From the sequence record MK327933.1: a stretch of DNA of 64,000 nt; one strand, 5' to 3'. A program made the position numbers and the translations under genes. Each line of letters opens with the position of its first letter. Within the stretch, counting starts at the first letter, position 1. Positions 1 to 64,000 of this stretch are shown here, one piece after another. The stretch comes from Escherichia phage vB_EcoM_G2285. The notes beneath the pieces were generated by a model, which was not told the origin of the DNA, did not search any database, and saw only the letters and a list, made by a program, of their open reading frames with translations.

Positions 1-127
1 CTTTAACAACAGGTCCAGAACCGCGGTAAATATCGTTTTGATTAGACTCATCACACTTATGAACACCTACATAAATTTTACCATTAACGACATTAGTAAT
101 TTGGTAAACAGTATAAACAGTTTTCAT
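1..127 (-). CDS. GIY-YIG homing endonuclease, N-terminal part (gene runs off the window start)
   Basis: ATG at 125-127 with GGAGG 6 nt upstream; own translation MKTVYTVYQITNVVNGKIYVGVHKCDESNQNDIYRGSGPVVK shows the GIY-x10-YVG plus RGS pattern of GIY-YIG nucleases; frame stays open to position 1. Confidence 0.6.
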   Translation of the reverse strand, partial: MKTVYTVYQITNVVNGKIYVGVHKCDESNQNDIYRGSGPVVK

Positions 128-149
128 AATATCCTCCATTAGTTGATAA

Positions 150-183
150 GACTATAATACCACATCCTTGTGGTATTGTAAAC
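150..183 (-). promoter_or_regulatory. Early-type sigma70-like promoter with palindromic spacer, upstream of the GIY-YIG ORF
   Basis: Minus strand reads GTTTAC - 18 nt containing perfect hairpin ATACCACA-AGGA-TGTGGTAT (157-176) - TATTAT; the -35 overlaps the stop of the gene 43 fragment. Confidence 0.45.
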
Positions 184-1703
184 TATTTTGAAGCCAAAAT
201 CTCTTTAATTATTTCAGCATTTCGCTGTGCAGCCAACATGTAGCGCTTATGTTCTTTACGCTGCAAGAATACCTTAGTGATTTCTGTTGGAATCACACCA
301 TCACGGTCTTTATAATACATCATGCCGTTAGGAGAGCAACTGTACACATCTGAAGGACGTTCGGCGATTGCGTTAATATACTCATGCAGTGGAGCTACTT
401 TAAACGTTCCTGCTATTGTTTCCGGGCTAATATTCACTTGGCGAATAATACTTGGATACAGAGATGTAAGGTCGAAACTCATTACATATTTGTATCGATT
501 TGGAATAGGTTCCTTAACAAAAGCGCCAGGATAAGGTTGAACCGGGTGAGAACGACCTTGTGGAATCACCTTGTTCTGCTCTTTAAGGCTATTAAAAATA
601 ATAGCATCCCATGTTTTAATTGGGCTAAACACAGATTGAATCTGTATCTTAGCATAATAACCCATGTCCAAGCTCAAGTTGATGAACTGACGCTTAGCAT
701 CAATTTGCAATACACGATACACGTCGATAATGTTATAAGAAATATATCGTTGGTGATTGCTTTCACGAAGCTTAGAAATAGGGCCGTCATATTTCAGTTT
801 ACCAACGTTCAATTCAAATTCTGAAATGTAATCCAGAGAATATGACGGTTGATTGGTAAAAGAGAATTTTTTGTAAAGGTCAATGTAATCAAGAACAGAG
901 ATACCGAACAATGTAATGATTTCACGAGAACCATACATGTTTTCGATAACTTTAACACGAGTTTTACGATGTGGTGACAACCGTTTTGCTGTGGATTCGC
1001 CAAAAATATTCTTGATTCGGTTATACACATATGGAATATCAAATGACTCAACGTTCCATCCAGTCAAAATGACAGGAGTTTTCTGTTGCCAGAAGTTGAG
1101 ATATTCCATCAACAATTCTTTTTCGTTATCGAACGGCATATAAATGATTTTATCGATAATTTCAGATGGAACTTCATCACCGCCTTGTTCTTGAAGCTTA
1201 GCAGCGATTTCAATAGACCATTCTTCTACATTACCATACGGAGAATTCAATAGATCAAATACATAGAACCTGTCGTCAATTGAGTCATAATGGGTGATAG
1301 CATCAATCGGATGTTTTGCTTGTGACGGCTCAGGGAACCCATCCGGAGATGTTACTTCGATGTCGAAGTTAGCCACACGAATTTTTGTATGGTCGTATTT
1401 GATTTCATAGTTATAAGTGTCAGACAAATACGCCAATTTGAAATCGTCCATGCCAAGTGCTTCAAGTCCGATATCTTCCATGCGTTTAATCCATTGGGAG
1501 GCATCACGCATATTAGCGAACAGCTTACGAGTACACGGCTTACCGTAGATATCGAAATATTTCGTAGCCTGACTTTCTGGACAATGAGCAAACAGTGATG
1601 GTTTATATTCTACTTCACGAGTACGTTCACGGCCATTAGAATCGATGTAACGTTCAAAAATTGAATCACCAATCTGTTCAACCGTTAAGTAAAATTCTTT
1701 CAT
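183..1703 (-). CDS. 43: DNA polymerase gp43, N-terminal 506 aa fragment (exonuclease domain through motif A); terminates prematurely
   Basis: ORF begins MKEFYLTVEQIGDSIFERYIDSNGRERTREV, contains exo motifs (FDIEV, ESFDIPYVY, NIIDVYRV) and polymerase motif A (SFDLTSLYPSII); intact T4/RB69 gp43 is about 900 aa, here a stop follows ...AEIIKEILASK. Confidence 0.9.
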   Translation of the reverse strand: MKEFYLTVEQIGDSIFERYIDSNGRERTREVEYKPSLFAHCPESQATKYFDIYGKPCTRKLFANMRDASQWIKRMEDIGLEALGMDDFKLAYLSDTYNYEIKYDHTKIRVANFDIEVTSPDGFPEPSQAKHPIDAITHYDSIDDRFYVFDLLNSPYGNVEEWSIEIAAKLQEQGGDEVPSEIIDKIIYMPFDNEKELLMEYLNFWQQKTPVILTGWNVESFDIPYVYNRIKNIFGESTAKRLSPHRKTRVKVIENMYGSREIITLFGISVLDYIDLYKKFSFTNQPSYSLDYISEFELNVGKLKYDGPISKLRESNHQRYISYNIIDVYRVLQIDAKRQFINLSLDMGYYAKIQIQSVFSPIKTWDAIIFNSLKEQNKVIPQGRSHPVQPYPGAFVKEPIPNRYKYVMSFDLTSLYPSIIRQVNISPETIAGTFKVAPLHEYINAIAERPSDVYSCSPNGMMYYKDRDGVIPTEITKVFLQRKEHKRYMLAAQRNAEIIKEILASK

Positions 1704-1744
1704 TTAATTTCCTTTAGACGAGTTATTGTCTTTTGTTTGTTGAT

Positions 1745-1785
1745 GAACTTATTATACTCCAAATGGGACCGAAGTCCCATTGCTT
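1745..1785 (-). promoter_or_regulatory. Promoter region of gene 43 with UUCG-tetraloop hairpin
   Basis: Minus strand -10 TATAAT (plus 1751-1756); hairpin TGGGAC-TTCG-GTCCCA (1764-1779) directly after the regA stop. Confidence 0.4.
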
Positions 1786-2153
1786 TAATTACCAATTGTA
1801 TATTTTGCTTTCAAAGTCCAGTCATCTTTCTGTTTAAAAGAGATAACACGGAAGTTATTAGTCAGGCCAAACAGATCTTCACGAGCAGAGTCTTCAATAA
1901 CAATCAAGCCCCAGTCTTCAAGCAACTGAGCAATCGAATCACGTCGCTGATAGTCTTCACCATCAATATCAACCTGACGTCCGTCCATACGCAACATTTC
2001 TTTAAAGTGGACGATGTAGTATTTACCTTGCTTTTGGAGGATATGACAGGACTGATAAAGAACTTTATCCTTGTTATTAGCGATGCCCATACGGGTCAAA
2101 GTCTCTTTGACTTTCAGAAAATCTTCAGGGTTCTTCAATTTAATTTCAATCAT
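1785..2153 (-). CDS. regA: Translational repressor RegA
   Basis: ORF 1785-2162; from the internal start MIEIKLKNPEDFLKVKETLTRMGIANNKDK it is 122 aa, the RegA length; position between 43 and 62. Confidence 0.85.
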   Translation of the reverse strand: MIEIKLKNPEDFLKVKETLTRMGIANNKDKVLYQSCHILQKQGKYYIVHFKEMLRMDGRQVDIDGEDYQRRDSIAQLLEDWGLIVIEDSAREDLFGLTNNFRVISFKQKDDWTLKAKYTIGN

Positions 2154-2155
2154 TT

Positions 2156-2719
2156 TTACCATTCCAATGCTAATTTTTTAAATTGTTTTTGTTCTTTCAC
2201 ATTTTTTGTAACTTCTTTGAGAAACTCATCAGTGACCATGGCCTTCAGTTCTTTAAGGACTATTGGCAACTTGTTATTTTTTTCAAGGAGCCGCTTATAC
2301 TCGGTAGCATCATTCATGTTGATTGTGTAATGTTTCATCAACAGTTTGATAACTAGTAACTCTGAAGTGTCTTCGACTAGTTTAGCCCATTTAGAGAATC
2401 GACGACCACGCGGAATTGCTGCCATCATATAGTTGAAGTGCGCTTCATCACTTAATTCAGAACCGACTAAGTTCATCATGTAAACAGCTGGCATACATTC
2501 TGGGAACTGGGATAATGAGTTCTCAACCATAAATTTTGAGTAGTCGACCTGAGCAATTGACATAGATTTCTTTTCATTAATAGCATTAATGATTTTAAAG
2601 AATTCATTCTCAGGTTTTTCTTTAAACATATCAGCACATTTTTGAATCGCATCAGCATCATTAGACTTCCATGCAATTTGGTGCTCGTTAAGTTGGACGT
2701 CATCATCAAATAAGTTCAT
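2156..2719 (-). CDS. 62: Clamp loader small subunit gp62
   Basis: 187 aa ORF immediately downstream of gene 44, abutting stop/start; size and synteny match gp62. Confidence 0.8.
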
Positions 2720-2720
2720 A

Positions 2721-3683
2721 TTATTTCCAAGTCAGTTCGCAGGTCAGTTGAAGAAGCATATACATAACATGTAATTCAATATTACTTGCTAATCCATGAA
2801 ACTTATTATTTTCGCCTGCAATTTCATAAAGCGAAATAATACTTTTACCTGGTGCAACTTTGTCATAACACTCAGAAACTAATTTATCGATGAACCATGA
2901 ATAATCAGCGGCATATTTTGGAGCTAACGCACGAAGCTGTTTGATATCTTTATTTTTCATTGCTTCTATGACATCATCTACCGTGCCACGATCATTGGTT
3001 ACAATCGACAAAATACCTGCATCAAGAACACCTTTAGACGAGTACTGGTCTAATTGACCAATTGTACGTCGAAAGTCCGGGAAGTTCTTTTTAACCAGAG
3101 CTGCAACAACTTTCATATCAGCGATTTCGATATTTTCGTTCTTACAGATTTCAACCATGCGATGAATCATTTTCTTCATCATTGAGATTTTATCTTCTTC
3201 GGTTGGACGTCCGAATTCGATAACTCGACAACGACTACGTAACGGTTCGATAATTCCATCGATGTTGTTGGCAGTAATAATAATAGAACAGTTACTAGAG
3301 AATTCTTCCATGAATGTACGAAGGTGACGTTGTGATTCAGCGAGGCCACTACGGTCAAATTCATCAATAACAATAACTTTAGGCTTGCCTTCCATTGAGA
3401 CTGAACGAGCGAATGCAGTTAATGGGCCACGCACAAAATCAATCTTACAATCAGAACCGTTGACGAACATCATTTCGGCATTGATATCATTACATAATGC
3501 TTTTGCTACGGTTGTTTTACCTGTACCAGGAGAAGGAGAGTGTAAAATAATATGAGGAAGTTTTCCTTTAGATACTAAAGACTTGAATGTTTCATGGTCA
3601 TACGCAGGCAGAATACATTCGTCAATGGAAGAAGGACGATATTTCTGTTCTAGAATGTGTTCTTTGGAATTGATAGTAATCAT
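2721..3683 (-). CDS. 44: Clamp loader ATPase gp44
   Basis: 320 aa; Walker [11 protein letters not shown], Walker [12 protein letters not shown] motif (LRSRC) typical of RFC-like clamp loaders. Confidence 0.9.
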
Positions 3684-3758
3684 GTAATTTTCCTCATTAT
3701 CATTAAACTGGAGGATTTCTCCTCCATAATCGTATCACAATAAACGTAAAGCTTTGAC

Positions 3759-4445
3759 TTAGAAGTCGTGAGTAGAATCGGCTTCCATCGCAATAACATA
3801 ACTTACTTGAGAGCTTTCAAACTTAGCTGCAACTTTATCACCAGCTCCCCACAACATTACTTTATAGTTACCTGGCTGGATTTTCATATTAGCCATATTG
3901 ATTACGAAGTTAAAGTTGTTAGAACCATCATAATCGGTAAGAGTCAAAGAATACTTAGGACGAGTTAGTCCGGAATCTTCAACTTTATTATAGCCATTGA
4001 TAACAATTTTACCATCTTTATTTGTAATAGCAATTGTATCAATCTGAAGACCACGTGAAACTCGAAGCAATTGTTGAAGGTCTTCGGCTTTAATTTCAGT
4101 AATCACAGAAGCCACTGGGAATTGAATTGGCTTATTAGGAAAAACAATGGTGCTCTTGTCAGCGGCAGGCCAATAAACTGTGGAACGTGTATCTGCAATT
4201 TTAATATTACCATCAGTGTGCATTGAAATTTCAGCATCGTCAGACACTAGACTCAAAATGCTTAAGAAGCTATTCAAATCATAAAGTGCTACGTCAAAAT
4301 CAATTTCATCAGAGATATTTGCTTCCGCATAAGTGGTGCCATTAACTGCACGAGTCATAATAAATTTACCTTGACTCAGCAGAATGCCAGAGTTAATAGA
4401 AGCGAAGTTTTTCAGAATATTTACGGTTTCACGGCTAAGTTTCAT
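3759..4445 (-). CDS. 45: Sliding clamp gp45
   Basis: 228 aa, begins MKLSRETVNILKNFASINSGILL; length and position between 44 and rpbA match gp45. Confidence 0.85.
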   Translation of the reverse strand: MKLSRETVNILKNFASINSGILLSQGKFIMTRAVNGTTYAEANISDEIDFDVALYDLNSFLSILSLVSDDAEISMHTDGNIKIADTRSTVYWPAADKSTIVFPNKPIQFPVASVITEIKAEDLQQLLRVSRGLQIDTIAITNKDGKIVINGYNKVEDSGLTRPKYSLTLTDYDGSNNFNFVINMANMKIQPGNYKVMLWGAGDKVAAKFESSQVSYVIAMEADSTHDF

Positions 4446-4804
4446 TTAGGTTTCCTATTAGCATAATAATTTGTCCAAGACCGGATAGCACCTTGGTATG
4501 ATTCATCATTAAAACCATGCTGAATTGCATGTTTTCTAAATGTAATATAACTTGGTTTTCCTAAAGCAATCCACAATTCCTTTAATTTTTGTTCATGAAA
4601 TATCCATGTACCTCTAGCTTTAGATTTTCTGAATTTATCCTTAAATTCTTTGGTTGCATTTCTTTTCGAAGCTGCGATAGAGGCCTTTGCTCTATTTTCA
4701 GGTTTAGACCAATACAATGTTTTAGATATTTTTATTTTATCTTTAACATTAGGAGAATTCATTATATCTTTAAATTTTAAAGCAAAATCTCTATCGCTAA
4801 ACAT
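4442..4804 (-). CDS. Basic 120 aa protein overlapping the 3' end of the upstream GIY-YIG-like ORF; possible DNA-binding module or separate small gene
   Basis: ATG at 4802-4804 lies inside the last 28 nt of ORF 4777-5340 in another frame; lysine/arginine rich; ATGA overlap with gene 45 start. Confidence 0.4.
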   Translation of the reverse strand: MFSDRDFALKFKDIMNSPNVKDKIKISKTLYWSKPENRAKASIAASKRNATKEFKDKFRKSKARGTWIFHEQKLKELWIALGKPSYITFRKHAIQHGFNDESYQGAIRSWTNYYANRKPK

Positions 4805-5340
4805 TTTTTAGAACGAATAGAAACTTTCTCTCTTCGTTCTTTGGTCCAATATGTTTTTTGAAATTCTCTAATTGCGTTTAAATGATTCTCCGACAATTTG
4901 CAATTTTTTCTAACACCGACGTAATCTTCATTTATTTCGTTTTTAGAAAGTTTTACTATTTTGCCTGTTTTTAAATTTTTATACGGTGCGTATCCTTTAG
5001 CTGATATTCTAGACTTCTCGTTAGCATAAGCCTTATTAAAATATTTTTCATTTGAAACGGCTTTAACATTGAGTTGGAATAGTCTTTCTATTCTTCTAGG
5101 GTCTAATGTGGTTTCGCCTAAAATTTTTACAGAATATTCGCCTTGGTCTATTAATCTGTTATATAAAGGAGAATACGAGGAATTAACACTACCGGTATAT
5201 ATTTTACCGGTAGAATCTTCAATAATATCCTTTCCATTAAAATGACACGAAACTTTAGAACCTATATAATAACACGGGTATTCATTTTTAATCTCACGAT
5301 TATAAAAGGTTATAAGATATATTAAATTCATAATTATCAA
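4777..5340 (-). CDS. Seg-like GIY-YIG endonuclease (catalytic domain), inserted between rpbA and 45
   Basis: 187 aa; N-terminus NLIYLITFYNREIKNEYPCYYIGSKVSCHF resembles the GIY...YIG motif; ATGA overlap with the rpbA stop. Confidence 0.5.
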   Translation of the reverse strand: MIIMNLIYLITFYNREIKNEYPCYYIGSKVSCHFNGKDIIEDSTGKIYTGSVNSSYSPLYNRLIDQGEYSVKILGETTLDPRRIERLFQLNVKAVSNEKYFNKAYANEKSRISAKGYAPYKNLKTGKIVKLSKNEINEDYVGVRKNCKLSENHLNAIREFQKTYWTKERREKVSIRSKKCLAIEILL

Positions 5341-5753
5341 GCAGCAACCATTTGCTTTTTAATAGCTTCAGGCAGTGATTCAATATATTCTGGAATTTTA
5401 GAAGCAACAATTTCGCCAGCTGCAATTAGTTGTTCGTCGGCATCAACACAGTAAAAATCTTCAAGGCGTTCAGAACCGTCTTTATCAAGAACGATTTTAG
5501 CACCTGCTTCGATAGAATCTTTATAGTGCTTACGCATCAAATGAATCCACATATCAGACACATCGTTATCAATAAAACCATAAATCATGAAACGAGTTTC
5601 TTGTGGAAGAGATTGAAGCTTTTTAGCACTTGCGTCATCACAATGCAGGACCCATGCTTTACGAACACGATTATGGTTATGTGGGTTAGCGTCAGTACGG
5701 ATAGAAGTAACTTTCAGATCAGCAGCAGTGAAACCTTTAGCAGTAGTAAACAT
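5337..5753 (-). CDS. rpbA: Putative RNA polymerase-binding protein RpbA
   Basis: 138 aa ORF in the position of rpbA in the T4-type 46-45.2-rpbA-45 block; assigned by synteny only. Confidence 0.45.
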   Translation of the reverse strand: MFTTAKGFTAADLKVTSIRTDANPHNHNRVRKAWVLHCDDASAKKLQSLPQETRFMIYGFIDNDVSDMWIHLMRKHYKDSIEAGAKIVLDKDGSERLEDFYCVDADEQLIAAGEIVASKIPEYIESLPEAIKKQMVAA

Positions 5754-5765
5754 ATTATTTCTCTC

Positions 5766-5957
5766 TTATTCGTAGAAGTCGGTAACTGTCCATGCGGAAT
5801 TGCGATTAGACATTATTTTATTATACTCATCTTTAAAAGCAGATTCGAGCATTTGTTCAGTAACAATATGTTCTTCACCTGAAAACGTATTGGTCAAAAC
5901 ATATTTTTTAATTTCAGGGACAACAAGAAGATGTTGACCAGTTGAATACTCCGCCAT
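5766..5957 (-). CDS. Small conserved early protein (45.2-like)
   Basis: 63 aa ORF MAEYSTGQHLLV... preceded by TATAAT; position matches T4 45.2. Confidence 0.5.
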   Translation of the reverse strand: MAEYSTGQHLLVVPEIKKYVLTNTFSGEEHIVTEQMLESAFKDEYNKIMSNRNSAWTVTDFYE

Positions 5958-5981
5958 TATAAATCTCCGAGATTAAAGCAA

Positions 5982-5989
5982 TATAAATA
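5982..5989 (+). promoter_or_regulatory. Late promoter TATAAATA upstream of the HNH endonuclease gene
   Basis: Exact TATAAATA on plus strand 46 nt upstream of the ATG at 6035. Confidence 0.5.
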
Positions 5990-6034
5990 GGTTTATCAAT
6001 TTATCTGTTGCTGTATCAAATAAGGATTTAGTAA

Positions 6035-6751
6035 ATGAATTATAACTCAATATACGAAAAGCTTATCACCAATGCTAAATCAAGAAGTTTAGATGGTTAT
6101 ACAGAACGTCATCACATTATACCACAATGTTTAGGTGGAAGTGATGATGCTTTAAACTTAGTAGACTTAACACCGGAAGAACATTATTTGGCACATCAAC
6201 TGTTGGTAAAAATCCATCCAGATAATGCCTCTTTAATATATGCTGCTCGTATGATGACTATCTCATCTCCTAAAGCAGATAGAAGCAAAAACAAATTATT
6301 TGGATGGCTTCGACGTAAGAATCAAGAAGTTCAAAAGAACAAAGAATTCACTGCTGAAACTCGTAAGAAAATGTCCGAGTCGGCAAAAAATAAACCAAAG
6401 ATTACATGTCCACACTGCGGTTTAACCGGCACTGAAGGAAACATGAGACGTTGGCATTTTGATAACTGTAAACAAGGCCCTACGCCTAAAATAGTAAAAC
6501 TTGATCAAGAAACAAAGGATAAAATAATTAAAACCATGGCCACGAAAATTTGGAAAGAAGATTCTTGCCCGTTTTGTGGCTTAACTACTAAGTTATCGGC
6601 GTTAAAGCCGCATATAAAATTCTGTAAATCAAATCCTAACAGAAAGAAAAAAGAGGACAAGAAAATTAAATGTCCTCATTGCGATAAAATAGGGATCCCT
6701 GCTAATATGCGTCGTTGGCATTTTGATAACTGTAAACATAAGCCTCATTAA
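6035..6751 (+). CDS. HNH homing endonuclease with three C-terminal zinc-ribbon-like repeats
   Basis: 238 aa; HNH core TERHHIIPQCLGGSDDALNLVDLTPEEHYLAHQ; three CPxCG...NMRRWHFDNCK-like units; only plus-strand gene in the early region, between 45.2 and 46. Confidence 0.8.
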   Translation: MNYNSIYEKLITNAKSRSLDGYTERHHIIPQCLGGSDDALNLVDLTPEEHYLAHQLLVKIHPDNASLIYAARMMTISSPKADRSKNKLFGWLRRKNQEVQKNKEFTAETRKKMSESAKNKPKITCPHCGLTGTEGNMRRWHFDNCKQGPTPKIVKLDQETKDKIIKTMATKIWKEDSCPFCGLTTKLSALKPHIKFCKSNPNRKKKEDKKIKCPHCDKIGIPANMRRWHFDNCKHKPH

Positions 6752-8436
6752 GAGGCTTTCATTACAGTAAATCGTCCAACTTTGCTCATTTGCAAATGCT
6801 GTCCATAAGCTTGTGGGTCATGGTCTCTGTGACTAATTATAAACACGTTTGCATCGGTTAGAGAGTTAAGAATTGTTGAAATAGCTTTAATACCTTCAGA
6901 ATCAGTCGCGGAATCCATGACTTCGTCCATAATTAATGTATTGATTCTAACACCAGAGACCTTTTCAGCAATATCTCGCCATGTAAACAACAACGCGATA
7001 TCAATACGTGCTTTTTCACCTTGACTAAATGAAGCATAACTGAACTCTTCACGGCCACGTGATTTTATAGATTCGTTGAATTCTTCGTCAATAGAAAACA
7101 CGTAATCAGCTTCCATGATTTTAAGATAATGGTTAATCTGCTTGTTGAACAGAGGCACATATTTTTTAATGATAGCACCTTTAATACCAGAATCTTTTAA
7201 CATATCTGTAATAATACCACGATGGTATTTTTCAAGAACGATATCTGATTTTGTTTTAATGATTTTATCAAGTTCTTTTTGAAGCAAAGCTATCTCATCG
7301 GCATGGTCGATAAATTCTGCTGAGGCTTGCTCTATTGCAGCTTTAACTTTCTTAGCTTTATCAATAGTGGCAATCATTGCTTGTTTCTTGGTACGAATAT
7401 CAGATGCAAGGTCCTGTTTAGTCTTAACATTAGCTCTATATTCGTCCACTAGGACACTCAGATTATCTCTGTGACATGTAAGTTGCTCGAATGAGTGATT
7501 ACATTCATGAAGCTTATCGGTAATCTTAGAGACAATAGGATCACCCTGGTGCAACTGTGATGCACAAGTAGGACATGTGCCACCGTCATGATACATCTTA
7601 ATAACTTTGTTATATGAGTCGATTTTAGATTTAATCAAGAATGCTTCTTGTCCTATCTTGTTGAATGCCTCAGTAGGGTCTTCGTCAAGAACGATATTAA
7701 GTAGACGCTCGTTAGCTTCTTCAATTTCTGCTTTTAATGAACGAGCTTCTTTGGCTAGGTCGTCATACATATTCTGTAGACGCGCTACATTATCACCAGA
7801 TAATTTCTTTTGACGTTCGATATTCTCGTTATAAATCTTAATTTGTTGGATAACACCATCTTTCTTGGCATCGAGAACTTGTCCCTGGGAATTAAGTTCT
7901 CGAACTTGAGACTTATTGATTTTATCCATTTCAGCGAGTGTGCCGACTTCTAAAAGGTCTTCGACAAGTTTTCTACGAGCAGGGGTGCTAAGAGCCATGA
8001 AAGGGGTATACCCTGCCGTCCCAAGCACAACGATCTGTTTAAAAGACGCGTATGACATTCCGATGCTACGTTCAAATTCTTCTTGGAAGTCACGACTGCT
8101 GGCAGATTCATCAAGACGAACACCGTCAACGGAGATTTCGAAAATATTGGGCTTTTGGCCACGTCTAATGAAGTATTTTTTATCATCGAATTCCATCCAA
8201 AGCTCAACTAAGAGCTCTTTCTTGTTCGTGCTATTAATGATTTGTCCTTTCTTAACATCACGAAATGGTTTACCGAAAAGTCCGAAAGTAATGGCTTCTA
8301 ACATCGTAGATTTACCACCGCCATTTTTACCTGTGATTAAGGTCTTTTGGACTTTATCTAATTGGATATCGATAAAATTTTGCCCAACAGACATTATATT
8401 TTTATAACGAACACGATTTAATTTAAATGTTTTCAT
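6748..8436 (-). CDS. 46: Recombination/repair ATPase gp46 (SbcC/Rad50-like)
   Basis: 562 aa; Walker A GKNGGGKST near N-terminus, long coiled coil, CPTC zinc hook, C-terminal ABC signature and Walker B (LIMDEV). Confidence 0.9.
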   Translation of the reverse strand: MKTFKLNRVRYKNIMSVGQNFIDIQLDKVQKTLITGKNGGGKSTMLEAITFGLFGKPFRDVKKGQIINSTNKKELLVELWMEFDDKKYFIRRGQKPNIFEISVDGVRLDESASSRDFQEEFERSIGMSYASFKQIVVLGTAGYTPFMALSTPARRKLVEDLLEVGTLAEMDKINKSQVRELNSQGQVLDAKKDGVIQQIKIYNENIERQKKLSGDNVARLQNMYDDLAKEARSLKAEIEEANERLLNIVLDEDPTEAFNKIGQEAFLIKSKIDSYNKVIKMYHDGGTCPTCASQLHQGDPIVSKITDKLHECNHSFEQLTCHRDNLSVLVDEYRANVKTKQDLASDIRTKKQAMIATIDKAKKVKAAIEQASAEFIDHADEIALLQKELDKIIKTKSDIVLEKYHRGIITDMLKDSGIKGAIIKKYVPLFNKQINHYLKIMEADYVFSIDEEFNESIKSRGREEFSYASFSQGEKARIDIALLFTWRDIAEKVSGVRINTLIMDEVMDSATDSEGIKAISTILNSLTDANVFIISHRDHDPQAYGQHLQMSKVGRFTVMKAS

Positions 8437-8681
8437 ATGTATTCTCTTCGAATGAAGTCCTCTACATATTTTAACATGTCATCTCTATCAGCAAAATATT
8501 CATCTAGTTCTGCATACATAACAACACCTGGTGCGTACTCACAGGTAACATACATTGTTCCAAAGAAACGAGGAGTTGATTCCTCGTAATTCTCGGTCCA
8601 TTCAACAATACCAATATAACCGTCACCAATACTAAATTCATGACGATGGATTTCATAATCAGTCTTCGTCATTATACGCAT
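8433..8681 (-). CDS. Hypothetical small protein
   Basis: 82 aa ORF tiled between 46 and 47, ATGA overlap with gene 46. Confidence 0.5.
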   Translation of the reverse strand: MRIMTKTDYEIHRHEFSIGDGYIGIVEWTENYEESTPRFFGTMYVTCEYAPGVVMYAELDEYFADRDDMLKYVEDFIRREYI

Positions 8682-8916
8682 CCTCGATACACGCTTCAGC
8701 CATTTTAAGAATAGAACCAGGAGTATCGTTGTCCATTATATTAAAGCTAAATTCAATAGCCCAGTCGGTGCAGACATGAACTGCTTTAACTTCATTGCCT
8801 TCAACGCGTAATGGCTCAATCCAATACTTAATAGTGTTCTCGAATCCATCATCATCTTTAACGTCCATTTCAACTTCAAGCCTGAGTCCAGCATTGTTAA
8901 ATTCATCTAAAGTCAT
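8659..8916 (-). CDS. Hypothetical small acidic protein
   Basis: 85 aa ORF tiled between 46 and 47. Confidence 0.5.
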   Translation of the reverse strand: MTLDEFNNAGLRLEVEMDVKDDDGFENTIKYWIEPLRVEGNEVKAVHVCTDWAIEFSFNIMDNDTPGSILKMAEACIEDAYNDED

Positions 8917-9932
8917 TGTGTTGCCTCAATATAAAGTTCGTTGGAATATTTGACCAGCGCTTCTCTGTCTTCGTCTGAGATATCTGGAATCGCGTCAATA
9001 TATTCTTTAATGATATCTTGAAGTGATTTAATCTCGATTTCCTGGTCGTCATCAGATTCAACACTGTTATCAACTTTAGAAACCATACGAAGAGAGTGAA
9101 CTACTTTTTCAAGTTCAGATTCAAACTTAGTCAACTCTGAATCAATTTCTGATACTATAACACGTACGGCTAGATTAGTATAATCAGAATAATTGATTTT
9201 GCCTTTAAACGGATAAGTGATTCGTCGATGCCATGTTGTTTCGTTAGGAATAAATTCCATACGTTCAACATCAGTGTCAAATACCCAGAATCCGCGCGGG
9301 TCGTTCTCATCACCTGCAGTAAGGGTCCACGGTGTCCCAATATATTTGACGTTAGCAGCTTCAGAGATTGTGTGGAAGTGGCCGGACCAGACTTGTTTAT
9401 AGGTCTTTAAGAAATCAGGTTCAAGCCCATGAGACTTCATTCCTTTATAGAAATAAAAGCCATTCAGTTCCCAGTGCCCAACACAATACGCTGCGGAAGA
9501 AGTCTTGATGTGCTCTAAGATTTCACCTGTATTTTCTTCACACATCCATGGAACGATATCAATCAGACATCCGTCAAAATCTACAGTAGTTGGATGTTCA
9601 TAAATAGTAAAGTTTTCAAATTGAGTTAACAATTCAGAAACAGTGTTAGGTGTTATTGTATTCTTAAACGCCATGTCATGGTTTCCTATCGTGACATGAA
9701 CGTGAATGCCTGCTTTAGAAATCATACCAACGATTTCACGATTGAATTCCATTGTACGATGTGTTATTGCTTTACGGACGTCAAACCAATCGCCGTACTG
9801 AATCCAAGTTTTAATCCCGTGTTTCTTAGAGTATTCAATTGCTTGACGAATACCATCACGTTGAATATCTTGAACCCATGGGTCGTCTTGTTTGACTCCG
9901 ATATGGAAGTCGCCTAAGTGCAAAATTTTCAT
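8913..9932 (-). CDS. 47: Recombination nuclease gp47 (SbcD/Mre11-like)
   Basis: 339 aa; calcineurin-like phosphoesterase motifs (HLGDFH, GDWFD, GNHD, GHWE, GHFH). Confidence 0.9.
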   Translation of the reverse strand: MKILHLGDFHIGVKQDDPWVQDIQRDGIRQAIEYSKKHGIKTWIQYGDWFDVRKAITHRTMEFNREIVGMISKAGIHVHVTIGNHDMAFKNTITPNTVSELLTQFENFTIYEHPTTVDFDGCLIDIVPWMCEENTGEILEHIKTSSAAYCVGHWELNGFYFYKGMKSHGLEPDFLKTYKQVWSGHFHTISEAANVKYIGTPWTLTAGDENDPRGFWVFDTDVERMEFIPNETTWHRRITYPFKGKINYSDYTNLAVRVIVSEIDSELTKFESELEKVVHSLRMVSKVDNSVESDDDQEIEIKSLQDIIKEYIDAIPDISDEDREALVKYSNELYIEATQ

Positions 9933-9978
9933 ATTATTTCCTCATTAGTTAATTCATTCTATCATCCGTTTATAAAGC

Positions 9979-10002
9979 AAAAAAGGAACTCCGAAGAGTT
10001 CC
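9979..10002 (-). terminator. Rho-independent terminator
   Basis: Hairpin GGAACTCTTCGGAGTTCC followed by a T-run on the minus strand (plus-strand A-run at 9979-9984). Confidence 0.5.
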
Positions 10003-10175
10003 TATCCACATAGTACACCGTACAGAGGCTCATTTGAACTTTTAAATCGAATGGGCTTGTATGTAATAGTTCCTTCGGCTTTAGCTTTATCATAAGACTC
10101 TTTAAAACGTCTCATTCTTTCTGCTTTGCCTTTACGGATTTTATCGAAATTTTCAGAAGTCGGGATGTTCGTCAT
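10002..10175 (-). CDS. Hypothetical small basic protein (57 aa, below the ORF-track cutoff)
   Basis: Own translation MTNIPTSENFDKIRKGKAERMRRFKESYDKAKAEGTITYKPIRFKSSNEPLYGVLCG; GAGAGG upstream; followed by terminator. Confidence 0.35.
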   Translation of the reverse strand: MTNIPTSENFDKIRKGKAERMRRFKESYDKAKAEGTITYKPIRFKSSNEPLYGVLCG

Positions 10176-10214
10176 GCATAAGCACCTCTCAGAAAATACC
10201 TAAATCGATTTCTC

Positions 10215-10436
10215 TCATCGTTTCCACCATTTCTTAACTTGAAATGAATCGACCCACACGAGTTGTTTTGGGTCTGCCTTTACAATAGGCGGACAAATTT
10301 CTGTAATAGAACCGTCGTGATATTCCTTTTCAGAAATTTTAACACAAAGAGGACCTCCCAATTTAAGGGTGAACCCGGCGTTCAGCTTCAGACGTTTAAA
10401 CTTTGTTTGAACTAGCGCCATTAATGATGTCCTCAA
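10215..10436 (-). CDS. Hypothetical protein
   Basis: 73 aa ORF in the 47-55 interval. Confidence 0.4.
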   Translation of the reverse strand: MRTSLMALVQTKFKRLKLNAGFTLKLGGPLCVKISEKEYHDGSITEICPPIVKADPKQLVWVDSFQVKKWWKR

Positions 10437-10719
10437 TAGCCTGACGAGTAGTAACCCACTGGATTTTAATTAACTTGTCATTGTATGGTTGTCGTAGAAT
10501 ATCCCGAGATTTCTTAATAGCATATTCGTAAGCTTCGAAGTTGTTTTGAATTGCTGCTTCTTGAGCATGAGCATAAAGACGGTTTAGTTCAAAACGATTC
10601 TTTTTAAGAATCTTTTCGGATTTTTTACGTGCTTCAGCTTCATTTTTCTTTTGGATTTCTTGTAGCATTTTAGCTACTGCATCTTCTGCTTCTTTATTTT
10701 CAATAATCTCGGTAGTCAT
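10396..10719 (-). CDS. Hypothetical protein, lysine/glutamate-rich, coiled-coil-like
   Basis: 107 aa ORF in the 47-55 interval. Confidence 0.5.
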   Translation of the reverse strand: MTTEIIENKEAEDAVAKMLQEIQKKNEAEARKKSEKILKKNRFELNRLYAHAQEAAIQNNFEAYEYAIKKSRDILRQPYNDKLIKIQWVTTRQAIEDIINGASSNKV

Positions 10720-10720
10720 A

Positions 10721-10930
10721 TTATCTCATTAAATTAAAATAAAAACGTCCATCCTCTTCAATACAGAACTCATACTCAACCGGAGTCCCATTTATCGAAA
10801 ATGACACGTCATGTGGGTTCAAAGGGTCGATGTCAAAATTAATTTTAAATTCACGACCCAACAGTTTTACCAAATAAGGGATTGCTTCGTCAAAAGGTTC
10901 TTCTAAGTAGTTAGAGATGTCAATTGTCAT
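10721..10930 (-). CDS. Hypothetical small protein
   Basis: ORF 10721-11014 overlaps gene 55 by 95 nt; internal Met ([11 protein letters not shown]...) at 10930 gives a 69 aa product with a short overlap. Confidence 0.4.
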
Positions 10931-11495
10931 CCTCATATAAAAAATCCAAACTAGGCGAATCGCTAACAACTTCCTTCTTTTCAGCCCCAGGAGCTTTATA
11001 AGCGGATTCTTCATAATGCGTCATTTTATCGTAGATGTCTTGAATAAACGTTTCATCTACCAACGCTACCATATCATCGTCATGACTGTCGTAGACATTA
11101 TGAACGAAGTAACTATATTTCTTTGCAACTTCCTTACGTTCTTTTTTGATACGTTGGACAAAAGCATTAAAACAAGCTCGAGTTATGTATGCATGTGGGT
11201 TATTGTACTTAGTTTCGTCGAAATTATGAAGTCCCTTAATAGAGGCTTCAATCCCATCTGCAATCATCTCCTGCTTCCAAGACTGGGTATATCCTGAAAA
11301 GTTGAAACGTTTGGACAGGCCTTCGGCGATAAGCATAATTGCTAAACCGATGGTATCATTCTGACGAATAATTTTGTTTGGGTCTTTATTATTTAAGAGC
11401 TCCTTTTTCCACTCGATTATGGCGGCGAGAAGCTCTTTATTATTCACATAGTTATTTTTAGGTTTTTGTTCAGTCATAAGTACCTCTTGGCTCAA
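10920..11495 (-). CDS. 55: Late-transcription sigma factor gp55
   Basis: 191 aa (185 aa from the second Met); sequence ...[39 protein letters not shown]...; position after 47 as in T4-type genomes. Confidence 0.85.
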
Positions 11496-11508
11496 TTCAT
11501 AGGTCTAT

Positions 11509-11543
11509 TATATCATAATATTTAGAGACCTATCTTAAAGCAC
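11509..11543 (-). promoter_or_regulatory. Early-type promoter with flanking inverted repeat, upstream of gene 55
   Basis: Minus strand TATAAT (plus 11518-11523) flanked by inverted repeat ATAGGTCT / AGACCTAT. Confidence 0.4.
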
Positions 11544-11632
11544 GAGATACTATCAAAGATACGTGACTTTCATAAAGTTGTCGACTTAAAATTCGCCCGG
11601 CTTTTCTTCAGTTATACTGATTCGAGTTAATT

Positions 11633-11860
11633 TCATTCTAGTTCCTTTGCTGCTTCAAGAGCAGCATCCAACGAATCAAATTGGTCAACGAAATCAATAT
11701 TCAACGCATCGTCAACCGTAGCATATAACCACCATTGTTTGAATTCGTATTCTAGAATAAATCCAGGACCTTCAATCTGAGGAAGACCTAGACTATTTGT
11801 ACCAACTTCGTAACCAGCTAGACGCAGGTCATTAATCAAAGTTTCTGTTAATACGCTCAT
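11633..11860 (-). CDS. Hypothetical small acidic protein
   Basis: 75 aa ORF, ATGA overlap with upstream gene. Confidence 0.5.
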   Translation of the reverse strand: MSVLTETLINDLRLAGYEVGTNSLGLPQIEGPGFILEYEFKQWWLYATVDDALNIDFVDQFDSLDAALEAAKELE

Positions 11861-12189
11861 TTTACCGCCTTAACAATTTTAAGGTCAACGAATTTTTTCT
11901 TACGTTGATTTTTCATACGACGGATAGTCTTTTCAGAGATTTCATGTTTCTGATAAGCTTTAGATTCAACACCAAATGCAGCAACGTCAAATTCAGAAAG
12001 AATATATTGTACTAGAATTTCACGAATAGAATTACGTCCAATTTTCTGGTCGTGTTTTTGCATGATTTCATAAAGACGGAATTCCCACGCATCAAGAACT
12101 TGAGGAGTAACAATATTGCCAGATTCCAGAAGAGCAACAACTTTATCGAAAGCGAAAGAATTAACTACGTTTTTGATTTTAGTAGACAT
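11857..12189 (-). CDS. Hypothetical protein
   Basis: ORF 11857-12228; start placed at the internal Met (MSTKIKNVV...) at 12189 because the -10 element lies at 12227-12232; SD GAGGA upstream. Confidence 0.5.
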   Translation of the reverse strand: MSTKIKNVVNSFAFDKVVALLESGNIVTPQVLDAWEFRLYEIMQKHDQKIGRNSIREILVQYILSEFDVAAFGVESKAYQKHEISEKTIRRMKNQRKKKFVDLKIVKAVK

Positions 12190-12214
12190 ATTATTTTCCT
12201 CGGTTATTTTATTA

Positions 12215-12258
12215 TCCAATGAGAGCATTATACTCTGCTCTCAAGAGTTTGTAAATCG
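12215..12258 (-). promoter_or_regulatory. Early-type promoter cassette with -10 inside a 7-bp inverted repeat (copy 1 of a duplicated ~50 bp element)
   Basis: Minus strand ATTTAC-18 nt-TATAAT; GAGAGCA (12221-12227) and TGCTCTC (12235-12241) flank the -10; same element at 39901-39936. Confidence 0.5.
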
Positions 12259-12471
12259 TTATCCGAACTTTTTAGCGCCTTTCCAGCCTTCGTACATAAC
12301 TGCACAAGTCAGTAGTACAGCGTGCTGGCATTCTTTGTATTTGTAAATCCAGAACCAGCGTAAGAAGTCTTCATCCTCAACGCCGTTGAGTTTCATATTG
12401 GCAAAGAATTCGGCACGTTCTTCACGAAGCTTTTGCGATAACATAGATTCAGGATTCATTTTGTGTTCCAC
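12259..12471 (-). CDS. Hypothetical small protein
   Basis: 70 aa ORF. Confidence 0.45.
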   Translation of the reverse strand: MEHKMNPESMLSQKLREERAEFFANMKLNGVEDEDFLRWFWIYKYKECQHAVLLTCAVMYEGWKGAKKFG

Positions 12472-12590
12472 ACCCCATTTTCATCGATGAACTTAATCCA
12501 GTCATTTACAGACCATTTAGTTGTATCGCCCTTTGGATTAACATTTAAAGTATATAATCCCTGCTTAAAAAGCATTCGTTTGATATTCAT
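12456..12590 (-). CDS. Hypothetical small protein (start uncertain)
   Basis: ORF 12456-12683 overlaps the next ORF by 86 nt; internal Met at 12590 gives a 44 aa product. Confidence 0.25.
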   Translation of the reverse strand: MNIKRMLFKQGLYTLNVNPKGDTTKWSVNDWIKFIDENGVWNTK

Positions 12591-12597
12591 AATTTCC

Positions 12598-12891
12598 TCA
12601 ACTGTAACGATAACATTCGTTAGCTTTACGTTTGGCTTCAGTATGAGAAGTATTATAATCATACTCTTCTTTACTGTAAACATCTTTTTTCAACTTACGA
12701 ACTTCTTTGCGGAGTTGTCGATTCATTTCATTCTTGACTTCAGAATCAACGCCTTTCATACGTTTCCATTTATCTGAGCGGAAAATGTTTTCAACCATGT
12801 CTTTGTGGCTAACACCGTCAGGAGCTTTACGTTTACCAAAATAGTCATAATCACGAACTTTCAAATCTTTACGACGATACGTTTTACCCAT
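12598..12891 (-). CDS. Hypothetical basic protein
   Basis: ORF 12598-12918; start probably the second Met (MGKTYRRKDLKVRDYDYFGKRK...) at 12891. Confidence 0.45.
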   Translation of the reverse strand: MGKTYRRKDLKVRDYDYFGKRKAPDGVSHKDMVENIFRSDKWKRMKGVDSEVKNEMNRQLRKEVRKLKKDVYSKEEYDYNTSHTEAKRKANECYRYS

Positions 12892-12898
12892 AGCTACC

Positions 12899-13147
12899 TC
12901 AGAGGTTGATTGATACAACGCGTTTGATAAAATTCACTTCACTTACTGAAAGGTCTTTAAGACCGATTGATTCTAAACGCTGAATAAAAGTCAACATTGG
13001 GATATAGTCCCAATGTGTTTTAGACGTTTGATAAGTACGGACGCCATTAGCAATTTCAACGTTCAAATCGGAAATGGTAATGAATATCGGACGTTCGTTA
13101 TTTACATTAAGAGATAGAACAACTTTCTTCGAATTCAGACTAATCAT
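12899..13147 (-). CDS. Hypothetical protein
   Basis: ORF 12899-13309; start placed at internal Met (MISLNSKKVV...) at 13147 with SD GAGGA; upstream part overlaps promoter and hairpin. Confidence 0.4.
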   Translation of the reverse strand: MISLNSKKVVLSLNVNNERPIFITISDLNVEIANGVRTYQTSKTHWDYIPMLTFIQRLESIGLKDLSVSEVNFIKRVVSINL

Positions 13148-13279
13148 TTTGTTTTCCTCTGTAGTAGATGATGCTAATCTTAACATATCTATCGAGGATG
13201 TAAACTGTTTTATGAAAATATTTTTGATTTGAGAGGGGCACAAGGAGATAGTGAAGTGAAGATTCCAATGGATTATATT

Positions 13280-13315
13280 AGAAATGAGATAAAGAAGACC
13301 AGGCGGCACCTGGTC
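13280..13315 (-). terminator. Hairpin with downstream U-rich tract after nrdH
   Basis: GACCAGGTGCCGCCTGGTC hairpin (13297-13315) followed on the minus strand by a T-rich run. Confidence 0.35.
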
Positions 13316-13622
13316 AATCTTCTATGATATCAGAGTCATATCCTAATGAAATCAAGGACTTTTTAAACTCTGCAATATTCTTTTGTTTCTTATCATTTAA
13401 AAATATGACAGGATAACGAATATTAAGTGAAGTGAATCCAGCACGTTTAGCAAGAGATACGATTAAAGGACGGTCATATTCAATCTTACCATTATTAGTG
13501 AGGACTTTATAAAATGTATAAGGAGCATTGAGCTCCTTTAAAAGTTTTGTAACAGTATAACATCCTGGACAACGTCCAACTTCTTCAGGGATGCCATAGA
13601 TTTCAATCTTGTTGTGTTCCAC
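13314..13622 (-). CDS. nrdH: Glutaredoxin-like protein NrdH
   Basis: 102 aa; redox CxxC motif (RCPGCYTV); immediately upstream of nrdG and nrdD. Confidence 0.75.
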   Translation of the reverse strand: MEHNKIEIYGIPEEVGRCPGCYTVTKLLKELNAPYTFYKVLTNNGKIEYDRPLIVSLAKRAGFTSLNIRYPVIFLNDKKQKNIAEFKKSLISLGYDSDIIED

Positions 13623-13624
13623 AA

Positions 13625-13837
13625 TTATTCCTTGCCAAGAACAGAATTCAGTTTATTAGTAATTTTGTCCAAACGTTCATTGAATTCGCTGGAGGATAAA
13701 CCCTTTTCCGGAGAAATTAAACTAATCACGAAAAATACAACAGTAAAAGGAATAAGAAAAATAGCTCCAACTGCCATAAACAAAAAGAACGTTACAGTTG
13801 TAAGAAAATCAGCTAAACCTTTACGAAATTTATACAT
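13625..13837 (-). CDS. Small membrane protein
   Basis: 70 aa; hydrophobic segment VTFFLFMAVGAIFLIPFTVVFFVISLI. Confidence 0.5.
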   Translation of the reverse strand: MYKFRKGLADFLTTVTFFLFMAVGAIFLIPFTVVFFVISLISPEKGLSSSEFNERLDKITNKLNSVLGKE

Positions 13838-13947
13838 ATTTACCCTTAATTAACTAAGCATTGATAAGCACTAAACTATATTGCGAATAAAATTCTGGAC
13901 CAAAACGAAAAATCATATCATTTATAGTATCCATAATGTAATTCAAT

Positions 13948-14418
13948 TTAATCATGTTTCCACACCCCATTGGTATTTAACCAAAGTCGCTGATTATCTG
14001 ATCCTCGCCACAGCTTTTTAGTCGGAAGATTTTTCTCATACTTCCCATCAATAATAACATCAACATATTTAAGCATTTCTAGCTGTTTAATATCTTCAAA
14101 CTTATATCCTGTCCACAACCAAATGCTTTTATTGGGATAAAGATTTTTTACTGTTTGAACAATGCAATGAATAACATCTCGGTTATCAGGATAGAGAGGG
14201 TCACCTCCGGTTATAGTCAATCCTTCTATATAATCATTATTCAAACATTCAATTAATTGTTCTAGTGTTTCACCAGTGAATGGAATACCATTTCTAGCAT
14301 TCCATGTTGATTTATTATAACACCCTTCACATTTATGCAAACAACCTGTAACGAAAAGAACGACCCTGCAACCAGGGCCATTCACAAAATCGCAAGGATA
14401 AAATCTATCATAATTCAT
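13948..14418 (-). CDS. nrdG: Anaerobic ribonucleotide reductase activating protein NrdG (radical SAM)
   Basis: 156 aa; cysteine cluster CDFVNGPGCRVVLFVTGCLHKCEGCYN; ATGA overlap with nrdD. Confidence 0.85.
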   Translation of the reverse strand: MNYDRFYPCDFVNGPGCRVVLFVTGCLHKCEGCYNKSTWNARNGIPFTGETLEQLIECLNNDYIEGLTITGGDPLYPDNRDVIHCIVQTVKNLYPNKSIWLWTGYKFEDIKQLEMLKYVDVIIDGKYEKNLPTKKLWRGSDNQRLWLNTNGVWKHD

Positions 14419-15746
14419 TGGTGTTTAACCCTATGCATTATTTCTTTATTTTTACCGAGATTAAATCCGCGTTCGTTCGGATTTCCCAAATAACCGCATG
14501 TTCTTCTTATGGTGTTCATCTTTTTAGGATCAGTTTCTCCGCAAACTGAACAAACAAATCCGTTTTCAGTAGGAGTCATTTCATGGGTACTTCCGCATGT
14601 AAAACATTTATCTACTGGCATATTAACACCAAAATAATCTAAATGTTGTGCAGCATAATCCCATACGGCCTCAAGACCTTTTAAGTTATTTTTCATATCA
14701 GGAAGTTCAACATAAGAAATGTGGCCACCTGTCGCAATGAAATGATATGGTGCTTCACGAGAAATCTTTTCAAACGGAGTAATATTTTCTTCTACTGAAA
14801 CATGGAAACTATTAGTGTACCAGCCTTTATCAGTGACATCCTTTACACTTCCATATTTTTCTGTATCAAGTTTACAGAAGCGATAACAAAGGTTTTCAGC
14901 AGGAGTCGAATATAAACTAAAAGCAAACCCAGTTCTTTCAGTCCACTGTTTAAGATGAGCATTCATTTTAGTTAAAATTTCCTGTCCAATATCACGACCG
15001 ACAAGAATATTCAATTCATGAATACCAATGTATCCTAGGGACACTGAACTTCTACCGTTTTTAAATAACTCAATTATGTCGTCATCAGGTTTAAGACGAA
15101 CCCCGAATGCACCTTCTTGGTAAAGAATAGGAGCAACAGTCGCTTTAACTCCTTTTAAGGAACTAATTCTACACATCAAAGCTTCAAAACACAAATCCAT
15201 TCGTTCATTGAATAATTCAACAAATTTCTGTTCATTGAACTGTGTTCCAATATAAGAATCTAACGCGATGCGAGGAAGATTCAATGTTACAACACCAAGA
15301 TTATTACGTCCATCAAGAATTTCATTACCAGTCGAATCTTTCCATACGCTCAAGAAACTACGGCAGCCCATTGGAGAAACTGGAACTGAAGAACCGGTAA
15401 TAGCTTTATTATTCTTAACCGAAATAATGTCAGGATACATTCTTTTGCTTGCACATTCTAACGCAAGTTGTTTAATATCATAGTTCGGATCATCTTTATA
15501 AAGATTAACACCTTCTTCAACAAACATAACAAGCTTAGGGAAAATAGGAGTTATCCCATCACGACCAAGACCTTTAATCCGATTTTTCAGAATTGCTTTC
15601 TGAATCATTCGTTCAGTCCAGTCAGTTCCAGTACCAAATGTAATTGTTACAAAAGGCGTTTGTCCATTTGAACTGAAAAGTGTATTTACTTCATCATTAT
15701 ATTCAGCATGAGTCGCAAATTCATGCTCGTTTATATGAAACAACAA
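14415..15746 (-). CDS. nrdD: Anaerobic ribonucleotide reductase NrdD, C-terminal part (exon 2; 5' boundary is ORF-based, not the true splice site)
   Basis: 443 aa ORF ending with the glycyl radical motif RRTCGYLG and a C-terminal Cys4 cluster (CFTCGS...CSVCGE). Confidence 0.8.
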   Translation of the reverse strand: MLFHINEHEFATHAEYNDEVNTLFSSNGQTPFVTITFGTGTDWTERMIQKAILKNRIKGLGRDGITPIFPKLVMFVEEGVNLYKDDPNYDIKQLALECASKRMYPDIISVKNNKAITGSSVPVSPMGCRSFLSVWKDSTGNEILDGRNNLGVVTLNLPRIALDSYIGTQFNEQKFVELFNERMDLCFEALMCRISSLKGVKATVAPILYQEGAFGVRLKPDDDIIELFKNGRSSVSLGYIGIHELNILVGRDIGQEILTKMNAHLKQWTERTGFAFSLYSTPAENLCYRFCKLDTEKYGSVKDVTDKGWYTNSFHVSVEENITPFEKISREAPYHFIATGGHISYVELPDMKNNLKGLEAVWDYAAQHLDYFGVNMPVDKCFTCGSTHEMTPTENGFVCSVCGETDPKKMNTIRRTCGYLGNPNERGFNLGKNKEIMHRVKHQ

Positions 15747-16491
15747 AATTTGGATAGTCCATAGATATGCAACGTTCTTTTATAGTGCTAGGATGAAAAT
15801 TTAGCGCTTTAGCTGCTTCTATATAAGACGTATACTTAATACCGTCAACAACCACATATTCAGGAACTTTATGAATAGTAGTCTTAATACTCAAAACAAG
15901 AGGATGAGTTTCGACTTCACTTTCAGTGCAATTTAAATATTCCGCTGCTTTTTTAAAACTTCTAAAAGTTTTATTTTTAAGCTTTATCGATACTTGTTTT
16001 TTACTTTTTCGACTATTGATATTATTTTGCACATGTTCCTTAGATCTTCCGTTTTTAGCATAATATTCAGCTACAGAAGATTTTATATTGTTTTTATGAG
16101 ATTCGGATAACACTTTACCCTTATGAGCATCTCTTAATTTTTGAATATGTTCTTCAGTATCCGGATGCTTATAAAACTTTTTACCGCCTATGGATTTATT
16201 TAAACATTTTTTGCTATAAAAATATTTACGTATGACCTCTTCTTCATGTTTTAATGCATCTTTATAACTATCAAATGTTTTTAAAATTATCCATTTAGTA
16301 GGTGTATCAGTTTTTAAGCGTTCATTTATATACTTAGATGACGTTGTGTAAGTTTTCCAGTTTGTGGGCTTGTTTTTAATTGTTCTAAATTTTTTATAAC
16401 CGATATAAATGTCGCCATTAGAAAACTTAACTAAGTATGTAAATGCGTCTTTATCTTTTATTTTAGTACAACGTCTTTTTATCCATTTCAT
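15721..16491 (-). CDS. Intron-encoded GIY-YIG homing endonuclease (I-TevII-like)
   Basis: 256 aa ORF inside the interruption of nrdD; N-terminal YLVKFSNGDIYIGYKK resembles the GIY-YIG motif; basic C-terminal region. Confidence 0.7.
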   Translation of the reverse strand: MKWIKRRCTKIKDKDAFTYLVKFSNGDIYIGYKKFRTIKNKPTNWKTYTTSSKYINERLKTDTPTKWIILKTFDSYKDALKHEEEVIRKYFYSKKCLNKSIGGKKFYKHPDTEEHIQKLRDAHKGKVLSESHKNNIKSSVAEYYAKNGRSKEHVQNNINSRKSKKQVSIKLKNKTFRSFKKAAEYLNCTESEVETHPLVLSIKTTIHKVPEYVVVDGIKYTSYIEAAKALNFHPSTIKERCISMDYPNFVVSYKRA

Positions 16492-16735
16492 TGTTTCACC
16501 TCGTATTCATAAGATAATCTTATTTATACAAGATGACTGCTGCATGTCGCCATGCAGATTAGACTATATCTTCATCTTTCGATGCCGGCCGTTTCGAATA
16601 GCATTAGCTTCTATTCTACACCGCTACATTCATCACGGTTAGTCGTTAGGCATTTAGTTCAAAAGAACATTTAGCACGGGATTGTCTACTAGAGAGGTTC
16701 CCCGTTTAGACCGGTTTTACATGAGCCTGAATTAA
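15740..16735 (-). mobile_element. Probable group I intron interrupting nrdD (boundaries approximate)
   Basis: About 1 kb separates the two nrdD reading-frame segments and contains the endonuclease ORF plus about 240 nt of structured non-coding sequence (16492-16731); arrangement as in the T4 nrdD intron. Confidence 0.55.
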
Positions 16736-17277
16736 ATTAACTCATACGCCTGGAATGCATCGTATACGTCTTTTTCTGTTTTAGATTGAGCATAATTCAA
16801 CGCATCAGCGATTTGCCATTTTTCTGCATCTTCAATATGTTTAGCATATGTGCGTTTAACATAAGGAGAAAGTACTTTATCTACATTCGCAAATGTAGTT
16901 CCGCCATACTGGTGTGAAGCAACTTGCGCGGTAATTTGTGCCATAATTGCAGTAGCAACACCGATTGATTTAGGAGTTTCAATCTGTGCATTACCTAGCT
17001 TAAATCCGTTTTCAAGCATTCCTTTTAAATCTACTAAACAACAATTAGTAAATGGAAGAGCAGGGGAATAATCAATATCGTGCACGTGAATAATTCCGCT
17101 TTCATGCGCTTTCATAATAAAAGACGGGACTATATTTTTGGCAATGTGTTTAGACACAATACCAGCCATAAGGTCCCGTTGAGTTGGAAAAACACGAGAA
17201 TCTTTATTAGCATTCTCGTTTAAAAGGTCTTTATTAGTTTTATGAATCAATCCTTCAATTTCTTTTTCAATTGTCAT
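16732..17277 (-). CDS. nrdD: Anaerobic ribonucleotide reductase NrdD, N-terminal part (exon 1; 3' boundary is ORF-based)
   Basis: 181 aa ORF MTIEKEIEGLIHKTNKDLL... running into a stop inside the putative intron. Confidence 0.7.
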   Translation of the reverse strand: MTIEKEIEGLIHKTNKDLLNENANKDSRVFPTQRDLMAGIVSKHIAKNIVPSFIMKAHESGIIHVHDIDYSPALPFTNCCLVDLKGMLENGFKLGNAQIETPKSIGVATAIMAQITAQVASHQYGGTTFANVDKVLSPYVKRTYAKHIEDAEKWQIADALNYAQSKTEKDVYDAFQAYELI

Positions 17278-17747
17278 TTTAAACTCTTTCTAAGCTGCTT
17301 CTTAAATGAAGCTATTAACTGTGTTTTGGTGTCAGATTCATTATATTCAAATCCTCTTTGAAGCATCTCAGCCATCATTTCCTCTTTTCCTAAACGAGAA
17401 AATTCCTTTGATTTATCTCCAACAAAATTAGGATGGATATTATTATCAGAATAATCTTGTTTCAAATAAGCAAGAAGAGATTCAAGCCATTCGAGGTAGT
17501 CGACATCACGACCTTTAAGACCAGAACGGTTGAACTTATGCTTCATTTGACCTTCTGCTGCGTTGCACAGATTACAGAGTAATCCACGAACTCTACCGGC
17601 TTTTGGCCCGTTTAATTCATGGTCGTGGTCAAGATGGTTACCTTGAACATCAGGGTCTAATTCACGGTGGCAAATAGGACACTTACCGTTCTGTGCATCA
17701 TAAAATTTTTGTTTTTCTTCTTTATATTTTGCGCCTGATAATAACAT
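17274..17747 (-). CDS. 49: Endonuclease VII (Holliday junction resolvase) gp49
   Basis: 157 aa; zinc/His-Cys box CPICHRELDPDVQGNHLDHDHELNGPKAGRVRGLLCNLCN. Confidence 0.9.
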   Translation of the reverse strand: MLLSGAKYKEEKQKFYDAQNGKCPICHRELDPDVQGNHLDHDHELNGPKAGRVRGLLCNLCNAAEGQMKHKFNRSGLKGRDVDYLEWLESLLAYLKQDYSDNNIHPNFVGDKSKEFSRLGKEEMMAEMLQRGFEYNESDTKTQLIASFKKQLRKSLK

Positions 17748-17777
17748 GATAAACCCTTACCTTAAATAGATAAGGGT

Positions 17778-17785
17778 ATTTATAA
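17778..17785 (-). promoter_or_regulatory. Late promoter TATAAATA upstream of gene 49
   Basis: Plus-strand TATTTATA (reverse complement TATAAATA) about 30 nt upstream of the gene 49 start. Confidence 0.5.
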
Positions 17786-17786
17786 T

Positions 17787-17966
17787 TTAGTAAACGTTAT
17801 AAAAGTCTCGATGAAAACGTTTATATTGGCGAATCATTTTCTTAGTAGGACGTGTTACTGAAATAATTGAAGTAGCCATAGTCGGATTGTTTGGAGCACC
17901 AGTCATAACAAATTTCCAGGTCTTCTCCCCGTTTTTTCTTTCAGTATAAATCGTTTCTGTTCTCAT
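17787..17966 (-). CDS. Hypothetical small protein (59 aa, below ORF-track cutoff)
   Basis: Own translation MRTETIYTERKNGEKTWKFVMTGAPNNPTMATSIISVTRPTKKMIRQYKRFHRDFYNVY. Confidence 0.35.
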   Translation of the reverse strand: MRTETIYTERKNGEKTWKFVMTGAPNNPTMATSIISVTRPTKKMIRQYKRFHRDFYNVY

Positions 17967-17975
17967 AATAAGCCT

Positions 17976-18407
17976 TTAACTTAAACATCTTTCTAAATAT
18001 TCGATGTATTCCGCTGCAGCTTGCATCAGATTACCTTCATAACCGTCATTATTTTCTTGACCAGCTAATTTAGCTAAAGCATAAGAAATACGTTCACCTT
18101 CGAATTCGCCAAGTCCACCATCACAAACTACTTGGTCAATTTCTTCGAGTTCATCTATTGAATGGGATTCCCAGAAGCACCAAAGAGAAGTATCACGGTC
18201 ATAGATGCAAAGTTTCTCACCTGTGTTCAACATCACTTCGATAATGCCATGGTCGCCATACCCATCTTCGGTAGTAGTACCAATTACCTTGATGATTGTA
18301 TCTTTCTTTAATTCAGGAAACTTATCTTGGAGTTCTTCATCTTCTTTAACAATCTTGAACCATTTACCGCGAGTTTCAGAAATATTCATAACCATACTCC
18401 ATATCAA
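17976..18407 (-). CDS. Hypothetical acidic protein
   Basis: 143 aa ORF between gene 49 and nrdC. Confidence 0.5.
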   Translation of the reverse strand: MIWSMVMNISETRGKWFKIVKEDEELQDKFPELKKDTIIKVIGTTTEDGYGDHGIIEVMLNTGEKLCIYDRDTSLWCFWESHSIDELEEIDQVVCDGGLGEFEGERISYALAKLAGQENNDGYEGNLMQAAAEYIEYLERCLS

Positions 18408-18508
18408 TTAATTCATTTATTGAAGGTTCATCATAACATGGTTCTTCGTCGTTGTAAACTGTTTCGACGTCTGGCTCAACAGTCTCCCATCGAGCCGAAT
18501 ACCATGGT

Positions 18509-18844
18509 TTAACCGCGGAACTTATTGAGCTCTTCATAATCAATCCAGGATTCTAGTCTGGATGGCAAAGCAGATTCAATGTTCCACAGAAGATCTTCGA
18601 TGGCTTGTAGGCGATTATATTCTTCAACAGTAATAGTAACCATTGTTTCAGGCTTTTTAACCATCATGTCATTCATCAGAATGTACAGGTCTTCACAAAC
18701 AGCCAGGTCGTCCCATGTCCATATTTCAGCATCTCGAACCAATGAAGTCGGAATCGAATTTAAAACTTCAAGCTTAGTAGGAGCGTCAGGGCCGAGAAGA
18801 GTTGCTACAAATTTATATGCTTTGGCGAAATCAATATCGTTCAT
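18509..18844 (-). CDS. Hypothetical protein
   Basis: 111 aa ORF; ATGA overlap with nrdC stop. Confidence 0.5.
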   Translation of the reverse strand: MNDIDFAKAYKFVATLLGPDAPTKLEVLNSIPTSLVRDAEIWTWDDLAVCEDLYILMNDMMVKKPETMVTITVEEYNRLQAIEDLLWNIESALPSRLESWIDYEELNKFRG

Positions 18845-19104
18845 TTAAAATATTCTCGCAGTTGGTCAAATCCGCCAATGTGACTTCCGTCAGGAGCAAA
18901 CACTTGAGGCATAGTCAATCCGACTTGCGATTCACGTCCAAGCTTAACAAGAAGCTCAGTAATTTTCTCATCATCGAACACACCTTTTTCCGGCATAACA
19001 TTAATGAATTCGAATGGTTGTTTCTTAACAGTCAGCAATCGTTTCGCATTATCACAATAAATGCATTTATGAATAGTAGAGTCATACCCATACACTTTAA
19101 ACAT
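18841..19104 (-). CDS. nrdC: Thioredoxin/glutaredoxin NrdC
   Basis: ORF 18841-19119; from MFKVYGYDSTIHKCIYCDNAKRLL it is 87 aa with the CxxC active site; C-terminus ...GGFDQLREYFK. Confidence 0.85.
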   Translation of the reverse strand: MFKVYGYDSTIHKCIYCDNAKRLLTVKKQPFEFINVMPEKGVFDDEKITELLVKLGRESQVGLTMPQVFAPDGSHIGGFDQLREYFK

Positions 19105-19510
19105 TATTTTTCCTTTCATCGATTAAATATGCAATGCCAAATACAATACATGTAATAAAACCTGTGATACAGATAGAAACCAACAACACTGTACCAAAGA
19201 ACCAAATCAAGTTATCTTTAGTAGTTTGTTTGATATCCATCTCACGAATTTCTATAGCTATCGTATCACCTTTATTCAGAAGCGTATAAAACGATGGCGA
19301 TACACGCCTGTCAAAAACTCGTCCTTGTTCATCTTTATAGACTGCAATAAATTCTAATTTAGAATATTTTCCTGTAGATTGACCTGAGATTAATTCCACT
19401 ACCTCCACAGGAATTACTTTAGTTTCCATGTAAGTATTCTGGCTGCTCCAAATGAATGGAATAATGGCAAAAACTAAAGCTGTGATAAAACAACGAAGGC
19501 TATATCTCAT
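19097..19510 (-). CDS. Membrane protein
   Basis: 137 aa with N- and C-terminal hydrophobic helices. Confidence 0.5.
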   Translation of the reverse strand: MRYSLRCFITALVFAIIPFIWSSQNTYMETKVIPVEVVELISGQSTGKYSKLEFIAVYKDEQGRVFDRRVSPSFYTLLNKGDTIAIEIREMDIKQTTKDNLIWFFGTVLLVSICITGFITCIVFGIAYLIDERKNNV

Positions 19511-19815
19511 TATAATGTTCTCTCAAATTTGTGGAAGCATTTACGGCATTTCAATTTCAGGTTATCAGTGGTCCAGTTAACCAGTTGGACTTGGATAGTT
19601 CCACATTCCGGACATGGATGTTTTGCTGCCGATTTGGCAGCATTTTCACGTCGTTCAACCATTTTCATGATTTCGTTCCATGCCGGAGGAACGAACTCTT
19701 CTTCACCGTGGATTTTATCTTGCTGAACAAATTCAATCTTTGAACTATCGTCAATAAACTTAACCAAGCGGTGATTAGTGCTCATATCAATATCCTCTAA
19801 AAGACGTAGTTTCAT
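19510..19815 (-). CDS. Small zinc-ribbon protein
   Basis: 101 aa with CPECG...CRKC motif. Confidence 0.5.
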   Translation of the reverse strand: MKLRLLEDIDMSTNHRLVKFIDDSSKIEFVQQDKIHGEEEFVPPAWNEIMKMVERRENAAKSAAKHPCPECGTIQVQLVNWTTDNLKLKCRKCFHKFERTL

Positions 19816-20765
19816 TATAAAACCTCAATGGCATTTCGTAAACCATCCGCTTTCGCATTCAGAGCTTTTAACGATTTAGTTTGTTCTGCAATCTGGGCTT
19901 CGACTTCTTTCAGACGAGATTTGAGATATTCGCGTTCTTCTCTTAAGTTATCAACTTTTTCTGCTTTAGGTTCTTTAATAGGCTTAGGTTTATACGTATT
20001 AGGGTTCTTCAGTTTAATTTGAATGCGTGAACTGTATAACATTGAACCATTATCTTCGGTTTCATCATACATTTCTACTACATCCATAGTCTGTAACATC
20101 GTACAAAGTTTATAAGACAGCGAACGAACGGTTTTGTTGTGCTTATTAATTTCTTCGGCTTTCATGATACCGAGATTACGTGAGTAATAATAAGGAACCT
20201 GGATATCAATTGACAATGATGCGTTACCATTACCGGTTGGTTTGAATACTGCAGTAACCCAATCTTTAACATGAACTTTATTTGTACGACCGTCGCCGCC
20301 TGTGAATAATTTACGTGAATGTTTAAAAAGCATGTTCACTTGGTTATTGAATTCACAAGCAAATTTATCAGCAAATTTAGTTTCAGGAATGGTAGATAAC
20401 CAATCAGCCAAATGGGTCTTTTTAACATCGTTAATAATAGTAAATTCAACTAAATCAGTTTTAGATGTCACAGATTTAATAAAGCTCGGCTTCATAAAGT
20501 TTTTAATGTTATCGCGAGCTACAGTAGAAGATAATAAACGAGAACGTTTGAACCATTGAAGCAGCGTCCCTAATGAATGAGAATACGCATTCTGTGTATC
20601 TTTACAGATATGATTTTCTTGACCTGTGTATGTACAAAAATCGCGAAGAATACCACTTACTACATCTCGGTGTGGAATATCAAATCCTAGTGCACCAGCA
20701 GCGCGCTGAGCATGAACGTTAGCGATAAGACCGGCAAAGTATTCAATGTAATGTGAACGTGTCAT
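19815..20765 (-). CDS. Hypothetical protein with C-terminal coiled coil
   Basis: 316 aa ORF; C-terminal 60 aa heptad-like (EEREYLKSRLKEVEAQIAEQTKSLKALNAKADGLRNAIEVL). Confidence 0.55.
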   Translation of the reverse strand: MTRSHYIEYFAGLIANVHAQRAAGALGFDIPHRDVVSGILRDFCTYTGQENHICKDTQNAYSHSLGTLLQWFKRSRLLSSTVARDNIKNFMKPSFIKSVTSKTDLVEFTIINDVKKTHLADWLSTIPETKFADKFACEFNNQVNMLFKHSRKLFTGGDGRTNKVHVKDWVTAVFKPTGNGNASLSIDIQVPYYYSRNLGIMKAEEINKHNKTVRSLSYKLCTMLQTMDVVEMYDETEDNGSMLYSSRIQIKLKNPNTYKPKPIKEPKAEKVDNLREEREYLKSRLKEVEAQIAEQTKSLKALNAKADGLRNAIEVL

Positions 20766-20793
20766 AATATTTTCCTCTCGTTAAGATAGGTTC

Positions 20794-20822
20794 ATTATAC
20801 TCCAACCATCCTTGGTTGTACA
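20794..20822 (-). promoter_or_regulatory. Early-type promoter with palindromic spacer
   Basis: Minus strand TGTACA - spacer with hairpin CAACCA-AGGA-TGGTTG - TATAAT. Confidence 0.4.
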
Positions 20823-21818
20823 TCATTCCTTAAGAAGTTTTACTACCTGAATAAGATTAGCTCGTTCTGTTTTATTTTTACCATTTAAGCCTGCTAATCG
20901 TGAGATTTCATCGTCAGTCTGTTGAATAGTTACATTAAGTTCGTTAATCAAAGCTTCAAAGTATTTGATTTGCTCAGCATGTTTTGATTCAAATTTCTGA
21001 ACCGGAATAACGTCTTGGTTTAGTTCATCAATAAGGTCTTTAAGAGCATCTTCTTGGTTGATATCATATTCAACTTCTTTTATTTCTTCAACGAGCTCGT
21101 CTTTATATCTAACGTCTTTTAGTCCTGGTGCTGGTCCTGAAATCTCTTCTTTAAGAGTACAAACATATCCAATACGGTATCCAATGCCGTCTCGCTTGAT
21201 ATCAACTTCGTCGATAAATCCACAATGTTTAAGACCAGAGCCGATTAGGTTAAAATATCCTTGACGTCGTCCTTCAAACGTTACACGAACTACTAAGACA
21301 GTTTTGCCACCAACCTTTTGAAGCTCACATTTATAAAAGTCCGTTGAACCTGAATAACGTGGGTGAGTTTTAAAGTTCATCTGACGATCTAGGCCCATTT
21401 GTAAACGTGCTGTTACGGCCAGAAAACGTGTTTGGTTCTCGTTAAGATGAGCAACAATCCGTTTCAAAGGCATTTTACACTGTTCACGACCGAACAAATC
21501 AGTACGTCCTAGATTACGCAGGATATTGTTAGAGTTAATCATCGACAGAACGTTAAGTTTATTCAGCGCGCTGAAGATTCCATCAGCCATTGATTTTCCA
21601 TAACCTTTACACGCTTTAATAAGTGCTCGCGGCAGATTAGTATAGATTTCAGACGGCATATGAAAATCAAATTTACTAGTCAGTAATTGATGAACTTGGA
21701 TAGCAATTTGCTCATAATTAAGTGCTCTGCGATCGTTATGGTCTTTAAACCACACTTTAATCTGTGAAGCACATAAACCGTTAATTTCATGTTTTACCGC
21801 ATCAGATGTAATGCTCAT
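20823..21818 (-). CDS. Hypothetical protein with C-terminal coiled coil
   Basis: 331 aa ORF. Confidence 0.55.
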   Translation of the reverse strand: MSITSDAVKHEINGLCASQIKVWFKDHNDRRALNYEQIAIQVHQLLTSKFDFHMPSEIYTNLPRALIKACKGYGKSMADGIFSALNKLNVLSMINSNNILRNLGRTDLFGREQCKMPLKRIVAHLNENQTRFLAVTARLQMGLDRQMNFKTHPRYSGSTDFYKCELQKVGGKTVLVVRVTFEGRRQGYFNLIGSGLKHCGFIDEVDIKRDGIGYRIGYVCTLKEEISGPAPGLKDVRYKDELVEEIKEVEYDINQEDALKDLIDELNQDVIPVQKFESKHAEQIKYFEALINELNVTIQQTDDEISRLAGLNGKNKTERANLIQVVKLLKE

Positions 21819-21880
21819 AACTATTTCCTCAGATTGAATTGGAACTCAAAACCATTATAACCCGTCCTTGGGTAAAGCGT

Positions 21881-22408
21881 TTATGCGTGAACCGTCTTTA
21901 AACGTTCTTCAAATTTCCGAAGAGTACTAATACGTTCTGCTTTCTGTTTTGTATAGTTTGCAATACGTTCTGAAGTGAGAGCGTATCGTTCGTTTACTGT
22001 TTCTTTCATGAAGTCAGGGATTTCACGAGAAGCTTTAATTTCATCAAACTTATCGAGTACTGCCTGGTCTTCAGCGATTAAATTTTCGTACATCTCGATA
22101 TCTTTCTTGATAAACTCGATATCTTCCTGGGTTACTTTGGATAAACGAGATGCTTTATCCTTTTTGTACTGCTCGTTAGTTTCACGAGACCAGAATAATG
22201 TACGTTTTTTGTTAGTGTTTTTGTAGACTTCCACAATTCCAACCGAATCGATGATAACAATCCAATTCCAGCGAGATTTGAAAATCTGACCTCCGTCCAC
22301 GGTAATCTCGTTACCATAAGCAATGTCATTAAAGAACTTACTTTGTGCTTCAGATTTAAATTTACCGTCGTTATAATTTACCAGGTTGAAAATATCTTTA
22401 GCGTTCAT
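21881..22408 (-). CDS. Hypothetical protein
   Basis: 175 aa ORF. Confidence 0.55.
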   Translation of the reverse strand: MNAKDIFNLVNYNDGKFKSEAQSKFFNDIAYGNEITVDGGQIFKSRWNWIVIIDSVGIVEVYKNTNKKRTLFWSRETNEQYKKDKASRLSKVTQEDIEFIKKDIEMYENLIAEDQAVLDKFDEIKASREIPDFMKETVNERYALTSERIANYTKQKAERISTLRKFEERLKTVHA

Positions 22409-22427
22409 GTTTTACCTCCAGTAGTTG

Positions 22428-22464
22428 ATAGGTCTATAATAACATAACCATAGACCTTGTAAAC
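22428..22464 (-). promoter_or_regulatory. Early-type promoter with inverted repeat
   Basis: Minus strand GTTTAC (plus 22459-22464) then ATAGGTCT...ATAGACCT palindrome around the -10. Confidence 0.4.
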
Positions 22465-22466
22465 AA

Positions 22467-22754
22467 CTAAAAGAAACTTTTTTCGGTATTTTTTCCACTG
22501 AACCAAACAGACTTCGGGATTTTTTGTAATTTTTCAGATTTAAGTTTCTCTTCCTGTTCTTTCTTATATACACCCTTGTCGTACTGGAGCATCTCTATGG
22601 CATTCTTTTGCAAACGATCTAAGGTAATTAAGGCTTTAGTTTTTCCTTTCAAGGAAGAGTCCTGGCGAACCTCCTCGCTATATTGCATCGTAGAACTAAC
22701 CATACGATGAGCATAGAGTTCGACTGCGGCTTTAATTTTTTGCATAAAATCCAT
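22467..22754 (-). CDS. Hypothetical protein
   Basis: 95 aa ORF. Confidence 0.45.
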   Translation of the reverse strand: MDFMQKIKAAVELYAHRMVSSTMQYSEEVRQDSSLKGKTKALITLDRLQKNAIEMLQYDKGVYKKEQEEKLKSEKLQKIPKSVWFSGKNTEKSFF

Positions 22755-22892
22755 AACATATCCTCTTTGATTTGTACATCATTATTTTTAAATATTTCTA
22801 TGCCCTCAGTAGGTTCCTGGTGTCCTTATTTGAGGTAAGCCATATGATTATTCATCTTTATGGCTTTTGTTACCTCAGAACTTCCTATAAGC

Positions 22893-23894
22893 TTATTTCA
22901 GTAAAGTTACTTCAGAGATTTCCTCCCAACCATCTTTGTCAGTTGAAATAAAATCTGCTACATAAAGAGCCGTACGTAATGATACATTGCGAAGACGAGA
23001 TACGTTAGCCTTCATCCAGGACAATGCTTTGTACGTTTCTGCATCAGTCAGACCACGTTTCTGCATCATGTCAGTAGATAATATTACATCTTCAACTCGA
23101 ACCATAATCTCTTCATTAGAGTGTACTCCAAGGTCGAGATACACTGAACGAGATACTAAAGCTTGAAGGTGAGGAGCAAGTTTCGAACCACGTTCTAACT
23201 CTTTATCGATATCAACGTTTGTAATGAAAACGATAGTACCTTCAAACTCAAATTCTTTATCGATACCCTTATCATCAAGATAAGATGATGCAGTGCTCCA
23301 GCAAACTTTGCGTTTATCACCGGTATCTAATGCTGCTTTAAGAAGGTTCAAGATGTCCATATCTGAGAATACGTCAACGTCGTCGATTAAGAGAACGCTG
23401 TCTGCATCACGGTTGAGCCAAAGTTGTTCGTAAAGGCCAATACCAGAGATTTTACCATTAATGCTTTTGTATTTGATGAAACCATTATCATTAGCATTAT
23501 TAAGTGCTTTATCCAGAGAATACGTCTTACCAATACCGGCTGCACCTGAAATAATGAGTGAACGAATTTTGCCATCGATAATGCCATTCGTCATCATGTT
23601 CATTACTTTAAAGCGTTTGTTGATACGAGTTTTCATATCTTCAGTGCTTTCAACAACTGCAACTGGTGATGTCTCAACTCCTTCCATTACGATGTCTGAT
23701 TTGAAGACCCATACTCCACGTTCAGAACCATCAATCATAACGAAAATTTTACCATCACCTAAGTGGGAACATTCAGGATTAAGCTTTGCCGGGAACCAGG
23801 TCTTTGTGGCAACATAAGAACCAGAGATTTCGTTATTACGATAGATACCTTTTTTGATTTGAACATTGAACATTTTATTCTCCAATTTACTCAT
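22893..23894 (-). CDS. P-loop ATPase (AAA-like) with N-terminal extension
   Basis: 333 aa; Walker A ISGAAGIGKTY, Walker B VLLIDDVD. Confidence 0.65.
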   Translation of the reverse strand: MSKLENKMFNVQIKKGIYRNNEISGSYVATKTWFPAKLNPECSHLGDGKIFVMIDGSERGVWVFKSDIVMEGVETSPVAVVESTEDMKTRINKRFKVMNMMTNGIIDGKIRSLIISGAAGIGKTYSLDKALNNANDNGFIKYKSINGKISGIGLYEQLWLNRDADSVLLIDDVDVFSDMDILNLLKAALDTGDKRKVCWSTASSYLDDKGIDKEFEFEGTIVFITNVDIDKELERGSKLAPHLQALVSRSVYLDLGVHSNEEIMVRVEDVILSTDMMQKRGLTDAETYKALSWMKANVSRLRNVSLRTALYVADFISTDKDGWEEISEVTLLK

Positions 23895-23992
23895 TTCGTT
23901 TCGATAGGTCTATAGTATCATATCCTAAAAGCATGTACACTACTTTTTTAAAAATATTTTAACCCCCTAAAGGGACCCGAAGGTCCCCACAT

Positions 23993-24259
23993 TTACTTAT
24001 CGCACTTAGCAACATAATTAGGCATATCACAGAATACGGAGCGAGTAACTACTCGGCCCTTTGACCATGCTTCAGTTGCTTGTCCGGCCGTGCTATTAAT
24101 ATAGCTTGATCTAATGTTCTCAATACCCTGAGAATGTGATGCATTTACCGAACCGTTAGAAGGCCCAGAAGACTGGTTACCACCAGCTCCTGCGCCCGTG
24201 GTAGCACCAACAGAGAATGCCATCATTACTGCGAATAAACCAATTACTAATTTTTTCAT
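23993..24259 (-). CDS. Small secreted glycine/serine-rich protein
   Basis: 88 aa; signal-peptide-like N-terminus MKKLVIGLFAVMMAFSVGA. Confidence 0.5.
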   Translation of the reverse strand: MKKLVIGLFAVMMAFSVGATTGAGAGGNQSSGPSNGSVNASHSQGIENIRSSYINSTAGQATEAWSKGRVVTRSVFCDMPNYVAKCDK

Positions 24260-24286
24260 ATTTACCTCAAGTTAATGGTTATTTAT

Positions 24287-25276
24287 CTATTTATAGTAAG
24301 AATTATGATTTTCGAGATAGACTTGCTCAAGGAAGTCGTCCCAGAAACTCATATCTACTTTTTGTTGCATACCGTTCTTAGCGGCTTGTTCTGACGCATG
24401 TTCAACTTGGTCAACGATATCTTCTAGGAATTCTTGTACAGTTTTAAATGTATGTTTACCAAGCTTAACATCGAGAATAAATGGAGCATCCTGAAGTGGG
24501 TAAACCAGGTCGCCGGTTTTGTAAATTTCCAATAGTTGAAGTCCACCACGACATGCATGACTCAATGCTTTCCAGTCAATACCTTCGTTGGCTTCGGCCT
24601 TACGAGCACGTTCACCATAGTTCTCTTCCAGTTTAACCAGGATGGCATTGAACTCTTTATTGGTTAACGTGTCTTGGAATTTACGGTCTAACAGATTATA
24701 GAATGTTTGCTTACCTGTTTTCTCGTTTTCGGTTTCAACCCACGAAGCAAATTCACCTACAGGCAGAACATTCTTCATATGTGATAAACGAATTACTGCA
24801 CCATTATCAAAGTATTGTCCCCATTCATTAGAACGTTTAAGGGCTTGACGAAGAACAGCCAGTCGAGAACCCTTGACACCGTATTTAGAAGCTTGCTTAC
24901 GGACATACCCTAAATAAGATTTCATGTTAGTGGTATAGAAACGAGACCTGTTATCTTGAATATACTTCCATACATCAGGCAAATCAGATTTAACTACTAG
25001 ACTTGGTGGAGTGTGAAGCATATCTAATGCGACGGTTTCACCATCCGCAGCTAGTTTAAAGAAATATTTGAGACTATACAACTCATGGTCTACGTCGTCT
25101 TTTGTGTTCTTAGAAGATGTGTTATTCGTGTTCTTGCTCATGTGTTCTTTAACGTTACCGGTCAAGATATCACGAGCATGAGGGACATAAATTTCTTTAA
25201 AATCGACATCAGATTCAGGAGTAGACGTTCCATAAAGGTGGCTACCAAAGTAGCTTTTCATAATTGTTTTCATCAT
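24287..25276 (-). CDS. Pol-beta-superfamily nucleotidyltransferase-fold protein
   Basis: 329 aa; N-terminal GSHLYGTSTPESDVDF matches the GS-x(9-13)-DxD nucleotidyltransferase signature; further acidic residues DDVDHE about 40 aa downstream. Confidence 0.5.
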   Translation of the reverse strand: MMKTIMKSYFGSHLYGTSTPESDVDFKEIYVPHARDILTGNVKEHMSKNTNNTSSKNTKDDVDHELYSLKYFFKLAADGETVALDMLHTPPSLVVKSDLPDVWKYIQDNRSRFYTTNMKSYLGYVRKQASKYGVKGSRLAVLRQALKRSNEWGQYFDNGAVIRLSHMKNVLPVGEFASWVETENEKTGKQTFYNLLDRKFQDTLTNKEFNAILVKLEENYGERARKAEANEGIDWKALSHACRGGLQLLEIYKTGDLVYPLQDAPFILDVKLGKHTFKTVQEFLEDIVDQVEHASEQAAKNGMQQKVDMSFWDDFLEQVYLENHNSYYK

Positions 25277-25746
25277 TTAGCCTTATATTCAAGAGTAAGA
25301 CAGACTTTTTCTTTACGAGCTTTAAGGTATTCACCTATTAATGATTTCTTACGTTCAATAGGCTCAAGTCCATTTTTAATTCGTTCTTGGTTTTGCGCAA
25401 TGAGCTCAATTTCTTTATAATATTTTCTGTCGTTATATTTGTCTAACAACCAAGACGGACCAATTACTAACCCGGTAGCAATAAAAGCCATGACTGCTAC
25501 AATTAAAATGCCTACACCAATTGAGGCTGGAACTAATGTCCATAGACTGCTAAAAACAAAGAATTTAGTTAAAATTTCCTGGCCAACGATTGTGACTGCT
25601 GCTAAAATCGCAAATCCAATAATTGAAACAGCCAATACCGGGATTAACGTTTTCCAAAAATAAGCACACAACGTTTTCGGACGATTCCATGTACTATTGA
25701 ACGCGGCATAAATTTTAAAGTGCCAAGAGTTTTCATTGATAATCAT
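25273..25746 (-). CDS. Membrane protein (about 3 TM helices) translationally coupled to the nucleotidyltransferase-fold gene
   Basis: 157 aa; hydrophobic stretches LIPVLAVSIIGFAILAAVTIV and VGILIVAVMAFIATGLVI; ATGA overlap with 24287-25276. Confidence 0.5.
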   Translation of the reverse strand: MIINENSWHFKIYAAFNSTWNRPKTLCAYFWKTLIPVLAVSIIGFAILAAVTIVGQEILTKFFVFSSLWTLVPASIGVGILIVAVMAFIATGLVIGPSWLLDKYNDRKYYKEIELIAQNQERIKNGLEPIERKKSLIGEYLKARKEKVCLTLEYKAK

Positions 25747-25755
25747 AATAATTCC

Positions 25756-26298
25756 TTATTTCAAAGTTGGGATAATAGAATCGAGATAAGCTTTAAGAGC
25801 AACTGCCTCATCTTTGTCTAATGTAATGATATGTTGACGAAGGTCATCAATTTGGCGAATAACTACGACATCACCATCTTCATAAGAAGGATTAACGCCT
25901 AGGACTGTTGTATAGTCAGGGCGGTCCTGATTTGTAATAAAAGCATTACGGCATTTAGCCCATTGAAGTTTGGCCTTTTTGGCTGTTTCAGATTCCATTA
26001 ATTCTTTCACCTTAGTGACGAATGTTTTCCAATTATTAATAGAAAAACATTCATCTTCGGTTTCGATATTAACCCCACTATAAAGTCCGTGATAAAAACG
26101 AACTTGAAGGTCTTCATCAATGTTAATTACAGATGCATGACCGGGTGGATTGAGTTTCAAAATCTTGTCTAGTTCCATAGGAAGAATAGTAGCAGCATCA
26201 TCTTCTTGTGTCAGAACATACACATAACCACGTTTTTCGATACATAAATCACCGAACAACTCGGTTGTTTCAATTACAGTTTTCATATTATTCACCAA
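25756..26298 (-). CDS. Hypothetical protein
   Basis: 180 aa ORF. Confidence 0.55.
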   Translation of the reverse strand: MVNNMKTVIETTELFGDLCIEKRGYVYVLTQEDDAATILPMELDKILKLNPPGHASVINIDEDLQVRFYHGLYSGVNIETEDECFSINNWKTFVTKVKELMESETAKKAKLQWAKCRNAFITNQDRPDYTTVLGVNPSYEDGDVVVIRQIDDLRQHIITLDKDEAVALKAYLDSIIPTLK

Positions 26299-26467
26299 TT
26301 AAAGTTTCAACAAAATTCACCAAAGCATTCTGGCACGCATCAACCTGATTTTCATAAAAGTCTCCGGTATCATTTACCGCATGGTAAGCTACATCATTCA
26401 AATCTGAATCGGCTTCACGTAAGTCACGGATAAGGTCCATCAATTTTTCAGCTTGTTCACGGGTCAT
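26288..26467 (-). CDS. Hypothetical small acidic protein (59 aa, below ORF-track cutoff)
   Basis: Own translation MTREQAEKLMDLIRDLREADSDLNDVAYHAVNDTGDFYENQVDACQNALVNFVETLIGE. Confidence 0.35.
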   Translation of the reverse strand: MTREQAEKLMDLIRDLREADSDLNDVAYHAVNDTGDFYENQVDACQNALVNFVETLIGE

Positions 26468-26586
26468 TTTACCATACTCGCTTCAATAAGATTCATTACA
26501 CCATTTACCATGTTATAGGTAAACATCGGATAATTGTATTGTACTACAACATAAGCGATAAGCAAAAGTTTCATTTTGTTCTCCAT

Positions 26587-26623
26587 TTGTTTTGGTAGGA
26601 CTACTATAACATAATCCTACCAA
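26587..26623 (-). promoter_or_regulatory. Promoter/stem-loop cassette (PeSL-like), copy of the ATAGGACTACTATAACATAGTCCTAT family
   Basis: Minus strand GTTTAC (plus 26618-26623) followed by palindrome GGTAGGACTACTATAACATAATCCTACC. Confidence 0.5.
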
Positions 26624-26631
26624 GTTGTAAA

Positions 26632-26865
26632 CTACCGATTGTGTTTTAAATGTTGATAAAGTTCTTCAACTTGTTTAGGGTCCAAAACAATTAAGTCATT
26701 TTCTTGACGAAGATAAATCCATCCCTTATCCCCAGGGCCATTTTTACAAAACATCACCACCATATCATCATCTTCAGCGCTTTCAGGTAAAAGTTCAAGT
26801 ACACCGTCTTCAGATTTTCCAGTATAATCGTAAAGCATAATATCCTCACATAATCTCGTTAACAT
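26632..26865 (-). CDS. Hypothetical small protein
   Basis: 77 aa ORF. Confidence 0.45.
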   Translation of the reverse strand: MLTRLCEDIMLYDYTGKSEDGVLELLPESAEDDDMVVMFCKNGPGDKGWIYLRQENDLIVLDPKQVEELYQHLKHNR

Positions 26866-27025
26866 ACATTTGCAATTCGGTGTGGGCTTCGGCCATCTTT
26901 TTCATAGCTCTGTTAATGTCGATGTCTCCATCTTCGCAACCATGAGCATTTTCCCAATCAGATACCGCATTAGCGTACTCTTCAATCAAAAACATCAACT
27001 TAGAAATTTTTTCTTTACGTGACAT
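26846..27025 (-). CDS. Hypothetical small protein
   Basis: ORF 26846-27064; start placed at internal Met (MSRKEKISKLMF...) at 27025 with SD GAGGAG, because the promoter -10 lies at 27053-27061. Confidence 0.4.
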   Translation of the reverse strand: MSRKEKISKLMFLIEEYANAVSDWENAHGCEDGDIDINRAMKKMAEAHTELQMYVNEIM

Positions 27026-27030
27026 AACGT

Positions 27031-27081
27031 TCTCCTCTAGTAAGTAAGGTTTACTATAACACAACCTGAGGAGAAGTAAAC
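27031..27081 (-). promoter_or_regulatory. Early-type promoter with inverted repeat that can sequester the downstream Shine-Dalgarno
   Basis: Minus strand GTTTAC (plus 27076-27081), -10 TGTTATAGT; arms TTCTCCTC (27031-27038) and GAGGAGAA (27068-27075). Confidence 0.45.
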
Positions 27082-27091
27082 TGCTAAATGC

Positions 27092-27119
27092 AAAAAAGCC
27101 CCAACCGTAAGGAAGGGGC
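27092..27119 (-). terminator. Rho-independent terminator after rI
   Basis: Hairpin GCCCCTTCCTTACGGTTGGGGC followed by TTTTTT on the minus strand. Confidence 0.55.
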
Positions 27120-27126
27120 TAGTAAA

Positions 27127-27429
27127 TTAGATAGATGTAGGCTCTAATTTTATTTTCATGAACTCGGCAAATTGTCTGGCAGTTTTTATGCCTTGTTCAT
27201 GACATTCAAATGCATCATCACAGGGGCTATTTTTGTAATGCTTTGCCATATACTTATAGAATTTTTCAGAATTCTCGACATTTTGAATTTCAAACAAAGT
27301 ATATACGTTTTTAATCCCTGATTCCATAAAGTTATCAAAATATGGGTCGATATATGCAGTACCAACGATAGGAGTTGTTGCTGCAAAAAACCCCAGCATC
27401 GCCATGACAGCTATCGCTCTTAAGGCCAT
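27127..27429 (-). CDS. rI: Lysis inhibition regulator RI (periplasmic, signal-anchor)
   Basis: 100 aa; MALRAIAVMAMLGFFAATTP signal-anchor then ...DPYFDNFMESGIKNVYTLFE...; immediately upstream of tk as in T4-type genomes. Confidence 0.7.
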   Translation of the reverse strand: MALRAIAVMAMLGFFAATTPIVGTAYIDPYFDNFMESGIKNVYTLFEIQNVENSEKFYKYMAKHYKNSPCDDAFECHEQGIKTARQFAEFMKIKLEPTSI

Positions 27430-27441
27430 ATAGGCCTCCTG

Positions 27442-27675
27442 TTAATTTTGGCCAGTATTTATTTTTCGCCTTTGGACGGCCTTAACATCTGTGAGGTATT
27501 TTTCCAGCTTGCGCTTGCGTGTATAATCAGCTTTAGAACCAGTTTGACGGATATCCTCGTTTAAATGAGAAATAGAATGTCCTAATTCTCTTCGGATTTC
27601 ATCTAATTGGGTTACAGTAAGATTACGAAGTTGTCTTTCGTTTAATTGCTGCATATATACCTCTTGGTTAGACAT
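27442..27675 (-). CDS. Hypothetical small basic protein
   Basis: 77 aa ORF between tk and rI. Confidence 0.45.
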
Positions 27676-27681
27676 TAGTAT

Positions 27682-28263
27682 TTATAACAACCCTGTCAAA
27701 TCATTCCAATGCTTCCGGCATAATGACACATATCTATCAGTATCACCAATTTCAATTTGACTGCCATCTGTAATTGGAAGTCCGTCTTCCGTGACTCTAG
27801 CTACCATTGTGGCCTTTTTACCGCAATGACAGACACCTTTAAGTTCAACAAGCTTATCGGCAATAGCCATTAATGCTTGAGAACCTTCAAATAGATTACC
27901 TTTAAAATCTGTTCGTAGTCCATATGCCATTACCGGCACATTGTATACGTCAACAATACGACTAAGTTGATACACCTTTTCAGTAGTTAAGAACTGAGCT
28001 TCGTCAACAAATACGCAGTGAATATCCTTTTGTGCTGCAGCCCATTTATAAAATTCAAAGATATCCATGTCTTTTGTAATTATATTGGCGTCCTGACGAA
28101 TACCAATACGAGAGACTATTTCACCTTTTGAATCGCGAGTATCAATAGCCGGTTTAAGAACTAATACACCCATGCCACGTTCTTTATAGTTATGTGCGGC
28201 AGTAAGTAATGAAGCAGACTTACCAGCGTTCATAGCGGCATAGGTAAAAATTAAACTAGCCAT
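27682..28263 (-). CDS. tk: Thymidine kinase
   Basis: 193 aa; P-loop AAMNAGKSASLL, C-terminal zinc-binding CHCGKKA...CRKHW. Confidence 0.9.
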   Translation of the reverse strand: MASLIFTYAAMNAGKSASLLTAAHNYKERGMGVLVLKPAIDTRDSKGEIVSRIGIRQDANIITKDMDIFEFYKWAAAQKDIHCVFVDEAQFLTTEKVYQLSRIVDVYNVPVMAYGLRTDFKGNLFEGSQALMAIADKLVELKGVCHCGKKATMVARVTEDGLPITDGSQIEIGDTDRYVSLCRKHWNDLTGLL

Positions 28264-28272
28264 AAGAGTCCC

Positions 28273-28455
28273 TTATAGTGAATTCACGTAGTCAATGAGT
28301 TCTTGTTCTTTCCTGTCAAATGATTCCAACAATGCTTGATATTCTTCGACCGTCAAAGGAGCATATTCATCATACGCATTGGTGGCTGCTTGTTCATCTA
28401 ATAGGTCATGGATAAGTTCGAACAGTTTAGCTTTCTCTTCTTTAGTTAATTTCAT
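28273..28455 (-). CDS. Hypothetical small acidic protein
   Basis: 60 aa ORF. Confidence 0.45.
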   Translation of the reverse strand: MKLTKEEKAKLFELIHDLLDEQAATNAYDEYAPLTVEEYQALLESFDRKEQELIDYVNSL

Positions 28456-28946
28456 TTAGGTTCCCAATCAACAATCACAATTTCTAGTTTAGTGGAATAC
28501 GTATCTAAAATCTCTTCGATGACATCCCAGTTTCCACCACCAATACCTGCACCAATTCTTGGCATATAAATTACAGGCTTTGTTATCTTATTCTTTCCGA
28601 ATTCATTTAATTCTATTATACAATTCATTAAAGCATAGTACTCAAAATTAGGTCCCGGCTCAAACTGCGTATAAAGATTAAAGCAATAAGCTTTATGGGT
28701 CTTAAAATATTTTTCATAAACCGAATAAGTCCCGAGTTTAGACTCGTCTCCGAATTCGGTTTGAAGTTTATCGGCTTCTAAAATTTTTGGATAAGCCTTT
28801 GCTAATTGACCTGCCACACCGGCGCCCATTGTATGAAAACAATTACACCCATGAGCTATATTATTACCTTTAGAAAACAGGGCGACAATATCGCCCTTGA
28901 TATAGTTTTTAATCACTTGCTGCAAGTCCTCTAGTATAAGAGTCAA
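28452..28946 (-). CDS. Putative macrodomain-like (ADP-ribose binding/processing) protein
   Basis: 164 aa; NNIAHGCNCFHTMGAGVAGQLAKAYP and PRIGAGIGGGNWDV resemble the two glycine-rich macrodomain motifs; recalled pattern only. Confidence 0.4.
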   Translation of the reverse strand: MTLILEDLQQVIKNYIKGDIVALFSKGNNIAHGCNCFHTMGAGVAGQLAKAYPKILEADKLQTEFGDESKLGTYSVYEKYFKTHKAYCFNLYTQFEPGPNFEYYALMNCIIELNEFGKNKITKPVIYMPRIGAGIGGGNWDVIEEILDTYSTKLEIVIVDWEPK

Positions 28947-29256
28947 CTAGACGGTCCACCATAGAATTGCATGCTGCCTTATCTTTAGGTTCCGCCACCG
29001 AGCATTCTAATATTTGCCATTTTTTATAGTATCTTTTAATTAAGGTAGACGCCTTGAACCTACTAGACGCCCCATCTTTTTCTCCGTCTTTATACGCATA
29101 TAACAATTTTTGTGAAAAATCTACTTTACACTCTTGACTTTTACCGCAATAATCAGACGCTGTTCTGTTTGTATACTCCGTTACATCGGTATATGTAGTA
29201 TTAGCAAGAGCATTAAATGAAACCAAGCCAACTATTAAAGCCAACATTTTGGTCAT
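28909..29256 (-). CDS. Secreted/periplasmic small protein
   Basis: 115 aa; N-terminal signal peptide MTKMLALIVGLVSFNALA; four cysteines. Confidence 0.5.
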   Translation of the reverse strand: MTKMLALIVGLVSFNALANTTYTDVTEYTNRTASDYCGKSQECKVDFSQKLLYAYKDGEKDGASSRFKASTLIKRYYKKWQILECSVAEPKDKAACNSMVDRLVDSYTRGLAASD

Positions 29257-29795
29257 TCTTTTATTTCCAGTAGTTTATTTGATTTAAGGTAATTAGCCTT
29301 TTCTAGGACTTCAGAAGCATATTTACTTCCAGCACTTGTCTTCCATCCCGCATTATATGAGGATATAGCTTTTCTTATATCCCCGTTATGTATATTTAAC
29401 CAATAAGAAAATTCGATATAAGCCCATCTGGCTGAATTAGACCGCTTAGATAGCATTTTCTTAATTTGGGCATCAGTCATATTATAACCAAGCTGGTTAA
29501 TTCTTGCCCTCATTGTTGGTAGATAATTTTGGAACATTCCATACGCATGGTGACCTTTCTTATCTTTAAGATTAATACCGGCAGATGATTCCTGCCATAG
29601 TATTGCGGCCATTATGTATCCAAGTCCTTTCTTATGCATATTTTCATGCGTTTTAAATTTTCCATCCTTAGAAAACTGTTCCCCAAACTGATAAGCATAA
29701 TTCAAGTTATCGAGTTGGACATTACTAAAAGTATGCTCGGAGCTATGTGCTGATAACGAAAGAGCAAATAGACCAGCGAGTAGTGCTTTTCTCAT
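29253..29795 (-). CDS. Secreted lytic transglycosylase-like protein (SLT domain)
   Basis: 180 aa; signal peptide MRKALLAGLFALSLSAHS; catalytic-type motif LWQESSAG and AYGMFQ. Confidence 0.6.
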   Translation of the reverse strand: MRKALLAGLFALSLSAHSSEHTFSNVQLDNLNYAYQFGEQFSKDGKFKTHENMHKKGLGYIMAAILWQESSAGINLKDKKGHHAYGMFQNYLPTMRARINQLGYNMTDAQIKKMLSKRSNSARWAYIEFSYWLNIHNGDIRKAISSYNAGWKTSAGSKYASEVLEKANYLKSNKLLEIKE

Positions 29796-29803
29796 GTTTA
29801 CCT

Positions 29804-30262
29804 CTAGATTTTAATCACTGCTTTAGAAGCTTTTCCTGGTAGTCGTTTACTGTTAATAATAGCCATTCTACATTGAAGAGTCTTCATTTTGAATGCTGGA
29901 TTTTCGCGACAAACTGTAAGTCCTAACCAAAGATTTCCATCAGTTATTTCTAAACGGCCCGGGCGATATTCGACACCTTCGACAAAATCTTCATCAACAT
30001 CTGGACGTGCCGGCATTGATAAAAATTCTGCAACTTCTTTAACATGATTTTTTACTTTATGAAATAATTCAAAAACGTAATTCTCATCTATTTCTCTCTG
30101 GATGGCACGATCTAAGAGATGTTGAGAATACTTGATATGAAAGCCTGGTAGTCCAAGAGACTTTGCAGCATCTTTTATACCGGCATTTATTTTGCGGAAC
30201 TCCGTTTCAAAGATTCGACGGAGTTTATTACGGCGGATAAAAACGTCTGAATTGATAGTCAT
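29804..30262 (-). CDS. regB: Putative site-specific endoribonuclease RegB
   Basis: 152 aa ORF (RegB is about 153 aa) located between tk and denV; assigned by size and synteny, not by a motif. Confidence 0.45.
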   Translation of the reverse strand: MTINSDVFIRRNKLRRIFETEFRKINAGIKDAAKSLGLPGFHIKYSQHLLDRAIQREIDENYVFELFHKVKNHVKEVAEFLSMPARPDVDEDFVEGVEYRPGRLEITDGNLWLGLTVCRENPAFKMKTLQCRMAIINSKRLPGKASKAVIKI

Positions 30263-30270
30263 TTTGATTT

Positions 30271-30319
30271 CTCCTCTAGTTGACAGGTCTATAGTAACAC
30301 AACTAGAGGAGAAGTAAAC
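30271..30319 (-). promoter_or_regulatory. Early-type promoter with 11-bp inverted repeat able to sequester the regB Shine-Dalgarno
   Basis: Minus strand GTTTAC (plus 30314-30319); arms CTCCTCTAGTT (30271-30281) and AACTAGAGGAG (30301-30311); left arm contains the SD of the ATG at 30262. Confidence 0.5.
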
Positions 30320-30323
30320 TACT

Positions 30324-30581
30324 TTATTGATAAAATGGAGTTAAAGCCCAAGATTCTTTAGATACCATATTGGCGAAATGCCTCATCTCTTCGATTTGGC
30401 GACGACGCTGGTCAGCATAGTCTTCTTCGCCTTCTTCCTTACAATCTTCAAGGTCTTCTTCAAGATACTTTAAGTATTCACTACAAATTTTGTTGACCTT
30501 TTCTTGAAAGTCCAATAACCCAGTAATAGTAGAAGCCATTAGTATTTTTCCTCGGGTCGAAATACCGCACGACATGCCCAC
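30324..30581 (-). CDS. Hypothetical small acidic protein
   Basis: 85 aa ORF (71 aa from second Met MASTITGLLDF). Confidence 0.45.
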   Translation of the reverse strand: MGMSCGISTRGKILMASTITGLLDFQEKVNKICSEYLKYLEEDLEDCKEEGEEDYADQRRRQIEEMRHFANMVSKESWALTPFYQ

Positions 30582-30805
30582 ATGCTGGCTTCTTTTAGAT
30601 GTTGCTTAGCATACTTAAGAGCCTGCACTGCATCCATATCTTCTTTGGTTTGTTGCTCTGTTTCATTTTCTTTCAAGATATATGCTTCTTCAATCAGAGC
30701 ATCAAACAACAATCCAAGACGGACTTCAGCATCTTTAATAGCGTTCACTTTACCGATTTTATCATCGGTATGCGGCTTGTAGCCTTTGATGTCTTCAATC
30801 GACAT
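30539..30805 (-). CDS. Hypothetical small protein
   Basis: ORF 30539-30973 overlaps the upstream ORF by about 180 nt; internal Met (MSIEDIKGYKPHTDDK...) at 30805 gives 88 aa. Confidence 0.4.
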   Translation of the reverse strand: MSIEDIKGYKPHTDDKIGKVNAIKDAEVRLGLLFDALIEEAYILKENETEQQTKEDMDAVQALKYAKQHLKEASMWACRAVFRPEEKY

Positions 30806-31019
30806 AAGGAATTTCCTCATCTGTGGCAAGGTCATATTCGACCAATTGGATAGGCTCATTAATACCATATCCACGTACAGTGATATCAGTTGTCGGATAG
30901 TTTCCAGTAATATCACCCGTTCTAAATGCTTCAATGAATGATTGCTCGCCTGAGCAACTAAACCAGGCGGCAAAACATTTTAAAACATCTTCAGACCCTT
31001 CTATAATCAATTTAGCCAT
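30795..31019 (-). CDS. Hypothetical small acidic protein
   Basis: 74 aa ORF. Confidence 0.45.
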   Translation of the reverse strand: MAKLIIEGSEDVLKCFAAWFSCSGEQSFIEAFRTGDITGNYPTTDITVRGYGINEPIQLVEYDLATDEEIPYVD

Positions 31020-31381
31020 TATAGACTTTCAGTAAAGGTACGAGCGATAACGTCGCGCTGCTGTTCCGGAGTCAGAGAGTTAAAGCGAACTGCATAACCA
31101 GATACACGGATGGTCAGCTGCGGATATTTTTCCGGATGCTTAACTGCATCTTCCAGAGTTTCACGACGCAGAACGTTAACGTTCAGATGTTGACCACCTT
31201 CAATTTTAACTTTAGGTTGATGTTCAATTTCAATTTCACGGGCATTCAAACCGTAGAAAATTTCCGGGTCTACAATAGCGTCTTCTTTAAAAGTCTTAGA
31301 GACAATAATCCGGGCTTGAGTACCGTCTTCAAAATAAATAGTGCCTTTATGTGCACCTTCAAGAATTTGATATGCTTTCAT
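31019..31381 (-). CDS. Autonomous glycyl radical cofactor (GrcA/YfiD-like)
   Basis: 120 aa; C-terminal [60 protein letters not shown] contains the RVSGY glycyl radical motif and closely matches my recollection of E. coli GrcA. Confidence 0.75.
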
Positions 31382-31387
31382 ATAACC

Positions 31388-31696
31388 TCAATTAGAAAAT
31401 AAATTTATCCAAGTTTTTTCTTTAATCAAAAATGGGTCGGAATTAAACGCCATTAAACTTTGAGTGATTAATCCCTTAAATGGCCCATCAATAAATTCCA
31501 TTTTGAAATGCGGAATACTAGTCATCAACCGTGCATTAGGAGCAGTACAAAGAACCTGCTGCCCTGCGAACGGACCTTTAGTCAAACGATATCGTTTAGG
31601 TTTAAAATGGTAAATCTCATAATTTTCTACAAGAGCCCTTTTATTGCATACTGGGCTGTTATAACAATACTCAAAAACTTCAATAGTGGTCATCAT
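31388..31696 (-). CDS. Hypothetical protein with KOW-like GPFxG motifs
   Basis: ORF 31388-31744, start probably MMTTIEV at 31696; two GPF(A/K)G motifs (TKGPFAGQQV, DGPFKGLI). Confidence 0.4.
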   Translation of the reverse strand: MMTTIEVFEYCYNSPVCNKRALVENYEIYHFKPKRYRLTKGPFAGQQVLCTAPNARLMTSIPHFKMEFIDGPFKGLITQSLMAFNSDPFLIKEKTWINLFSN

Positions 31697-32280
31697 TGCA
31701 TTCCAATCACAAAAAATTGAGGACGAGCAATACCGCCGATGCAATATTTGCTTTTGCAGCAGTGCTGTACTGATTTAATATGGACATTGTAAATCTTATC
31801 CATATCAGGAGCTTTAATAGGCTCGTCAATTATATACAGAATACGAGAAAGCGTTAATCCACGGAATTTAGAACCTTCATTGCCAATAAAACTACGAACA
31901 GAATCAGTAAATAAACGGAATCGAATATCATCGCTAGAATAACGAGAAAATTCTTTTTTAATGTTGCCAACAGAAATTTTAGCATAAGCTGAAGTATTAG
32001 AAAGAACAATAACTGTTCCACCATCATACAGCCAATTAACAGCAAAATTAGTTACTGCGGTCGATTTACCTGATTGTCTGCCACCGTCTAAACGAAGTGT
32101 ACAGTACTGCTTGAGTACGTCTTCAAATGGTGGGACATAACCGTTCTTACAAATTTCTTCTACTCTAGCATCAGAATGGTGTGTAAAAGCATTCATCAGG
32201 GATAGATAAGGTCCAGTTAAAAATGTTCTCATTTTGTTCTCTCTAAATTTGGGCCATTCCGTGGCGCATGAATTGTCCAT
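31693..32280 (-). CDS. P-loop NTPase-like protein
   Basis: 195 aa; Walker A-like GGRQSGKST. Confidence 0.5.
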   Translation of the reverse strand: MDNSCATEWPKFRENKMRTFLTGPYLSLMNAFTHHSDARVEEICKNGYVPPFEDVLKQYCTLRLDGGRQSGKSTAVTNFAVNWLYDGGTVIVLSNTSAYAKISVGNIKKEFSRYSSDDIRFRLFTDSVRSFIGNEGSKFRGLTLSRILYIIDEPIKAPDMDKIYNVHIKSVQHCCKSKYCIGGIARPQFFVIGMQ

Positions 32281-32409
32281 TTCTGTATTTACCCATTACC
32301 GCACTTGGGCTCGACCTTATTACAGGTTGGCGGGAATCCCTCACAGAATCATGAGGTCCAGCTTGTTCCCATGTTATTTGAATGTAAATAGGCCTAAGTA
32401 TAGGCCTTA

Positions 32410-32988
32410 TTAATTACCACGGGCTGCATTAGCAACGGCGTAAGCGTACTGAACATTAGCGTCCTTAAACGTACCTTTAGAGGTATCTATTTCTGCCTTA
32501 AAGCCGCCTTTAGCCATAACATCTGCAAATTCTTTACGGAAAGCCATTGCATCAAGACCTTTCCATGTTGATTTATGCTTGGCAAATTCAAGACCGGCGT
32601 AGTTGACAGCCTTAGCTAATTTATTATCAATAACCCATTTACCTGCTTTAGGCACAAACTTCGGGCCTTTTTGTTTAGAGAACAGTTTTAAATTCCAGCG
32701 ACGAAGGTCACTGTCGGCTTTAACAAAAGCTGCATCTAAGTTACTAGCAACAACATCTTCAATATGAGCAAATTTAAGTCCGTCAACTTCAATATTTAGA
32801 TCGTTACGCCAGCGAAGTCCTTCCCAAGCGAAGGCTTTAAAATCAGAAGCCTTTGTAGCTAAGTACCGTTCAATAGGAGCAGTTTTAGGGTCAAAGCCGT
32901 TTCCGCCACGATAAGTCCACTCGTCCTTATTAATGCCTTGAGCTTTTCCTGCAAAGGCCTCGGCGATAAATTCTTTATATGTTTTCAT
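32410..32988 (-). CDS. ipIII: Internal protein III (capsid-packaged, injected)
   Basis: 192 aa; N-terminal capsid-targeting sequence MKTYKEFIAEA; basic, alanine/lysine-rich. Confidence 0.75.
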   Translation of the reverse strand: MKTYKEFIAEAFAGKAQGINKDEWTYRGGNGFDPKTAPIERYLATKASDFKAFAWEGLRWRNDLNIEVDGLKFAHIEDVVASNLDAAFVKADSDLRRWNLKLFSKQKGPKFVPKAGKWVIDNKLAKAVNYAGLEFAKHKSTWKGLDAMAFRKEFADVMAKGGFKAEIDTSKGTFKDANVQYAYAVANAARGN

Positions 32989-33052
32989 TTTTTGTTTCCT
33001 TGTTTGTTTTGATAGAGTAATTATACCATATTAATACTTAAGCGTAAACAAT

Positions 33053-33313
33053 TTAAGCTTTACCGCCAGAAATAATTCCGAAGTTGTTAAAATCGTATCC
33101 AATATCGTCAACATCTACTTTAGGACTTGCTACAACATAAGCAATTTCACTACGTTTTGCATAGGTGTTGATTTCTTTACCATCGCCACCTAAGAAAGAA
33201 TACCCATTACGCTTTAATGAGCCAAAGTCTTCCGCATCACCAATGAAAGCTTTAACTTTAAATTTGGGGTCTTTGACATCTGCTTCAATGATAAATTCTT
33301 GATACATTTTCAT
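33053..33313 (-). CDS. ipII: Internal protein II-like
   Basis: 86 aa; N-terminal MKMYQEFIIEA capsid-targeting sequence. Confidence 0.65.
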   Translation of the reverse strand: MKMYQEFIIEADVKDPKFKVKAFIGDAEDFGSLKRNGYSFLGGDGKEINTYAKRSEIAYVVASPKVDVDDIGYDFNNFGIISGGKA

Positions 33314-33321
33314 TTTTTTCC

Positions 33322-33735
33322 TTAGTAAATTGATTTACCATAGTATTTGTACCAAGTCGGACGTTGAGCAATTTTTTCATCTAAGCGTGCTTGACTTATC
33401 GCAATGGACGCTTCGGACGGGACGTAATTATTACGAAATTCTACAGGAATGTCGGAAATATCCTGGACAGTCGTGTCCTTGATTTTGAAACCACGTTTCA
33501 AGCATTCAGCGATTAGCTCGATTTGACGTAAACGTAAAAATTCGAGTTTGTCGTAAAAGAATGTTACGTGACCTGTGCCTAAGATAAATGTTGGAGGGAT
33601 TTTAAAATCCTTTACACGTTTACCGTTTTGAACATGTTTACGGACTGAACCAAATACGCGTGGTAATTCACGATACTCAGCCATAAGATGTTGGTCGGTC
33701 AGTTCAGAAACAAGTGTTAAATTGATACGGGTCAT
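33322..33735 (-). CDS. denV: Endonuclease V (pyrimidine dimer DNA glycosylase) DenV
   Basis: ORF 33322-33747; from [29 protein letters not shown] it is 138 aa (DenV length); GGAGG 6 nt upstream. Confidence 0.9.
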
Positions 33736-33738
33736 AAT

Positions 33739-33792
33739 TTCCTCCAAGTAGTTGATGAATGTATAGTATCAAAGTCCTTGGAGGAAGTAAAC
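33739..33792 (-). promoter_or_regulatory. Early-type promoter with 10-bp inverted repeat overlapping the denV Shine-Dalgarno
   Basis: Minus strand GTTTAC (plus 33787-33792); arms TTCCTCCAAG (33739-33748) and CTTGGAGGAA (33777-33786). Confidence 0.45.
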
Positions 33793-33793
33793 A

Positions 33794-34075
33794 CTATTTT
33801 TCTGAAGCGCCTGAAATATATTTTTCAAGACGTTGTTTCATTAGCGAGCCGTTCTTAGCGATTTCTTCCGGTTTATCGCACATACGCAACAAGGCTTCAA
33901 GCTTAGCGATATTGCTGGTACGTTCAAATTTGCGAGTATCTATCTTACTAGCAAGTTCAGAAATACGTGCTAATAGACTTTCGGCTTCAACCAAAGCTGC
34001 ACCTAGCTTAGTTGCAAATGTGTCAGTAGCTTCGTTAAGAATAGATTCTGATAAAAATTCACTATATGTTTTCAT
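33794..34075 (-). CDS. Internal-protein-like small protein with capsid-targeting N-terminus
   Basis: ORF 33794-34090; from internal Met [16 protein letters not shown] it is 93 aa; same MKTYxEF leader as ipII/ipIII. Confidence 0.55.
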
Positions 34076-34560
34076 ATATACGCTTTCCAAGTTCCTGTTT
34101 TAAATGTTGAGATTACGCGTTTCGCGCGATTAGGTGTCTGACGATACCATTTAGATTGGGCTAGATTTACTGCCGCTTCATCCCAACGTTTCTGTTGAAG
34201 AATACGAAGAGAATTAGTAAAACCGGCGACGCCTGCTACACCCATTTGGAAGACCATATTGACCAATGCACATCGACGAACTGCATCTAAAGAATCGTAT
34301 ACCGGTTTAAGTTTAGCATTACCCAAGATTCCGCGAACGGCTTTATCAACGTCTTCATTAAATAGCTTTTCAGCCTCATCAAGGGTAATTGTACCGTTGC
34401 ATTTACGTCCGATCATTCTGTCAAGTTCAGCTTTAGCTACGGCTAAAGACGGGTTCTTTGTTACTAAATGGCCTATGCCAATCGTCCAAAAGCCTTCAGT
34501 GTCTTTGTATAAAGTCGGTCTAAGACCTTCGTCATTACGAAGCATTTCAAATATATTCAT
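34072..34560 (-). CDS. e: Lysozyme e (endolysin, T4 lysozyme family)
   Basis: ORF 34072-34572; from [32 protein letters not shown] with catalytic Glu/Asp/Thr context; C-terminus ...[15 protein letters not shown]. Confidence 0.9.
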
Positions 34561-34594
34561 AATACCTCCCACGTTTATAGGAGGTATTTATTAC

Positions 34595-35053
34595 TTATAG
34601 GAGGGTAGTGAGCACCTTATATAATGATTTGCCCATTACATATTCCCATTGAGAAGGTTTAATTAAAGCGAATGCATCAAATTCAGGAATCTGTCGTCCG
34701 TCTGGGAATGTATGATAGGAATTACAAACACTGTTTCTGAATTGCTCGTGCTCTACAGGGATGGTATATAAGAACAGATGAATATTCTTATTGTCTGAGT
34801 AATGATGTTCACCTAGGTCTTTCAGGAAGGCAGGGTCATACTGTGTAAACCCAGTTTCTTCTTCGCATTCACGAATAGCGGCTTCAATAGGAGATTCGCC
34901 AGGTTCGACACGGCCTTTAGGAATATCCCACCGATGAGCTAATGCACCTTTAGGACGAGAACCAGTTACACGGCCCATGAATAATTCTTTATCTTCGGTA
35001 AGGAAAATAATACCGGCTGATAGTTCTTTCACTTTATTTTTCTTACTCATCAT
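34595..35053 (-). CDS. nudE: Nudix hydrolase NudE
   Basis: 152 aa; Nudix box GRVEPGESPIEAAIRECEEETGF. Confidence 0.85.
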   Translation of the reverse strand: MMSKKNKVKELSAGIIFLTEDKELFMGRVTGSRPKGALAHRWDIPKGRVEPGESPIEAAIRECEEETGFTQYDPAFLKDLGEHHYSDNKNIHLFLYTIPVEHEQFRNSVCNSYHTFPDGRQIPEFDAFALIKPSQWEYVMGKSLYKVLTTLL

Positions 35054-35294
35054 CTCGGTTCCATGATTTGGCCATTAATTCGGACATAAATTCTTCAATG
35101 CGCGTTTCTTTAGATGGACTTTCACTATCAGATATTTGGACCATATAATCAGAAATAGGTCGGAACATATCCAAGTCGCTTTCTAAATCTTCTTTGATTT
35201 TCTCTTCTGACGTTCCTGTATCATAGGAATACAGATAAGAATCACATGATTCTGATTTAATGTAAATTGCTATACTCATCTCAAATTCCTGCAT
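35043..35294 (-). CDS. Hypothetical small acidic protein
   Basis: 83 aa ORF. Confidence 0.45.
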   Translation of the reverse strand: MQEFEMSIAIYIKSESCDSYLYSYDTGTSEEKIKEDLESDLDMFRPISDYMVQISDSESPSKETRIEEFMSELMAKSWNRDDE

Positions 35295-35512
35295 TCGGTA
35301 ATAAAACGTTCAACTTCATTATTTTTGGCCTTTATCTTGTCTTTACGTTCCTGTAAACTACTTTTAACAAGATTAATAATGATGCCTACAGTACCTCCAC
35401 CAATTATACCGCCAATTATACTTACGATAGTAGATGCTAATAAGATAGCAATAATATCTAGTACGGCAAAGGCACTTACTTTAGTACTAAAAAAACCATA
35501 CCGATGGTACAA
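35276..35512 (-). CDS. Small membrane protein with C-terminal ERFITECR motif
   Basis: 78 aa; TM segment ILLASTIVSIIGGIIGGGTVGIIINL; C-terminus ...NNEVERFITECRNLR. Confidence 0.5.
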   Translation of the reverse strand: MYHRYGFFSTKVSAFAVLDIIAILLASTIVSIIGGIIGGGTVGIIINLVKSSLQERKDKIKAKNNEVERFITECRNLR

Positions 35513-35675
35513 ATATAATCCATCCTGTTATCCATTGGCACTTATTGAAAAACTTTTCAAGCTCAGCTTGAGTTGTTCGTATTACTTCATCGATAGGTTG
35601 ATATCCATTAATGTATCTGTTCACGATAATACCTGCTGGCTGGTCGATTTTAAATTCTTGGCAAATATGTTTCAC
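35487..35675 (-). CDS. Hypothetical small protein
   Basis: 62 aa ORF overlapping the previous one by 26 nt. Confidence 0.3.
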   Translation of the reverse strand: MKHICQEFKIDQPAGIIVNRYINGYQPIDEVIRTTQAELEKFFNKCQWITGWIIFVPSVWFF

Positions 35676-35746
35676 TAAGTATGATGGACATCCTGTCCAA
35701 TCTACTGAATAGTATGAAATACCTTCGTTGCCATCAACTATTCATA

Positions 35747-36052
35747 TTATTTTCCTCGACATTCTTTAATGAAATTTTCTAGATTGGTAGATTCAATAGC
35801 TTTTTTACGAGCTTCTGCGTGTTCTTCTTCGGTCAATTTACGTTTATAATTGACCCAGACATTATGGTCGAAACTAGTCGTGGCATATAATAACAAAGCT
35901 CCGACGAATAATAAAAACGGTGATAAGAATACAAAACCAGGAACACCATCCATATCGTAAGCCTTTTGTAATACTGCAACAGAAAGGGCTGCGTAAAAAA
36001 GTGATGCAAATATTGTTAAAAGACCAATTCGGTTGGTTTCGCCTAATTTCAT
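35747..36052 (-). CDS. Small membrane protein with C-terminal ENFIKECR motif
   Basis: 101 aa; two hydrophobic helices; C-terminus ...STNLENFIKECRGK. Confidence 0.55.
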   Translation of the reverse strand: MKLGETNRIGLLTIFASLFYAALSVAVLQKAYDMDGVPGFVFLSPFLLFVGALLLYATTSFDHNVWVNYKRKLTEEEHAEARKKAIESTNLENFIKECRGK

Positions 36053-36071
36053 AATATTCTCCTCATGTTTA

Positions 36072-36110
36072 ATAGGACTACTATAACATAGTCCTATAAT
36101 TGTGTAAACA
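36072..36110 (-). promoter_or_regulatory. Promoter/stem-loop cassette (PeSL-like)
   Basis: Palindrome ATAGGACTACTATAACATAGTCCTAT (36072-36097) plus minus-strand GTTTAC (36105-36110). Confidence 0.5.
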
Positions 36111-36121
36111 GTTTTGTGAAG

Positions 36122-37078
36122 TTATTTGAAAGGTTTTACCATATGGAAATTTTGTTTGAAACGTTTGACGTAATCATCATGTCCTAAACTTTGGTACATA
36201 CTTACTACTTTGCGGTAGTTTTCCCAGGCATACTCACGAAACCAGCCAGAGGTGATGCTTGTACAGACTTTTTCTAATGCCATCATGAAACTGGCTTCAG
36301 GGTTAATTTTAAAGTCATTAGGAATTTGAGAACGTTCTAATGCTAGTACACATGATTCTTCGTATACACCGGCCAATTTGACCATTTCCGGTAATGATTC
36401 GAACTTCTCGCGTGAGGTCATGACTTCAGAACCGTCTTTCATATAAAATGTATACGCTGGACGGTCTGTTAGTGCAATGGCTTCGTGAATAGTATCATGG
36501 TCATATGTATAGATGTCATCTTTAAAGAACGCACTTTTAGAAGTGTCAAGAACCGGGTGAGCATAGTTCAAGGTTTCTTTCTGGCGTTTCAGCATAATTT
36601 CAGTAAGTTCATCGTTCAGTGTAACACCTTTACCACGAAGATACTGAATATGGTTCATAGTCTTTAAAAAGAATGGATTATTTTTCTTGAAACGATGAGA
36701 CATCTTAATTGCAAGGCACATCTCAGGAGTTGCCCAGTAAAACCCGTTCAAACGGTCTTTAGTCAAATTTTTCTTGGCGTATTTTAAAAGGTCATAAGAA
36801 GACGTGAAATCTTCAGGAGTGAGTTCACCGACTAATTCACGGACATTAGTAATTGCCGGAACAATATATGCTTCAAAATGAGTTTCGCGTCCGTTATGGA
36901 AGCATTTGAAAACTTGGACATCAGGGTTATCTTGGTGAACATATACACCCATCATTTGATTTTTGAATGCATTCCAAGAACATTGGTCCGCAATAAAGTC
37001 CCAATCGCTATTTTTGATAGCGCTAGAATCAATAAGACCGTGATAGTGAAGTGCACGAGAACCAATAACTAACATCAT
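36122..37078 (-). CDS. Hypothetical 318 aa protein with a weak nucleotidyltransferase-like N-terminal motif
   Basis: N-terminus VIGSRALHYHGLIDSSAIKNSDWDF loosely resembles GS...DxD; function unknown. Confidence 0.45.
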   Translation of the reverse strand: MMLVIGSRALHYHGLIDSSAIKNSDWDFIADQCSWNAFKNQMMGVYVHQDNPDVQVFKCFHNGRETHFEAYIVPAITNVRELVGELTPEDFTSSYDLLKYAKKNLTKDRLNGFYWATPEMCLAIKMSHRFKKNNPFFLKTMNHIQYLRGKGVTLNDELTEIMLKRQKETLNYAHPVLDTSKSAFFKDDIYTYDHDTIHEAIALTDRPAYTFYMKDGSEVMTSREKFESLPEMVKLAGVYEESCVLALERSQIPNDFKINPEASFMMALEKVCTSITSGWFREYAWENYRKVVSMYQSLGHDDYVKRFKQNFHMVKPFK

Positions 37079-37106
37079 AATATTTTCCTCGGATTAATTC
37101 ATTAAC

Positions 37107-37358
37107 TTAAATTTCACGACATGCGATATTATATTCATCCCAGAGGTCATCATATGAAGCCTCTACCAAAGGAACGATTGTACCGTTTATGTCTTCATTA
37201 TAAGGGCAAATTGTACAGTGCGCATCTTCGAATCGGATGCCTTTGTGTTCAGATTTTTTATAACGCATATCGAATATCTTTGCAAACTTTTCACGAGTAA
37301 TGGTTTTACTAACCAATTTGGTTCCGATACTTTCGTAATAAATCATTGTGGACTCCAT
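37107..37358 (-). CDS. Hypothetical small protein
   Basis: 83 aa ORF with CxxC pair (CTICPYN). Confidence 0.45.
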   Translation of the reverse strand: MESTMIYYESIGTKLVSKTITREKFAKIFDMRYKKSEHKGIRFEDAHCTICPYNEDINGTIVPLVEASYDDLWDEYNIACREI

Positions 37359-37366
37359 TTAATTTG

Positions 37367-37404
37367 ATAGGACTACTATAACATAGCCCTATCTTGTTGT
37401 AAAC
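37367..37404 (-). promoter_or_regulatory. Promoter/stem-loop cassette (PeSL-like)
   Basis: Palindrome ATAGGACTACTATAACATAGCCCTAT (37367-37392) plus minus-strand GTTTAC (37399-37404). Confidence 0.5.
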
Positions 37405-37408
37405 TGTT

Positions 37409-37606
37409 TTAGCAAGAATAACTAGATGATACCCAGCCTTGAACAGTGATACTATTGTGGGATAATGAGATCGCGTCCTGGAGATTCAGACCTGCGTTAT
37501 CTTCAATCCATAATGTAACTTCTTCGCGTTCTTCTGTTGCAATTTGGAACAGGTTTTCCAGAGCAGCTACTGCCGTACGTACAGCACAATCTAATTCACG
37601 AGACAT
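37409..37606 (-). CDS. Small protein ending in GWVSSSYSC
   Basis: 65 aa ORF; shares the C-terminal WVSSS-x-x-C tail with the adjacent ORF. Confidence 0.45.
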   Translation of the reverse strand: MSRELDCAVRTAVAALENLFQIATEEREEVTLWIEDNAGLNLQDAISLSHNSITVQGWVSSSYSC

Positions 37607-37615
37607 ATTGTTTCC

Positions 37616-37921
37616 TTAGCACAACGCAGAAGACGAAACCCAAGCACCTTCAGTAATAACGTAACCATTACCTTCACGCTTAACATCGCCACCATTATTT
37701 TCAATTTCATCTTTCATCCACTGGTATACGATTTCACCCTTAGGATAATAAGTACGACCGCTACCATAATCACCTACAGAAAATGATACGGCATATTGGT
37801 CTGCGATCTTTGTTGCTTCTTCTTCGATACGTTCAGCTTGATTCAGAAGTTTATAAATTGCATCTGAAGCGGATTTGGCATCATTAAACTCTGGTACTTT
37901 AATTTCAATAATCTTACTCAT
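37616..37921 (-). CDS. Small protein ending in AWVSSSALC
   Basis: 101 aa ORF; shares the C-terminal WVSSS-x-x-C tail with the adjacent ORF. Confidence 0.5.
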   Translation of the reverse strand: MSKIIEIKVPEFNDAKSASDAIYKLLNQAERIEEEATKIADQYAVSFSVGDYGSGRTYYPKGEIVYQWMKDEIENNGGDVKREGNGYVITEGAWVSSSALC

Positions 37922-38277
37922 TTTCTACATTCCTTAATAAAGTTTTCGATTGTTTCATTTTCACGTCTAGCTAAGAGTTCATTATAACTAATCATTTGAG
38001 AAGCGTAAACCTTTTTATTTTTCTTGTTATGGTTTATAAAATCGTAGTAAAAATAGACTACAGTACAAAATGATGCGATGGATGCAAAGGCTTGGGTATA
38101 CCGTAAGTCCTGCCATTGGTCTGTGAATCCACCAGTGTTCCCTATAAATCCTAACACAACGCCATCAATAAGAAATCCAACTAATCCAAAGGCAAATCCC
38201 ATGCCAATACTCATAATAAAAATTAGAATGTTCTCACCAAGAGAAGGCCATATGGTTAAGAGTTGAGGCTTTTGCAT
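37918..38277 (-). CDS. Small membrane protein with C-terminal ENFIKECR motif
   Basis: 119 aa; hydrophobic N-terminal half; C-terminus ...RENETIENFIKECRK. Confidence 0.55.
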   Translation of the reverse strand: MQKPQLLTIWPSLGENILIFIMSIGMGFAFGLVGFLIDGVVLGFIGNTGGFTDQWQDLRYTQAFASIASFCTVVYFYYDFINHNKKNKKVYASQMISYNELLARRENETIENFIKECRK

Positions 38278-38651
38278 CTTATTTCCTTAACGAATTCCAT
38301 AGCTTCTTCATATTCATACTTTTTAACAGCCTCGTCATATTGAGCTCTTGCTTTTGCACATTGAATTTTCCATTCGCGTACTCGAGCTCTATAATGACGT
38401 CCTTGGTACCAATATCCCACCCAGTTAATAGGCATTAATAAAAATGGCACAATAAACGACCCGGCTATAATAAGTAAAAACACTGCATCAGACGATATAA
38501 CTTCACTAGAATCTAAAACAGCTCCTATAATCATAAAGATTAAAAATGCTAAAGCTAAAATAGGGCCAAATAGTACTTCATTTGGGATTAATTTACGCTT
38601 GTATTCATACGCCCAGGGCTTAATTGGCATGTACAGGGTTGGCTTTGACAT
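38256..38651 (-). CDS. Small membrane protein with degenerate C-terminal EFVKEIRC motif
   Basis: ORF 38256-38681, start probably MSKPTLY at 38651; two TM helices; C-terminus ...EEAMEFVKEIRCKSLNS. Confidence 0.5.
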   Translation of the reverse strand: MSKPTLYMPIKPWAYEYKRKLIPNEVLFGPILALAFLIFMIIGAVLDSSEVISSDAVFLLIIAGSFIVPFLLMPINWVGYWYQGRHYRARVREWKIQCAKARAQYDEAVKKYEYEEAMEFVKEIRCKSLNS

Positions 38652-39243
38652 ATTCTCTACATTCCATAATAAATTGCTCAAGGATTAAATTGTTAGTGAA
38701 ATTAGGACTAACAACCATGGTTTCATAAAGCGCATCAATAGCACTTAAAGCATCAACTCTTTTAAGCAAAGGCTTGCCTTCATACATAGTTTCAGAATCG
38801 ATGATTAACGTAAAGTAATATTTTTTATTATCGACTAGAACTTCTGTATCGATATAAAACATATTAGACCTCAGAAGCTTATCTCTAAAACCATAATAAT
38901 CTTCAGAGCGTTCGCTGATATATTCCCATTCAGTGTTTAAACAACAAACAGACCATGTAGGAGCAACGAAATCAGTGAATCTAATATCATGGTCTGCAAC
39001 TAGTTTAGCAATAGCTCCGATATCATGAATCATAATACCTGGGGCTAATAAAGATTTTCTGCTATGGCCGGCCGTTTTCTCGGTGGTCTCATAAGAAGAC
39101 GACCAGTACCATTTACGTCCAGTTGCAACATATCGTAATGAATCAACTAAAGACGTAGGTGGATTTACCTTATCTCGGAACTCTTCGAACATTGAGTCAA
39201 TATCATTATTTTGGTTTCGCATGTTAACTCCTTTATTATCCAA
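38620..39243 (-). CDS. Hypothetical protein with C-terminal EQFIMECRE motif
   Basis: 207 aa ORF; C-terminal ...LILEQFIMECREYVKANPVHAN. Confidence 0.5.
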   Translation of the reverse strand: MDNKGVNMRNQNNDIDSMFEEFRDKVNPPTSLVDSLRYVATGRKWYWSSSYETTEKTAGHSRKSLLAPGIMIHDIGAIAKLVADHDIRFTDFVAPTWSVCCLNTEWEYISERSEDYYGFRDKLLRSNMFYIDTEVLVDNKKYYFTLIIDSETMYEGKPLLKRVDALSAIDALYETMVVSPNFTNNLILEQFIMECREYVKANPVHAN

Positions 39244-39271
39244 AAGGAGGACCGGAGTCCTCCGTATTATT

Positions 39272-39865
39272 TTATTTCAAAGAGTTAATATATTCTTGTA
39301 CATCAGCAGAAGTGGTTTCGACACCAGCTGGAGTGCCATTGAACGTTTCAACACGAGTCAGAGTGTCTTCGATATCAACCTTAGTCAGTGCAGCGATTTC
39401 AATTACATCATCGGCCGTAGAGATACCAAGGGCATTGGCTGCTCGAGTTTCACGAATGTATTCGAGTTTGATTGCTAGATTCTGACGAGCATCATCAAGT
39501 TCAACCACCTTACGAGCAATTTCAATTCGCATAGCGGCATACCCGTCAGCTTTTGTATTAAGTTGTTCGGCAGTTCGACGATACAGAAGACCAAGCTTAG
39601 CATGCATGGTAACATCTTGTCCTTCAGCCAAGAGCTTACGAATTTCACGTTCCTTAGAAGCGGCTTGCTTGTTCTTTTCATTAACAAGTTCGCGAATACG
39701 TTTTTCTTCATTAATAGATTTAACAGAAGCCGTTTTTAGTTCTTTGATTTGGGTAATCAACTTATCTGCAGCTGCGTTATACTGTTCTTCGACAGTCAGA
39801 TTTTTAGCCATAGCAGTACCCAGTTTAGTGCGGATGAATTCGACAAGTTTCTTCAGTGTGTTCAT
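39272..39865 (-). CDS. Coiled-coil protein, possibly PspA/IM30-like
   Basis: ORF 39272-39880, likely start MNTLKKL at 39865; about 200 aa of predicted continuous alpha-helical coiled coil; resemblance to PspA is by composition and length only. Confidence 0.4.
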
Positions 39866-39900
39866 ATTATTACCTTTCAATTGGTGGTTTATTATCCAAC

Positions 39901-39936
39901 GAGAGCATTATACTCTGCTCTCAAGAGATTGTAAAT
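39901..39936 (-). promoter_or_regulatory. Early-type promoter cassette, copy 2 of the duplicated ~50 bp element
   Basis: TTATTATCCAACGAGAGCATTATACTCTGCTCTCAAGAGATTGTAAAT; differs at two positions from the copy at 12.2 kb. Confidence 0.5.
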
Positions 39937-40163
39937 TATTTTTTAATCAAATTGACATAAAACTCGGCGTCTTCCGGGTGCATGCCTTCGCAGTATTCTT
40001 CAACCATGAACTTCTTAACAGCTTCATAAGGACCGCTCAGATTAAGCTCAGTTGTCCAGAACTTGGAATCTTGGACCGAATCGATACGAACTTCAGGGTG
40101 ACGGTTGCGAATAACTTCTTCTGTGTATTCATAATCAACGACATCAATACTAACTTTAGCCAT
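39936..40163 (-). CDS. Hypothetical small acidic protein
   Basis: 75 aa ORF. Confidence 0.5.
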   Translation of the reverse strand: MAKVSIDVVDYEYTEEVIRNRHPEVRIDSVQDSKFWTTELNLSGPYEAVKKFMVEEYCEGMHPEDAEFYVNLIKK

Positions 40164-40193
40164 TTTATTTTCCTCTCATTTGATTTGATAAGT

Positions 40194-40224
40194 CTATAGT
40201 ATCACCATCCTTGGTGCTTGTACA
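40194..40224 (-). promoter_or_regulatory. Early-type promoter with palindromic spacer
   Basis: Minus strand TGTACA - spacer with hairpin CACCA-AGGA-TGGTG - TACTATAG. Confidence 0.4.
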
Positions 40225-40247
40225 TCGTTATTTTTAATTTTTCCAAC

Positions 40248-40535
40248 TTAACAACTTGTAGTGTCCTTCATACGTGGTTTATCCCAAGAAATACTAATAT
40301 ATGATTCACTGTCAATAGAAGTCGCCGGGTTTTTCTCTACCGTAAGACCTTCACTTTCCAGCCATTCAATAGTATTTGCGCATAAATCGGAAGAACACCT
40401 CATCGGGAACCGGCAAGATTTTTCACCTTTAGCTGCAGTGTTATACATCTTTTCTAAAATACGCTTTTGAACGTTTTTAAAAATAGTTTCAGCAGATTCT
40501 TCAGATTTTTTATTCAGTTCAGTGTAAAGACCCAT
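40248..40535 (-). CDS. Hypothetical cysteine-containing small protein
   Basis: 95 aa ORF. Confidence 0.5.
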   Translation of the reverse strand: MGLYTELNKKSEESAETIFKNVQKRILEKMYNTAAKGEKSCRFPMRCSSDLCANTIEWLESEGLTVEKNPATSIDSESYISISWDKPRMKDTTSC

Positions 40536-40625
40536 AATATTCTCCTCATGTTTTGATAGGTCTATAGTAACACATCTAGGGAAGAAGTAAACATCTTTAT
40601 GAAATATTTTTATGCCCTAGATACC

Positions 40626-40651
40626 AAAAAACCCCAACCATAAGGAAGGGG
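40626..40651 (-). terminator. Rho-independent terminator downstream of the tRNA cluster
   Basis: Hairpin CCCCTTCCTTATGGTTGGGG followed by TTTTTT on the minus strand; near-identical to the terminator at 27092-27119. Confidence 0.55.
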
Positions 40652-40704
40652 CTAAGCCTTGCGGCAACCTTGTCGGGGTTCCACCTGCTAAGGCAAGTGT
40701 TTGT

Positions 40705-40796
40705 ACGAAACGCCGGGATTTGAACCCGGTTATTAAGTAGTTGACGCTACTCAATATTTTTAAAAGGCCATATCTCGACCGTATCCGAACGTTCCG
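40705..40796 (-). ncRNA. tRNA-like structured RNA (canonical T-arm and acceptor-type pairing; body not canonical)
   Basis: T-arm CCGGG-TTCAAAT-CCCGG; putative acceptor pairing CGGAACG / CGTTTCG; no standard D or anticodon arm found by eye; could be a small stable RNA or a type II tRNA. Confidence 0.3.
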
Positions 40797-41052
40797 TCAA
40801 AAACGCTACTCGGCTTACGGCAAAGATATTTCCTCGAATCGATAATTCTGTGCGCCGTTTCTGCTGTGATGTAAGGGGATATTAACGAATCATAAAGATT
40901 TATTAAGACCAGTCCTTACTCAGGGAACATCAGTCCGACGACTTACCGGTAGCGACCCGGCTTCTTATTTTGGCATATCATCAATTTGATCCTATAAAAT
41001 ATAGGAGTATTTATTATTTGGATAGAGCACTTAATTTACTTCGTTTAAATTA

Positions 41053-41124
41053 CTGGCGCACTTGGACTCGAACCAAGATAAAGGAGTTAACAGCTCCCCG
41101 TAATAACCTTTATACGATGCACCA
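41053..41124 (-). tRNA. tRNA-Asn (anticodon GUU), CCA not encoded
   Basis: Hand-folded cloverleaf: acceptor TGGTGCA/TGCGCCA (one G-U), D-loop AAAGGTTA, anticodon stem GGGAG/CTCCT with loop CTGTTAA, T-arm CTTGG-TTCGAGT-CCAAG. Confidence 0.6.
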
Positions 41125-41130
41125 TTTGTT

Positions 41131-41205
41131 TGGTGACCCTGGCTGGTTTCGATCCAGCTACCTATCAGTTATGAGCTGACAGCTCTCCCATTGAGCTACA
41201 GGGCC
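41131..41205 (-). tRNA. tRNA with CAU anticodon (Met, or Ile if C34 is modified), CCA encoded
   Basis: Hand-folded cloverleaf: acceptor GGCCCTG/CAGGGTC, D-stem GCTC/GAGC, anticodon stem GTCAG/CTGAT with loop CTCATAA, T-arm GCTGG-ATCGAAA-CCAGC, 3' ACCA. Confidence 0.6.
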
Positions 41206-41326
41206 TAAATAACTTTCTATTATGAAAGGCACTTTAGAGCACCTTTGGTAATAGAGGGTACTTATTAATAATAACACATAATTCTTAAAGCAAATTAATC
41301 ATTTTTACTGTCAGTAAAACAATTTC

Positions 41327-41611
41327 TCACCATATTGTGTATGTGTTCTGAATGCAATCAAGTCCTAAAGGATTCTTGAAGATGTCGTATTCAACTGGGC
41401 CTGATTCAGTTTCAATAAAGAAATCAAAATTAACCGTGTTGAATTTACGGTCTTCCCAAATCAATTTAACTTGTGAAGATGAACGGTCGACATAAACCTT
41501 TTCAACTTCAAAATTAGTCAGAATACCGTAGTCATCGACTAGTGCTTTAGCTGCACGTTGATCGCTTTCATATCCATTCTCAATGGACGATACTTTAGCA
41601 TAAAGAATCAT
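41327..41611 (-). CDS. Hypothetical protein
   Basis: 94 aa ORF. Confidence 0.5.
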   Translation of the reverse strand: MILYAKVSSIENGYESDQRAAKALVDDYGILTNFEVEKVYVDRSSSQVKLIWEDRKFNTVNFDFFIETESGPVEYDIFKNPLGLDCIQNTYTIW

Positions 41612-41985
41612 GAATGTTCCACCATTTCAAAGGTATGAGCATCAACAATATGATACCAGTCAAAATTTTCTTCTGCGTTTTTATAAATTTCGCGAAGAGC
41701 CTCAACAGTTTTTCCTGTAGCAACAAGGTCGTCAATACCACCAAGAGGATAACAGTCACCAGCAAACAGAAGGAAATTAATAGTTTCTGTAGGTTCTGGA
41801 TGCAGAACACCGTTATCGTCTACCACTTCAAAGAAAGTGTAAGAAGGAGTACAAGTTTTAATCCAAGCCCATGCTTGAGCTACTGAATCAAATGGTCTGC
41901 GTATCAAACGACAATCAGGGTCTTTAGAAGGATTTGCTTCAAAATCAGCATATACGTGGTATTTCATTTTACTCACCTTTTGCAA
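41608..41985 (-). CDS. Hypothetical protein
   Basis: 125 aa ORF (start may be the internal MKYHVYADFE). Confidence 0.5.
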   Translation of the reverse strand: MQKVSKMKYHVYADFEANPSKDPDCRLIRRPFDSVAQAWAWIKTCTPSYTFFEVVDDNGVLHPEPTETINFLLFAGDCYPLGGIDDLVATGKTVEALREIYKNAEENFDWYHIVDAHTFEMVEHS

Positions 41986-42175
41986 TTTTATCCATAACGA
42001 TAGCGATTAAGCTGATTAGAAATGCTACTACCAATGAGATAGAGTTTTCAGTTGTTGTCAGTAGTCCACAAATGAATCCTACAAACATCGAAAAACTAAA
42101 AGCCATTGAAGCAATTACTACAGCAACATTACGAATCAGTTCAGCGCGTTTCATTTTATTTCTCCATTTACTCAT
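41969..42175 (-). CDS. Small membrane protein
   Basis: 68 aa; two hydrophobic helices. Confidence 0.5.
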   Translation of the reverse strand: MSKWRNKMKRAELIRNVAVVIASMAFSFSMFVGFICGLLTTTENSISLVVAFLISLIAIVMDKIAKGE

Positions 42176-42183
42176 TTGTTTTG

Positions 42184-42221
42184 ATAGGACTACTATAACA
42201 TAGTCCTATAGGCTTGTATAC
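42184..42221 (-). promoter_or_regulatory. Promoter/stem-loop cassette (PeSL-like)
   Basis: Palindrome ATAGGACTACTATAACATAGTCCTAT (42184-42209) and -35-like GTATAC (42216-42221). Confidence 0.5.
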
Positions 42222-42223
42222 CT

Positions 42224-42487
42224 TTATTTCAAATATATTGCGTATTTTTTATAGCCACCAGGCTCGTGTCGAAGACCTTTATCATTCGCAAAACGTTGAA
42301 TGTTATTGAACTGATTTTCATCAAGTTCGGATGTGTCAAATATGAAAAAGTTTCGTTTGTTACCAAGCGTGATATGCGGAGTTAAGTCAATGTTATACAA
42401 ATTAAGAATATCAGCAATAACCTGTTTGGCCGCTTTGTTAATTTTCACACCAGACGATTCTGAGATGAATTCGTTGAAAGTTTTCAT
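42224..42487 (-). CDS. Internal-protein-like small protein with capsid-targeting N-terminus
   Basis: ORF 42224-42499; from MKTFNEFISESSG it is 87 aa; located in the ipI-equivalent locus next to 57B. Confidence 0.55.
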   Translation of the reverse strand: MKTFNEFISESSGVKINKAAKQVIADILNLYNIDLTPHITLGNKRNFFIFDTSELDENQFNNIQRFANDKGLRHEPGGYKKYAIYLK

Positions 42488-42511
42488 TTTAGGTTCCATT
42501 TGGTTGTTTTG

Positions 42512-42549
42512 ATAGGACTACTATAACATAGTCCTATCATGTTGTAAAC
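42512..42549 (-). promoter_or_regulatory. Promoter/stem-loop cassette (PeSL-like)
   Basis: Palindrome ATAGGACTACTATAACATAGTCCTAT (42512-42537) plus minus-strand GTTTAC (42544-42549). Confidence 0.5.
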
Positions 42550-42857
42550 TATTTTATTCCGCGTGATGCAATTGTGTTCTGTCGTTTAACACCAGTTTGT
42601 TTAAAGTCATGATTGTCGATTTGATCGGTACGAGCAACTCCGAATGATGATTTGATTTTAGCTTTAGATCCTTTAGTTATAGAAATAAACATCTCGGAAG
42701 CCCCTTTCTTAAAGTCCGAAGCGATTACTTCAACACCGTTCTTAGCAAGTGACTTCAGAATTGCATCCGCAAACTCATCGTCAAGACCTACCTGAGTATA
42801 AATAATAAATGTCTTTGGTGCAGCAGCTTCATTGATAAATTCTTTAAATGTTTTCAT
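42549..42857 (-). CDS. Internal-protein-like small protein with capsid-targeting N-terminus
   Basis: 102 aa; N-terminal MKTFKEFINEAAA; basic. Confidence 0.55.
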   Translation of the reverse strand: MKTFKEFINEAAAPKTFIIYTQVGLDDEFADAILKSLAKNGVEVIASDFKKGASEMFISITKGSKAKIKSSFGVARTDQIDNHDFKQTGVKRQNTIASRGIK

Positions 42858-42886
42858 TTTATTTCCTTTAATTTTGTTTTGTTTTG

Positions 42887-42924
42887 ATAGGACTACTATA
42901 ACATAGCCCTATAACATTGTAAAC
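42887..42924 (-). promoter_or_regulatory. Promoter/stem-loop cassette (PeSL-like)
   Basis: Palindrome ATAGGACTACTATAACATAGCCCTAT (42887-42912) plus minus-strand GTTTAC (42919-42924). Confidence 0.5.
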
Positions 42925-42937
42925 TGTTTTGTGAAAA

Positions 42938-43623
<686 letters not shown>

Positions 43624-43627
43624 TTTA

Positions 43628-44362
43628 TTACCTTAAGATTGTTTCAATTTTAGAATAAAGCTCTTCTAAAGAGCCGTCGTTTGTAATAACTAAATCGCCT
43701 TCTTCAATAGGCAACCCAGCTTCTGTAATATGTTTATCAGTGGATTCCGTACCAGAGCGAACCACATGAATAACTGTAGCACCCATCGCTCTAGCGGTTT
43801 CCATTTCATGGACTTGGCGTGTATCTGTTACAACATAGTAATCGAAATCACTTCCAATATAATCCATATAGTTTAATGCAAAAAGCTTAACCCAATACAT
43901 ACGGTCAAATAAATTAACGACAACATCCGTACCGAGGGCTTGCATAAGACGGCGGATTGACCATGTGTCGTTGATATTATTTATAACTTCACGCAGGGCT
44001 TCATATGGTTTAATATCTAGATACGAATATCCACCTTCTAACGATGATAATACTTTAACATTATTAATCGGTAAATATTGACTTTGCAAATAAATTAGCG
44101 CTTCTTCCAATAATTCAATAACATCCAACTTATTGAGATTTAATGGTGTTTCACGGTCGTATCCAATGCCTTCAAAGTATTCGTATTTCAACTCTGTGAA
44201 TACATCAGGATTTTCAGCATGCCTACGTCCCCAGGCTATTGCTAGAGCGTCTTTAATTGGATATGCTAATTGGTATTTTACGGATTTAAAGTTTGAATTG
44301 ATGTAATCAGCAGTAGTGTCTTTACCACTACGTTTGATGCCACTTAAAAAGATTAGCTCCAT
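43628..44362 (-). CDS. 1: Deoxynucleoside monophosphate kinase gp1
   Basis: 244 aa; P-loop FLSGIKRSGKDTTAD; ...VRRLMQALGTD...DRMYWVKLFA... Confidence 0.9.
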   Translation of the reverse strand: MELIFLSGIKRSGKDTTADYINSNFKSVKYQLAYPIKDALAIAWGRRHAENPDVFTELKYEYFEGIGYDRETPLNLNKLDVIELLEEALIYLQSQYLPINNVKVLSSLEGGYSYLDIKPYEALREVINNINDTWSIRRLMQALGTDVVVNLFDRMYWVKLFALNYMDYIGSDFDYYVVTDTRQVHEMETARAMGATVIHVVRSGTESTDKHITEAGLPIEEGDLVITNDGSLEELYSKIETILR

Positions 44363-44415
44363 AGGTTTTCCTCGTATAATTTATGAGTGATTATAACATA
44401 CGGAGCTAGAAGCGA

Positions 44416-45006
44416 TTAACGCAAGGAAGGGTGTCTAGAAATGGATTTAGATTCGACCGCTTGACGTGGTTGTTGAGATACAATGACTTCACCATCCTTT
44501 TCTATCGTCATGTACGCATAGTGAATAGTTGCTACGCACGTAACGGCAGGGTCAGAATCTTCAGTGTAACTAAATTCAATTTCACTCAAATCAGAAATCC
44601 ATGGTTTATAGAAATTCGCCGTCAAAACTACTTCAGTCTTATTGTTGTTTAAAATGTGCAAAGTAACAAACTCAGGACCATCGGAGTGGGCCGTATTATG
44701 TCCGGTTATATAGTTATTAGTGCTGAGCATCCATTTATACATGTTCATCCAGGACGTCATGTCTTCATCAACTATAAATCGTACAACAAAAGGGTCATAT
44801 TCAAATGTGGTGCCTGCACGCATTGCACGTCCTAACCCCATTGTGCCTGTCACAGTTTCAACAACAGGAATTCTCACACCTGGCAATGGAGCCGTTTGGG
44901 CATTGAGCACAAAACCTGAAGTTCGTGTACTATCCGGGATATCCACAACAAAGTTTGTTATATTTGTTTGGTTAAAAATCTGTCTCGCTGGACGAGTCAT
45001 AAGCAC
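44416..45006 (-). CDS. 3: Tail completion / sheath stabilizer gp3
   Basis: 196 aa ORF (true start may be an internal Met); position between genes 1 and 2. Confidence 0.7.
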   Translation of the reverse strand: MLMTRPARQIFNQTNITNFVVDIPDSTRTSGFVLNAQTAPLPGVRIPVVETVTGTMGLGRAMRAGTTFEYDPFVVRFIVDEDMTSWMNMYKWMLSTNNYITGHNTAHSDGPEFVTLHILNNNKTEVVLTANFYKPWISDLSEIEFSYTEDSDPAVTCVATIHYAYMTIEKDGEVIVSQQPRQAVESKSISRHPSLR

Positions 45007-45102
45007 CTCAAAAACGCTTTAATAAAAATGCAGTATAATGGTTTTAGGTCTCTTCCATTAATCCGGTTCAACAGAATATCAGAAGAACGGAAGAGAATAG
45101 AA

Positions 45103-45924
45103 TTAAGATTTCCAAACAGTATTCGCAGAGAAACGTTTTCCTTTTGACATAAACTGCTGAGTAGGTAACATGATTATGTTAGCCCAGTCTTTAGGAGCTA
45201 TTTCTGTTATTGTTCCTCTAATGTGGCCTGGCAGGTATGCTTTAATCATTTTGTCAGCACCTTGAAATCCTTTCACCTTGCTCCAGTCTATCTTCAACTT
45301 TGTGTTATTAGTAATAGTAGTTGTGCTAGCATATTGCTTCAGCAATTCTTCAAGAAACTGTTGACGTGCTTTAGGTGGGATATAGTGCAAGTTTAACCCA
45401 TACATCAAATTATGTTTACCTAATCCTAAATAAATAATCAAAGGATATCGGTCCCAGTATGGCAGAGTATCTTTATGTTTAGCATCATACACGTAAGTAT
45501 AAATTTTGCCTGGCGTAGGCTTGACTACTTTATGACCTTTTACACTTTTCTTAATTGTTTCAATAAACCACTTAGATGATTTGTTGTTTACTGCTGCGCC
45601 TTCATTTCTAATCTTTTCTCGTATTGAACTGCGAAACGAGTTTATCATCAGAAGTTGACGTTCTTGCTTATTGAGTTTATTTTTAGGTTTAGATTCAAGC
45701 GTTTCAATTTTCTGTGCAGTCTTAATAGATGATGCATATCTAGACATTGCAGATGTAAACGACGAGTATTTTATTCCTTTTGATTCTGCAAATGCTTTTG
45801 CAGTGATTCCTTTCTCTTTAGCTTTCTTGTATTCTAATCCTATCTCAATCCATTTTCTTTCATTCATAGACTGAGCAATCTTAGGGGCTTGTACGCCTTC
45901 AGATATAATTTGGAATATGCTCAT
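45103..45924 (-). CDS. 2: DNA end-protector protein gp2
   Basis: 273 aa ORF; size and position match gp2. Confidence 0.75.
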
Positions 45925-45926
45925 AA

Positions 45927-46376
45927 TTACCCCTTGTATCCGAGTTTCCTAAGTCCATCTTCGGTTAGAACTCGAAATTTTATATTTCTCTTTTCAGCAA
46001 CAGCTGAGGCAGCTTTCCATTTGTCACAGTTCACAGACCACGTGTAGATTTCATTCATATAACGTTTCTTAGCCGCAGTTGTAAGATTCACCGGTTTAAT
46101 AGGTGGCTGAGTTTCTTTCTTTGGTTTTATTTCTACAAAGAACTCTTGACCTGATGCATCTTTCATCCATATGTCCATATAGTATCGACGTTTCTTACCT
46201 TCAGCATTACAAAAATATGGAATTACTGCTGTTTCACTACCCCATGCAATAATTTCTGGATTTTTATCCAACCATTCGAAAAAGAATTTTTCCCAGTTTG
46301 AACGATACGTTATTTTGGTATGGTCTCCACGGTATTTTTTTAAATTTTTTGGGACCCATTTACCAGAGTAGGCCAT
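45927..46376 (-). CDS. 4: Head completion protein gp4
   Basis: ORF 45927-46520; from [19 protein letters not shown] it is 150 aa; GGAG upstream and a minus-strand TATAAATA at 46403-46410. Confidence 0.8.
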
Positions 46377-46387
46377 GTTGTCCTCCT

Positions 46388-46395
46388 TATAAATA
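46388..46395 (+). promoter_or_regulatory. Late promoter TATAAATA for gene 53 and downstream baseplate genes
   Basis: Exact TATAAATA on plus strand 43 nt upstream of the gene 53 ATG. Confidence 0.55.
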
Positions 46396-46402
46396 GTATT
46401 AT

Positions 46403-46410
46403 TATTTATA
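46403..46410 (-). promoter_or_regulatory. Late promoter TATAAATA for gene 4 (divergent from the gene 53 promoter)
   Basis: Plus-strand TATTTATA about 27 nt upstream of the gene 4 ATG at 46376. Confidence 0.5.
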
Positions 46411-46437
46411 CCAATTTCATATTGGAAGGAGACTATC

Positions 46438-47013
46438 TTGTTATTTACATTCTTCGACCCAATAGGATATAGTGCTAAAACAGTTAATAAGAACGCACCT
46501 ACTATTCCTATGACAGACATATTTCGTAACTATAAAGAATACTTTAAGCGTGTTGCTGCCAATTATAGATTACGTTCTTATTATATTAAAGGCTCTCCGC
46601 GTCCTGAAGAACTAGCGAATATCATTTATGGCAACCCTCAATTATACTGGGTCCTTTTGATGTGTAATGACAACTATGATCCGTATTATGGTTGGATTAC
46701 ATCTCAGGAAGCAGCGTATCAAGCTTCTATTCAGAAATATGCTAATGCTGGCGGAGACCAAGTTCTTTATCATATTAATGAAAATCGTGAGAAATTTTAC
46801 AATTTAGTTTCATATCCGGACGAGCCTTTAGTGTGGTACGATAAAGGTGATGAAGCTCGTAAGTATCCGCAATATAAAGGACCTTTAGCTGCAGTAGATA
46901 CTTATGAAGCGGCAGTATTAGATAATGAAAAACTTCGTAAAATAAAAATTGTTGCAAAAGAAGATATAAACTCGTTTATCACAGATTTGATTCGTGAGAT
47001 GGAGATTGCATAA
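46438..47013 (+). CDS. 53: Baseplate wedge protein gp53
   Basis: 191 aa; MLFTFFDPIGYSAKTVNKNAPTIPMTDIFRNYKEYFKR... Confidence 0.9.
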   Translation: MLFTFFDPIGYSAKTVNKNAPTIPMTDIFRNYKEYFKRVAANYRLRSYYIKGSPRPEELANIIYGNPQLYWVLLMCNDNYDPYYGWITSQEAAYQASIQKYANAGGDQVLYHINENREKFYNLVSYPDEPLVWYDKGDEARKYPQYKGPLAAVDTYEAAVLDNEKLRKIKIVAKEDINSFITDLIREMEIA

Positions 47014-48746
47014 TGGAAATGATTAGCAGTAGCCTTAATTGGTTCGTTGGTGTTGTCGAGGACAGAATGGACCCATTAAAACAAGGGCGAGTTCGAGTTC
47101 GAGTCGTTGGTCTTCATCCGGCACAGAGAGCACAAGGTGATGTACAAGGTATTCCTACAGAAAAACTTCCATGGATGACTGTTATTCAACCTATTACGTC
47201 TGCGTCAATGTCAGGTATTGGTGGTTCTGTTACAGGTCCTGTTGAAGGAACTCGAGTATATGGTCATTTCTTAGACAAATGGAAAACAAACGGGATTGTA
47301 CTTGGTACATACGGTGGAATCGTACGTGAAAAGCCTAATAGACTTGAAGGTTTTTCAGACCCGACGGGCCAGTATCCACGACGTTTAGGTAATGATACGA
47401 ACGTATTAAACCAAGGTGGTGAAGCTGGTTATTATTCAAACTCTAACGTAATTCAAGATAACAACTTGGATTATGGTATAAACCCAGATGATACAGATTT
47501 AGCAAATATTCCAGAAGATGATGACCCTAATTTTACAATAACAGAAATGTTACGTCGTGACGAAGGTCTTCGTGATAAAGTGTATTGGGACCATCTCGGG
47601 TATCCTACAGTAGGTATTGGACACCTTATCGTAATGGAAAAGACCCGAGATATGTCTCGAATTAATAAATTGTTATCTGATCAAGTAGGGCGTGAAGTAA
47701 CAGGAAATCCCGGGACTATTACATTAGAAGAAGCAACAGCGTTATTTGAGAAAGACCTTGCTAAGATACAGAAAGACATTCGTTCTAATTCTAAAGTAGG
47801 TCCTGTTTATGCTAAAATGAACAGATCTCGTCAAATGGCATTAGAAAACATGTGCTTCCAAATGGGTGTTGGTGGTGTAGCAAAATTCAATACTATGCTT
47901 AAAGCAATGGCCGAAGGCGATTGGAAAACTGCATACAAATCTGGACGTGATTCATTATGGTTCCAACAGACTAAAGGACGCGCTTCACGTGTAACAACAA
48001 TTATTTTAACCGGTAACATGGAATCATACGGTGTTCCTGTTAAAACACCACCTTCACCAGGAGTTGGTGCTGATTTAGTTACTAGAAATACCGATCCAGA
48101 AGACCCGGCTGGTCCTCCTGTTCCATTAGATTCACGCATCCTTTTTAAAGAACCGGAATCAAGTTATCGTGGTGAGTACCCATATGTTCATGCTATGGAA
48201 ACAGAAAGTGGTCATATCCAAGAATTTGACGATACTCCAGGTAATGAACGTTATCGCTTAGTTCATCCAACAGGGTCATATGAGGAAGTTTCTCCGTCTG
48301 GGCGTCGTACTCGTAAAACTGTAGAAGACCTTTTTGACATCACTAATGGCGATGGGAACTTTTTGATTTCTGGCGATAAGCTTGTTAACGTTGGTGCTAA
48401 TGAAATATACTATAACATGGCAGACCGCCTCCATCAAATAGACGGCAATGACACAATCTTTATTCGTGGTAACCAAACTAAAACTGTTGAAGGCGATGGA
48501 ACTCTTTACGTTAAGGGTAATATCAAAATAGTTGTTGATGGAAATGCAGATATTCTTGTTAAAGGCGATGCTAAAACTCAGGTCGAAGGGAATCATGATT
48601 ACACCGTCAACGGAAACGTTAAATGGACTGTTAACGGTAATGTTGATATGACTGTTGCCGGGGATTGGGCAGAAACAATGTCTACAATGAGCTCAGTAGC
48701 TTCAGGACAATACACTGTTGACGGATCTCGTATTGATATTGGGTAA
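47013..48746 (+). CDS. 5: Baseplate hub and tail lysozyme gp5 (cell-puncturing device)
   Basis: 577 aa; N-terminal OB domain, central T4-lysozyme-like domain (MLRRDEGLRDKVYWDHLGYPTVGIGHL), C-terminal beta-helix repeats (VKGNIKIVVDGNADILVKGDAKT...). Confidence 0.95.
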   Translation: MEMISSSLNWFVGVVEDRMDPLKQGRVRVRVVGLHPAQRAQGDVQGIPTEKLPWMTVIQPITSASMSGIGGSVTGPVEGTRVYGHFLDKWKTNGIVLGTYGGIVREKPNRLEGFSDPTGQYPRRLGNDTNVLNQGGEAGYYSNSNVIQDNNLDYGINPDDTDLANIPEDDDPNFTITEMLRRDEGLRDKVYWDHLGYPTVGIGHLIVMEKTRDMSRINKLLSDQVGREVTGNPGTITLEEATALFEKDLAKIQKDIRSNSKVGPVYAKMNRSRQMALENMCFQMGVGGVAKFNTMLKAMAEGDWKTAYKSGRDSLWFQQTKGRASRVTTIILTGNMESYGVPVKTPPSPGVGADLVTRNTDPEDPAGPPVPLDSRILFKEPESSYRGEYPYVHAMETESGHIQEFDDTPGNERYRLVHPTGSYEEVSPSGRRTRKTVEDLFDITNGDGNFLISGDKLVNVGANEIYYNMADRLHQIDGNDTIFIRGNQTKTVEGDGTLYVKGNIKIVVDGNADILVKGDAKTQVEGNHDYTVNGNVKWTVNGNVDMTVAGDWAETMSTMSSVASGQYTVDGSRIDIG

Positions 48747-48749
48747 TAT

Positions 48750-49265
48750 ATGGCACAAATACTTCCTTTAAATACCGACTTAGGAGAAGACATGGAAGGG
48801 GCGTCTATTGAGGTCCTTTTTACTCCACAGTTAGAAACAACCGAAACTTTAGTGTCAATAAATATAACAGATTATGAACCGACACAAGGCATTACGGTAG
48901 ATGGTAATCGTTTATATGGAACATATGAAAGTGTGTTTAGCTTTTCTTCGGACGCATTGAAATACCGATTAAATGATGATTTTGAAACCGCATCTTCATG
49001 GGATGATTTACCAAAAGATGAGTCCACACAGTTATATTTGTGGAGAGCTCCTCAGAATCTTCGTAAAGTGTTTAGTTATACGGTTGAAATGATTTATAAC
49101 CACCAAGAAGAAAGTTCATCAGGCGGTTCTAGAAGTGACTCTGGTACAGAACCTCCACCGGCTCCAGTACAAAAAACTCTTACTAAGGTTTATACAAAAA
49201 CTATAGTAGGAAATTGGAGCAAATGGGCTCATCAATTACGAAACTATGTTTATGTGAGGCCGTGA
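48750..49265 (+). CDS. 5.1: Conserved baseplate-region protein gp5.1
   Basis: 171 aa ORF between 5 and 5.4. Confidence 0.6.
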
Positions 49266-49267
49266 AA

Positions 49268-49561
49268 ATGTCTGGCTTAAGTTACGACAAGTGCGTTACA
49301 GCAGGTCATGAAGCATGGCCTCCTACTGTAATAAATGCTTCCCAATCTAAAGTGTTCACCGGCGGTATTCCTGTTCTTGTGGCAGGAGACCAAATAACAC
49401 CTCATACAGAAATTAAAAAACCATACGAGACTCATGGAGGTGTTACTGAACCTCGTACATCTAAAGTATACGTCACCGGTAAAAAGGCCGTTCAAATGGC
49501 TGACCCAATTTCATGCGGGGATACTGTTTCTCAGGCCTCGTCAAAAGTCTTTATAAAATAG
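49268..49561 (+). CDS. 5.4: PAAR-repeat spike tip protein gp5.4
   Basis: ORF 49214-49561; from [33 protein letters not shown] it is 97 aa. Confidence 0.8.
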
Positions 49562-49569
49562 GAATTAAA

Positions 49570-51543
49570 ATGGCAAACACTCCTGTAAATTATCAATTAA
49601 CCAGAACAGCGAATGCTATTCCCGAGATTTTTATCGGGGGCACATTTGCCGAAATCAAACAAAACATTATCGAATGGCTTAATGGGCAGAATGAATTTCT
49701 TGATTATGATTTTGAAGGTTCACGCTTAAACGTATTGTGTGACCTTTTAGCATATAACACTCTTTACATCCAACAGTTCAGTAATAGTGCAGTGTATGAA
49801 AGTTTTATGCGCACTGCAAACTTGCGTAGCTCTGTTGTACAAGCGGCTCAAGATAACGGATATCTGCCTTCATCTAAATCAGCAGCACAAACAGAAATTA
49901 TGCTCACATGTACGGATGCATTAAATAGAAACTATATCACCATTCCACGTGGCACTCGTTTCTTAGCATACGCTAAAGATACTTCTGTTAACCCGTATAA
50001 CTTTGTTTCTACTGAAGATGTCATTGTAGTTAAAGACAAAAATAACCAATATTTTCCACGTCTTCGATTAGCTCAAGGACGTATTGTTCGTACTGAATTA
50101 ACATTTGATAGATTAAAACCTATCATTATTCGTGATAAGAATATTGACCGTAATTTGGTTAAGTTGTATGTTGACGGAGCAGAATGGATTAACTGGACTC
50201 GTAAGTCGATGGTTCACGCTGGTTCTACGTCAACAATCTATTATATGCGTGAAACAGTTGACGGGAACACCGAATTTTATTTTGGTGAAGGCGAAATCTC
50301 TATTAACACGTCAGAAGGTGCGTTAACGTCTAACTATATTGGTGGCCTTAAACCTGTTCAGGGTTCTAAAATCGTAATTGAGTATATTTCTACTAACGGC
50401 GCAGATGCTAACGGTGCTGTAGGATTTTCTTATGCTGATACATTAGCTAATATCACGGTAATCGATATTAACGAGAACCCTAGCAATAACCCAGACTTTG
50501 TCGGGGCCGACGGTGGTGGTGACCCTGAAGATATTGAACGTATTCGAGAATTAGGCACAATTAAACGCGAAACTCAACAACGTTGTGTAACCGCTTCCGA
50601 CTATGACACATTCGTCTCTGAACGGTTTGGTTCTATTATTCAAGCGGTTCAAACATTCACAGATTCATCTAAACCCGGGTACGCATATATTGCTGCTAAG
50701 CCTAAATCTGGATTGTATTTGACTTCTGTTCAACGTGATGATATCAAAAACTATTTGAATGATTATAACTTAGGGACTATTACACCTGTTGTTATTTCGC
50801 CTGATTATTTGTTTATCAAAATGAATATCAAAGTTACATACGCGTTGAATAAACTCCAAGAATCAGAACAATATCTTGAAGGGCAGATTATTAATAAAAT
50901 CGACCGTTATTATATTGAAGATGTAGAAATTTTTAACTCATCGTTTGCAAAATCTAAAATGCTAACTTATGTCGATGATGCAGATATTTCTATTATTGGT
51001 TCTTCAGCTACTATTCAAATGGTTCGCGAAGTACAAAACTTCTATAAAACGCCTGAGGCCGGTATTAAATACAATAATCAGATTAAAGATAGATCGATGG
51101 AATCTAATATATTCTCGTTTGATTCGCACAGACCTAATCCAGAAAATGCAAACGAAACTATTAAATATGGTGTTCGCATAGTATCTTCTGACCGTAATGA
51201 CCGTGGCATAGGTCAAGTTATTATTGGTCCATTTGCAGATGGCGATGTTGTTGAAAACGAAAATATACAACCTTATACAGGTAATGATTTTAATAAACTT
51301 ACTGTTACTGACGGACGAAACAAATACTATTCAATTGGTGAAGTGAATTATCCTGCCGATTCGATTTATTGGAACATTGCTAAAATTGACCTCACTTCAG
51401 ACCGTTTTGAAGTTCAAACAATTGAACTTTATTCCGACCCTGCAGATGATATTATTTTTACAAAGGATGGTTCTTTAATCGTATTCGAAAATGACTTACG
51501 TCCTCAGTACTTAACTATAGATTTGGAGCCTATTTCACAATGA
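49570..51543 (+). CDS. 6: Baseplate wedge protein gp6
   Basis: ORF 49513-51543; start placed at MANTPVNYQLTRTANAIPEIF (49570) with GGAAT upstream. Confidence 0.9.
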   Translation: MANTPVNYQLTRTANAIPEIFIGGTFAEIKQNIIEWLNGQNEFLDYDFEGSRLNVLCDLLAYNTLYIQQFSNSAVYESFMRTANLRSSVVQAAQDNGYLPSSKSAAQTEIMLTCTDALNRNYITIPRGTRFLAYAKDTSVNPYNFVSTEDVIVVKDKNNQYFPRLRLAQGRIVRTELTFDRLKPIIIRDKNIDRNLVKLYVDGAEWINWTRKSMVHAGSTSTIYYMRETVDGNTEFYFGEGEISINTSEGALTSNYIGGLKPVQGSKIVIEYISTNGADANGAVGFSYADTLANITVIDINENPSNNPDFVGADGGGDPEDIERIRELGTIKRETQQRCVTASDYDTFVSERFGSIIQAVQTFTDSSKPGYAYIAAKPKSGLYLTSVQRDDIKNYLNDYNLGTITPVVISPDYLFIKMNIKVTYALNKLQESEQYLEGQIINKIDRYYIEDVEIFNSSFAKSKMLTYVDDADISIIGSSATIQMVREVQNFYKTPEAGIKYNNQIKDRSMESNIFSFDSHRPNPENANETIKYGVRIVSSDRNDRGIGQVIIGPFADGDVVENENIQPYTGNDFNKLTVTDGRNKYYSIGEVNYPADSIYWNIAKIDLTSDRFEVQTIELYSDPADDIIFTKDGSLIVFENDLRPQYLTIDLEPISQ

Positions 51544-54500
51544 CAGTAAAAGCGCCAGCAGTCACAAGTCTCAGAATATCCAAGTTGTCCGCTAACCAAG
51601 TTCAAATACGCTGGGATGACGTTGGTGCTAATTTCTACTATTTCGTAGAAATCGCTGAGACTAAAACGGCCGACGGGGAAATAATTCCCCCTGCCGGCTA
51701 CAGATGGGTAAATTTAGGATATACTCCTAATAGCAACTGGTTCGAAAGTAGCTTAGACCCATTAACTTCTTATATTATTCGTGTATCAACTGCAGCCGAA
51801 GGCTTCGAGAGATCTGATTGGGTATATACCGAAATATTTGAATCATTTCAGACTAACGCGTATACATTTCAACATATGATTGAAATGCAATTGGCTAACA
51901 CTTTTATTAGAGAAAAATTTACAAATAACAACATGGCTTATGTCGATTTTAATAACGACACTATAATGGCAGCTCTAATGAATGAATCGTTCCAATTTAG
52001 CCCAGCTTATGCGGATATTTCATCTATTAAAAATTTCATTATTGGCGAAAATGAGTATCATGAAATTCAAGGTTCGATTCAACAGGTGTGTCATGATATA
52101 AACCGTGTTTATTTGATGGAATCCGAAGGAATTCTTTATTTGTTTGAACGATATCAGCCTGTGGTTAAAGTCTCTAATGATAAGGGACAAACCTGGAAAT
52201 CGGTTAAATTGTTTAATGACCGTGTAGGGTACCCTGTATCAAGAACAGTGTATTACCAGACAGGTTATACCACGTATGTTCTTGGGTATGATAAATTATT
52301 TTACGGCCGTAAATCAACTGACGTTCGTTGGTCTGCTGATGATGTGAGATTTAGTTCTCAAGATATAACATTTGCTAAAATTGGTGACCAGTTAAATTTA
52401 GGATTTGATGTAGAAATATTTGGTAACTACGCATCATTACCTGCTAACGTATCACGTATTGCAGAAGCTATCGTTTGCAACGACGATTATGTATACGTTG
52501 CTGCTCGAGATAAAGTTCGTTTTATTAAAACTAGTAATGCCCCTATTGATTCAGACCCGTTATCTCCGACATATTCCGAACGTTTGTTTGAACAAGAAAC
52601 ATTTAACATCACAGGTAACCCTAAGGCAGTTTGCTATAAAATGGATTCTGTTGGCGGTAAAATATTTGCACTGATTATCGGTGAAGTTGTTAATCTTAAT
52701 GACGACCCGAGGACCACTCCTATTGTTGATTCTGCTGATAAGGGCGTTTACGTTCTAGACCATGATGCTGGCACATTTAAACGTGTGTTTGGTAATACTG
52801 AAGAAGAACGCCGTCGTATTGAACCTGGGTACACCAGTATGTCTACTGATGGTGTTGAGTTATCTATTTCATCTAGTAATTTTAAATTTCTAGAATCGGA
52901 TATTGTTGATGACCCAAAAACACAAATCAAGTACGGTTTAATCGGTGCTGTTAAATATGAGTATCCTCGCGAATGGTTGGCTGATAAACATTATCATATG
53001 ATGGCATTTATTTCAACTGAAGACTCTCAATGGGAATCGTTCACTCCTCAACCGATGGAATACTATGCTGAGCCATTCTTTAGTTATTCTAGAAAGTCCG
53101 GTACTCGATGTTGGATTAATAACTCAGACAAGGCTGTTGTAATTTATTCTGATTTACTTTACACTAAGGTTATTGAGAATCATCCACTTAGTTCTTCAGA
53201 CCGTGAAGTTCATGAATATTGGAAGGACGGTGACTGTACAATAGTGATGCCTAACGTAGATTTCACCGGATTTAAAAAATATGCATCCGGCATGATTTTC
53301 TATAAATCATCAGGTGAGATTATTTCTTATTATGATTTTAGTTATCGTGTTAGAGATAATGTTTCTATAATTTGGAAGCCTACTAATATATTCTTAACAG
53401 CATCGTTACAAAACCAAGAAAAAGATACCACATGGACTCCTGTAGAAGAGAACGGTATTGCAGACCCAGATTTACGACCATTGCTCACTACAATGATGCC
53501 GGAGTCTTATCTTTTAGATAATACAAACTTCGAAGCATTCTGCGAGGCTTATATTCAGTATCTTTCTGATGGTTATGGGACCCATTATAACAACCTTTTA
53601 AATCTTATTAAAAATCAATATCCGCGCGAAGAACATGCGTGGGAATATTTATGGTCTGAGATTTATAAACGAAACATTTACTTAAACGCCGAAAAACGCG
53701 ATTTAGTGTCTCGTTTCTTTGAATCAAGAAGTTATGACTTCTATTCAACTAAAGGAACTGAAGCGTCATATAAATTCTTGTTTAAAGTGCTTTATAACGA
53801 AGATGTTGAAATTGAAATTGAATCTAGTTCCGGGACCGAATATGATATCATCATTGAATCTGATTCGTTGACAGAAGATTTGGTCGGGCAAACCATATAC
53901 ACCGCTACAGGACGTTGTAATGTGACGTATATCGAGAGAAGTTACTCTAAAGGTAAATTACAATGGACTGTAACAATTCACAACCTCTTAGGTCGTTTAA
54001 TCCAAGGACAGGAAGTTAAAGCTGAAAGACTTCCTGGTTTTGAAGGTGAAATTGTTCGTGGTATTAAAGGTAAAGAGCTTTCTCAGAACAACATCGATTA
54101 CATAAATCGTGGTAGAGCATACTACGTAATGAAGATTAAATCTAAACTTCCATCATCTCGTTGGAAATCAGACGTATTACGTTTTGTTCATCCGGTTGGA
54201 TTTGGATTTATCGCAATTACCCTTCTCACAATGTTTATTAACACCGGATTAACACTTAAACATGTTGAAACCATTATTAATAAATACAAAAACTATAAGT
54301 GGGATTCTGGATTACCGACTAAATATGCAGACCGAGTGGCTAAATTAGACCCACAAGGAAATGTTGAGTTTGACCCTATTACAGGTAAAGCGATATATGA
54401 AATAGGCCCTATGGCTGGTCAAGATTATCCATTACCTGAAGATTATAACGCTGAAAACAATAACTCCATATTTCAAGGTCAACTTCCATCGGAACGACGT

Positions 54501-54638
54501 AAACTGATGAGCCCATTATTTGATGCGTCCGGAACAACATTCTCTAGATTTAGAGATTTGGTTGAACAACGGTTAATCGATAATGTAGGAAATCCAAGAG
54601 ACCCCGTGAATCCACCACAGGTTAAATTAGATGAATGA
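51540..54638 (+). CDS. 7: Baseplate wedge protein gp7
   Basis: 1032 aa ORF (matches gp7 length), ATGA overlap with gene 6. Confidence 0.9.
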   Translation: MTVKAPAVTSLRISKLSANQVQIRWDDVGANFYYFVEIAETKTADGEIIPPAGYRWVNLGYTPNSNWFESSLDPLTSYIIRVSTAAEGFERSDWVYTEIFESFQTNAYTFQHMIEMQLANTFIREKFTNNNMAYVDFNNDTIMAALMNESFQFSPAYADISSIKNFIIGENEYHEIQGSIQQVCHDINRVYLMESEGILYLFERYQPVVKVSNDKGQTWKSVKLFNDRVGYPVSRTVYYQTGYTTYVLGYDKLFYGRKSTDVRWSADDVRFSSQDITFAKIGDQLNLGFDVEIFGNYASLPANVSRIAEAIVCNDDYVYVAARDKVRFIKTSNAPIDSDPLSPTYSERLFEQETFNITGNPKAVCYKMDSVGGKIFALIIGEVVNLNDDPRTTPIVDSADKGVYVLDHDAGTFKRVFGNTEEERRRIEPGYTSMSTDGVELSISSSNFKFLESDIVDDPKTQIKYGLIGAVKYEYPREWLADKHYHMMAFISTEDSQWESFTPQPMEYYAEPFFSYSRKSGTRCWINNSDKAVVIYSDLLYTKVIENHPLSSSDREVHEYWKDGDCTIVMPNVDFTGFKKYASGMIFYKSSGEIISYYDFSYRVRDNVSIIWKPTNIFLTASLQNQEKDTTWTPVEENGIADPDLRPLLTTMMPESYLLDNTNFEAFCEAYIQYLSDGYGTHYNNLLNLIKNQYPREEHAWEYLWSEIYKRNIYLNAEKRDLVSRFFESRSYDFYSTKGTEASYKFLFKVLYNEDVEIEIESSSGTEYDIIIESDSLTEDLVGQTIYTATGRCNVTYIERSYSKGKLQWTVTIHNLLGRLIQGQEVKAERLPGFEGEIVRGIKGKELSQNNIDYINRGRAYYVMKIKSKLPSSRWKSDVLRFVHPVGFGFIAITLLTMFINTGLTLKHVETIINKYKNYKWDSGLPTKYADRVAKLDPQGNVEFDPITGKAIYEIGPMAGQDYPLPEDYNAENNNSIFQGQLPSERRKLMSPLFDASGTTFSRFRDLVEQRLIDNVGNPRDPVNPPQVKLDE

Positions 54639-55635
54639 TTCAAGTGTTATCTATCGTGCAATAGTTACATCAAAATTTAGAACAGAGAAAATGCTGAATT
54701 TTTATAATTCAGTTGGGGATGGAGATGATAAGAACTCCATTTATATTACGTTTGGACGTTCAGAGCCTTGGGCGTCAAATGAAAATGAGGTGGGCTTCGC
54801 CCCACCTTATCCTACAGATTCTGTTCTTGGTGTTACTGATATGTGGACCCACATGATGGGTACCGTTAAAGTTTTACCTTCAATGTTAGATTCTGTTATT
54901 CCTAGACGTGATTGGGGAGATGTGCGATATCCAGACCCTTACACGTTTAGAATTAACGATATAGTCGCATGTAATACTGCTCCGTACAACGCGACAGAAG
55001 TTGGAGCCGGTTGGTTAATTTACCGTTGTTTAGACGTCCCTGACGTAGGGCTCTGTTCAATAGAATCTTTAGATAATAAAGATGAATGTCTTAAATTAGG
55101 TGGTAAATGGACTCCGTCTGTTCGTTCTATGTCTCCTCCTGAAGGCAGAGGCGATGCTAATGGGGTTATCGAAACCGGTGATGGATATATTTGGGAATAC
55201 CTTTATGAGATTCCTGCCGATGTGTCAATTAACCGTTGCACTAACGAATATCTTGTAGTTCCATGGCCGGAAGAAATTAAAGAAGACCCTACGCGTTGGG
55301 GATACGAAAATAACTTAACTTGGCAACAAGACGACTATGGCTTGATTTACCGTGTTAAAGCCAATACGATGCGGTTTAAAGCATATTTTGATTCGGTTTA
55401 TTTCCCTGAGGCAGCTTTGCCTGGTAACAAGGGTTTTAGACAGATATCAATTATCGCAAACCCGTTAGAAGCTAAGAAAAATCCAAATGACCCTAATGTT
55501 AAAGCAGAAAAGGATTATTACGACCCTAGAGACCTGCAGCGTCATTCCGGTGAAATGATTTATATGGAAAACCGACCACCTGTTATTATGGCAATGGACC
55601 AAACAGAAGAAATTAACATTTTGTTTATGTTTTAA
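54631..55635 (+). CDS. 8: Baseplate wedge protein gp8
   Basis: 334 aa ORF (matches gp8 length). Confidence 0.9.
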   Translation: MNDSSVIYRAIVTSKFRTEKMLNFYNSVGDGDDKNSIYITFGRSEPWASNENEVGFAPPYPTDSVLGVTDMWTHMMGTVKVLPSMLDSVIPRRDWGDVRYPDPYTFRINDIVACNTAPYNATEVGAGWLIYRCLDVPDVGLCSIESLDNKDECLKLGGKWTPSVRSMSPPEGRGDANGVIETGDGYIWEYLYEIPADVSINRCTNEYLVVPWPEEIKEDPTRWGYENNLTWQQDDYGLIYRVKANTMRFKAYFDSVYFPEAALPGNKGFRQISIIANPLEAKKNPNDPNVKAEKDYYDPRDLQRHSGEMIYMENRPPVIMAMDQTEEINILFMF

Positions 55636-55638
55636 TTA

Positions 55639-55662
55639 GGGAGCCTTCGGGCTCCCATTTTT
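55639..55662 (+). terminator. Rho-independent terminator after gene 8
   Basis: Hairpin GGGAGCCTTCGGGCTCCC followed by ATTTTTG. Confidence 0.6.
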
Positions 55663-55667
55663 GTATC

Positions 55668-55675
55668 TATAAATA
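55668..55675 (+). promoter_or_regulatory. Late promoter TATAAATA for gene 9
   Basis: Exact TATAAATA 33 nt upstream of the gene 9 ATG. Confidence 0.55.
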
Positions 55676-55707
55676 GAATATAATATCGGACAACAAAAGG
55701 CAGAATT

Positions 55708-56580
55708 ATGGCATTTTTTAAGCAAACTCCTAAACAATTAATCGATACCGGCGAAATTGGTAATGCCTCAACAGGTGATATCTTATTCGACGGTGGTAAT
55801 AAAATAAATGACGATATCAACGCTATTTACAATGCATTTGGCGATCAACGTAAAATGGCCGTAGCAGATGGAACCGGACCTACAGGTCAAACTATTCATG
55901 CCACAGGTTATTATCAAAAAGGAAAGGCGGTTGATTATCAAACTCCTATTAAACCAGGCACCATGCATGATATTGATGCTTCTGATGGTGGCGTGATTGT
56001 TATTATCGACCGTCCTGAATTAGGTGACTCTGTAGAATTCATAAACTCTAATGGGTCTATTTCTGTTAACAATCCTTTAAGTATCCAAGTAACAGATGGT
56101 TCGATTAAAGGTGTTCTTAATAATCTTGTTATTTCCACCCCTTATACCCATGTTGTTCTTCGTTGTATTGAACTTAATGGGCCAACTTCAGTATGGAATT
56201 ATTCTACTGATAGCATGTTTGGGCAGAAAGAATCTCCTGTCGATGGGACTTGGAGTCTTACAGGAAACACAGTTTCTATTCCTCTGTTTTATCGCACAGA
56301 TTATAACATGGCTAAATTGCTTGTTACATGCCAATCCGCCGACGGTAGAAAAATAAAAACATGCGAAATAAATATTCTAATAGATACAATTAACTCAGAA
56401 GTTCTTTCTACCGAATTTGCAGTAATGCGAGTTGGTAATGTAGATGAAACCGACGAGATTGCTAATATTAGCTTTAGTATTATTAACAACTTTGTTACTA
56501 TGACGATTACATCTGATATTATTGGATTACGTTCAGCAGTTAAAATTATCTCAACTCAGAAAATTGGGGTCGCTCAATAA
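55708..56580 (+). CDS. 9: Baseplate wedge / long tail fiber socket protein gp9
   Basis: 290 aa; ...KQLIDTGEIGNASTGDILFDGGNKIN...VAQ. Confidence 0.9.
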   Translation: MAFFKQTPKQLIDTGEIGNASTGDILFDGGNKINDDINAIYNAFGDQRKMAVADGTGPTGQTIHATGYYQKGKAVDYQTPIKPGTMHDIDASDGGVIVIIDRPELGDSVEFINSNGSISVNNPLSIQVTDGSIKGVLNNLVISTPYTHVVLRCIELNGPTSVWNYSTDSMFGQKESPVDGTWSLTGNTVSIPLFYRTDYNMAKLLVTCQSADGRKIKTCEINILIDTINSEVLSTEFAVMRVGNVDETDEIANISFSIINNFVTMTITSDIIGLRSAVKIISTQKIGVAQ

Positions 56581-58385
56581 TGAAACAAAATATTAAAATT
56601 GGTAACGTCGTTGATGACGGACAAGGCGATTACCTTCGTCGAGGTGGTGAAAAAATAAATGAGAACTTTGACGAAATCTATTATGAATTAGGTGATGGTG
56701 AAGTTCCTTATGCCGCTGGCGCATGGAAGACTTATGATGCGGCTGACGGTCTTAATCTTAAGGCTGCTTGGGGTAAATCTTATGCAATTAATACTACTTC
56801 TGGACGAGTTTCGGTAAATCTTCCTAAAGGGACAATTGCAGACTATAATAAAGTTATTCGTGCTCGTGACGTATTTGCAACTTGGAACATTAACCCTGTT
56901 ACTTTAATTCCGGCAAATGGGGACACGATTAAAGGTTCTTCATCTCCGGTAGAAATTAACGTTCAGTTCTCTGATTTAGAATTAGTTTATTGTGCTCCTG
57001 GACGTTGGGAATACATCAAGAACAAACAAATTGATAAAATAGTTAGCTCTGACATTAGTAATGTTGCTCGTAGAGAATATCTGGTTGAAACCCAAGGTCA
57101 GACCGATTTCATGGATGTTTTTAACGGGACCTCTTATAACGTTAACAACATTCGCGTAAAACATCGTGGCAACGAATTGTATTATGGTGATGTATTCAGT
57201 GATAATAGTGATTTTGGTTCTCCAGGCGCTAATCCTGGTGAACTGGTTGCACTTGATGGATTTAATATTAGATTACGCCAACCATGTAATGTTGGGGACA
57301 CTGTACAAATTGAGACATTCCTAGATGGTGTTTCTCAGTGGCGTAGTTCATATACTCGTCGCCAAGTTCGCATTTTAGATAGTAAATTGACTGCTAAAAA
57401 GTCTATTGACGGAAGTATTTACGTCACTGATTTGAGTACATTCAGGTCTATTCCATTTACAGCATTTGGTATTAATCCTACAGAACCACCTAACCCGAAT
57501 TCATTAGAAGTTCGCTTCAATGGTATTCTCCAAGAATTAGCGGGTACTGTTGGAACTCCTATTTTCCGTTGTGAAGGTGTGGATGCTGATTCTGAAGAGT
57601 CATGCGCTAATCTCGGTGGGACATGGACTCAATCATATACAGATTATGCGATTGAATATACTGATAATATCCCTAGCGCAATTCTGTTTGACCGTCAATT
57701 TGAAGACCAAGACATTATTACCATCACATGGTTTAATAACGATTTAGGAACTCTTCTTGAAATGGAAGAAATTCTTGATGTCGCTGATGAGAAATATGTT
57801 TCTCAAGGGTCTAACATTGAAATTACTGGTGACGTTGCATTAACCGATTTCGATAAAATTGGATGGCCTAATGTAGAACCTGTTCCTAAGTATGAACGTG
57901 AATTCTCGACTATCTCAGCAATATTTGACACAATTTATCCTGTCGGGACTATTTACGAAAATGCGGTTAACCCTAATAATCCGGCCACTTATTTAGGTTT
58001 TGGTTCGTGGAAAATTTGGGGACAAGGCAAAGTATTAGCAGGTTGGAATGACGACGCGTCGGATCCTAATTTTGCATTAAATAATAATGACCTCGACGTC
58101 AATAATAACCCTACTCATACCGCAGGTGGTACCGTTGGTGTAACATCCATCACATTAGAAAATGCTGATTTACCAGCTACACAAACCGATGAAAAGGTTC
58201 TTATTTCTGATGATAATGGTACAGTAATTATAGGCGGTTGCCAATACGACCCGGATGAAGAAGGTCCTATTTACACTAAATATCGTGAAGACTATGCAAA
58301 GACTAACGGATCTCATGTTCCAGCACGTTCTATAACTAATATTCAGCCATCTATAACTGTATACCGTTGGGTAAGGATTGCATAA
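56580..58385 (+). CDS. 10: Baseplate wedge protein gp10
   Basis: 601 aa ORF, ATGA overlap with gene 9. Confidence 0.9.
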
Positions 58386-59044
58386 TGACTGTACTTAATA
58401 CAAAGGCGGGAGTTATTTCCCGCCATGCTGATTTTTTGAATTACAGAAAAAATCCAGCTCAAATTGATGTTTTAAACAACCAAGCTGTAGGTTCCGTGAC
58501 TATTTCTCAGTTAGCTCGCGGTTTTTATGATGCTAACGTAGAATCTGCAATAAATGATGTCCATAATATGGCACGAGCCGATATTGGTACTGTTGTCACA
58601 AACACTTCAGGCATATCGCCTGAAGGTACAGCACAAGTTGATTATTGGACTTTTTCCGGTGATGTTCTCGACGATACTTTGGACACTGGAACGCCAGTCG
58701 TTATTAACGTATTTGGACTTGCTGTTAAAGCAACAATCGGTATGACTGATAACGAATTAACGGCACAAGTTCGTATAGCTTTACAAGAAGCCATTGCTAA
58801 TCAAATCGCTATTTCTTCTTATAAAGACCATCCGTCTGAAGGTAATAAACTTCAGGTGACATATTTAGATAACCAACGTCATGTGTTGCCAACATATGCT
58901 TCGTTTGGTGTAACAATTTCGCAAGAAATTTTGTCTGAAGCAAAATCCGGATACGGAACATGGAATTTATTGGGTGCCCAAACGGTTACTCTTGATAACC
59001 ATGATACTCCTACCGTTTTCTACCACTTTGTGAGAGCCTCATGA
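58385..59044 (+). CDS. 11: Baseplate wedge protein gp11 (short tail fiber attachment)
   Basis: ORF 58367-59044; ATG at 58385 ([14 protein letters not shown]...) gives 219 aa with ATAATGA overlap. Confidence 0.85.
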
Positions 59045-60624
59045 GTAATAACAATACATACCAACACGTTTCAAACGAATCCATTTACGTTGAATTCGAC
59101 CCTACGGGGTCGAATTTTCCAGATACAGTCACTAATGTCCAAGCCGCATTAGCTGCTATTTCTCCTTCAGGTGTTAATGGTGTACCGGAAGCAACAACTA
59201 CTACACCAGGAATTATTCAAATAGCTACTCCACAAGAAGTTATTGATGGATTAGATAATAATAAAGCTGTTACTCCGGCAACACTGAATGCTCGTCTACA
59301 ATATCCTAATGCAACCGAAACTCAATATGGCTTAACTCGATATGCTACTGAAGATGAAGCGGTAACCGGAGCTATTGACGATGCATCAATTACTCCGCTT
59401 AAATTGAATCAAAAAATAGACAATGTATTTCAGACAAAAGTGTCAACAGAAGCAACAAATGGTGTAATTAAAATTTCAACTTCTGCCGCGGCATTAGCTG
59501 GTTCTGACGATACAACGGCAATGACTCCGTTAAAAACGCAACAATTAGCAATTAAACTTATTTCGCAAATTGCTCCAAATAATAGTGACGCCACCGAATC
59601 TATTACAGGTGTTGTTCGTTTGGCTACAGTTGCTCAAGCACAACAAGGCACCCTGCGTGAAGGCTATGCAATTTCACCTTATACCTTTATGAATTCGGTA
59701 GCATCAGAAACTAATAAAGGTGTCGTTAAACTAGGGACACAGACTGAAGTAAATAGTAACAACTCTTCAGTTGTAGTGACCGGCGCAACATTAAATGGAC
59801 GTGGGGCTACAACTTCTTTACGTGGAGTTGTTCGTTTAACTACACAAGCAGGTAGCCAATCAGGCGGTGATGGTTCTTCTGCCCTTGCTTGGAATGCTGA
59901 TGTTATCCACCAACGAGGCGGACAAACTATTAATGGCACGCTTCGCATTAATAATACGTTGACGGTTGGTTCTGGTGGAGCTAATATAACCGGTAATGTC
60001 AATATGACTGGTGGTTATATTCAAGGCAATCGTATTGTGACTCAAAATGAATTAGACCGAATTCTTCCAGTTGGCGCTATTACAATGTGGGCTGCAGATA
60101 GTTTACCGAGTTCTGACTGGCGTTTCTGTCACGGTGGGACTGTTTCTGCTTCAGAATGTCCGGTATATGCTTCCAGAATTGGGACCCGATATGGTGGTAG
60201 TTCTTCTAACCCGGGCTTGCCTGATATGCGTGGATTATTTGTTCGCGGCGCAGGTCGTGGTAACCATTTAACTAACCCTAATGTTAATGGTAATGACCAA
60301 TTCGGTAAGCCTCGTCTGGCGGTAGGTTGTACCGGTGGATATGTCGGTGAAGTGCAAAAACAACAGATGTCATATCATAAGCATGCTGGCGGTTTTGGTG
60401 AACATGACGATTCCGGTGCATTTGGTAATACTCGTCGTTCAAACTTTGTTGGTACTCGTAAAGGACTTGACTGGGATAACCGTTCATATTTTACTAACGA
60501 AGGATATGAAATTGATCCAGCGTCTCAGCGTAACTCTAAATATACCATGAATCGTCCAGAATTAATTGGAAATGAAACTCGTCCATGGAATATTTCTTTA
60601 AACTATATCATTAAGGTAAAATAA
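59041..60624 (+). CDS. 12: Short tail fiber protein gp12
   Basis: 527 aa ORF (matches gp12 length); repetitive N-terminal shaft ([13 protein letters not shown]..., [26 protein letters not shown]). Confidence 0.9.
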
Positions 60625-62072
60625 TGGCTGATATAACTCTGGTAGATTTACCATATGTTGACGGCCCGCCAGACGCGGGTCAGAGTCGTATTGAATGGAT
60701 TAAAAACGATGAAGAAATAACAGGTGCTGACACAAAATATGGTTCTGAAGGTGTAATGAACCGTCCTATTGTTGAAGTTCAACGTAACGTAGAAGCGTTA
60801 GATGTTAATATTAAAACTATAGCATCTTCTTTGAATACGGCCAATGAAGATATCAAAGTTATTCAAGGTATTTTAGATGTTTCTGGGGATGTTGATGCTC
60901 TTGCACAGATAGGCCAGAACACCCAAGATATTGATGTCATTAAAGTCACAGTTCAAACCCATGCTAGTGAATTGAATGATTTGAATGAACATATTGATGC
61001 GAATACTGATGATATTGGTGTTTATAATCAGGAAACAGATTCAGTTTATAGAACGGTTCGTAATGACCTGCTTTGGATTAAAAATGAATTAGGACAATAT
61101 ACTGGTCAAGATATTAATGGGGTTCCTACTCCAGGAAATGATAGCACTGGTATGAAACGCCGTATTATGACTAATAGCTCCGTAATTGTTGACCACGGTG
61201 TTCGATTAACTGATTTAGAAACTAAATTTGCTGATTCTGACGTCGGCTCTTTAACTATTGAAGTCGAACACTTGCGCGAAGAAATGGGGCCTCGTACTTC
61301 TTTCACTACTCCAGTGTTTAGTCGTCTTTCCGGTATTGATTTAACTTTGTCGCGTCAAAATGCTGACTTGGATGGCATTAAACAGTCTATTGGGTATCCT
61401 AATACGACTTCTATTATTACTACAACTAATGCGAATAGTTCAGCAATAAACGACATTAATCTTGAGCTCAATCAATCGGGTGGTATTAAACCTCGTTTGA
61501 CTACAGTAGAAACTGCCATTGGCGCTGATGATTTGCCTACTACAATCCAAGGACGTATTAAACTCAATACTGATGCTATCGGAGCATTGAACACTGTTGT
61601 CGGCTCTGATTCTTCGTCAGGATTGCGTTTTAATGTGTCATGGTTAAATAACGTAGTCGGTGTTGACGCTTCAGGTGGGAAACCGGAACCAGAAGGCTCT
61701 TTGCTTTATCGTACTAGAGCGCTTGAAGGATCTATCGGTGAGATGAGTAATGACATTCAGAACATTCAAACTGATGTTGGGACTAATACCACAGGGGTTA
61801 AGGGTTCTGTAAACACATTAAATACTCTTATAAACGGCACCAACCCAAATGGTTCGACTGTTGAAGAACGTGGTATATTGCCTACAGTTAAAAGTCATGA
61901 TACGACAATTAATGGTTTAACTTCTAGAATTGCTACTCTTGAAACTGATTTGGCCGCTGCAGAAGCTGAAATCCAAACTCTTAAGGACGCTGGATATATT
62001 GAAGATGCTCCTTCAGACGGTAAATTCTATGTTCGCAAAGATGGTGCATGGGTTGAACTTCCTACAGCTTAA
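60624..62072 (+). CDS. wac: Fibritin (whisker antigen control) Wac
   Basis: 482 aa coiled-coil protein; C-terminal foldon-like GYIEDAPSDGKFYVRKDGAWVELPTA. Confidence 0.9.
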   Translation: MADITLVDLPYVDGPPDAGQSRIEWIKNDEEITGADTKYGSEGVMNRPIVEVQRNVEALDVNIKTIASSLNTANEDIKVIQGILDVSGDVDALAQIGQNTQDIDVIKVTVQTHASELNDLNEHIDANTDDIGVYNQETDSVYRTVRNDLLWIKNELGQYTGQDINGVPTPGNDSTGMKRRIMTNSSVIVDHGVRLTDLETKFADSDVGSLTIEVEHLREEMGPRTSFTTPVFSRLSGIDLTLSRQNADLDGIKQSIGYPNTTSIITTTNANSSAINDINLELNQSGGIKPRLTTVETAIGADDLPTTIQGRIKLNTDAIGALNTVVGSDSSSGLRFNVSWLNNVVGVDASGGKPEPEGSLLYRTRALEGSIGEMSNDIQNIQTDVGTNTTGVKGSVNTLNTLINGTNPNGSTVEERGILPTVKSHDTTINGLTSRIATLETDLAAAEAEIQTLKDAGYIEDAPSDGKFYVRKDGAWVELPTA

Positions 62073-62078
62073 TGAAAA

Positions 62079-62092
62079 GGGCCTTCGGGCCC
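62079..62092 (+). other. GC hairpin after wac (no U-tract)
   Basis: GGGCCTTCGGGCCC palindrome immediately after the wac stop. Confidence 0.4.
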
Positions 62093-62104
62093 TAAAGGAT
62101 TTAT

Positions 62105-63031
62105 ATGTCAGGTTATAATGCACAAAACCCTAAAGAATTAAAGGATGTAATATTACGTCGTTTAGGCGCTCCTATTGTAAATGTTGAATTAACTACAGAC
62201 CAAATTTATGATTGTATTTCACGAGCGTTAGAACTTTATGGCGAATACCATTTTGACGGGTTGAATAAAGGTTTCCATGTATTTTTTGTTGATGACGAAG
62301 AAAAATACCGTCACGGCGTATTTGATATGAGTGGTTCTAACGTATTTGCTGTAACAAGAATTATAAGAACAAACGTTGGCTCTATTACTTCAATGGATGG
62401 TAATGCAACGTATCCATGGTTCACTGATTTCCTTTTAGGAATGGCCGGTGTTTCAGGTGGTATGGGTAGTAATTGTGGTAAATTCTATGGCCCGAACGCT
62501 TTTGGCGCTGATCTCGGGTATTATTCTCAATTAGTATCTTATATGGGTATGCTTCAAGATATGATTGCTCCTCTTCCAGATTTTTGGTTTAACTCTGCAA
62601 ACGAGCAATTAAAAGTAATGGGTAACTTTAGACAGAAAGATGTCATTATCGTTGAATCGTACGTTCGCTCTTATATCGAGACCCATAAGATGGTAGGAAA
62701 TACAGTAGGGTACGGTCAGGTTGGTCCTCGTGATTCATGGTCTATTTCTGAACGTTATGATAATCCAGACCATAATTTGGTCGGACGTCGAGTTGGTGAA
62801 GATCCTGCAACTAAACAAGGTGCATATAACAACCGCTGGGTTAAAGATTATGCAACTGCATTAGCTAAAGAGCTTAATGGACAAATTCTTGCTAAACATC
62901 AAGGTATGATGTTACCGGGTGGCGTCACTGTTGATGGTGTTCGATTAATTGAAGAAGCTCGTTTAGAGAAAGAAGCTTTACGAGAAGAGTTATATTTACT
63001 GGACCCTCCTGCAGGTATTTTGGTAGGTTAA
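62105..63031 (+). CDS. 13: Neck protein gp13
   Basis: 308 aa ORF in the gp13 position. Confidence 0.85.
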
Positions 63032-63032
63032 T

Positions 63033-63797
63033 ATGGCAACTTATGATAAAAATCTTTTCGCCAAACTAGAAAATCGTGGTGGGTATTCTCAGACAAATGA
63101 GACTGAGATTTTAAACAAATACGTGAACTTCAACAAATACGAAAATAGTCAAACCCTAGCTGATGTGTTAGTGGCAGAAAGCATACAGATGCGCGGTATT
63201 GAATGTTTTTATGTTCCACGTGAATATGTTGCCGTGGACCTTATCTTTGGTGAGGACCTTAAAAATAAATTTACTAAAGCATGGAAATTTGCTGCATATC
63301 TGAACTCTTTTGAAGGTTATGAAGGAGCGAAATCGTTCTTCAGCAACTTCGGAATGCAAGTTCAAGACGAAGTTACATTATCTATTAACCCGGGTCTTTT
63401 CAAACACCAGGTCAACAATCAGGAGCCCAAGGAAGGTGATTTAATATACTTCCCAATGGACAATAGTTTGTTTGAGATTAACTGGGTTGAACCATATGAC
63501 CCATTCTATCAAGTAGGTAAAAATGCGATTCGTAAAATTACTGCAGGCAAGTTTATTTACTCTGGCGAAGAAATCAATCCGGTGCTTCAGAAAAATGAAG
63601 GTATCAATATACCTGAATTTAGTGACTTGGAACTTAACCCTGTTAGAAATCTTGACGGTATCCATGACATTAATATCGATGAATATTCTGAAGTTGAGCA
63701 AATCAATTCAGAGGCAAGTGAATATGTTGAGCCGTATGTAGTAGTTAACAACCGTGGTAGACAAAATTCACCATTTGACGATGGGTTTATGAATTAA
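63033..63797 (+). CDS. 14: Neck protein gp14
   Basis: 254 aa ORF in the gp14 position. Confidence 0.85.
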
Positions 63798-63846
63798 TAA
63801 ATAGATAAGATAAAGCAAACACCGGTCGAAAGGCCGGTTAGGAGAA

Positions 63847-64000
63847 ATGATGTTTGGTTATTTTTACAACTCGTCGTTCAGGCGATATATCACAATGATG
63901 GGCGATTTGTTTTCAAATATCCAAGTTAACCGTCAATTGTCTACAGGCAATAAATTAATTAGAGTTCCTATTACGTATGCATCTAAAGAGCACTTTATGA
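63847..64000 (+). CDS. 15: Tail sheath stabilizer / tail completion protein gp15, N-terminal part (runs off window end)
   Basis: ATG at 63847 with GGAG upstream; MMFGYFYNSSFRRYITMMGDLFSNIQVNRQLSTGNKLIRVPITYASKEHF. Confidence 0.75.
   Translation, partial: MMFGYFYNSSFRRYITMMGDLFSNIQVNRQLSTGNKLIRVPITYASKEHFM

Follow-up and report, generated by a model that had tools for sequence, protein, structure and literature searches.

The two overlapping open reading frames at 29253-29795(-) and 28909-29256(-) of the window, by which the whole analysed stretch of 64,000 nucleotides from Escherichia phage vB_EcoM_G2285 (MK327933.1) is meant, are identified by their sequences as the RB69-type alleles of vs.1 and vs, two prereplicative genes of the T4 family. 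The account that we regard as probable is that Vs.1 is an exported murein enzyme and that Vs is an exported, disulfide-stapled protein whose site of action is the periplasm, where Vs.1 may be its partner. The finding is largely a re-identification of long-known annotated T4-type genes, with the exception of a conflict over the localisation of Vs. An earlier note on this stretch had described two signal-peptide proteins, one as an SLT-type enzyme and the other as having four cysteines; both descriptions stand, while the known identity of the genes as vs.1 and vs and the label of Vs as a valyl-tRNA synthetase modifier had been missed.

The assignment of the genes is straightforward. RB69 displays ~99% DNA identity across the window and is annotated there as regB-vs.1-vs-tk.4. 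The orthologues of the larger protein are RB69 Vs.1 (NP_861805) and T4 Vs.1 (NP_049725, P13311), the T4-type protein being 84% identical. The window vs.1 agrees with these in length, in its signal peptide and motifs and in lying between regB and vs; no substantive difference was observed, as for an allele. The coordinates given for the overlapping pair in the earlier note proved exact, as listed in Table 1, and the ATGA shared by the stop of vs.1 and the start of vs suggests, as a reading of the sequence, translational coupling. At the corresponding junction, which is likewise tight in other genera, T4 has an overlap of 8 nt and DLP2 one of 1 nt, the genes abut in VR26 and EcoM_005, and F48 has a gap of 2 nt. 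On the other side, tight packing is general in the region, and vs also overlaps tk.4. The latter is a cytoplasmic macro-domain gene. Chance open reading frames were ruled out, both genes being conserved in hundreds of genomes. Searches of NCBIfam gave no match for either protein, PDB sequence searches with Vs.1 or Vs as single-sequence queries gave nothing useful, and the promoter/terminator scan found no promoters above shuffled expectation.

Table 1. Positions of vs.1, vs and their predicted elements in the window.
Feature	Position	Strand	Observations
vs.1 CDS	29253..29795	-	180 aa precursor, ~18.7 kDa mature, pI 9.6; phrog_600 3.7e-67; predicted exported SLT/GH23-type peptidoglycan lytic transglycosylase
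vs CDS	28909..29256	-	115 aa precursor; mature 97 aa, 11.0 kDa; phrog_1256 5e-35; predicted exported four-helix protein, annotated valyl-tRNA synthetase modifier
Shine-Dalgarno GAGG of vs.1	29801..29804	-	sequence reading; overlaps regB stop TAG 29804-29806
vs.1 signal peptide, aa 1-18, MRKALLAGLFALSLSAHS	29742..29795	-	predicted cleavage between AHS and SE; pattern in 34/35 other homologues; low-confidence N-terminal helix in model
SLT motif I QESS, aa 68-71, predicted catalytic Glu69	29583..29594	-	E69, S71 invariant in 36 sequences; E69 aligned with MltE E64 and Slt70 E505
SLT motif II GMFQN, aa 86-90 (canonical G-L-M-Q)	29526..29540	-	G86, Q89, N90 invariant; aligned with GLMQ of MltE and Slt70
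SLT motif III SYNAG, aa 146-150 (canonical A-Y-N-x-G)	29346..29360	-	Y147, N148, G150 invariant; aligned with goose-type lysozyme AYNTG / DYSNDV
Y159 of Vs.1, after motif III	29319-29321	-	invariant in 36 sequences
ATGA overlap, vs start / vs.1 stop	29253..29256	-	sequence reading
vs signal peptide, aa 1-18, MTKMLALIVGLVSFNALA	29203..29256	-	predicted cleavage between ALA and NT; pattern in 36/36 aligned homologues; model pLDDT <50
Cys37...Cys43 (C-x5-C), flanks helix 1/helix 2 loop	29128..29148	-	invariant in 36 sequences; aligned in distant homologue L008
Cys85...Cys96 (C-x10-C), flanks helix 3/helix 4 loop	28969..29004	-	invariant; followed by SMVDRLVDSY.RGL

Sec-type signal peptides are predicted on both proteins, as had been proposed for both frames. 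The N-terminus of Vs.1 is laid out as MRK-ALLAGLFALSLS-AHS followed by SE, and that of Vs as MTK-MLALIVGLVSF-NALA followed by NT, each with a positively charged start that precedes a hydrophobic core and a cleavage site of the AXA type. The crude heuristic rule by which this pattern was scored is passed by only 6 of the 102 ATG-initiated frames with 60 aa or more on the minus strand of the window. Within the alignments, of 36 sequences each, the pattern was shared by the 35 further Vs proteins without exception and by 34 of the 35 further Vs.1 proteins. It also occurs in the Vs.1 homologues of Ackermannviridae, Felixounavirus and Pseudotevenvirus and in the distant Vs homologues of Acinetobacter phages and GAP161. 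The sole aligned Vs.1 homologue without it (P0118) has an apparently over-extended N-terminus. Residue identity is lower in the signal region than in the mature part, and hydrophobicity is retained. The low rate among the frames of the window, the homologue-wide pattern and the hydrophobicity kept despite residue variation together argue for signal peptides beyond chance, through which cleavage and export would follow. For the T4 proteins, the predicted mature N-termini are SEHTFSNVQLDNMR for Vs.1 and DTSYTEIR for Vs, or a neighbouring Ala/Ser. A lipoprotein signal was ruled out, as the cleavage site lacks a lipobox cysteine.

The motifs on which the earlier note had based its SLT-type enzyme were found in place, LWQESSAG spanning aa 66-73 (nt 29577-29600) and AYGMFQ spanning aa 84-89 (nt 29529-29546), and the assignment gains from Pfam and from structural comparison. 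A third SLT motif, SYNAG, was absent from that note's list. The Pfam SLT profile (PF01464) was matched by all 36 Vs.1 homologues, the best at 1.3e-7, so that the match is clear at family level. For the window Vs.1 alone it is marginal, with 18.8 bits and an E-value of 0.0013, below the gathering threshold of 21.3 bits, which is exceeded by the proteins of T4 (25.1), DLP2 (26.3), GAP161 (24.9) and Det7 (21.6). Alignment by hhalign with the single E. coli sequences of MltE and Slt70 was statistically weak (E ~0.1). Glu69 is aligned there with MltE E64 and Slt70 E505 (precursor numbering), which we take from the literature to be the catalytic residues. The AlphaFold (AF2) model of Vs.1 has a pLDDT of 90.3 and an all-helical, lysozyme-like fold, the best PDB matches of which were all GH23 proteins: a Ralstonia GH23 chitinase at the top, MltD, Slt, LtgA and the phi6 P5 lysin. 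In Foldseek these matches reached a probability of ~1.0 and a TM of ~0.45-0.52, at modest E-values of 1e-2 to 1e-1 (best 1.4e-2). A search of PDB sequences with the Vs.1 family profile returned only spurious metacaspase matches and a sub-threshold match to goose lysozyme. Taken together, profile and model place Vs.1 in the SLT/GH23 lytic transglycosylase superfamily, from which a corresponding enzymatic activity may be inferred. The SLT similarity of vs.1 was already in print in 2003 and 2006 (PMC1524935).

Comparison with characterised enzymes clarifies what is distinctive in Vs.1. It resembles E. coli MltE (EmtA) and the catalytic domain of Slt70 (PF01464) in the lysozyme-like helical fold, in the E-S, G-L-M-Q-like and A-Y-N-x-G-like motifs and in the periplasmic location, which for Vs.1 is predicted, whereas identity amounts to only ~15-30% over short stretches. 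Unlike both, it comprises one soluble domain only, has a conserved N-terminal helix of its own (Q27, N30, A34, G38), is encoded by a phage and is expressed early; it lacks the lipobox that MltE has and the superhelical doughnut domain that Slt70 has. The phi6 P5 lysin and other phage SLT-type enzymes have the GH23 fold and phage origin in common with Vs.1. They are virion-associated or act in lysis and carry no Sec signal, in contrast to Vs.1, which is predicted to be exported, non-structural and prereplicative.

As had been claimed for the smaller frame, Vs combines a signal peptide with four cysteines, exactly C37, C43, C85 and C96 in its 115 aa. Its AF2 model has a pLDDT of 86, with helices at 20-37, 41-64, 69-85 and 90-114, and the positions of the cysteines in sequence and model indicate that two disulfides probably staple the two hairpins. 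The most conserved segment is SMVDRLVDSY.RGL (aa 98-111), and the invariant columns comprise C85, C96, S98, M99, V100, R102, D105, Y107, R109, G110 and L111. By its sequence, Vs falls within the T4 Vs family (phrog_1256 / PF26829), with 67% identity to T4 Vs (NP_049724, P13310); the two match in length, in signal peptide, in their cysteines and in the C-terminal motif. All relatives carry a precomputed PF26829 assignment, whereas the Pfam copy searched gave no match with any Vs homologue. Comparison of the model with the PDB and with viral predicted structures returned only its own family, phage "lipoproteins" and helical proteins matched weakly and without specificity, and an exhaustive profile search of 1.84 billion representatives returned 8 Vs relatives only, with no bacterial homologue to point to a function. 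T4 Spackle (gp61.3) and RI resemble Vs in their small size, N-terminal signal, helical nature, early expression and periplasmic action, the last being predicted for Vs. They share no sequence likeness or detectable fold likeness with it, and Spackle was absent among the PDB matches of the Vs model. The analogy is a functional one, as Spackle inhibits a phage muralytic enzyme.

The distribution of the two genes reflects a close but not exclusive association. In all 23 IMG/VR metagenomic loci vs.1 lies directly upstream of vs, and one of these loci keeps the pair without regB and tk.4 as neighbours. In Acinetobacter T4-like phages vs.1 and vs form an uninterrupted block with the genes of two further exported proteins and with rI; in the window rI is 1.5 kb away. 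The Acinetobacter gene order is the only support obtained for the idea of the earlier note that such proteins may remodel peptidoglycan or sense superinfection. Vs.1 is found in ~2060 phage records and Vs in ~795, so Vs is not an obligatory partner. Aeromonas phages, Ackermannviridae and Felixounavirus carry Vs.1 without detectable Vs, the Felixounavirus homologue adjoining rIIA/rIIB, and in GAP161 two ORFs separate vs.1 and vs.

For Vs, the readings to be weighed differ in where the protein acts and on what. As labelled, it would be the ~10-kDa "tau" factor acting on the cytoplasmic host valyl-tRNA synthetase, its hydrophobic N-terminus being unused or the protein being partly exported. The modifier label stands on RB69, T4, hundreds of other records and phrog_1256, and mature Vs, at 11.0 kDa, is nearer to that size than the 13-kDa precursor. 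The claim of binding to the synthetase is restated in PMC8076793, citing Muller and Marchin 1975/1977; in the same study the His-tagged full-length protein of T4 proved insoluble in the cytoplasm of E. coli, an observation on the side of export. However, the family label, with its cytoplasmic target, is at odds with the family sequence, with its export signal and probable disulfides. Every homologue, even at 28% identity, keeps the signal peptide character, and the four invariant cysteines are placed for disulfides that would not form in the cytoplasm. Moreover, Vs has no internal start codon, and an internal cytoplasmic isoform was ruled out, there being no in-frame start for a near-full-length form. 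Because of the signal peptide, the invariant cysteines and the missing internal start, a cytoplasmic tRNA synthetase label fits the Vs sequence poorly, and the cytoplasmic location needed to meet the synthetase appears disfavoured. In Acinetobacter phages vs also lies within a run of exported and membrane proteins, and searches of the literature consulted found nothing on how the genetically defined vs locus was assigned to the Vs ORF. The labelled function is possible, although we doubt it. With similar caution we put forward, as a tentative proposal, that Vs is a secreted, disulfide-stapled periplasmic protein which works with or regulates Vs.1 in an rI-linked early envelope module, "tau" being encoded elsewhere or the synthetase association being non-physiological. 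The narrower reading, in which Vs regulates or inhibits a muralytic enzyme in the periplasm, be it Vs.1 or another, much as T4 Spackle restrains gp5 lysozyme, seems rather unlikely. The apparent ATGA coupling, the adjacency in 23/23 loci kept despite differing flanks, the predicted export of both proteins and a C-terminal helix conserved as a binding surface would be are consistent with it. Against it, Vs.1 occurs alone in many phages, the genes are separated in GAP161, and the Vs model shows no fold likeness to Spackle or to known lysozyme or transglycosylase inhibitors. Among the inhibitor families Ivy, PliC/MliC, PliG, LprI/DUF1311 and Spackle, no significant fold (PDB) or Pfam match to Vs was obtained, the DUF1311 entry 3gi7 appearing at rank 30 of the fold search with an E-value of 4.4 and a probability of 0.05. 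Furthermore, T4 knock-down scored vs.1 as "Semi-Fit" and vs as "Not Fit" (PMC11879866 supplement), that is, with a mild effect for vs.1 and no fitness effect for vs.

For Vs.1, the question is which chemistry the fold would serve and at which time. A GH23 fold could also belong to a hydrolase, like goose-type lysozyme or chitinase, or to a non-catalytic peptidoglycan-binding protein rather than to a lytic transglycosylase. The GH23 chitinase as top fold match, the profile alignment with goose-type lysozyme over motif III and E128, a second invariant acidic residue in the 36-sequence alignment, are in line with a hydrolase, whereas motifs I-III (E-S, G-x-x-Q, x-Y-N-x-G) and the Pfam SLT match are those of family-1 lytic transglycosylases. 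A non-catalytic protein is disfavoured, since the catalytic Glu is invariant. Lytic transglycosylases and hydrolytic enzymes of GH23 are not told apart by sequence; a Vs.1 other than a lytic transglycosylase seems improbable to us. The proposal that Vs.1 is a second, Sec-delivered endolysin aiding host lysis, in the manner of signal-peptide/SAR endolysins, is highly improbable in our judgement. Predicted export and a predicted muralytic-type fold would suit it, some records name homologues "putative lysin", and the gene adjoins rIIA/rIIB in Felixounavirus and lies near rI in Acinetobacter phages. Nevertheless, endolysins of that type are marked by late expression and/or a holin-spanin context, while vs.1, which belongs to the early region and is found between regB and tk, has a prereplicative position behind regB with no adjacent holin or spanin. 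The genome also has its own endolysin gene e. T4 e mutants fail to lyse, from which it follows that Vs.1 is not sufficient for lysis. The timing in T4 is early RNA and middle protein for both vs.1 and vs (PMC9697503 supplement).

The mechanism that we infer extends to export and processing of the signal peptides, to the disulfides, to an enzymatic activity and the type of its product, and to a possible partnership of Vs with Vs.1. It begins with cleavage of the Sec signal peptide of Vs.1, which would release a basic, single-domain SLT/GH23 enzyme of 18.7 kDa into the periplasm of the infected cell. There, Glu69 of the E-S motif would act as the single general acid/base in cleaving the MurNAc-GlcNAc bond of host peptidoglycan, most likely leaving 1,6-anhydroMurNAc ends as family-1 lytic transglycosylases do. 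Vs.1 would be an accessory envelope-remodelling enzyme and not the endolysin. Vs, made from the same mRNA by way of the ATGA overlap, would likewise be exported as an 11-kDa four-helix fold, its two hairpins probably stapled by two disulfides, and would most likely act in the periplasm, possibly alongside Vs.1, and not in the cytoplasm.

The literature on Vs.1 function or on the assignment of the vs ORF yielded nothing beyond Nolan 2006 and two omics/screen supplements. In the genome-wide knock-down screen of 2025 (PMC11879866), Vs.1 is listed as of "purely unknown function", and vs.1 belongs to a small set of uncharacterised genes whose knock-down affected fitness. For phages of the T4 type, which serve as a model system, an exported murein-cleaving Vs.1, once firmly established, would give that knock-down phenotype a testable mechanism. 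If Vs is indeed periplasmic, the label on roughly 800 phage genome records would be due for revision, and the gene behind the phage modification of a host aminoacyl-tRNA synthetase described in the 1970s would be open again.

The ORF listing of the window contains both members of the pair, vs.1 and vs, and in the sequence a single ATGA provides the stop of the former and the start of the latter. Both N-termini display the anatomy of a Sec signal peptide, MRK + ALLAGLFALSLS + AHS/SE in Vs.1 and MTK + MLALIVGLVSF + NALA/NT in Vs, the slash marking the putative cleavage site. These calls derive from a crude sequence rule (charged start, hydrophobic core, AXA-type cleavage site) applied alike to both ORFs and to a window-wide control, in which only 6 of the 102 minus-strand ATG-ORFs of at least 60 aa passed, rI and the glycine-rich ORF among them. 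The observation of the earlier note, which had described two signal-peptide ORFs, one with LWQESSAG and AYGMFQ and the other with four cysteines, and had added rI and the glycine-rich protein as further export candidates, was reproduced exactly; its interpretation, that such proteins may remodel peptidoglycan or sense superinfection, is supported in part only. Three conserved ORFs of unknown function (phrog_2243, phrog_2547 and phrog_9798) also begin with a segment resembling a signal peptide or a membrane anchor; phrog_2243 is the same Gly/Ser-rich protein, with two C-terminal cysteines.

Positions of features in the window, in the encoded proteins and in related loci
Feature	Position	Strand	Basis
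vs.1 (180 aa)	29253-29795	-	ORF listing
vs (115 aa)	28909-29256	-	ORF listing
ATGA shared by vs.1 and vs	29253-29256	-	sequence
LWQESSAG	Vs.1 aa 66-73	-	sequence
AYGMFQ	Vs.1 aa 84-89	-	sequence
SYNAG, third SLT motif	Vs.1 aa 146-150	-	sequence
Four cysteines of Vs	aa 37, 43, 85, 96	-	sequence
E128 and W132 of Vs.1	about 29400-29414	-	alignment
vs.1 Shine-Dalgarno GAGG with regB stop TAG	29801-29806	-	
tk.4	28452-28916	-	
Hairpin	28879-28897	-	
phrog_2243 ORF (Gly/Ser-rich)	23993-24259	-	
phrog_2547 ORF	19097-19510	-	
phrog_9798 ORF	35747-36052	-	
Membrane protein with L008/L035 homologue	25273-25746		by eye
Contiguous, tightly overlapping vs.1-to-rI block, L008	1938-3784		
Contiguous, tightly overlapping vs.1-to-rI block, L035	1971-3838		
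Short vs gene, L005 (phage vB_EcoM_005)	2393-2650		

Over 1.9 kb around vs.1-vs, the DNA is 99% identical to RB69 (genus Mosigvirus), whose annotation gives, in transcription order, regB, vs.1, vs, tk.4, tk.2, tk, rI.1 and rI; 656 phage records match this region. It is flanked by RegB (Pfam 6e-69) and a macro-domain protein, and the order regB-vs.1-vs-tk.4 is unchanged in T4, VR26, Klebsiella phage F48 and EcoM_005. In PHROGs, the 180-aa protein matches phrog_600 (unknown function, 3.7e-67) and the 115-aa protein phrog_1256 (valyl tRNA synthetase modifier, 5e-35). RegB cleaves GGAG; the ribosome-binding site of vs.1, overlapping the regB stop, reads GAGG and differs from that target. Downstream, the last 8 nt of vs are shared with tk.4 (Pfam Macro 3.4e-6; phrog_335 'phosphatase') as annotated, and the TTG at 28946 to which the ORF listing lengthens tk.4 is probably a wrong start. 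Within its first codons, 12 nt past the vs stop, lies a hairpin with a perfect 8-bp G+C-rich stem, followed by GTTTTCT and a U-run to about 28870. The stem is the same in T4, VR26 and EcoM_005, which differ only in the loop, and is absent in phage F48. The hairpin may serve as a terminator, an attenuator or an RNA-stability element dividing vs.1-vs from tk.4, or it could alternatively reflect a coding constraint on KGDIVAL.

By every sequence and fold criterion applied, Vs.1 is assigned to the SLT/GH23 superfamily. Taken singly, the window protein is a marginal match to Pfam SLT (18.8 bits, below the cut-off of 21.3); all 36 diverse homologues match SLT (best 1.3e-7), and those from T4, an Acinetobacter phage, GAP161 and Det7 score above the curated cut-off. 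Alignment of 36 sequences, with identity down to 39%, leaves invariant E69 and S71 (E-S), G86, Q89 and N90 (G-L-M-Q), Y147, N148 and G150 (A-Y-N-x-G) and Y159, which, judged by sequence, are the residues defining family-1 lytic transglycosylases. In a statistically weak profile alignment (E about 0.1) with the MG1655 sequences of E. coli MltE and Slt70, E69 falls on E64 and E505 (mature E478), respectively, which the literature gives as the catalytic glutamates. The best PDB matches of the alignment-based, confident AlphaFold2 model (pLDDT 90.3, pTM 0.83) are all GH23 or lysozyme-like, namely Ralstonia GH23 chitinase, MltD, Slt, LtgA and the phi6 P5 lysin. The family is spread widely among phages: tblastn detects it in about 2060 records, Straboviridae, Ackermannviridae and Felixounavirus among them, with a predicted signal peptide in every homologue inspected. 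Several database sources label homologues 'Transglycosylase SLT domain-containing protein', and Nolan et al. 2006 (PMC1524935) had found vs.1 to match SLT marginally in six of six T4-like genomes, citing earlier PSI-BLAST results for T4.

Most likely, Vs.1 would be exported by Sec and cleaved after Ser18, and the mature protein would be a soluble periplasmic enzyme cutting murein glycan strands with Glu69 as catalytic acid. The predicted working mode is that of MltE and the Slt70 catalytic domain, unlike which Vs.1 would be a phage-specific, single-domain, soluble form. The main uncertainty concerns its chemistry, lytic transglycosylase or hydrolase. E128 and W132, outside the canonical SLT motifs, are also invariant in the 36 homologues, and E128, being a further conserved acidic residue, may be relevant to this choice. 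In T4, vs.1 and vs belong to the early class by RNA and to the middle class by protein, both proteins being detected (PMC9697503 supplement). CRISPRi-ART scored vs.1 'Semi-Fit' (0.81, KS p 0.099), listing it under genes of 'purely unknown function', and vs 'Not Fit' (PMC11879866 supplement). Vs.1 would be made before replication and would therefore provide an accessory envelope-remodelling activity; a role as endolysin is ruled against by this timing, and the endolysin is encoded separately by gene e in the same genome.

Regarding Vs, its sequence (67% identical to T4 Vs) places it in the T4 Vs family, and the main rival reading is that it acts in the cytoplasm as annotated, modifying valyl-tRNA synthetase. 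The signal peptide, the cysteines and the lack in vs of any in-frame start codon for a near-full-length cytoplasmic form fit this label poorly, because it demands a cytoplasmic protein; on these sequence features, membership stands and the assumed location fails. A signal-peptide-like start is found in 36 of 36 aligned homologues, in which the four cysteines and most of the C-terminal SMVDRLVDSY.RGL are invariant. In the AlphaFold2 model (pLDDT 86), which shows a four-helix protein with helices at 20-37, 41-64, 69-85 and 90-114, Cys37/Cys43 and Cys85/Cys96 flank the first and second hairpin loops, as expected for two predicted stapling disulfides. The classical modifying factor, tau, is presumably about 10 kDa, and the predicted mass of Vs is 11.0 kDa mature and 12.9 kDa as precursor. 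Its assignment to vs presumably rests on map position; a literature search for how the genetic locus was linked to the ORF found no account, nor was the conflict between label and export features found stated in the literature searched. His-tagged full-length T4 Vs was insoluble in E. coli (PMC8076793), as could happen if the signal peptide stays uncleaved and the disulfides do not form, but this is non-specific evidence.

The Vs family is narrow: a word-indexed search gave 44 clusters, and when 1.84 billion proteins were searched exhaustively with a profile, only 8 representatives had E-values of 1e-3 or lower, with no pointer to a bacterial relative among them; fold and family searches found no known fold or family resembling Vs. 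Profile comparison reached distant homologues in Acinetobacter phage DLP2, where the cysteines align, and Cronobacter phage GAP161 (probability 88%, E 3e-6), both with signal peptides. Short vs genes of 50-85 aa (L005, P0160, P0161 and P0163) keep the signal peptide and C-terminal motif, lack the first cysteine pair, and may be decaying or remodelled copies.

Co-translated with Vs.1, Vs would be exported, oxidised and active in the periplasm, and the idea that it partners or regulates Vs.1 is attractive, if weakly supported. Each of the 23 IMG/VR loci with a Vs relative has vs.1 immediately upstream of it, and in L035 (Vs identity 28%) this adjacency is kept though regB and tk.4 are not neighbours. 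Two Acinetobacter T4-like phages (L008, L035) carry in a row vs.1, a vs-like gene, phrog_4957 (signal-peptide protein), phrog_6298 (membrane or signal-peptide protein), rI and a membrane protein, and the vs.1-to-rI block looks like an envelope-directed gene module. The polytopic membrane protein that follows appears by eye to have a homologue in the window. An obligatory partnership is disfavoured because Vs.1 is far more widespread than Vs, has no Vs-like gene beside it in Aeromonas, Ackermannviridae and Felixounavirus phages, and is separated from Vs by two ORFs in GAP161.

The genes vs.1 and vs and the SLT similarity of vs.1 were all already known. The joint reading, in which Vs acts in the periplasm together with Vs.1 and the tau factor has been misassigned, is offered as a rather doubtful proposal. 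Of all these elements, solely the clash between the label of Vs and its export features had no counterpart in the literature searched.

Follow-up and report, generated by a model that had tools for sequence, protein, structure and literature searches.

Hairpin control of lysozyme synthesis is a classic T4 control, dating from 1986. Hairpins that sequester the Shine-Dalgarno sequence (SD) and are bypassed by an internal promoter are on record for T4 e, soc, 49, I-TevI, I-TevII, I-TevIII and segB and for Aeh1 mobE (PMC3014915; PMC2988022). In systems of the e and I-TevI type the SD and/or the AUG lies in a helix in long transcripts, while transcripts from the internal promoter lack the 5' arm and can be translated; the T4 gene e hairpin cuts lysozyme synthesis 100-fold (PMC3014915). 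In every documented case the internal promoter is a gp55 late promoter (TATAAATA), which delays translation until late. Structurally close to the sequences described here are also the PeSL cassettes of phages RB49, phi1, PST and nt-1, in which an AT-rich region, an early promoter and a stem-loop between or over the -35 and -10 elements precede the SD and ATG. They occupy intergenic gaps of plastic early regions and occur as near-identical copies at different genes (PMC2839356). Their stems, often poly-G/poly-C, are described as terminators or attenuators (PMC2839356; PMC4122927), with the SD drawn as a separate downstream element. A further relevant system is the autoregulation of RegB at the regB SD, where the GGAG is conserved and is a cleavage site in T4, RB69 and others; T4 regB itself has a typical early promoter, shut off at 2-3 min (PMC3014915).

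The DNA analysed here, referred to as the window, is a stretch of 64,000 nucleotides from Escherichia phage vB_EcoM_G2285 (MK327933.1). It is 98.5% identical to the DNA of phage RB69 (Mosigvirus) and so represents an RB69-like T-even phage, not T4 itself. Its minus-strand gene order is e, an internal-head-protein gene, denV ... vs genes, ORF117c, regB, vs.1 ... mobD.2a. A preliminary description of this DNA had proposed that inverted repeats at three genes, regB, denV and the small orf27025 (a mobD.2a homologue), all on the minus strand, would mask the SD in read-through transcripts and leave it free in transcripts from a local promoter. The sequences that it paired are all present: CTCCTCTAGTT (30271-30281) with AACTAGAGGAG (30301-30311) at regB, TTCCTCCAAG with CTTGGAGGAA (33739-33748 and 33777-33786) at denV and TTCTCCTC with GAGGAGAA (27030-27037 and 27068-27075) at orf27025. 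At regB the complementarity is real and longer than the 11 bp first given, comprising a stem of 14 perfect base pairs (30269-30282 with 30300-30313) around a 17-nt loop. The denV and orf27025 stems have 10 and 8 bp, respectively. On the mRNA strand the leaders read GTTTAC TTCTCCTCTAGTTG tgttactatagacctgt CAACTAGAGGAGAA atcaaaATG for regB, GTTTAC TTCCTCCAAG ... CTTGGAGGAA attATG for denV and GTTTAC TTCTCCTC ... GAGGAGAA cgttATG for orf27025.

All three cassettes share one order of elements on the mRNA strand: the -35 (GTTTAC), the anti-SD arm, a TG-extended -10 (TACTAT or TATAGT) placed in the hairpin loop, the predicted +1, the SD arm and the ATG. The common geometry claimed for the three genes holds for this order of arms, promoter and +1, with orf27025 (8 bp, minimum free energy z = -1.5) a weak instance of it. 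The promoters are of the T4 early, sigma-70 type, with GTTTAC, a spacer of 16-17 nt and TG-n-TACTAT or TATAGT; among T4 early cassettes the -10 commonly takes the form TACTAT preceded by TG. The upstream arm had been placed 5' of the local -10, and it does indeed lie between -35 and -10, beginning in each cassette with the final T of the -35 hexamer TTTACT. Counting seven bases on from the -10 gives the predicted +1, which in all three cassettes is downstream of the 5' arm and 2-8 nt 5' of the SD-containing 3' arm. Each predicted site corresponds exactly in map position to the 3' end of an RB69 early promoter (Pe:61376, Pe:64934 and Pe:58138 for regB, denV and orf27025, respectively) in Nolan et al. 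(2006), who predicted these promoters by HMM and defined their 3' ends as position 0. The coordinates are collected in Table 1.

Table 1. Elements of the regB, denV and orf27025 cassettes, in window coordinates
Feature	Position	Strand	Basis or remark
regB early promoter -35, GTTTACT	30313-30319 (hexamer TTTACT 30313-30318)	-	sequence; T4 regB early promoter at same position; RB69 Pe:61376
regB 5' arm (anti-SD) TTCTCCTCTAGTTG, within promoter spacer, predicted in read-through RNA only	30300-30313	-	14-bp perfect inverted repeat
regB extended -10, TGT-TACTAT, in hairpin loop	30291-30299	-	sequence
regB predicted +1 (G)	30284	-	seven nt past -10; RB69 Pe:61376 3' end, 61327
regB 3' arm CAACTAGAGGAGAA, holding SD (GGAG 30271-30274)	30269-30282	-	inverted repeat and fold
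regB CDS, 152 aa, ATG 30260-30262	29804-30262	-	98.5% DNA identity to RB69 regB; tblastn matches to RegB
denV early promoter -35, GTTTACT	33786-33792	-	sequence; RB69 Pe:64934
denV 5' arm (anti-SD) TTCCTCCAAG, in promoter spacer	33777-33786	-	inverted repeat and fold
denV extended -10, TGA-TACTAT, in loop	33763-33771	-	sequence
denV predicted +1 (A)	33756	-	RB69 Pe:64934 3' end, 64884
denV 3' arm CTTGGAGGAA, holding SD (GGAGG 33741-33745)	33739-33748	-	sequence
denV CDS, 137 aa	33322-33735	-	
Intrinsic terminator, AGCCCC...GGGGCT and T6, directly upstream of orf27025 cassette	27092-27120	-	sequence
orf27025 early promoter -35, GTTTACT	27075-27081	-	TTTACT, 16-nt spacer, TATAGT with TG; RB69 Pe:58138
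orf27025 5' arm (anti-SD) TTCTCCTC	27068-27075	-	weak: positional z = -2.6, minimum free energy z = -1.5
orf27025 -10, TATAGT	27053-27058	-	sequence
orf27025 predicted +1	27046	-	RB69 Pe
orf27025 3' arm GAGGAGAA (SD)	27030-27037	-	sequence
orf27025 CDS, 59 aa, MobD.2a-like	26846-27025	-	RB69 mobD.2a homologue

The gp55 late promoter sequence TATAAATA is absent between the arms of the regB, denV and orf27025 hairpins. The classical late form is also found in the window, with TATAAATA between the arms, at e (ATG 34560), at an I-TevII-like gene (16491) and at gene 4 (46376). A search of the window with Rfam 15 at the gathering threshold returned two tRNAs (41053-41205) as sole matches, the cassettes matching no family, and promoters and structures are not annotated in the T4 RefSeq record.

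Inverted repeats as such are not enriched in the window: there are six perfect repeats of at least 10 bp and a loop length of 3-45 nt, where dinucleotide shuffles give 3.7 ± 1.8. Arms in those shuffles reached 13 bp at most, and the 14-bp regB stem, alone among the three, is therefore significant as a bare repeat, which rules out a chance palindrome there. Since repeats of 10 bp are expected about 3.7 times per window by chance, at denV it is only position and conservation that rule one out. Positional complementarity, rather than bare repeats, carries the signal. This was assessed quantitatively by matching the region before +1 with its own leader in 17 early-promoter cassettes of the window: denV gave z = -6.0, regB -5.3, orf27025 -2.6 (p ~0.015) and orf13147 -2.5, with the other 13 near 0. 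As a masked gene orf13147 is marginal only, and was not retained. Another candidate, orf40592 (ATG 40535), in which TTCTTCC faces GAGGAGAA, was rejected as its SD is unmasked (opening cost 4.5 vs 3.2 kcal/mol, z ~0).

The regB and denV cassettes fold at -21.6 kcal/mol (z = -4.9) and -17.8 kcal/mol (z = -5.2), respectively, with none of 200 shuffles as good in either case; the gene e hairpin of the window, at -19.1 kcal/mol, is of similar strength. The orf27025 cassette folds at -14.2 kcal/mol (z = -1.5), a value equalled by 16 of 200 shuffles and alone not significant. The orf27025 gene probably belongs to the masked set. The terminator directly upstream of its cassette already limits read-through into the gene.

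The contrast between long and short RNAs anticipated in the preliminary description was borne out by RNA folding. Read-through RNA was modelled from -120 to +40, and promoter-initiated RNA from the predicted +1 with 40 nt of coding sequence. The predicted cost of opening the region from SD to AUG was 17.8 kcal/mol in read-through against 4.6 kcal/mol in promoter-initiated RNA for regB, 12.0 against 2.3 for denV and 11.2 against 4.4 for orf27025. The bare promoter-initiated leaders of all three genes fold at 0 kcal/mol, that is, they are predicted to be unstructured. Among 102 SD-bearing starts in the window (median opening cost 5.4, 95th percentile 12.0 kcal/mol), regB ranks first, denV sixth and orf27025 eighth. 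Second place is taken by gene e, a documented case whose recovery serves as a positive control.

In the regB leaders of other genera the stem between promoter spacer and SD is retained despite differing sequence. T4 pairs TTTTCCTCTTGACTG (5' arm) with CAGTTAAGAGGAGAA (3' arm), including two G.U pairs, and the corresponding 5' and 3' arms are ATCCTCATTTG and CAAATGAGGAT in Serratia phage X20, ATCTCCTTTTAGT and ACTAAAAGGAGAT in IME523 and PEi26, ATCTCCTGTAG and CTACAGGAGAT in C6, and TTTCTCCTCTTTATG with CATAAAGAGGAGAAA and TCTCCTGTAAGT with ACTTACAGGAGA in the IMG/VR sequences L023 and L026, respectively. The denV stems likewise vary and yet pair, as TCTCCTGTAG/CTACAGGAGA in T4 and as ATCTCCGTTTG/CAAACGGAGAT and TCTCCTGTG/CACAGGAGA in others. 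Altogether about 28 different stems among T-even relatives retain pairing, and the position of the 5' arm relative to the promoter is fixed, at 0 ± 1 nt after the -35 hexamer. Over 49 unique cassettes, the duplex between an upstream region and its own leader averages -15.6 kcal/mol, compared to -9.65 kcal/mol with the leaders of other cassettes (permutation p ~2e-4). In a register-anchored alignment of 23 cassettes, 78% of cells are paired against 65% in shuffles, and the covariation score is 0.392 against 0.149 ± 0.020 (reached by 0 of 500 shuffles; slid registers give at most 0.098), these statistics being obtained with the register picked per sequence, from related sequences and with shuffles that ignore phylogeny. 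Both sides have changed in 11 of 15 pairs, one column pair being GC in nine cassettes, CG in seven and UA in six with none unpaired; these counts do not represent independent events, since cassettes apparently transfer as entire units from one gene to another. Near-identity links the T4 denV cassette to that of C6 regB, for example, and the T4 alc cassette to that of T4 alt.-3. Orthologues of orf27025 have near-identical cassettes only, with arms invariant in its few close relatives, and its T4 homologue has no cassette.

A second geometry is present in several denV lineages. There the spacer carries no anti-SD, and the 5' arm instead occupies the stretch between the end of the -10 and about +1, pairing with the SD and the SD-AUG spacer. 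Examples are TAAG[ATGTCCTCCTA]catgat[TAGGAGGACAT]ATG and the pairs GATGTCTTCC/GGAGGACATC and TAGTGTTCTC/GAGAACACTA. The 5' arm again lies upstream of the predicted +1, the one property common to the two geometries, as would be expected if selection were for masked read-through RNA and open promoter-initiated RNA. The mask is optional at regB, since several lineages do without it: none is present in CJ20, Aeromonas phage 31, PspYZU05 or an RB49-like phage, the regB of the last having no promoter of its own.

From the arrangement, predicted energetics and evolutionary upkeep of these pairings we consider it likely that regB and denV, and probably also orf27025, carry promoter-coupled translational insulators. 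The spacer of the early promoter, which is non-critical, would encode the complement of the gene's own SD region. RNA polymerase that started upstream on the same strand, at early, middle or late promoters, would transcribe both arms, and the resulting hairpin (-14 to -22 kcal/mol) would shut once the SD emerges and exclude 30S subunits. In read-through RNA of regB the GGAG would be concealed from RegB as well. RNA from the local promoter, predicted to begin 2-8 nt before the 3' arm, would have no partner arm, and its unstructured leader would be translated; in the case of regB that leader would also be accessible to RegB autoregulation. We infer that synthesis of RegB and DenV, and probably of MobD.2a, would be limited to the firing of their own early promoters in the first minutes, despite later read-through. 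At regB and denV the stop codon of the upstream ORF lies only 5-7 nt before the 5' arm, and a ribosome terminating there might partly open the stem.

Several other readings of the stems must be weighed. They might be PeSL-type attenuators, terminators or stabilisers of RNA ends, serving to stop or trim upstream transcription or to shield the 3' end of the upstream message, their overlap with the SD being incidental. In RB49 and phi1, Arbiol et al. (2010) described early-promoter/stem-loop cassettes whose stems lie between the -35 and -10 or over them; one such stem reduces downstream lacZ like a strong terminator (PMC2839356). Many promoter hairpins of the window miss the SD, such as ATAGGACTA..TAGTCCTAT at 42924, 42549, 37404, 36109 and 26632. 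We nevertheless judge this reading unlikely. Intrinsic terminators can be rejected as the identity of the three stems, whose loops are long (17-30 nt) and whose 3' arms are followed by no U-run (AUCAAAAUG, AUUAUG and CGUUAUG), in contrast to the true terminator at 27092-27120, a separate and canonical one just upstream of orf27025. A terminator scan, which was limited to loops of 3-8 nt, flagged none of the three. Moreover, the covariation follows the SD region of the gene itself, and in the second geometry the SD-AUG spacer too, something for which a terminator has no need. The three stems may still have a role in pausing or at RNA ends. The proximity of upstream stop codons raises a different possibility, that regB and denV are expressed only if the 5' arm is melted by ribosomes completing the upstream ORF. 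That arm is separated from the upstream stop by 5 nt at regB, where TAG and GTTTAC share a G, and by 7 nt at denV. However, at regB, denV and orf27025 no part of the 5' arm is within the upstream ORF, and given the footprint known for ribosomes we infer that a terminating ribosome would cover at most the first few of the 10-14 bp. The upstream stop of orf27025 is some 50 nt away, past a terminator, and the position of the arm is tied to the promoter, not to the stop codon. Such a translational-coupling device is accordingly very improbable.

The regB sequence invites the alternative that the principal role of the structure is to shield the GGAG of read-through RNA from RegB, keeping long polycistronic messages intact, with the block to translation secondary. 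Cleavage by RegB takes place at GGAG in single-stranded SDs, that of regB among them, and is inhibited by secondary structure (PMC3014915; PMC1702504); 16 RegB-resistant GGAG sites of T4 sit in stable structures (PMC1702504). At regB such protection is a likely and real consequence of the hairpin. It is not a general purpose, since the T4 denV RNA, an unstructured substrate lacking the A-rich 3' context, is RegB-resistant without structure (PMC1702504), yet T4 denV has the hairpin. Masks also cover SDs that lack GGAG, for example GAGGAU in X20 regB and in T4 motB.2, and as a main role RegB protection appears decidedly improbable. Ribosomes lose access to the GGAG in any structure that shields it from RegB, and sequence cannot separate the two effects. 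Nor do we give much credence to the repeat being a feature or by-product of the DNA that has no function in RNA, whether a substrate for recombination of mobile promoter cassettes or a palindrome that arose by chance; we rate this as highly unlikely. Inverted repeats of 10 bp do arise by chance, cassettes are common to unrelated genes (T4 denV and C6 regB; T4 alc and alt.-3) and PeSLs have been proposed to mediate modular shuffling (PMC2839356, PMC4122927). Homologous recombination, however, requires repeats between cassettes rather than complementarity within them, and pairing is retained across many sequences and two geometries, with the SD partner alone co-varying. The sense strand also has G.U pairs: the SD-overlapping stems contain nine, against three A.C mismatches, a difference that is not significant (p = 0.15), and stability is slightly higher for sense than for antisense folds (Wilcoxon p = 0.025). 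This strand bias, although not decisive, points to sense RNA rather than to a DNA-level feature.

Compared with the documented systems, promoter-coupled masking at these genes would share with e and I-TevI the masking of an SD that is relieved by an internal promoter, as the preliminary description had it, and here that relief is a prediction. The parallel ends with the promoters, which are late in the known cases and early here: a sigma-70 early promoter replaces the gp55 promoter, the 5' arm lies in its -35/-10 spacer and translation is predicted for the earliest minutes. The temporal outcome would be reversed relative to e and I-TevI because the relieving promoters are early. With an AT-rich upstream region and a sigma-70-like early promoter, intergenic and just 5' of SD and ATG, the three cassettes meet the structural definition of PeSLs, and nothing in their sequence indicates the terminator function ascribed to the stems of the latter. 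In contrast to PeSL stems as described, those found here have the SD itself for a 3' arm, lack a U-tract and co-vary in their pairing with the SD region. Autoregulation by RegB acts on single-stranded GGAG, from which the hairpin would exempt read-through RNA, leaving promoter-initiated RNA subject to it. We found no description of an anti-SD in an early-promoter spacer in full-text literature searches and the relevant reviews, though older T4 literature may mention it, and this early-promoter form of lysozyme-type masking appears undescribed.

If confirmed, the proposed masking would extend the classic T4 control, so far limited to a few late genes, to a substantial class of early genes with the opposite timing. 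It would also show by what means a phage whose transcription units are long and overlap can restrict production of the RegB nuclease and the DenV repair endonuclease, as well as of Alc and ModB in T4, to a short pulse early on. The timing of RNA and protein often disagrees in T4 omics (PMC9697503), a mismatch that early-promoter masking could explain in part. Some stems hitherto read as terminators may instead be translational masks, and annotation would have to allow for promoter spacers in T-even phages that hold regulatory information. For synthetic biology, the cassette would offer a compact design of about 60 nt for promoter-specific translation.

The complementarity is confined to a minority of early cassettes: 3-4 of 17 in the window and about 7-10 of the 34 scanned in T4. 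The T4 cassettes with z <= -4 are those of regB, denV, alc, alt.-3, nrdC.8 and motB.2 and one in the ndd.4 region; modB, of the second geometry, and 30.8 have weaker complementarity, and the remaining early cassettes of the window and T4 are at the null. More tentatively, and with the balance somewhat against it, early cassettes with anti-SD spacers may be self-insulating portable modules, in which translation depends only on the cassette's own promoter. A gene so carried would give a short immediate-early pulse wherever it was inserted, whatever the upstream transcription, and the mobility of PeSL-type cassettes would be tied to a translational function. Such modules would explain why masks recur at between one fifth and one quarter of early promoters, why two geometries have converged on them and why they are present at potentially harmful enzymes (RegB, DenV, Alc and ModB).

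A second masking geometry was found at denV loci from other lineages, in which the 5' arm spans the end of the -10 through to +1 and its partner comprises the SD together with the SD-AUG spacer and, in some cases, the AUG too. Nested pairing is seen at orf13147, where an inner hairpin is enclosed by an outer TCCTC/GAGGA pairing of the spacer with the SD; this ORF is a marginal fourth member of the masked early-promoter set (z = -2.5). The same masking logic may extend to a middle promoter at gene 1, the SD region of which, ATACGAGG, is able to pair with CTCCGTAT, positioned just upstream of a TGTTATAAT -10 that itself follows a MotA-box-like ATCGCTTCT. The cost of opening the region from SD to AUG in the long, read-through RNA of this gene is 11.3 kcal/mol.

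Positions of promoter-associated structures (window coordinates unless stated)
Feature	Position	Strand	Remarks
Second masking geometry	about 340-403 in L035, L041, L042, L052, L054, L062, L063		denV loci
orf13147	13147-13205	minus	small ORF, 82 aa, adjoins 55.6 homologue
Gene 1 (dNMP kinase) leader	44362-44425	minus
Gene 4 (head closure)	46376-46425	minus	arms GTCTCCTT and AAGGAGGAC
I-TevII-like homing endonuclease gene	16491-16545	minus	arms CATCTTGTAT and ATACGAGGTG
Canonical intrinsic terminator	27092-27120	minus	AGCCCC..GGGGCT + T6; directly upstream of orf27025 promoter cassette
Recurrent promoter hairpin	GTTTAC at 42924, 42549, 37404, 36109, 26632	minus
Recurrent promoter hairpin, further sites	22464, 183, 11477 region	minus

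The classical late-promoter form, with TATAAATA lying between the anti-SD arm and the SD arm, is present at gene 4 and at the I-TevII-like gene. The leader hairpin of the lysozyme gene e (34560-34600, minus strand), employed as positive control, has an energy of -19.1 kcal/mol, and two late-promoter-like motifs, AATAAATA and TATAAACG, occur in and around its 5' arm.

Many early promoters on the minus strand of the window carry a near-identical hairpin, ATAGG(G/A)CTA TGTTATAG TAGTCCTAT, in which the loop holds the -10 TATAGT and the 3' arm ends at +1. Here the SD is free, with opening costs of 1.5-5 kcal/mol in long RNA and in short RNA (from the predicted +1) alike. This hairpin looks like the RB69 counterpart of the PeSL (promoter-early stem-loop) cassettes of RB49, phi1, PST and nt-1, whose stems have been described as terminators or attenuators. 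Promoter-terminator overlap of the PeSL kind is seen at denV in jumbo phages of roughly 350 kb (L058-L061, about 330-400), where a hairpin that resembles a terminator, GGGTTGACTTCGGTCAGCCC with a T-run, encloses the promoter -35 TTGAC and the SD is free. In the terminator upstream of orf27025 the stem is kept across relatives and the loop is variable.

Entire promoter/hairpin/SD cassettes are nearly identical between T4 denV (L014, minus strand, 8357-8420) and phage C6 regB (L005, 310-394) and, within T4, between alc (ATG 136278) and alt.-3 (ATG 123032). Such near-identity at unrelated genes suggests exchange or conversion of cassettes between loci.

Two neighbouring tRNA genes are located at 41053-41205 of the window on the minus strand (Rfam tRNA, 53.6 and 59.4 bits).

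Follow-up and report, generated by a model that had tools for sequence, protein, structure and literature searches.

The gene at positions 31019-31381 (minus strand) of the DNA analysed here, a stretch of 64,000 nt from Escherichia phage vB_EcoM_G2285 (sequence record MK327933.1) that we call the window, raises two linked questions. What does its small product do, and how has the second half of a phage gene come to be almost identical, at the level of DNA, to a piece of the host chromosome? A first-pass annotation of the sequence had recognized a glycyl radical cofactor gene of the GrcA/YfiD kind, and explained it as a captured host module joined to a phage-specific N-terminus.

The coding sequence is complete, running for 120 codons from an ATG start to a TAA stop (taken from the list of open reading frames). 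A Shine-Dalgarno sequence, GAGG, can be read at 31386-31389 (minus), located 4 nt 5' of the ATG, and overlaps the TGA stop codon of the upstream ortholog of T4 vs.7 (ORF listed as 31388-31744). At the other end the stop codon shares bases with the ATG of the vs.5 ortholog that follows (30795-31019), in the sequence ATAATG, and the gene is a member of a densely packed leftward operon. In a scan for promoters and terminators the number of promoter-like sites around vs.6 was at chance level (9 found, 10.9 expected).

Aligned with T4 (MT984581 63546-63908) the gene is 93.7% identical with 363/363 nt covered, and the protein shares 113 of its 120 residues with T4 Y06I, all seven differences falling in the N-terminal half. 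The closest relative is the gene of phage JM17 (99.2% nt identity), and at least 80% of the window gene is covered in 919 phage records. The gene order of T4 is vs.8, vs.7, vs.6, vs.5, with denV on the upstream side of vs.6 and regB and tk on its downstream side, and the ORFs of the window follow the same order, with denV-like, tk-like and lysozyme-like ORFs included. Judged by full-length identity and by its position between vs.7 and vs.5, the ORF is the Tequatrovirus ortholog of T4 vs.6 (Y06I), a gene that is already known together with its function. Many phage records (hundreds of genomes) already annotate the vs.6 gene as 'autonomous glycyl radical cofactor GrcA'.

The family assignment is in good accord with this. 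The Pfam domain Gly_radical (PF01228) matches residues 60-101 (E 2e-18), and the best NCBIfam match is to the GrcA equivalog TIGR04365, where residues 18-120 align with profile positions 23-126. The score of 159.1 bits is lower than the curated equivalog cut-off of 170, a shortfall that results from the divergence of the N-terminal half. The best match in the PDB is the NMR structure of E. coli YfiD (6OWR; residues 21-120, E 2e-42), followed by pyruvate formate-lyase, in which residues 57-120 align with PflB 696-759 (E 3e-26). Like GrcA/YfiD the protein stands alone, having its own start codon, Shine-Dalgarno sequence and stop within a length of 120 aa; it carries the Gly_radical domain with the RVSGY motif, and is collinear with GrcA along its full length, from the TIGR04365 alignment and the comparison of N-terminal halves described below. 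On these alignments the window protein is a GrcA homolog and functional analog that lies outside the boundary of the curated bacterial equivalog, and the gene identification made in the first-pass annotation stands. The RVSGY glycyl radical motif comprises residues 92-96 (31094-31108, minus; from the translation and coordinates). Within it Gly95 (codon 31099-31097) is the radical glycine, the counterpart of G102 in GrcA and G734 in PflB.

The radical site of GrcA is G102, from which the radical path leads to C419 of PflB (PMC12338860). E. coli YfiD and T4 Y06I are the sole two validated spare-part proteins for oxygen-cleaved PFL, and both reactivate the cleaved enzyme with a radical installed by PFL-AE (PMC8683613). 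The same paper cites Wagner et al. (2001) for the reconstitution of PFL by T4 Y06I, and likewise for YfiD. Residues 1-60 of YfiD are disordered in solution, yet they aid binding and activation (PMC8683613). The statement in the first-pass annotation that T4 carries such a gene, with a role in rescuing PFL, is borne out by the ortholog itself. By analogy with the T4 protein, the window protein would be an autonomous glycyl radical cofactor of the GrcA type. On the basis of the experiments with the T4 protein and with E. coli YfiD/GrcA, the host activase PflA would install the radical on Gly95, and the C-terminal domain would fill the site left empty in host PflB after oxygen has cleaved off its C-terminus. 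The radical would then be passed to C419 of PflB, so that the output of acetyl-CoA and formate is regained, with the N-terminal half assisting binding and activation. We infer that the benefit of vs.6 to the phage would be to sustain fermentative energy metabolism in the infected cell, in the microaerobic gut, after host expression has been shut off.

The spare radical domain might instead serve NrdD, the phage's own anaerobic ribonucleotide reductase. NrdD belongs to the glycyl radical enzymes as well, it is encoded together with NrdG in the same window, and an older phage genomics paper proposed a role in nucleotide metabolism. We consider this target very unlikely. The radical domain is identical to that of host GrcA and matches PflB, no NrdD structure is found among the PDB matches at E <= 0.001, and the T4 ortholog reconstitutes PFL according to the citation given above. 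Moreover the genes are not neighbors. The first-pass annotation had set vs.6 beside nrdD/nrdG as part of an anaerobic-metabolism toolkit, but nrdDG, located on the same strand, is separated from vs.6 by 13.7 kb and by many unrelated genes (gene 49 and the tk, vs and regB orthologs among others), so that the link is conceptual only. nrdG is located at 13948-14418 (minus), and nrdD is divided into two ORFs (14415-15746 and 16732-17277, minus). Between the two parts of nrdD lies an ORF of 256 aa resembling a GIY-YIG/NUMOD1 homing endonuclease (15721-16491), and gene 49 is at 17274-17747. A split nrdD with an endonuclease ORF is as expected for an intron-interrupted gene; a search of 13500-18000 gave no group I intron at the Rfam gathering threshold.

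We return to the PflB-directed cofactor and to the sequence of its radical domain. Residues 61-120 are those of E. coli GrcA 68-127 without exception (60/60), which confirms the first-pass annotation on the last 60 or so residues, and the correspondence extends to the DNA. Gene nt 179-356 (codons 60-119; 31026-31203, minus), encoding the PFL-like glycyl radical domain, form a patch of Escherichia grcA sequence in which 176 of 178 nt are identical to E. coli grcA, the mismatches being located at 31187 and 31100. Both changes are private to the window and synonymous, and the T4 patch is identical at 178/178. When aligned by codons, 176 of the last 180 nt are identical (E. coli grcA, L001 447-830). 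The near-identity ends abruptly at both borders, breaking down at gene nt 178 (5') and nt 357 (3'). The nucleotide alignment that the first-pass annotation had suggested thus gives near-identity over 178 nt, and not similarity at the level of the motif alone, and its estimate of a junction at about 31200 was right to within a few bases. Beyond the patch the gene ends with phage-type sequence comprising the third base of codon 119, codon 120 and the stop codon (AG-T CTA TAA; 31019-31025, minus), with mismatches at gene nt 357 and 360. The ending CTA TAA is common to the window gene and a Klebsiella phage discussed below.

The donor can be specified to the level of the genus. Over the 180 nt of the C-terminal half the DNA identity is 97.8% with Escherichia and 91.7% with Citrobacter amalonaticus, falling to 86-90% for other genera that encode the same 60 residues (80 bacterial loci/species listed, K. 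pneumoniae being absent among them). The GC content is 0.35 in the N-terminal half and 0.50 in the patch (165-nt core), the average for the window being 0.37. When window 6500-56400 was compared with 5,426 complete E. coli genomes by megablast the sole match was the patch, and the 10,839 matching places equal those found with a 183-nt query alone. The patch is present at 95% or greater identity to E. coli grcA in 638 phage records, and in every one of the matches listed the 5' end falls at grcA nt 199-202. From these comparisons the C-terminal half of the gene is host DNA, and specifically that of Escherichia. Contamination or chimeric assembly was considered and rejected; the patch keeps the reading frame and lies between stretches of phage sequence in over 600 independent phage records, both T4 references included.

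Some other records found in this comparison deserve comment. Escherichia phage OES_C-2 (L164 529-885) has a vs.6 ortholog of 118 aa, with an in-frame deletion of 6 nt in the N-terminal half. Its last codons, AGC CTG, are E. coli-like, and with 184/185 nt identical to E. coli grcA it is the closest phage copy seen. The K. pneumoniae grcA used below was taken from PLSDB records labelled as plasmid. Four PLSDB 'plasmids', CP125156.1 (5.37 Mb) and NZ_OL790696.1, NZ_CP141089.1 and NZ_CP134663.1 (4.8-4.9 Mb), are the size of chromosomes and carry the chromosomal grcA, and the plasmid label would seem to be wrong.

Could the identity have been maintained without recombination? The whole gene might have been captured once, after which the disordered N-terminal half drifted and the C-terminal half was kept the same as the host's through a shared codon bias and purifying selection. 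The same 60 C-terminal residues do occur in many enterobacterial genera, the codons of grcA are strongly biased, and the disorder of YfiD residues 1-60 in solution (PMC8683613) would fit with such drift. Yet selection on the protein leaves synonymous sites free, and bacteria having the identical 60 aa are 86-92% identical as DNA; phage clades (L014-L016) encode the identical protein at 82.8% DNA identity. A step in GC content from 0.35 to 0.50-0.57 at the junction is equally difficult to reconcile with constraint alone, as are the distribution of synonymous sites in Klebsiella phages and the comparison of Tequatrovirus sublineages, both presented below. We regard an origin by constraint alone as extremely improbable.

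Gene nt 1-178 (codons 1-60; 31204-31381, minus) comprise the phage-type 5' part. This is AT-rich (GC 0.35) and about 46-50% identical to E. coli grcA in nucleotide sequence, with 19 of 60 amino acids identical. Profiles of the N-terminal halves alone were constructed from 8 diverse T4-like phages (A1) and 10 bacterial GrcA proteins (A2), and hhalign matched one with the other with a probability of 95.9% (E 5.7e-9, 50 columns). The bacterial invariants R30, K35, D41, R55, E56, P63 and V65 are each matched by an identical phage residue. By these alignments the phage N-terminal half is homologous to, and collinear with, the N-terminus of bacterial GrcA, and is best described as a diverged GrcA N-terminal region. 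The same full-length layout is found in other T4-like genera, in T5-like phages and in jumbo phages, where the segment encoding the radical domain is 70-87% identical to any sampled bacterial grcA (genes from IMG/VR). For the GrcA genes of the T5-like, jumbo and other IMG/VR phages no near-identical bacterial donor was found among the sampled loci. Since the N-terminal halves are homologous and the full-length layout exists in clades that have no patch, the ancestral phage gene was already a full-length homolog of grcA, and the host-identical stretch is therefore a later replacement inside that gene.

The proposal that a host C-terminal module was fused by illegitimate recombination to an unrelated, phage-specific N-terminus, creating a new chimera, should be viewed against the same data. 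The sharp fall in nt identity at gene nt 178/179, from about 99% to about 50%, would be expected of a fusion, and the N-terminal half alone gives only a marginal match to the family HMM of GrcA (E 0.054). Nevertheless the N-terminal halves are homologous and collinear with their invariant residues matched, the full-length architecture is already present in phage clades that lack a host-like patch, and the phage-type codons 3' of the patch fit a replacement tract and not the fusion of an end. We consider fusion unlikely. Of the original account, the part assigning the C-terminal half to the host holds, and indeed can be narrowed to Escherichia DNA, while the phage-specific N-terminus gives way to a diverged GrcA sequence and the fusion to replacement of a segment.

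Among the IMG/VR and related loci the T5-like phages (L045-L071; 104-122 kb) and a jumbo phage (L028; 346 kb) encode full-length GrcA-like proteins that share the RVSGY domain and have very different N-terminal halves; none is closer than about 78% DNA identity to any sampled bacterial grcA. Several IMG/VR 'viral' contigs (L072-L081) contain ordinary 3' regions of bacterial pflB, and another (L031) has a full-length grcA of bacterial type. These probably represent transducing fragments or host sequence that was binned as viral.

A second instance of segment replacement is found in T4-like phages of Klebsiella. The N-terminal half of the vs.6 gene of Klebsiella phage vB_KpnM_Wolf_ER13 (L163) is 73% identical in nucleotide sequence to that of the window. 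The core of its patch is identical at 159/165 nt to grcA of K. pneumoniae (L165) and at 145/165 to that of E. coli, and for the window the corresponding values are 163/165 with E. coli and 143/165 with K. pneumoniae. In a four-taxon comparison of the patch the informative sites divide 17:0:0 in favor of (E. coli phage, E. coli)|(Klebsiella phage, K. pneumoniae). All 17 of these sites pair each phage with its own host, and they are mostly synonymous, contrary to the expectation from protein constraint. In the N-terminal half the division is 59:3:2 in favor of (phage, phage)|(bacterium, bacterium). The opposing patterns at the two sets of sites lead to the conclusion that there were at least two independent events of transfer from host to phage. 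The direction follows from the bacterial genes, since those of E. coli and K. pneumoniae differ evenly in their two halves (84% and 88% identical), and from the GC content of the patch, which is that of the host; transfer from phage to host is ruled out on the same grounds.

The K. pneumoniae patch is present at 95-99% identity in 106 phage records, spanning grcA nt 202-369/374, and in viral contig L029 the core of the radical domain has 98.2% identity with K. pneumoniae grcA. When the grcA genes of Salmonella and Enterobacter were compared with all phages, no phage patch at 95% identity or above was found, and the phenomenon is clearly seen in only two host genera, Escherichia and Klebsiella. 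In L029 itself (IMGVR_UViG_2974754850_000001; T4-like, 167 kb) the vs.6 gene at 1501-1862 has a deletion of 1 nt in the N-terminal half that breaks the reading frame, so that the gene is a pseudogene unless the sequence is in error.

We consider it highly probable that the gene combines the cofactor function of T4 vs.6/Y06I with an origin by gene conversion, in which host sequence was written into an old, full-length phage homolog. The T4-like phages would have carried a full-length homolog of grcA for a long time, whose N-terminal half today retains about 30% identity with that of the bacterial protein. In the lineage infecting Escherichia the 178-nt stretch encoding the radical domain would have been overwritten by homologous recombination with the chromosomal grcA, the conversion tract being limited on both sides by the extent of the homology between phage and host. 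The same replacement would have occurred independently in the T4-like phages of Klebsiella, with K. pneumoniae grcA as donor. The putative route is homologous recombination of the UvsX type, brought about by the phage with fragments of host DNA.

How often this has occurred can be approached by comparison of two sublineages of Tequatrovirus, one comprising T4 and four other phages (L005-L008), the second the window and two others (L003, L004). The window falls in the second sublineage as defined by the N-terminal half, where JM17 is its closest relative. Between the sublineages the flanking sequence is about 50-93% identical and the N-terminal half 87-92%, while the patch is 96.5-99.5% identical, the highest value in 3.4 kb. 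Such a contrast within a single gene is not expected of purifying selection on the protein. The C-terminal half has fewer synonymous differences, significantly so for many pairs of phages (Fisher p down to 0.0003).

The patch may have been repeatedly refreshed from the host chromosome in an ongoing process of conversion, or acquired once and then spread from phage to phage; we give repeated refreshment slightly less than an even chance. In its favor, the patch remains 98-100% identical to E. coli while the N-terminal halves differ by about 10% and the flanks by up to about 50%. Most of the variants in the patch occur in one phage only, in a star-like arrangement around the E. coli sequence. 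The 3' ends also vary, with AGC CTG in OES_C-2, AGT TTG in T4 and AGT CTA in the window. Two variants coincide with natural alleles of Escherichia, in that nt 192G of L007 corresponds to 213G of O157 grcA, and nt 282T of the window to 303T of Escherichia sp. MOD1. Against this, both coincidences are third-position transitions that might be homoplasies (p about 0.02-0.04, a rough and post hoc value), the constant 5' end among the matches listed is also expected from one event, and AGT at codon 119 is common to 7/8 phages. Recombination between phages in a mosaic region could equally spread one patch.

If refreshment does recur, the segment encoding the radical domain would act as a 'homology trap', being re-copied from the chromosome of whichever host genus is current, Escherichia for Tequatrovirus and Klebsiella for the Klebsiella T4-like phages. 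We advance this tentatively, as a possibility falling just short of evens. Were it true, nature would provide direct evidence that T-even phages still recombine with chromosomal genes of the host, even though these phages are strictly lytic and break down host DNA, and the patch would constitute a sequence record of the real host of a lineage. The patch may also be selectively neutral, since phage clades with C-terminal halves that are not host-like manage without an exact match.

The region surrounding vs.6 is itself variable. Between vs.8 and vs.4 (29519-32881) the identity between the two sublineages falls to about 50-80% along much of the genes next to vs.6, part of vs.7 and the vs.5/vs.4 side among them. 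Inside each sublineage the identity is 93-100%, and the region may be described as mosaic and hyperplastic.

The relationship to known systems can be stated as follows. T4 Y06I has the same length of 120 aa and the same vs.7/vs.5 setting downstream of denV, and both genes carry the host patch; they differ by 19 nt in the N-terminal half, and the last codon is TTG in T4 and CTA in the window. E. coli GrcA/YfiD (TIGR04365, IPR011140, 6OWR) is likewise a small stand-alone protein with the same RVSGY site and a collinear N-terminal half. The window protein differs from it in being seven residues shorter and in its low identity over the N-terminal half (19/60), and its gene lies in an AT-rich operon of a lytic phage whereas E. 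coli grcA lies between ung and eamB. The C-terminal glycyl radical domain of PflB (696-759; PDB 1H16, 2PFL) is the segment for which the spare part substitutes. In contrast to PflB the window domain is not joined to a catalytic body formed by a 10-stranded barrel, and its sequence is of the GrcA type, unlike the PflB-type TKEQQQDVITRTFTQSM.

A parallel for the mode of evolution is found in cyanophages. Intragenic recombination between host and phage copies of psbA/psbD was reportedly described by Zeidner in 2005. These are also metabolic genes of T4-like phages that exchange segments with the host copy. Host-phage intragenic recombination, patchy %G+C and conflicting phylogenies within the gene have been described for cyanophage psbA and psbD (Sullivan et al. 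2006, PMC1484495). Uneven %G+C and discordant phylogenies are the marks of the exchange in vs.6 as well. The patch in vs.6 differs in being short (178 nt), with sharp ends at the limits of homology and 99-100% identity to the donor, and in occurring in the T-even phages of enterobacteria including T4 itself. In the literature searched we found no earlier account of host-genus-specific grcA patches of 96-100% identity, or of the evolution of vs.6, although they may be described elsewhere.

As a gene vs.6 has no novelty, and the recombination patch adds modest interest. It offers a clean, small and experimentally tractable case of gene conversion from a host to a lytic phage, which could be used to measure the frequency of exchange, and the host association of a phage might be deduced from its sequence. 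Whether an exact match of the radical domain matters for the rescue of host PflB likewise becomes testable.

Some further features were observed close to the gene. Over the whole region scanned there were 6 terminator-like sites, where 2.2 were expected. A perfect palindromic hairpin of 7 bp (of the type AGGCCT-N4-AGGCCT) is found at 32390-32407, just 3' of the ORF at 32410-32988, and scores as terminator-like on both strands. This ORF and those at 33053-33313 and 33794-34090 (all minus) have similar N-termini, for example MKTYKEFIAEA and MKMYQEFIIEA, which we take to resemble the capsid-targeting leader of the T4 internal proteins. The number and order of these three leader-like ORFs differ from the ipII/ipIII arrangement of T4.

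Follow-up and report, generated by a model that had tools for sequence, protein, structure and literature searches.

The gene between lysozyme e and denV of phage vB_EcoM_G2285: assignment to the Ip5 family of T-even internal head proteins and a candidate anti-defence role

In this study, we analyzed a window of 64,000 nucleotides from Escherichia phage vB_EcoM_G2285 (MK327933.1), a genome of the Mosigvirus (RB69-like) type, with a focus on the minus-strand open reading frame (ORF) at positions 33794–34075, which encodes a protein of 93 aa. Judged by homology, this ORF almost certainly represents, in Mosigvirus, the Ip5 family of internal head proteins known from T-even phages. As the best explanation for the whole, to which we assign a probability of about 0.5, we propose that this Ip5-family protein would be expressed in coupling with lysozyme e, packaged, processed by gp21 and ejected, and would inhibit a nuclease-type host defence. 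The literature and RefSeq annotation already cover the gene together with its leader and family, as well as the anti-defence hypothesis, and such a gene is ordinary for this phage group.

A first-pass annotation of this DNA had seen no obvious family for the ORF, which is contradicted by database matches, by named relatives and by RefSeq. The protein matched PHROG 3499 'internal head protein' over residues 1–87 (E = 1.5e-45), the same PHROG that is matched by Ip5 of phage RB51 (E = 3.7e-50), and was 50% identical to RB51 Ip5 (BLASTP, E = 1.6e-24), 46% identical to T2 Ip5 and 90% identical to RB69ORF127c, which occupies the same position between e and denV. Its sequence equals that of QBO62551.1 of vB_EcoM_G2285, to whose proteins the other small leader-bearing products of the window are likewise identical. 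It is present at an identity of at least 95% in 232 phage records, and in many Mosigvirus genomes it carries the RefSeq name 'internal head protein'. The GenBank note of RB51 already ties Ip5 to RB69ORF127c. According to PMC3012670 and PMC12373910, Ip5 was first described among the polymorphic internal-protein (IP) genes by Repoila et al. (EMBO J 1994).

With Ip5 of Tequatrovirus phages (T2, T6, RB51, wV7) the protein shares, besides PHROG 3499 and 46–50% identity over ~84 residues, the type of leader with L/I-x-E at residue 15 and the core motifs KLGxALxEAExL..RIxELA, EIAKNGS and KxRLE. The differences concern the C-terminus, which is 8 residues longer in the 93-aa protein, and the gene position, since in Tequatrovirus a free-standing gene occupies the interval from 57B to trna.4, in the other of the two IP loci, whereas the gene of the window lies between e and denV. 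RB69ORF127c (NP_861817, 'internal head protein') is the orthologue, with identical position, length and ATGA overlap with e and with a mature part (residues 16–93) that differs at only two positions. Its leader, however, reads MNFYQNLS at residues 5–12 instead of SEFLSESI, a scrambling that results, in the RB69 record, from the loss of one nucleotide and the gain of another 22 nt away. The leader form of the window protein is that found in p000v and moha.

Beyond these relatives, the family appears isolated. Sequence searches of Pfam, NCBIfam and PDB with the 93-aa protein gave nothing meaningful, and a word-indexed homology search returned only 5 near-identical clusters. Since an exhaustive phmmer search of 1.84 billion representatives with the mature part gave only 3 clusters, the Ip5-like family is tiny; the same search gave no link to a wider superfamily at the sequence level, and among isolated phages the relatives are T-even phages. 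For the mature part, dN/dS values of 0.06–0.29 were obtained from four Mosigvirus genomes, based on small counts and similar to those of denV and e, which argues for a real gene at 33794–34075.

The gene belongs to a larger set of ORFs with a capsid-targeting leader (CTS). The first-pass annotation had described three such ORFs around denV, and all three were recovered on the minus strand with exactly the N-termini quoted there. Their locus, the e/denV/vs.8 region, is one of two that have classically been known for polymorphic IP genes, the other being the 57B/trna.4 region. As had been claimed, each begins with a T4-type CTS, which has Y4, F7 and a terminal L/I-x-E protease motif. The three genes are real, but the window contains five in total: a six-frame scan with MK[TM][YF]xEF gave 5 matches, all of them starting real same-strand ORFs of 86–192 aa, compared with 0 matches in 200 shuffled sequences (a looser leader motif gave a mean of 0.4 and a maximum of 2 matches per shuffle). 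The leader motif thus occurs far above chance. The additional genes, both on the minus strand beside 57B in the 57B-proximal IP locus, encode an Ip7-like protein of 102 aa (42549–42857) and an Ip9-like protein of 87 aa (42224–42487; PHROG 7673). The end at 34090 that had been given for the region corresponds to an upstream in-frame TTG of the 93-aa ORF; the ATG at 34075, which gives the leader as described, is the annotated start in relatives.

Of the neighboring genes, all on the minus strand, the one at 32410–32988 (MKTYKEFIAEA) was rightly called ipIII, as its product is 92% identical to T4 IPIII over 192 aa (PHROG 5341, E = 1e-117). The name ipII for the 86-aa ORF at 33053–33313 (MKMYQEFIIEA) did not hold, because T4 IPII aligns only over the first 13 residues and belongs to PHROG 7857, whereas the ORF belongs to PHROG 2667. 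Without homology in the mature part, a relationship to T4 IPII was rejected, and sequence comparison identifies the ORF as the orthologue of RB69ORF125c in the Ip7-related family PHROG 2667; its mature part is acidic (pI 5.2). A tblastn search with T4 IPII found leader-only matches and no IPII homologue in the window, and no IPI homologue was found there. Thus T4 IPII and IPIII share their leader with the CTS proteins of the window, but only IPIII has a 92% orthologue. With denV (endonuclease V, pyrimidine-dimer glycosylase; 33322–33735; PF03013, PHROG 1183) and lysozyme e (34072–34560; Pfam Phage_lysozyme), the gene order is e-Ip5like-denV-ORF125like-ipIII, compared with e-ipIII-ipII-denV in T4, so that the Ip5-like gene holds the slot directly downstream of e that is taken by ipIII in T4.

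In the sequence ATGA (34072–34075), the e stop codon and the Ip5-like start codon overlap, and the same 4-nt overlap is present in RB69, p000v and moha. Because of this overlap, the Ip5-like gene would be translated by coupling to e, with which it is presumably co-transcribed. In the e leader, RNA folding places a minus-strand hairpin at 34561–34588 (−16.3 kcal/mol, z = −3.2; none of 200 shuffles reached this stability). It is predicted to bury the ribosome-binding site of e, a feature known from the T4 gene. Perfect T4 late promoters (TATAAATA) were absent from the coding strand of both IP loci, and where the T4 e leader has two perfect late-promoter copies, that of the window has only AATAAATA and TATAAACG. 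Upstream of ipIII, a cassette of promoter and stem-loop type is located on the minus strand at 32989–33052 (TTTACG-17-TATAAT with extended TG, then CTATCAAAACAA); a conserved copy is found on the same strand at 42176–42223 and further copies at 42488–42548 and 42858–42935. A terminator-like palindromic hairpin (32390–32407) directly follows the ipIII stop codon.

The 93-aa protein begins with MKTYSEF, in agreement with the CTS consensus M-K-T-[Y/F]-x-E-F, and carries two gp21-type L/I-x-E motifs, L-S-E10 and L-N-E15|A. In the family alignment, no variation is seen at M1, K2, T3 or F7 and almost none at Y4; every member has L/I-x-E at residue 10, 11 or 15, with the L-N-E15 position common to most but not all. 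For the T4 system, it was shown that CTS residues 4 and 7 drive targeting and residues 8 and 10 processing, that gp21 cuts after L/I-x-E, and that a 10-residue CTS is enough for packaging of foreign proteins (PMC9026906). We therefore consider it quite probable that the 93-aa protein is packaged and processed. In the proposed course, the N-terminal CTS would attach the protein to the prohead's scaffolding core, and the prohead protease gp21 would remove the leader by cutting after L-N-E15 and/or L-S-E10. Cleavage at residue 15 would separate a predicted propeptide (residues 1–15; 34031–34075) from a predicted helical mature protein (residues 16–93; 33797–34030) of ~8.6 kDa and pI 8.8, which would form a helical bundle, stay in the head and be ejected with the DNA. 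The searchable literature yielded no virion proteomics or ejection data on the 93-aa protein or on Ip5; for virion proteomics of Mosigvirus in general, the HY01 paper, which identifies only five major bands, was the only relevant source.

Another reading takes the leader as a vestige; co-expressed with lysozyme, the protein would then act unpackaged in the cytoplasm at a late stage of infection. It would fit with the position of the gene inside the e operon, where it lacks the promoter/stem-loop cassette that accompanies three of the four other CTS genes, and with the RB69 record, in which two compensating frameshifts scramble the leader and the rest of the gene is intact. The RB69 variant, however, still retains Y4, F7 and LNE15, and the near-invariance of the leader residues together with an L/I-x-E within 15 residues even in distant members, as well as the sufficiency of a 10-residue CTS (PMC9026906), speak against this reading, which we regard as very improbable.

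The alignment-based AF2 model of the 93-aa protein shows a compact helical domain (pLDDT 78–92 for residues 21–90) with a less confident leader (pLDDT 64 for residues 1–20). With the single-sequence AF2 model, Foldseek gave 0 hits in PDB and BFVD, and overall the fold searches with models of the 93-aa protein provided generic long-helix matches only.

Within the mature part, the motifs L-[VA]-E30|A and I-[SK]-E40|L are kept throughout the family, including members with as little as 44% identity, and are possible gp21 sites, whereas the other internal proteins examined have 0 or 1 L/I-x-E beyond the leader. This raises the alternative that the protein is packaged via its leader but is no effector, being an accessory protein of the core or scaffold type or a DNA-associated filler, which gp21 may cut at E10/E15, E30 and E40 into small peptides, as it does with T4 gp22, gp67 and gp68. 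Cleavage of T4 core proteins into fragments by gp21 is established (PMC9026906), and the predicted all-helical nature and high conservation within the genus resemble a structural component. Two internal L/I-x-E motifs are, however, by our estimate about what chance would give in a Leu/Glu-rich helix of 78 residues, and in the model both lie inside the confidently folded helix 1, where they are perhaps inaccessible. Since Tequatrovirus phages such as T4 do without the Ip5-like family, it is not needed for head assembly in general. On balance, we regard a core or filler role as unlikely. A less likely variant of the inhibitor proposal uses the same motifs: gp21 would cut at the conserved E30 and E40, and the injected species would be a peptide of ~53 residues.

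For an Ip5-like protein packaged and processed in this way, the most likely role would be that of an early-acting inhibitor of host nuclease-type defence against hypermodified DNA, for example of a GmrSD-like type IV enzyme. This proposal is made by analogy with T4 Ip1, Ip2 and Ip3, which each block a distinct GmrSD enzyme and have the leader alone in common (PMC12373910). The starting point of the first-pass annotation, that T4 internal protein I inhibits a host restriction nuclease, is correct (PMC9026906, PMC3012670); IPII and IPIII of T4 are inhibitors of GmrSD-ECOR21 and GmrSD-ECOR17, respectively (PMC12373910), and the literature already takes injection as an anti-defence effector as its working model for every T-even internal protein (PMC3012670; PMC12373910). 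An anti-defence role for the 93-aa protein is thus a reasonable suggestion by analogy but not a new one.

T4 IPI*, the inhibitor of GmrSD-CT596, has in common with the 93-aa protein a CTS-type leader ending in L/I-x-E (IPI is cut after residue 19), a small mature protein of ~8–9 kDa, a gene in a polymorphic IP locus and presumed travel with the DNA. It differs in fold, with a beta-sheet core flanked by helices (PMC3012670) instead of the predicted all-helical structure, and its mature part is without sequence similarity to the 93-aa protein. Likewise, no similarity of the mature domain to Ip2 or Ip3 was found beyond the leader, which does not exclude an inhibitor function because no relationship exists among the proven inhibitors either. 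A DNA-mimic (Ocr-like) mechanism was rejected since the mature protein is mildly basic.

Among the observations that weigh against the proposed explanation are several described above: the absence of a perfect late promoter from the locus, the lack of similarity between the mature domain and the T4 inhibitors or database entries, the generic fold matches and the internal L/I-x-E motifs. Two more concern the inhibitor role. The near-invariance in Mosigvirus, seen in the number of records and the low dN/dS, counts against an arms-race gene, for which a hypervariable pattern is expected, and ip4–10 showed no reproducible inhibition in assays against 15 GmrSD variants (Silas et al.). Both points would suit a protein that is injected but has a target outside defence, for example in early host takeover or in shielding the ends of the incoming DNA: a host target that is itself conserved would be in keeping with the high conservation, and Alt, another packaged T4 protein, is a host-takeover enzyme and not an anti-restriction factor (PMC9026906). 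Yet all three CTS-type internal proteins of known function inhibit type IV restriction (PMC12373910), and the Ip5-like protein is too small for an enzyme and has no recognisable motifs, so that such a target seems even less probable than a core or filler role. Taking the analogy and these objections together, we place an anti-restriction or anti-defence role of the 93-aa protein slightly below even odds.

A more specific form of the inhibitor proposal, in which the Mosigvirus protein, conserved across the genus and coupled to lysozyme, is injected to inhibit some host defence, is tentative and rather doubtful. One candidate target would then be a sensor of arabinosyl-hmC DNA, either a type IV enzyme or one of another kind; RB69-type DNA carries this modification and is restricted by GmrSD enzymes (PMC6024577).

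The discovery value of these results is small and their practical value modest. They allow a correction of labels, as these proteins of vB_EcoM_G2285, deposited under the name 'hypothetical protein', are internal head proteins, and they define the repertoire of the phage as five leader-bearing proteins, namely IPIII and the ORF125c-type, Ip5-like, Ip7-like and Ip9-like proteins, without IPI and IPII. If true, the injected-inhibitor reading would for the first time assign a function to the Ip5 family and raise the number of pairs of internal protein and defence system to four, and the family is a reasonable candidate for screens with wild E. coli such as those that solved Ip2 and Ip3.

The first-pass annotation had found no obvious family for the 93-aa ORF at 33794-34075 (minus strand) between e and denV. 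This has to be revised, since its product matches PHROG 3499 'internal head protein' (E=1.5e-45, residues 1-87), as does RB51 Ip5 (E=3.7e-50), and since tblastn gave matches in 496 phage records. In 232 records the match is at least 95% identical, and all of those among the matches listed adjoin the lysozyme gene, while in 258 it is less than 60% identical (42-50% among the matches listed); examples inspected from the latter group correspond to the gene annotated as Ip5 in T2, RB51, wV7 and relatives. Also, the RB51 record describes its Ip5 as 'similar to Ip5 from T6, T2, RB15 and RB70 and RB69ORF127c'. RB69ORF127c (AY303349/NC_004928) is likewise 93 aa long, is flanked by denV and e with a 4-nt overlap with e, carries the RefSeq name 'internal head protein' and, at 90% identity, is by sequence the orthologue. 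In Tequatrovirus, Ip5 is located at the 57B-trna.4 locus, whereas the Mosigvirus family member directly follows e, a slot occupied by ipIII in T4. When 1.84 billion representative proteins were searched exhaustively by phmmer with the mature part as query, only 3 clusters were returned; judged from these searches, the Ip5 family is tiny, and those of its relatives that come from isolated phages belong to the T-even group.

The Ip5-like gene is the third of six genes in a single co-oriented minus-strand row across 32410-35053, which in the direction of transcription comprises nudE (34595-35053), lysozyme gene e (34072-34560), the Ip5-like gene, denV (33322-33735), an 86-aa ORF (33053-33313), and a 192-aa ORF (32410-32988; N-terminus MKTYKEFIAE). 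The previously quoted N-termini of the three non-enzyme ORFs (93, 86 and 192 aa) were reproduced. In a six-frame scan of the 64-kb window, the leader motif MK[TM][YF]xEF was matched five times, each time at the start of a real minus-strand ORF, and not once in 200 shuffled sequences. The three leader-bearing genes reported around denV are thus real, but the window holds five in two loci instead of three in one. The other two are located directly downstream of 57B and encode an Ip9-like protein (42224-42487, minus strand; 87 aa; MKTFNEFISE; PHROG 7673) and an Ip7-like protein (42549-42857, minus strand; 102 aa; MKTFKEFINE; PHROG 2667; 65% identical to RB69ORF156c). The Ip9-like ORF has an in-frame ATG upstream at 42499 (MEPK-MKTF...), with the same prefix as in the RB69 ipI annotation.

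The name ipIII for the 192-aa ORF was correct (92% identity to T4 IPIII over the full length). The name ipII for the 86-aa ORF could not be kept: T4 IPII aligned over residues 1-13 only (BLASTP), and tblastn of IPII against the whole window gave leader-only matches. T4 IPII belongs to PHROG 7857; the 86-aa protein matches PHROG 2667 (E=3.7e-21, residues 1-84), which is also the family of the Ip7-like protein, and is 96.5% identical to RB69ORF125c. An IPI homologue was not found in the window, whereas RB69 has one (PMC6024577). By sequence, the repertoire of this phage is therefore IPIII, an ORF125c-type protein, and Ip5-, Ip7- and Ip9-like proteins. Polymorphic internal proteins bearing the capsid-targeting sequence (CTS) have been on record at both loci from 1994 onwards, and 10 or more are reported (PMC12373910), and the initial observation is a known feature read correctly with two labelling errors.

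The four small leader-bearing proteins are identical in every residue to QBO62551, QBO62549, QBO62572 and QBO62573 of vB_EcoM_G2285, deposited as 'hypothetical protein'. The 32410-35053 region shares 96-98% DNA identity with many genomes of Mosigvirus, a group of RB69-like Tevenvirinae (best: phage moha, 98.2%). An extra CTS gene of ~104 aa, RB69ORF124c-like, was seen between ipIII and the ORF125c-type gene in some close relatives, namely p000v (3215-3529 of the segment compared), PHB12, AV112 and others; the corresponding window interval 32989-33052 is without it, so that the locus varies by insertion and deletion among members of the genus. In a 90%-identity protein collection, the ORF125c-type protein clustered with 137-aa DenV proteins and the Ip7-like protein with 134-aa proteins of unrelated length, which appears to be an artefact of the clustering rather than a biological signal.

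In the Ip5 family alignment, M1, K2, T3 and F7 are invariant and Y4 nearly so, followed by variable positions up to about residue 20 and three conserved blocks (K23-L-G-x-A-L-x-E-A-E-x-L-x-x-R-I-x-E-L-A42, K58...L63...C66, and E71-I-A-K-N-G-S77...K80-x-R-L-E84). The motif L/I-x-E, recognized by the prohead protease gp21 (PMC9026906), is present in the first 15 residues of every member. Two such sites, L-S-E10|S and L-N-E15|A, occur in the window protein; P0004, RB69 and Tequatrovirus Ip5 have only the residue-15 site, P0006 and P0008 only the residue-10 or -11 site. Cleavage is predicted to remove 10-15 residues as a propeptide and to leave a mature protein of 78-83 residues (8.6-9.2 kDa, pI 7.8-8.8). 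L/I-x-E motifs ending at E30 (ALVE|A, residues 28-30) and E40 (ISE|L, 38-40) are also conserved in the Ip5 family, while past the leader no more than one such motif occurs in any of the other internal proteins checked; this faintly hints that gp21 would additionally cut inside the protein. The RB69 leader is odd (MKTYMNFYQNLSLNE; 5150-5204 of the NC_004928 segment compared, versus window 34020-34075): measured against the window, p000v and moha, it has one nucleotide deleted and one inserted at a distance of 22 nt, which scrambles residues 5-12, with Y4, F7 and LNE15 retained. Possible causes are a genuine change in the lab strain and a sequencing error of long standing.

AF2 with an 8-sequence alignment gave a compact helical domain (mean pLDDT 80, pTM 0.59; helices at residues 4-44, 47-50, 56-65 and 69-91); the lower confidence at residues 1-20 of this model fits a flexible leader. 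The single-sequence model consisted of one long and one short helix. Neither fold nor sequence comparison with PDB, BFVD, Pfam and NCBIfam gave an informative match.

A conserved cassette lies upstream of ipIII and the Ip7- and Ip9-like genes, three of the five with a CTS, and upstream of the trna.4-like gene (32989-33052, 42176-42223, 42488-42548 and 42858-42935, all minus strand); it consists of GTTTAC, 17 nt, TATAGT or TATAAT, CTATCAAAACAA, and a ribosome-binding site, with a palindrome TAGGACTA...TAGTCCTA over the -10 box. Repoila et al. reportedly described conserved flanks around IP genes, which these cassettes would match. A terminator-like hairpin lies 3′ of ipIII. The cassettes resemble the 'promoter-early stem-loop' (PeSL) elements proposed as gene shufflers in hyperplastic regions of T4-type phages (PMC2839356).

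The Ip5-like gene is without a cassette; as its start codon and the stop codon of e overlap in ATGA and its Shine-Dalgarno is weak, its translation is probably coupled to that of e. The Shine-Dalgarno of e is buried in a stable hairpin at 34561-34588 (minus strand; -16.3 kcal/mol, z = -3.2), as in T4, where the hairpin is reported by McPheeters et al. (1986) to confine lysozyme synthesis to late transcripts. Late co-expression with e would suit a prohead component. The T4 e leader has two perfect late promoters (TATAAATA), whereas imperfect AATAAATA and TATAAACG are found at the same spot in the window. The Ip5-like/denV spacer (33748-33793, minus strand) contains GTTTAC and, ~18 nt on, TACTAT, possibly an early promoter for denV; the Ip5-like gene would then be the last in the e transcription unit.

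Across four Mosigvirus genomes, dN/dS of the mature part was 0.06-0.29 (2-9 synonymous versus 0-2 non-synonymous differences), comparable to denV and e. These values indicate that the gene is functional, under purifying selection and not fast-evolving within Mosigvirus.

Family membership, leader, protease motifs and locus being established, the route of the protein can be drawn from T4 biology (PMC9026906, PMC3012670): the leader would dock it in the scaffolding core, gp21 would then remove the leader, and the mature protein would remain in the head and exit with the DNA. Reviews regard internal proteins as injected anti-restriction factors (PMC3012670), which is confirmed for Ip1-3. Against such a role of the Ip5-like protein stand the assays of ip4-10 with 15 GmrSD variants, which gave nothing reproducible (PMC12373910), and the strong conservation of the gene, which is not typical of arms-race loci. 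T4 Ip1, Ip2 and Ip3, mutually unrelated apart from the leader, each block a single, specific type IV restriction enzyme of the GmrSD type (PMC12373910), and RB69-type DNA, which contains arabinosyl-hmC, is cut by GmrSD enzymes (PMC6024577). By analogy with these, the Ip5-like protein would most likely act as an inhibitor of some nuclease targeting modified DNA.
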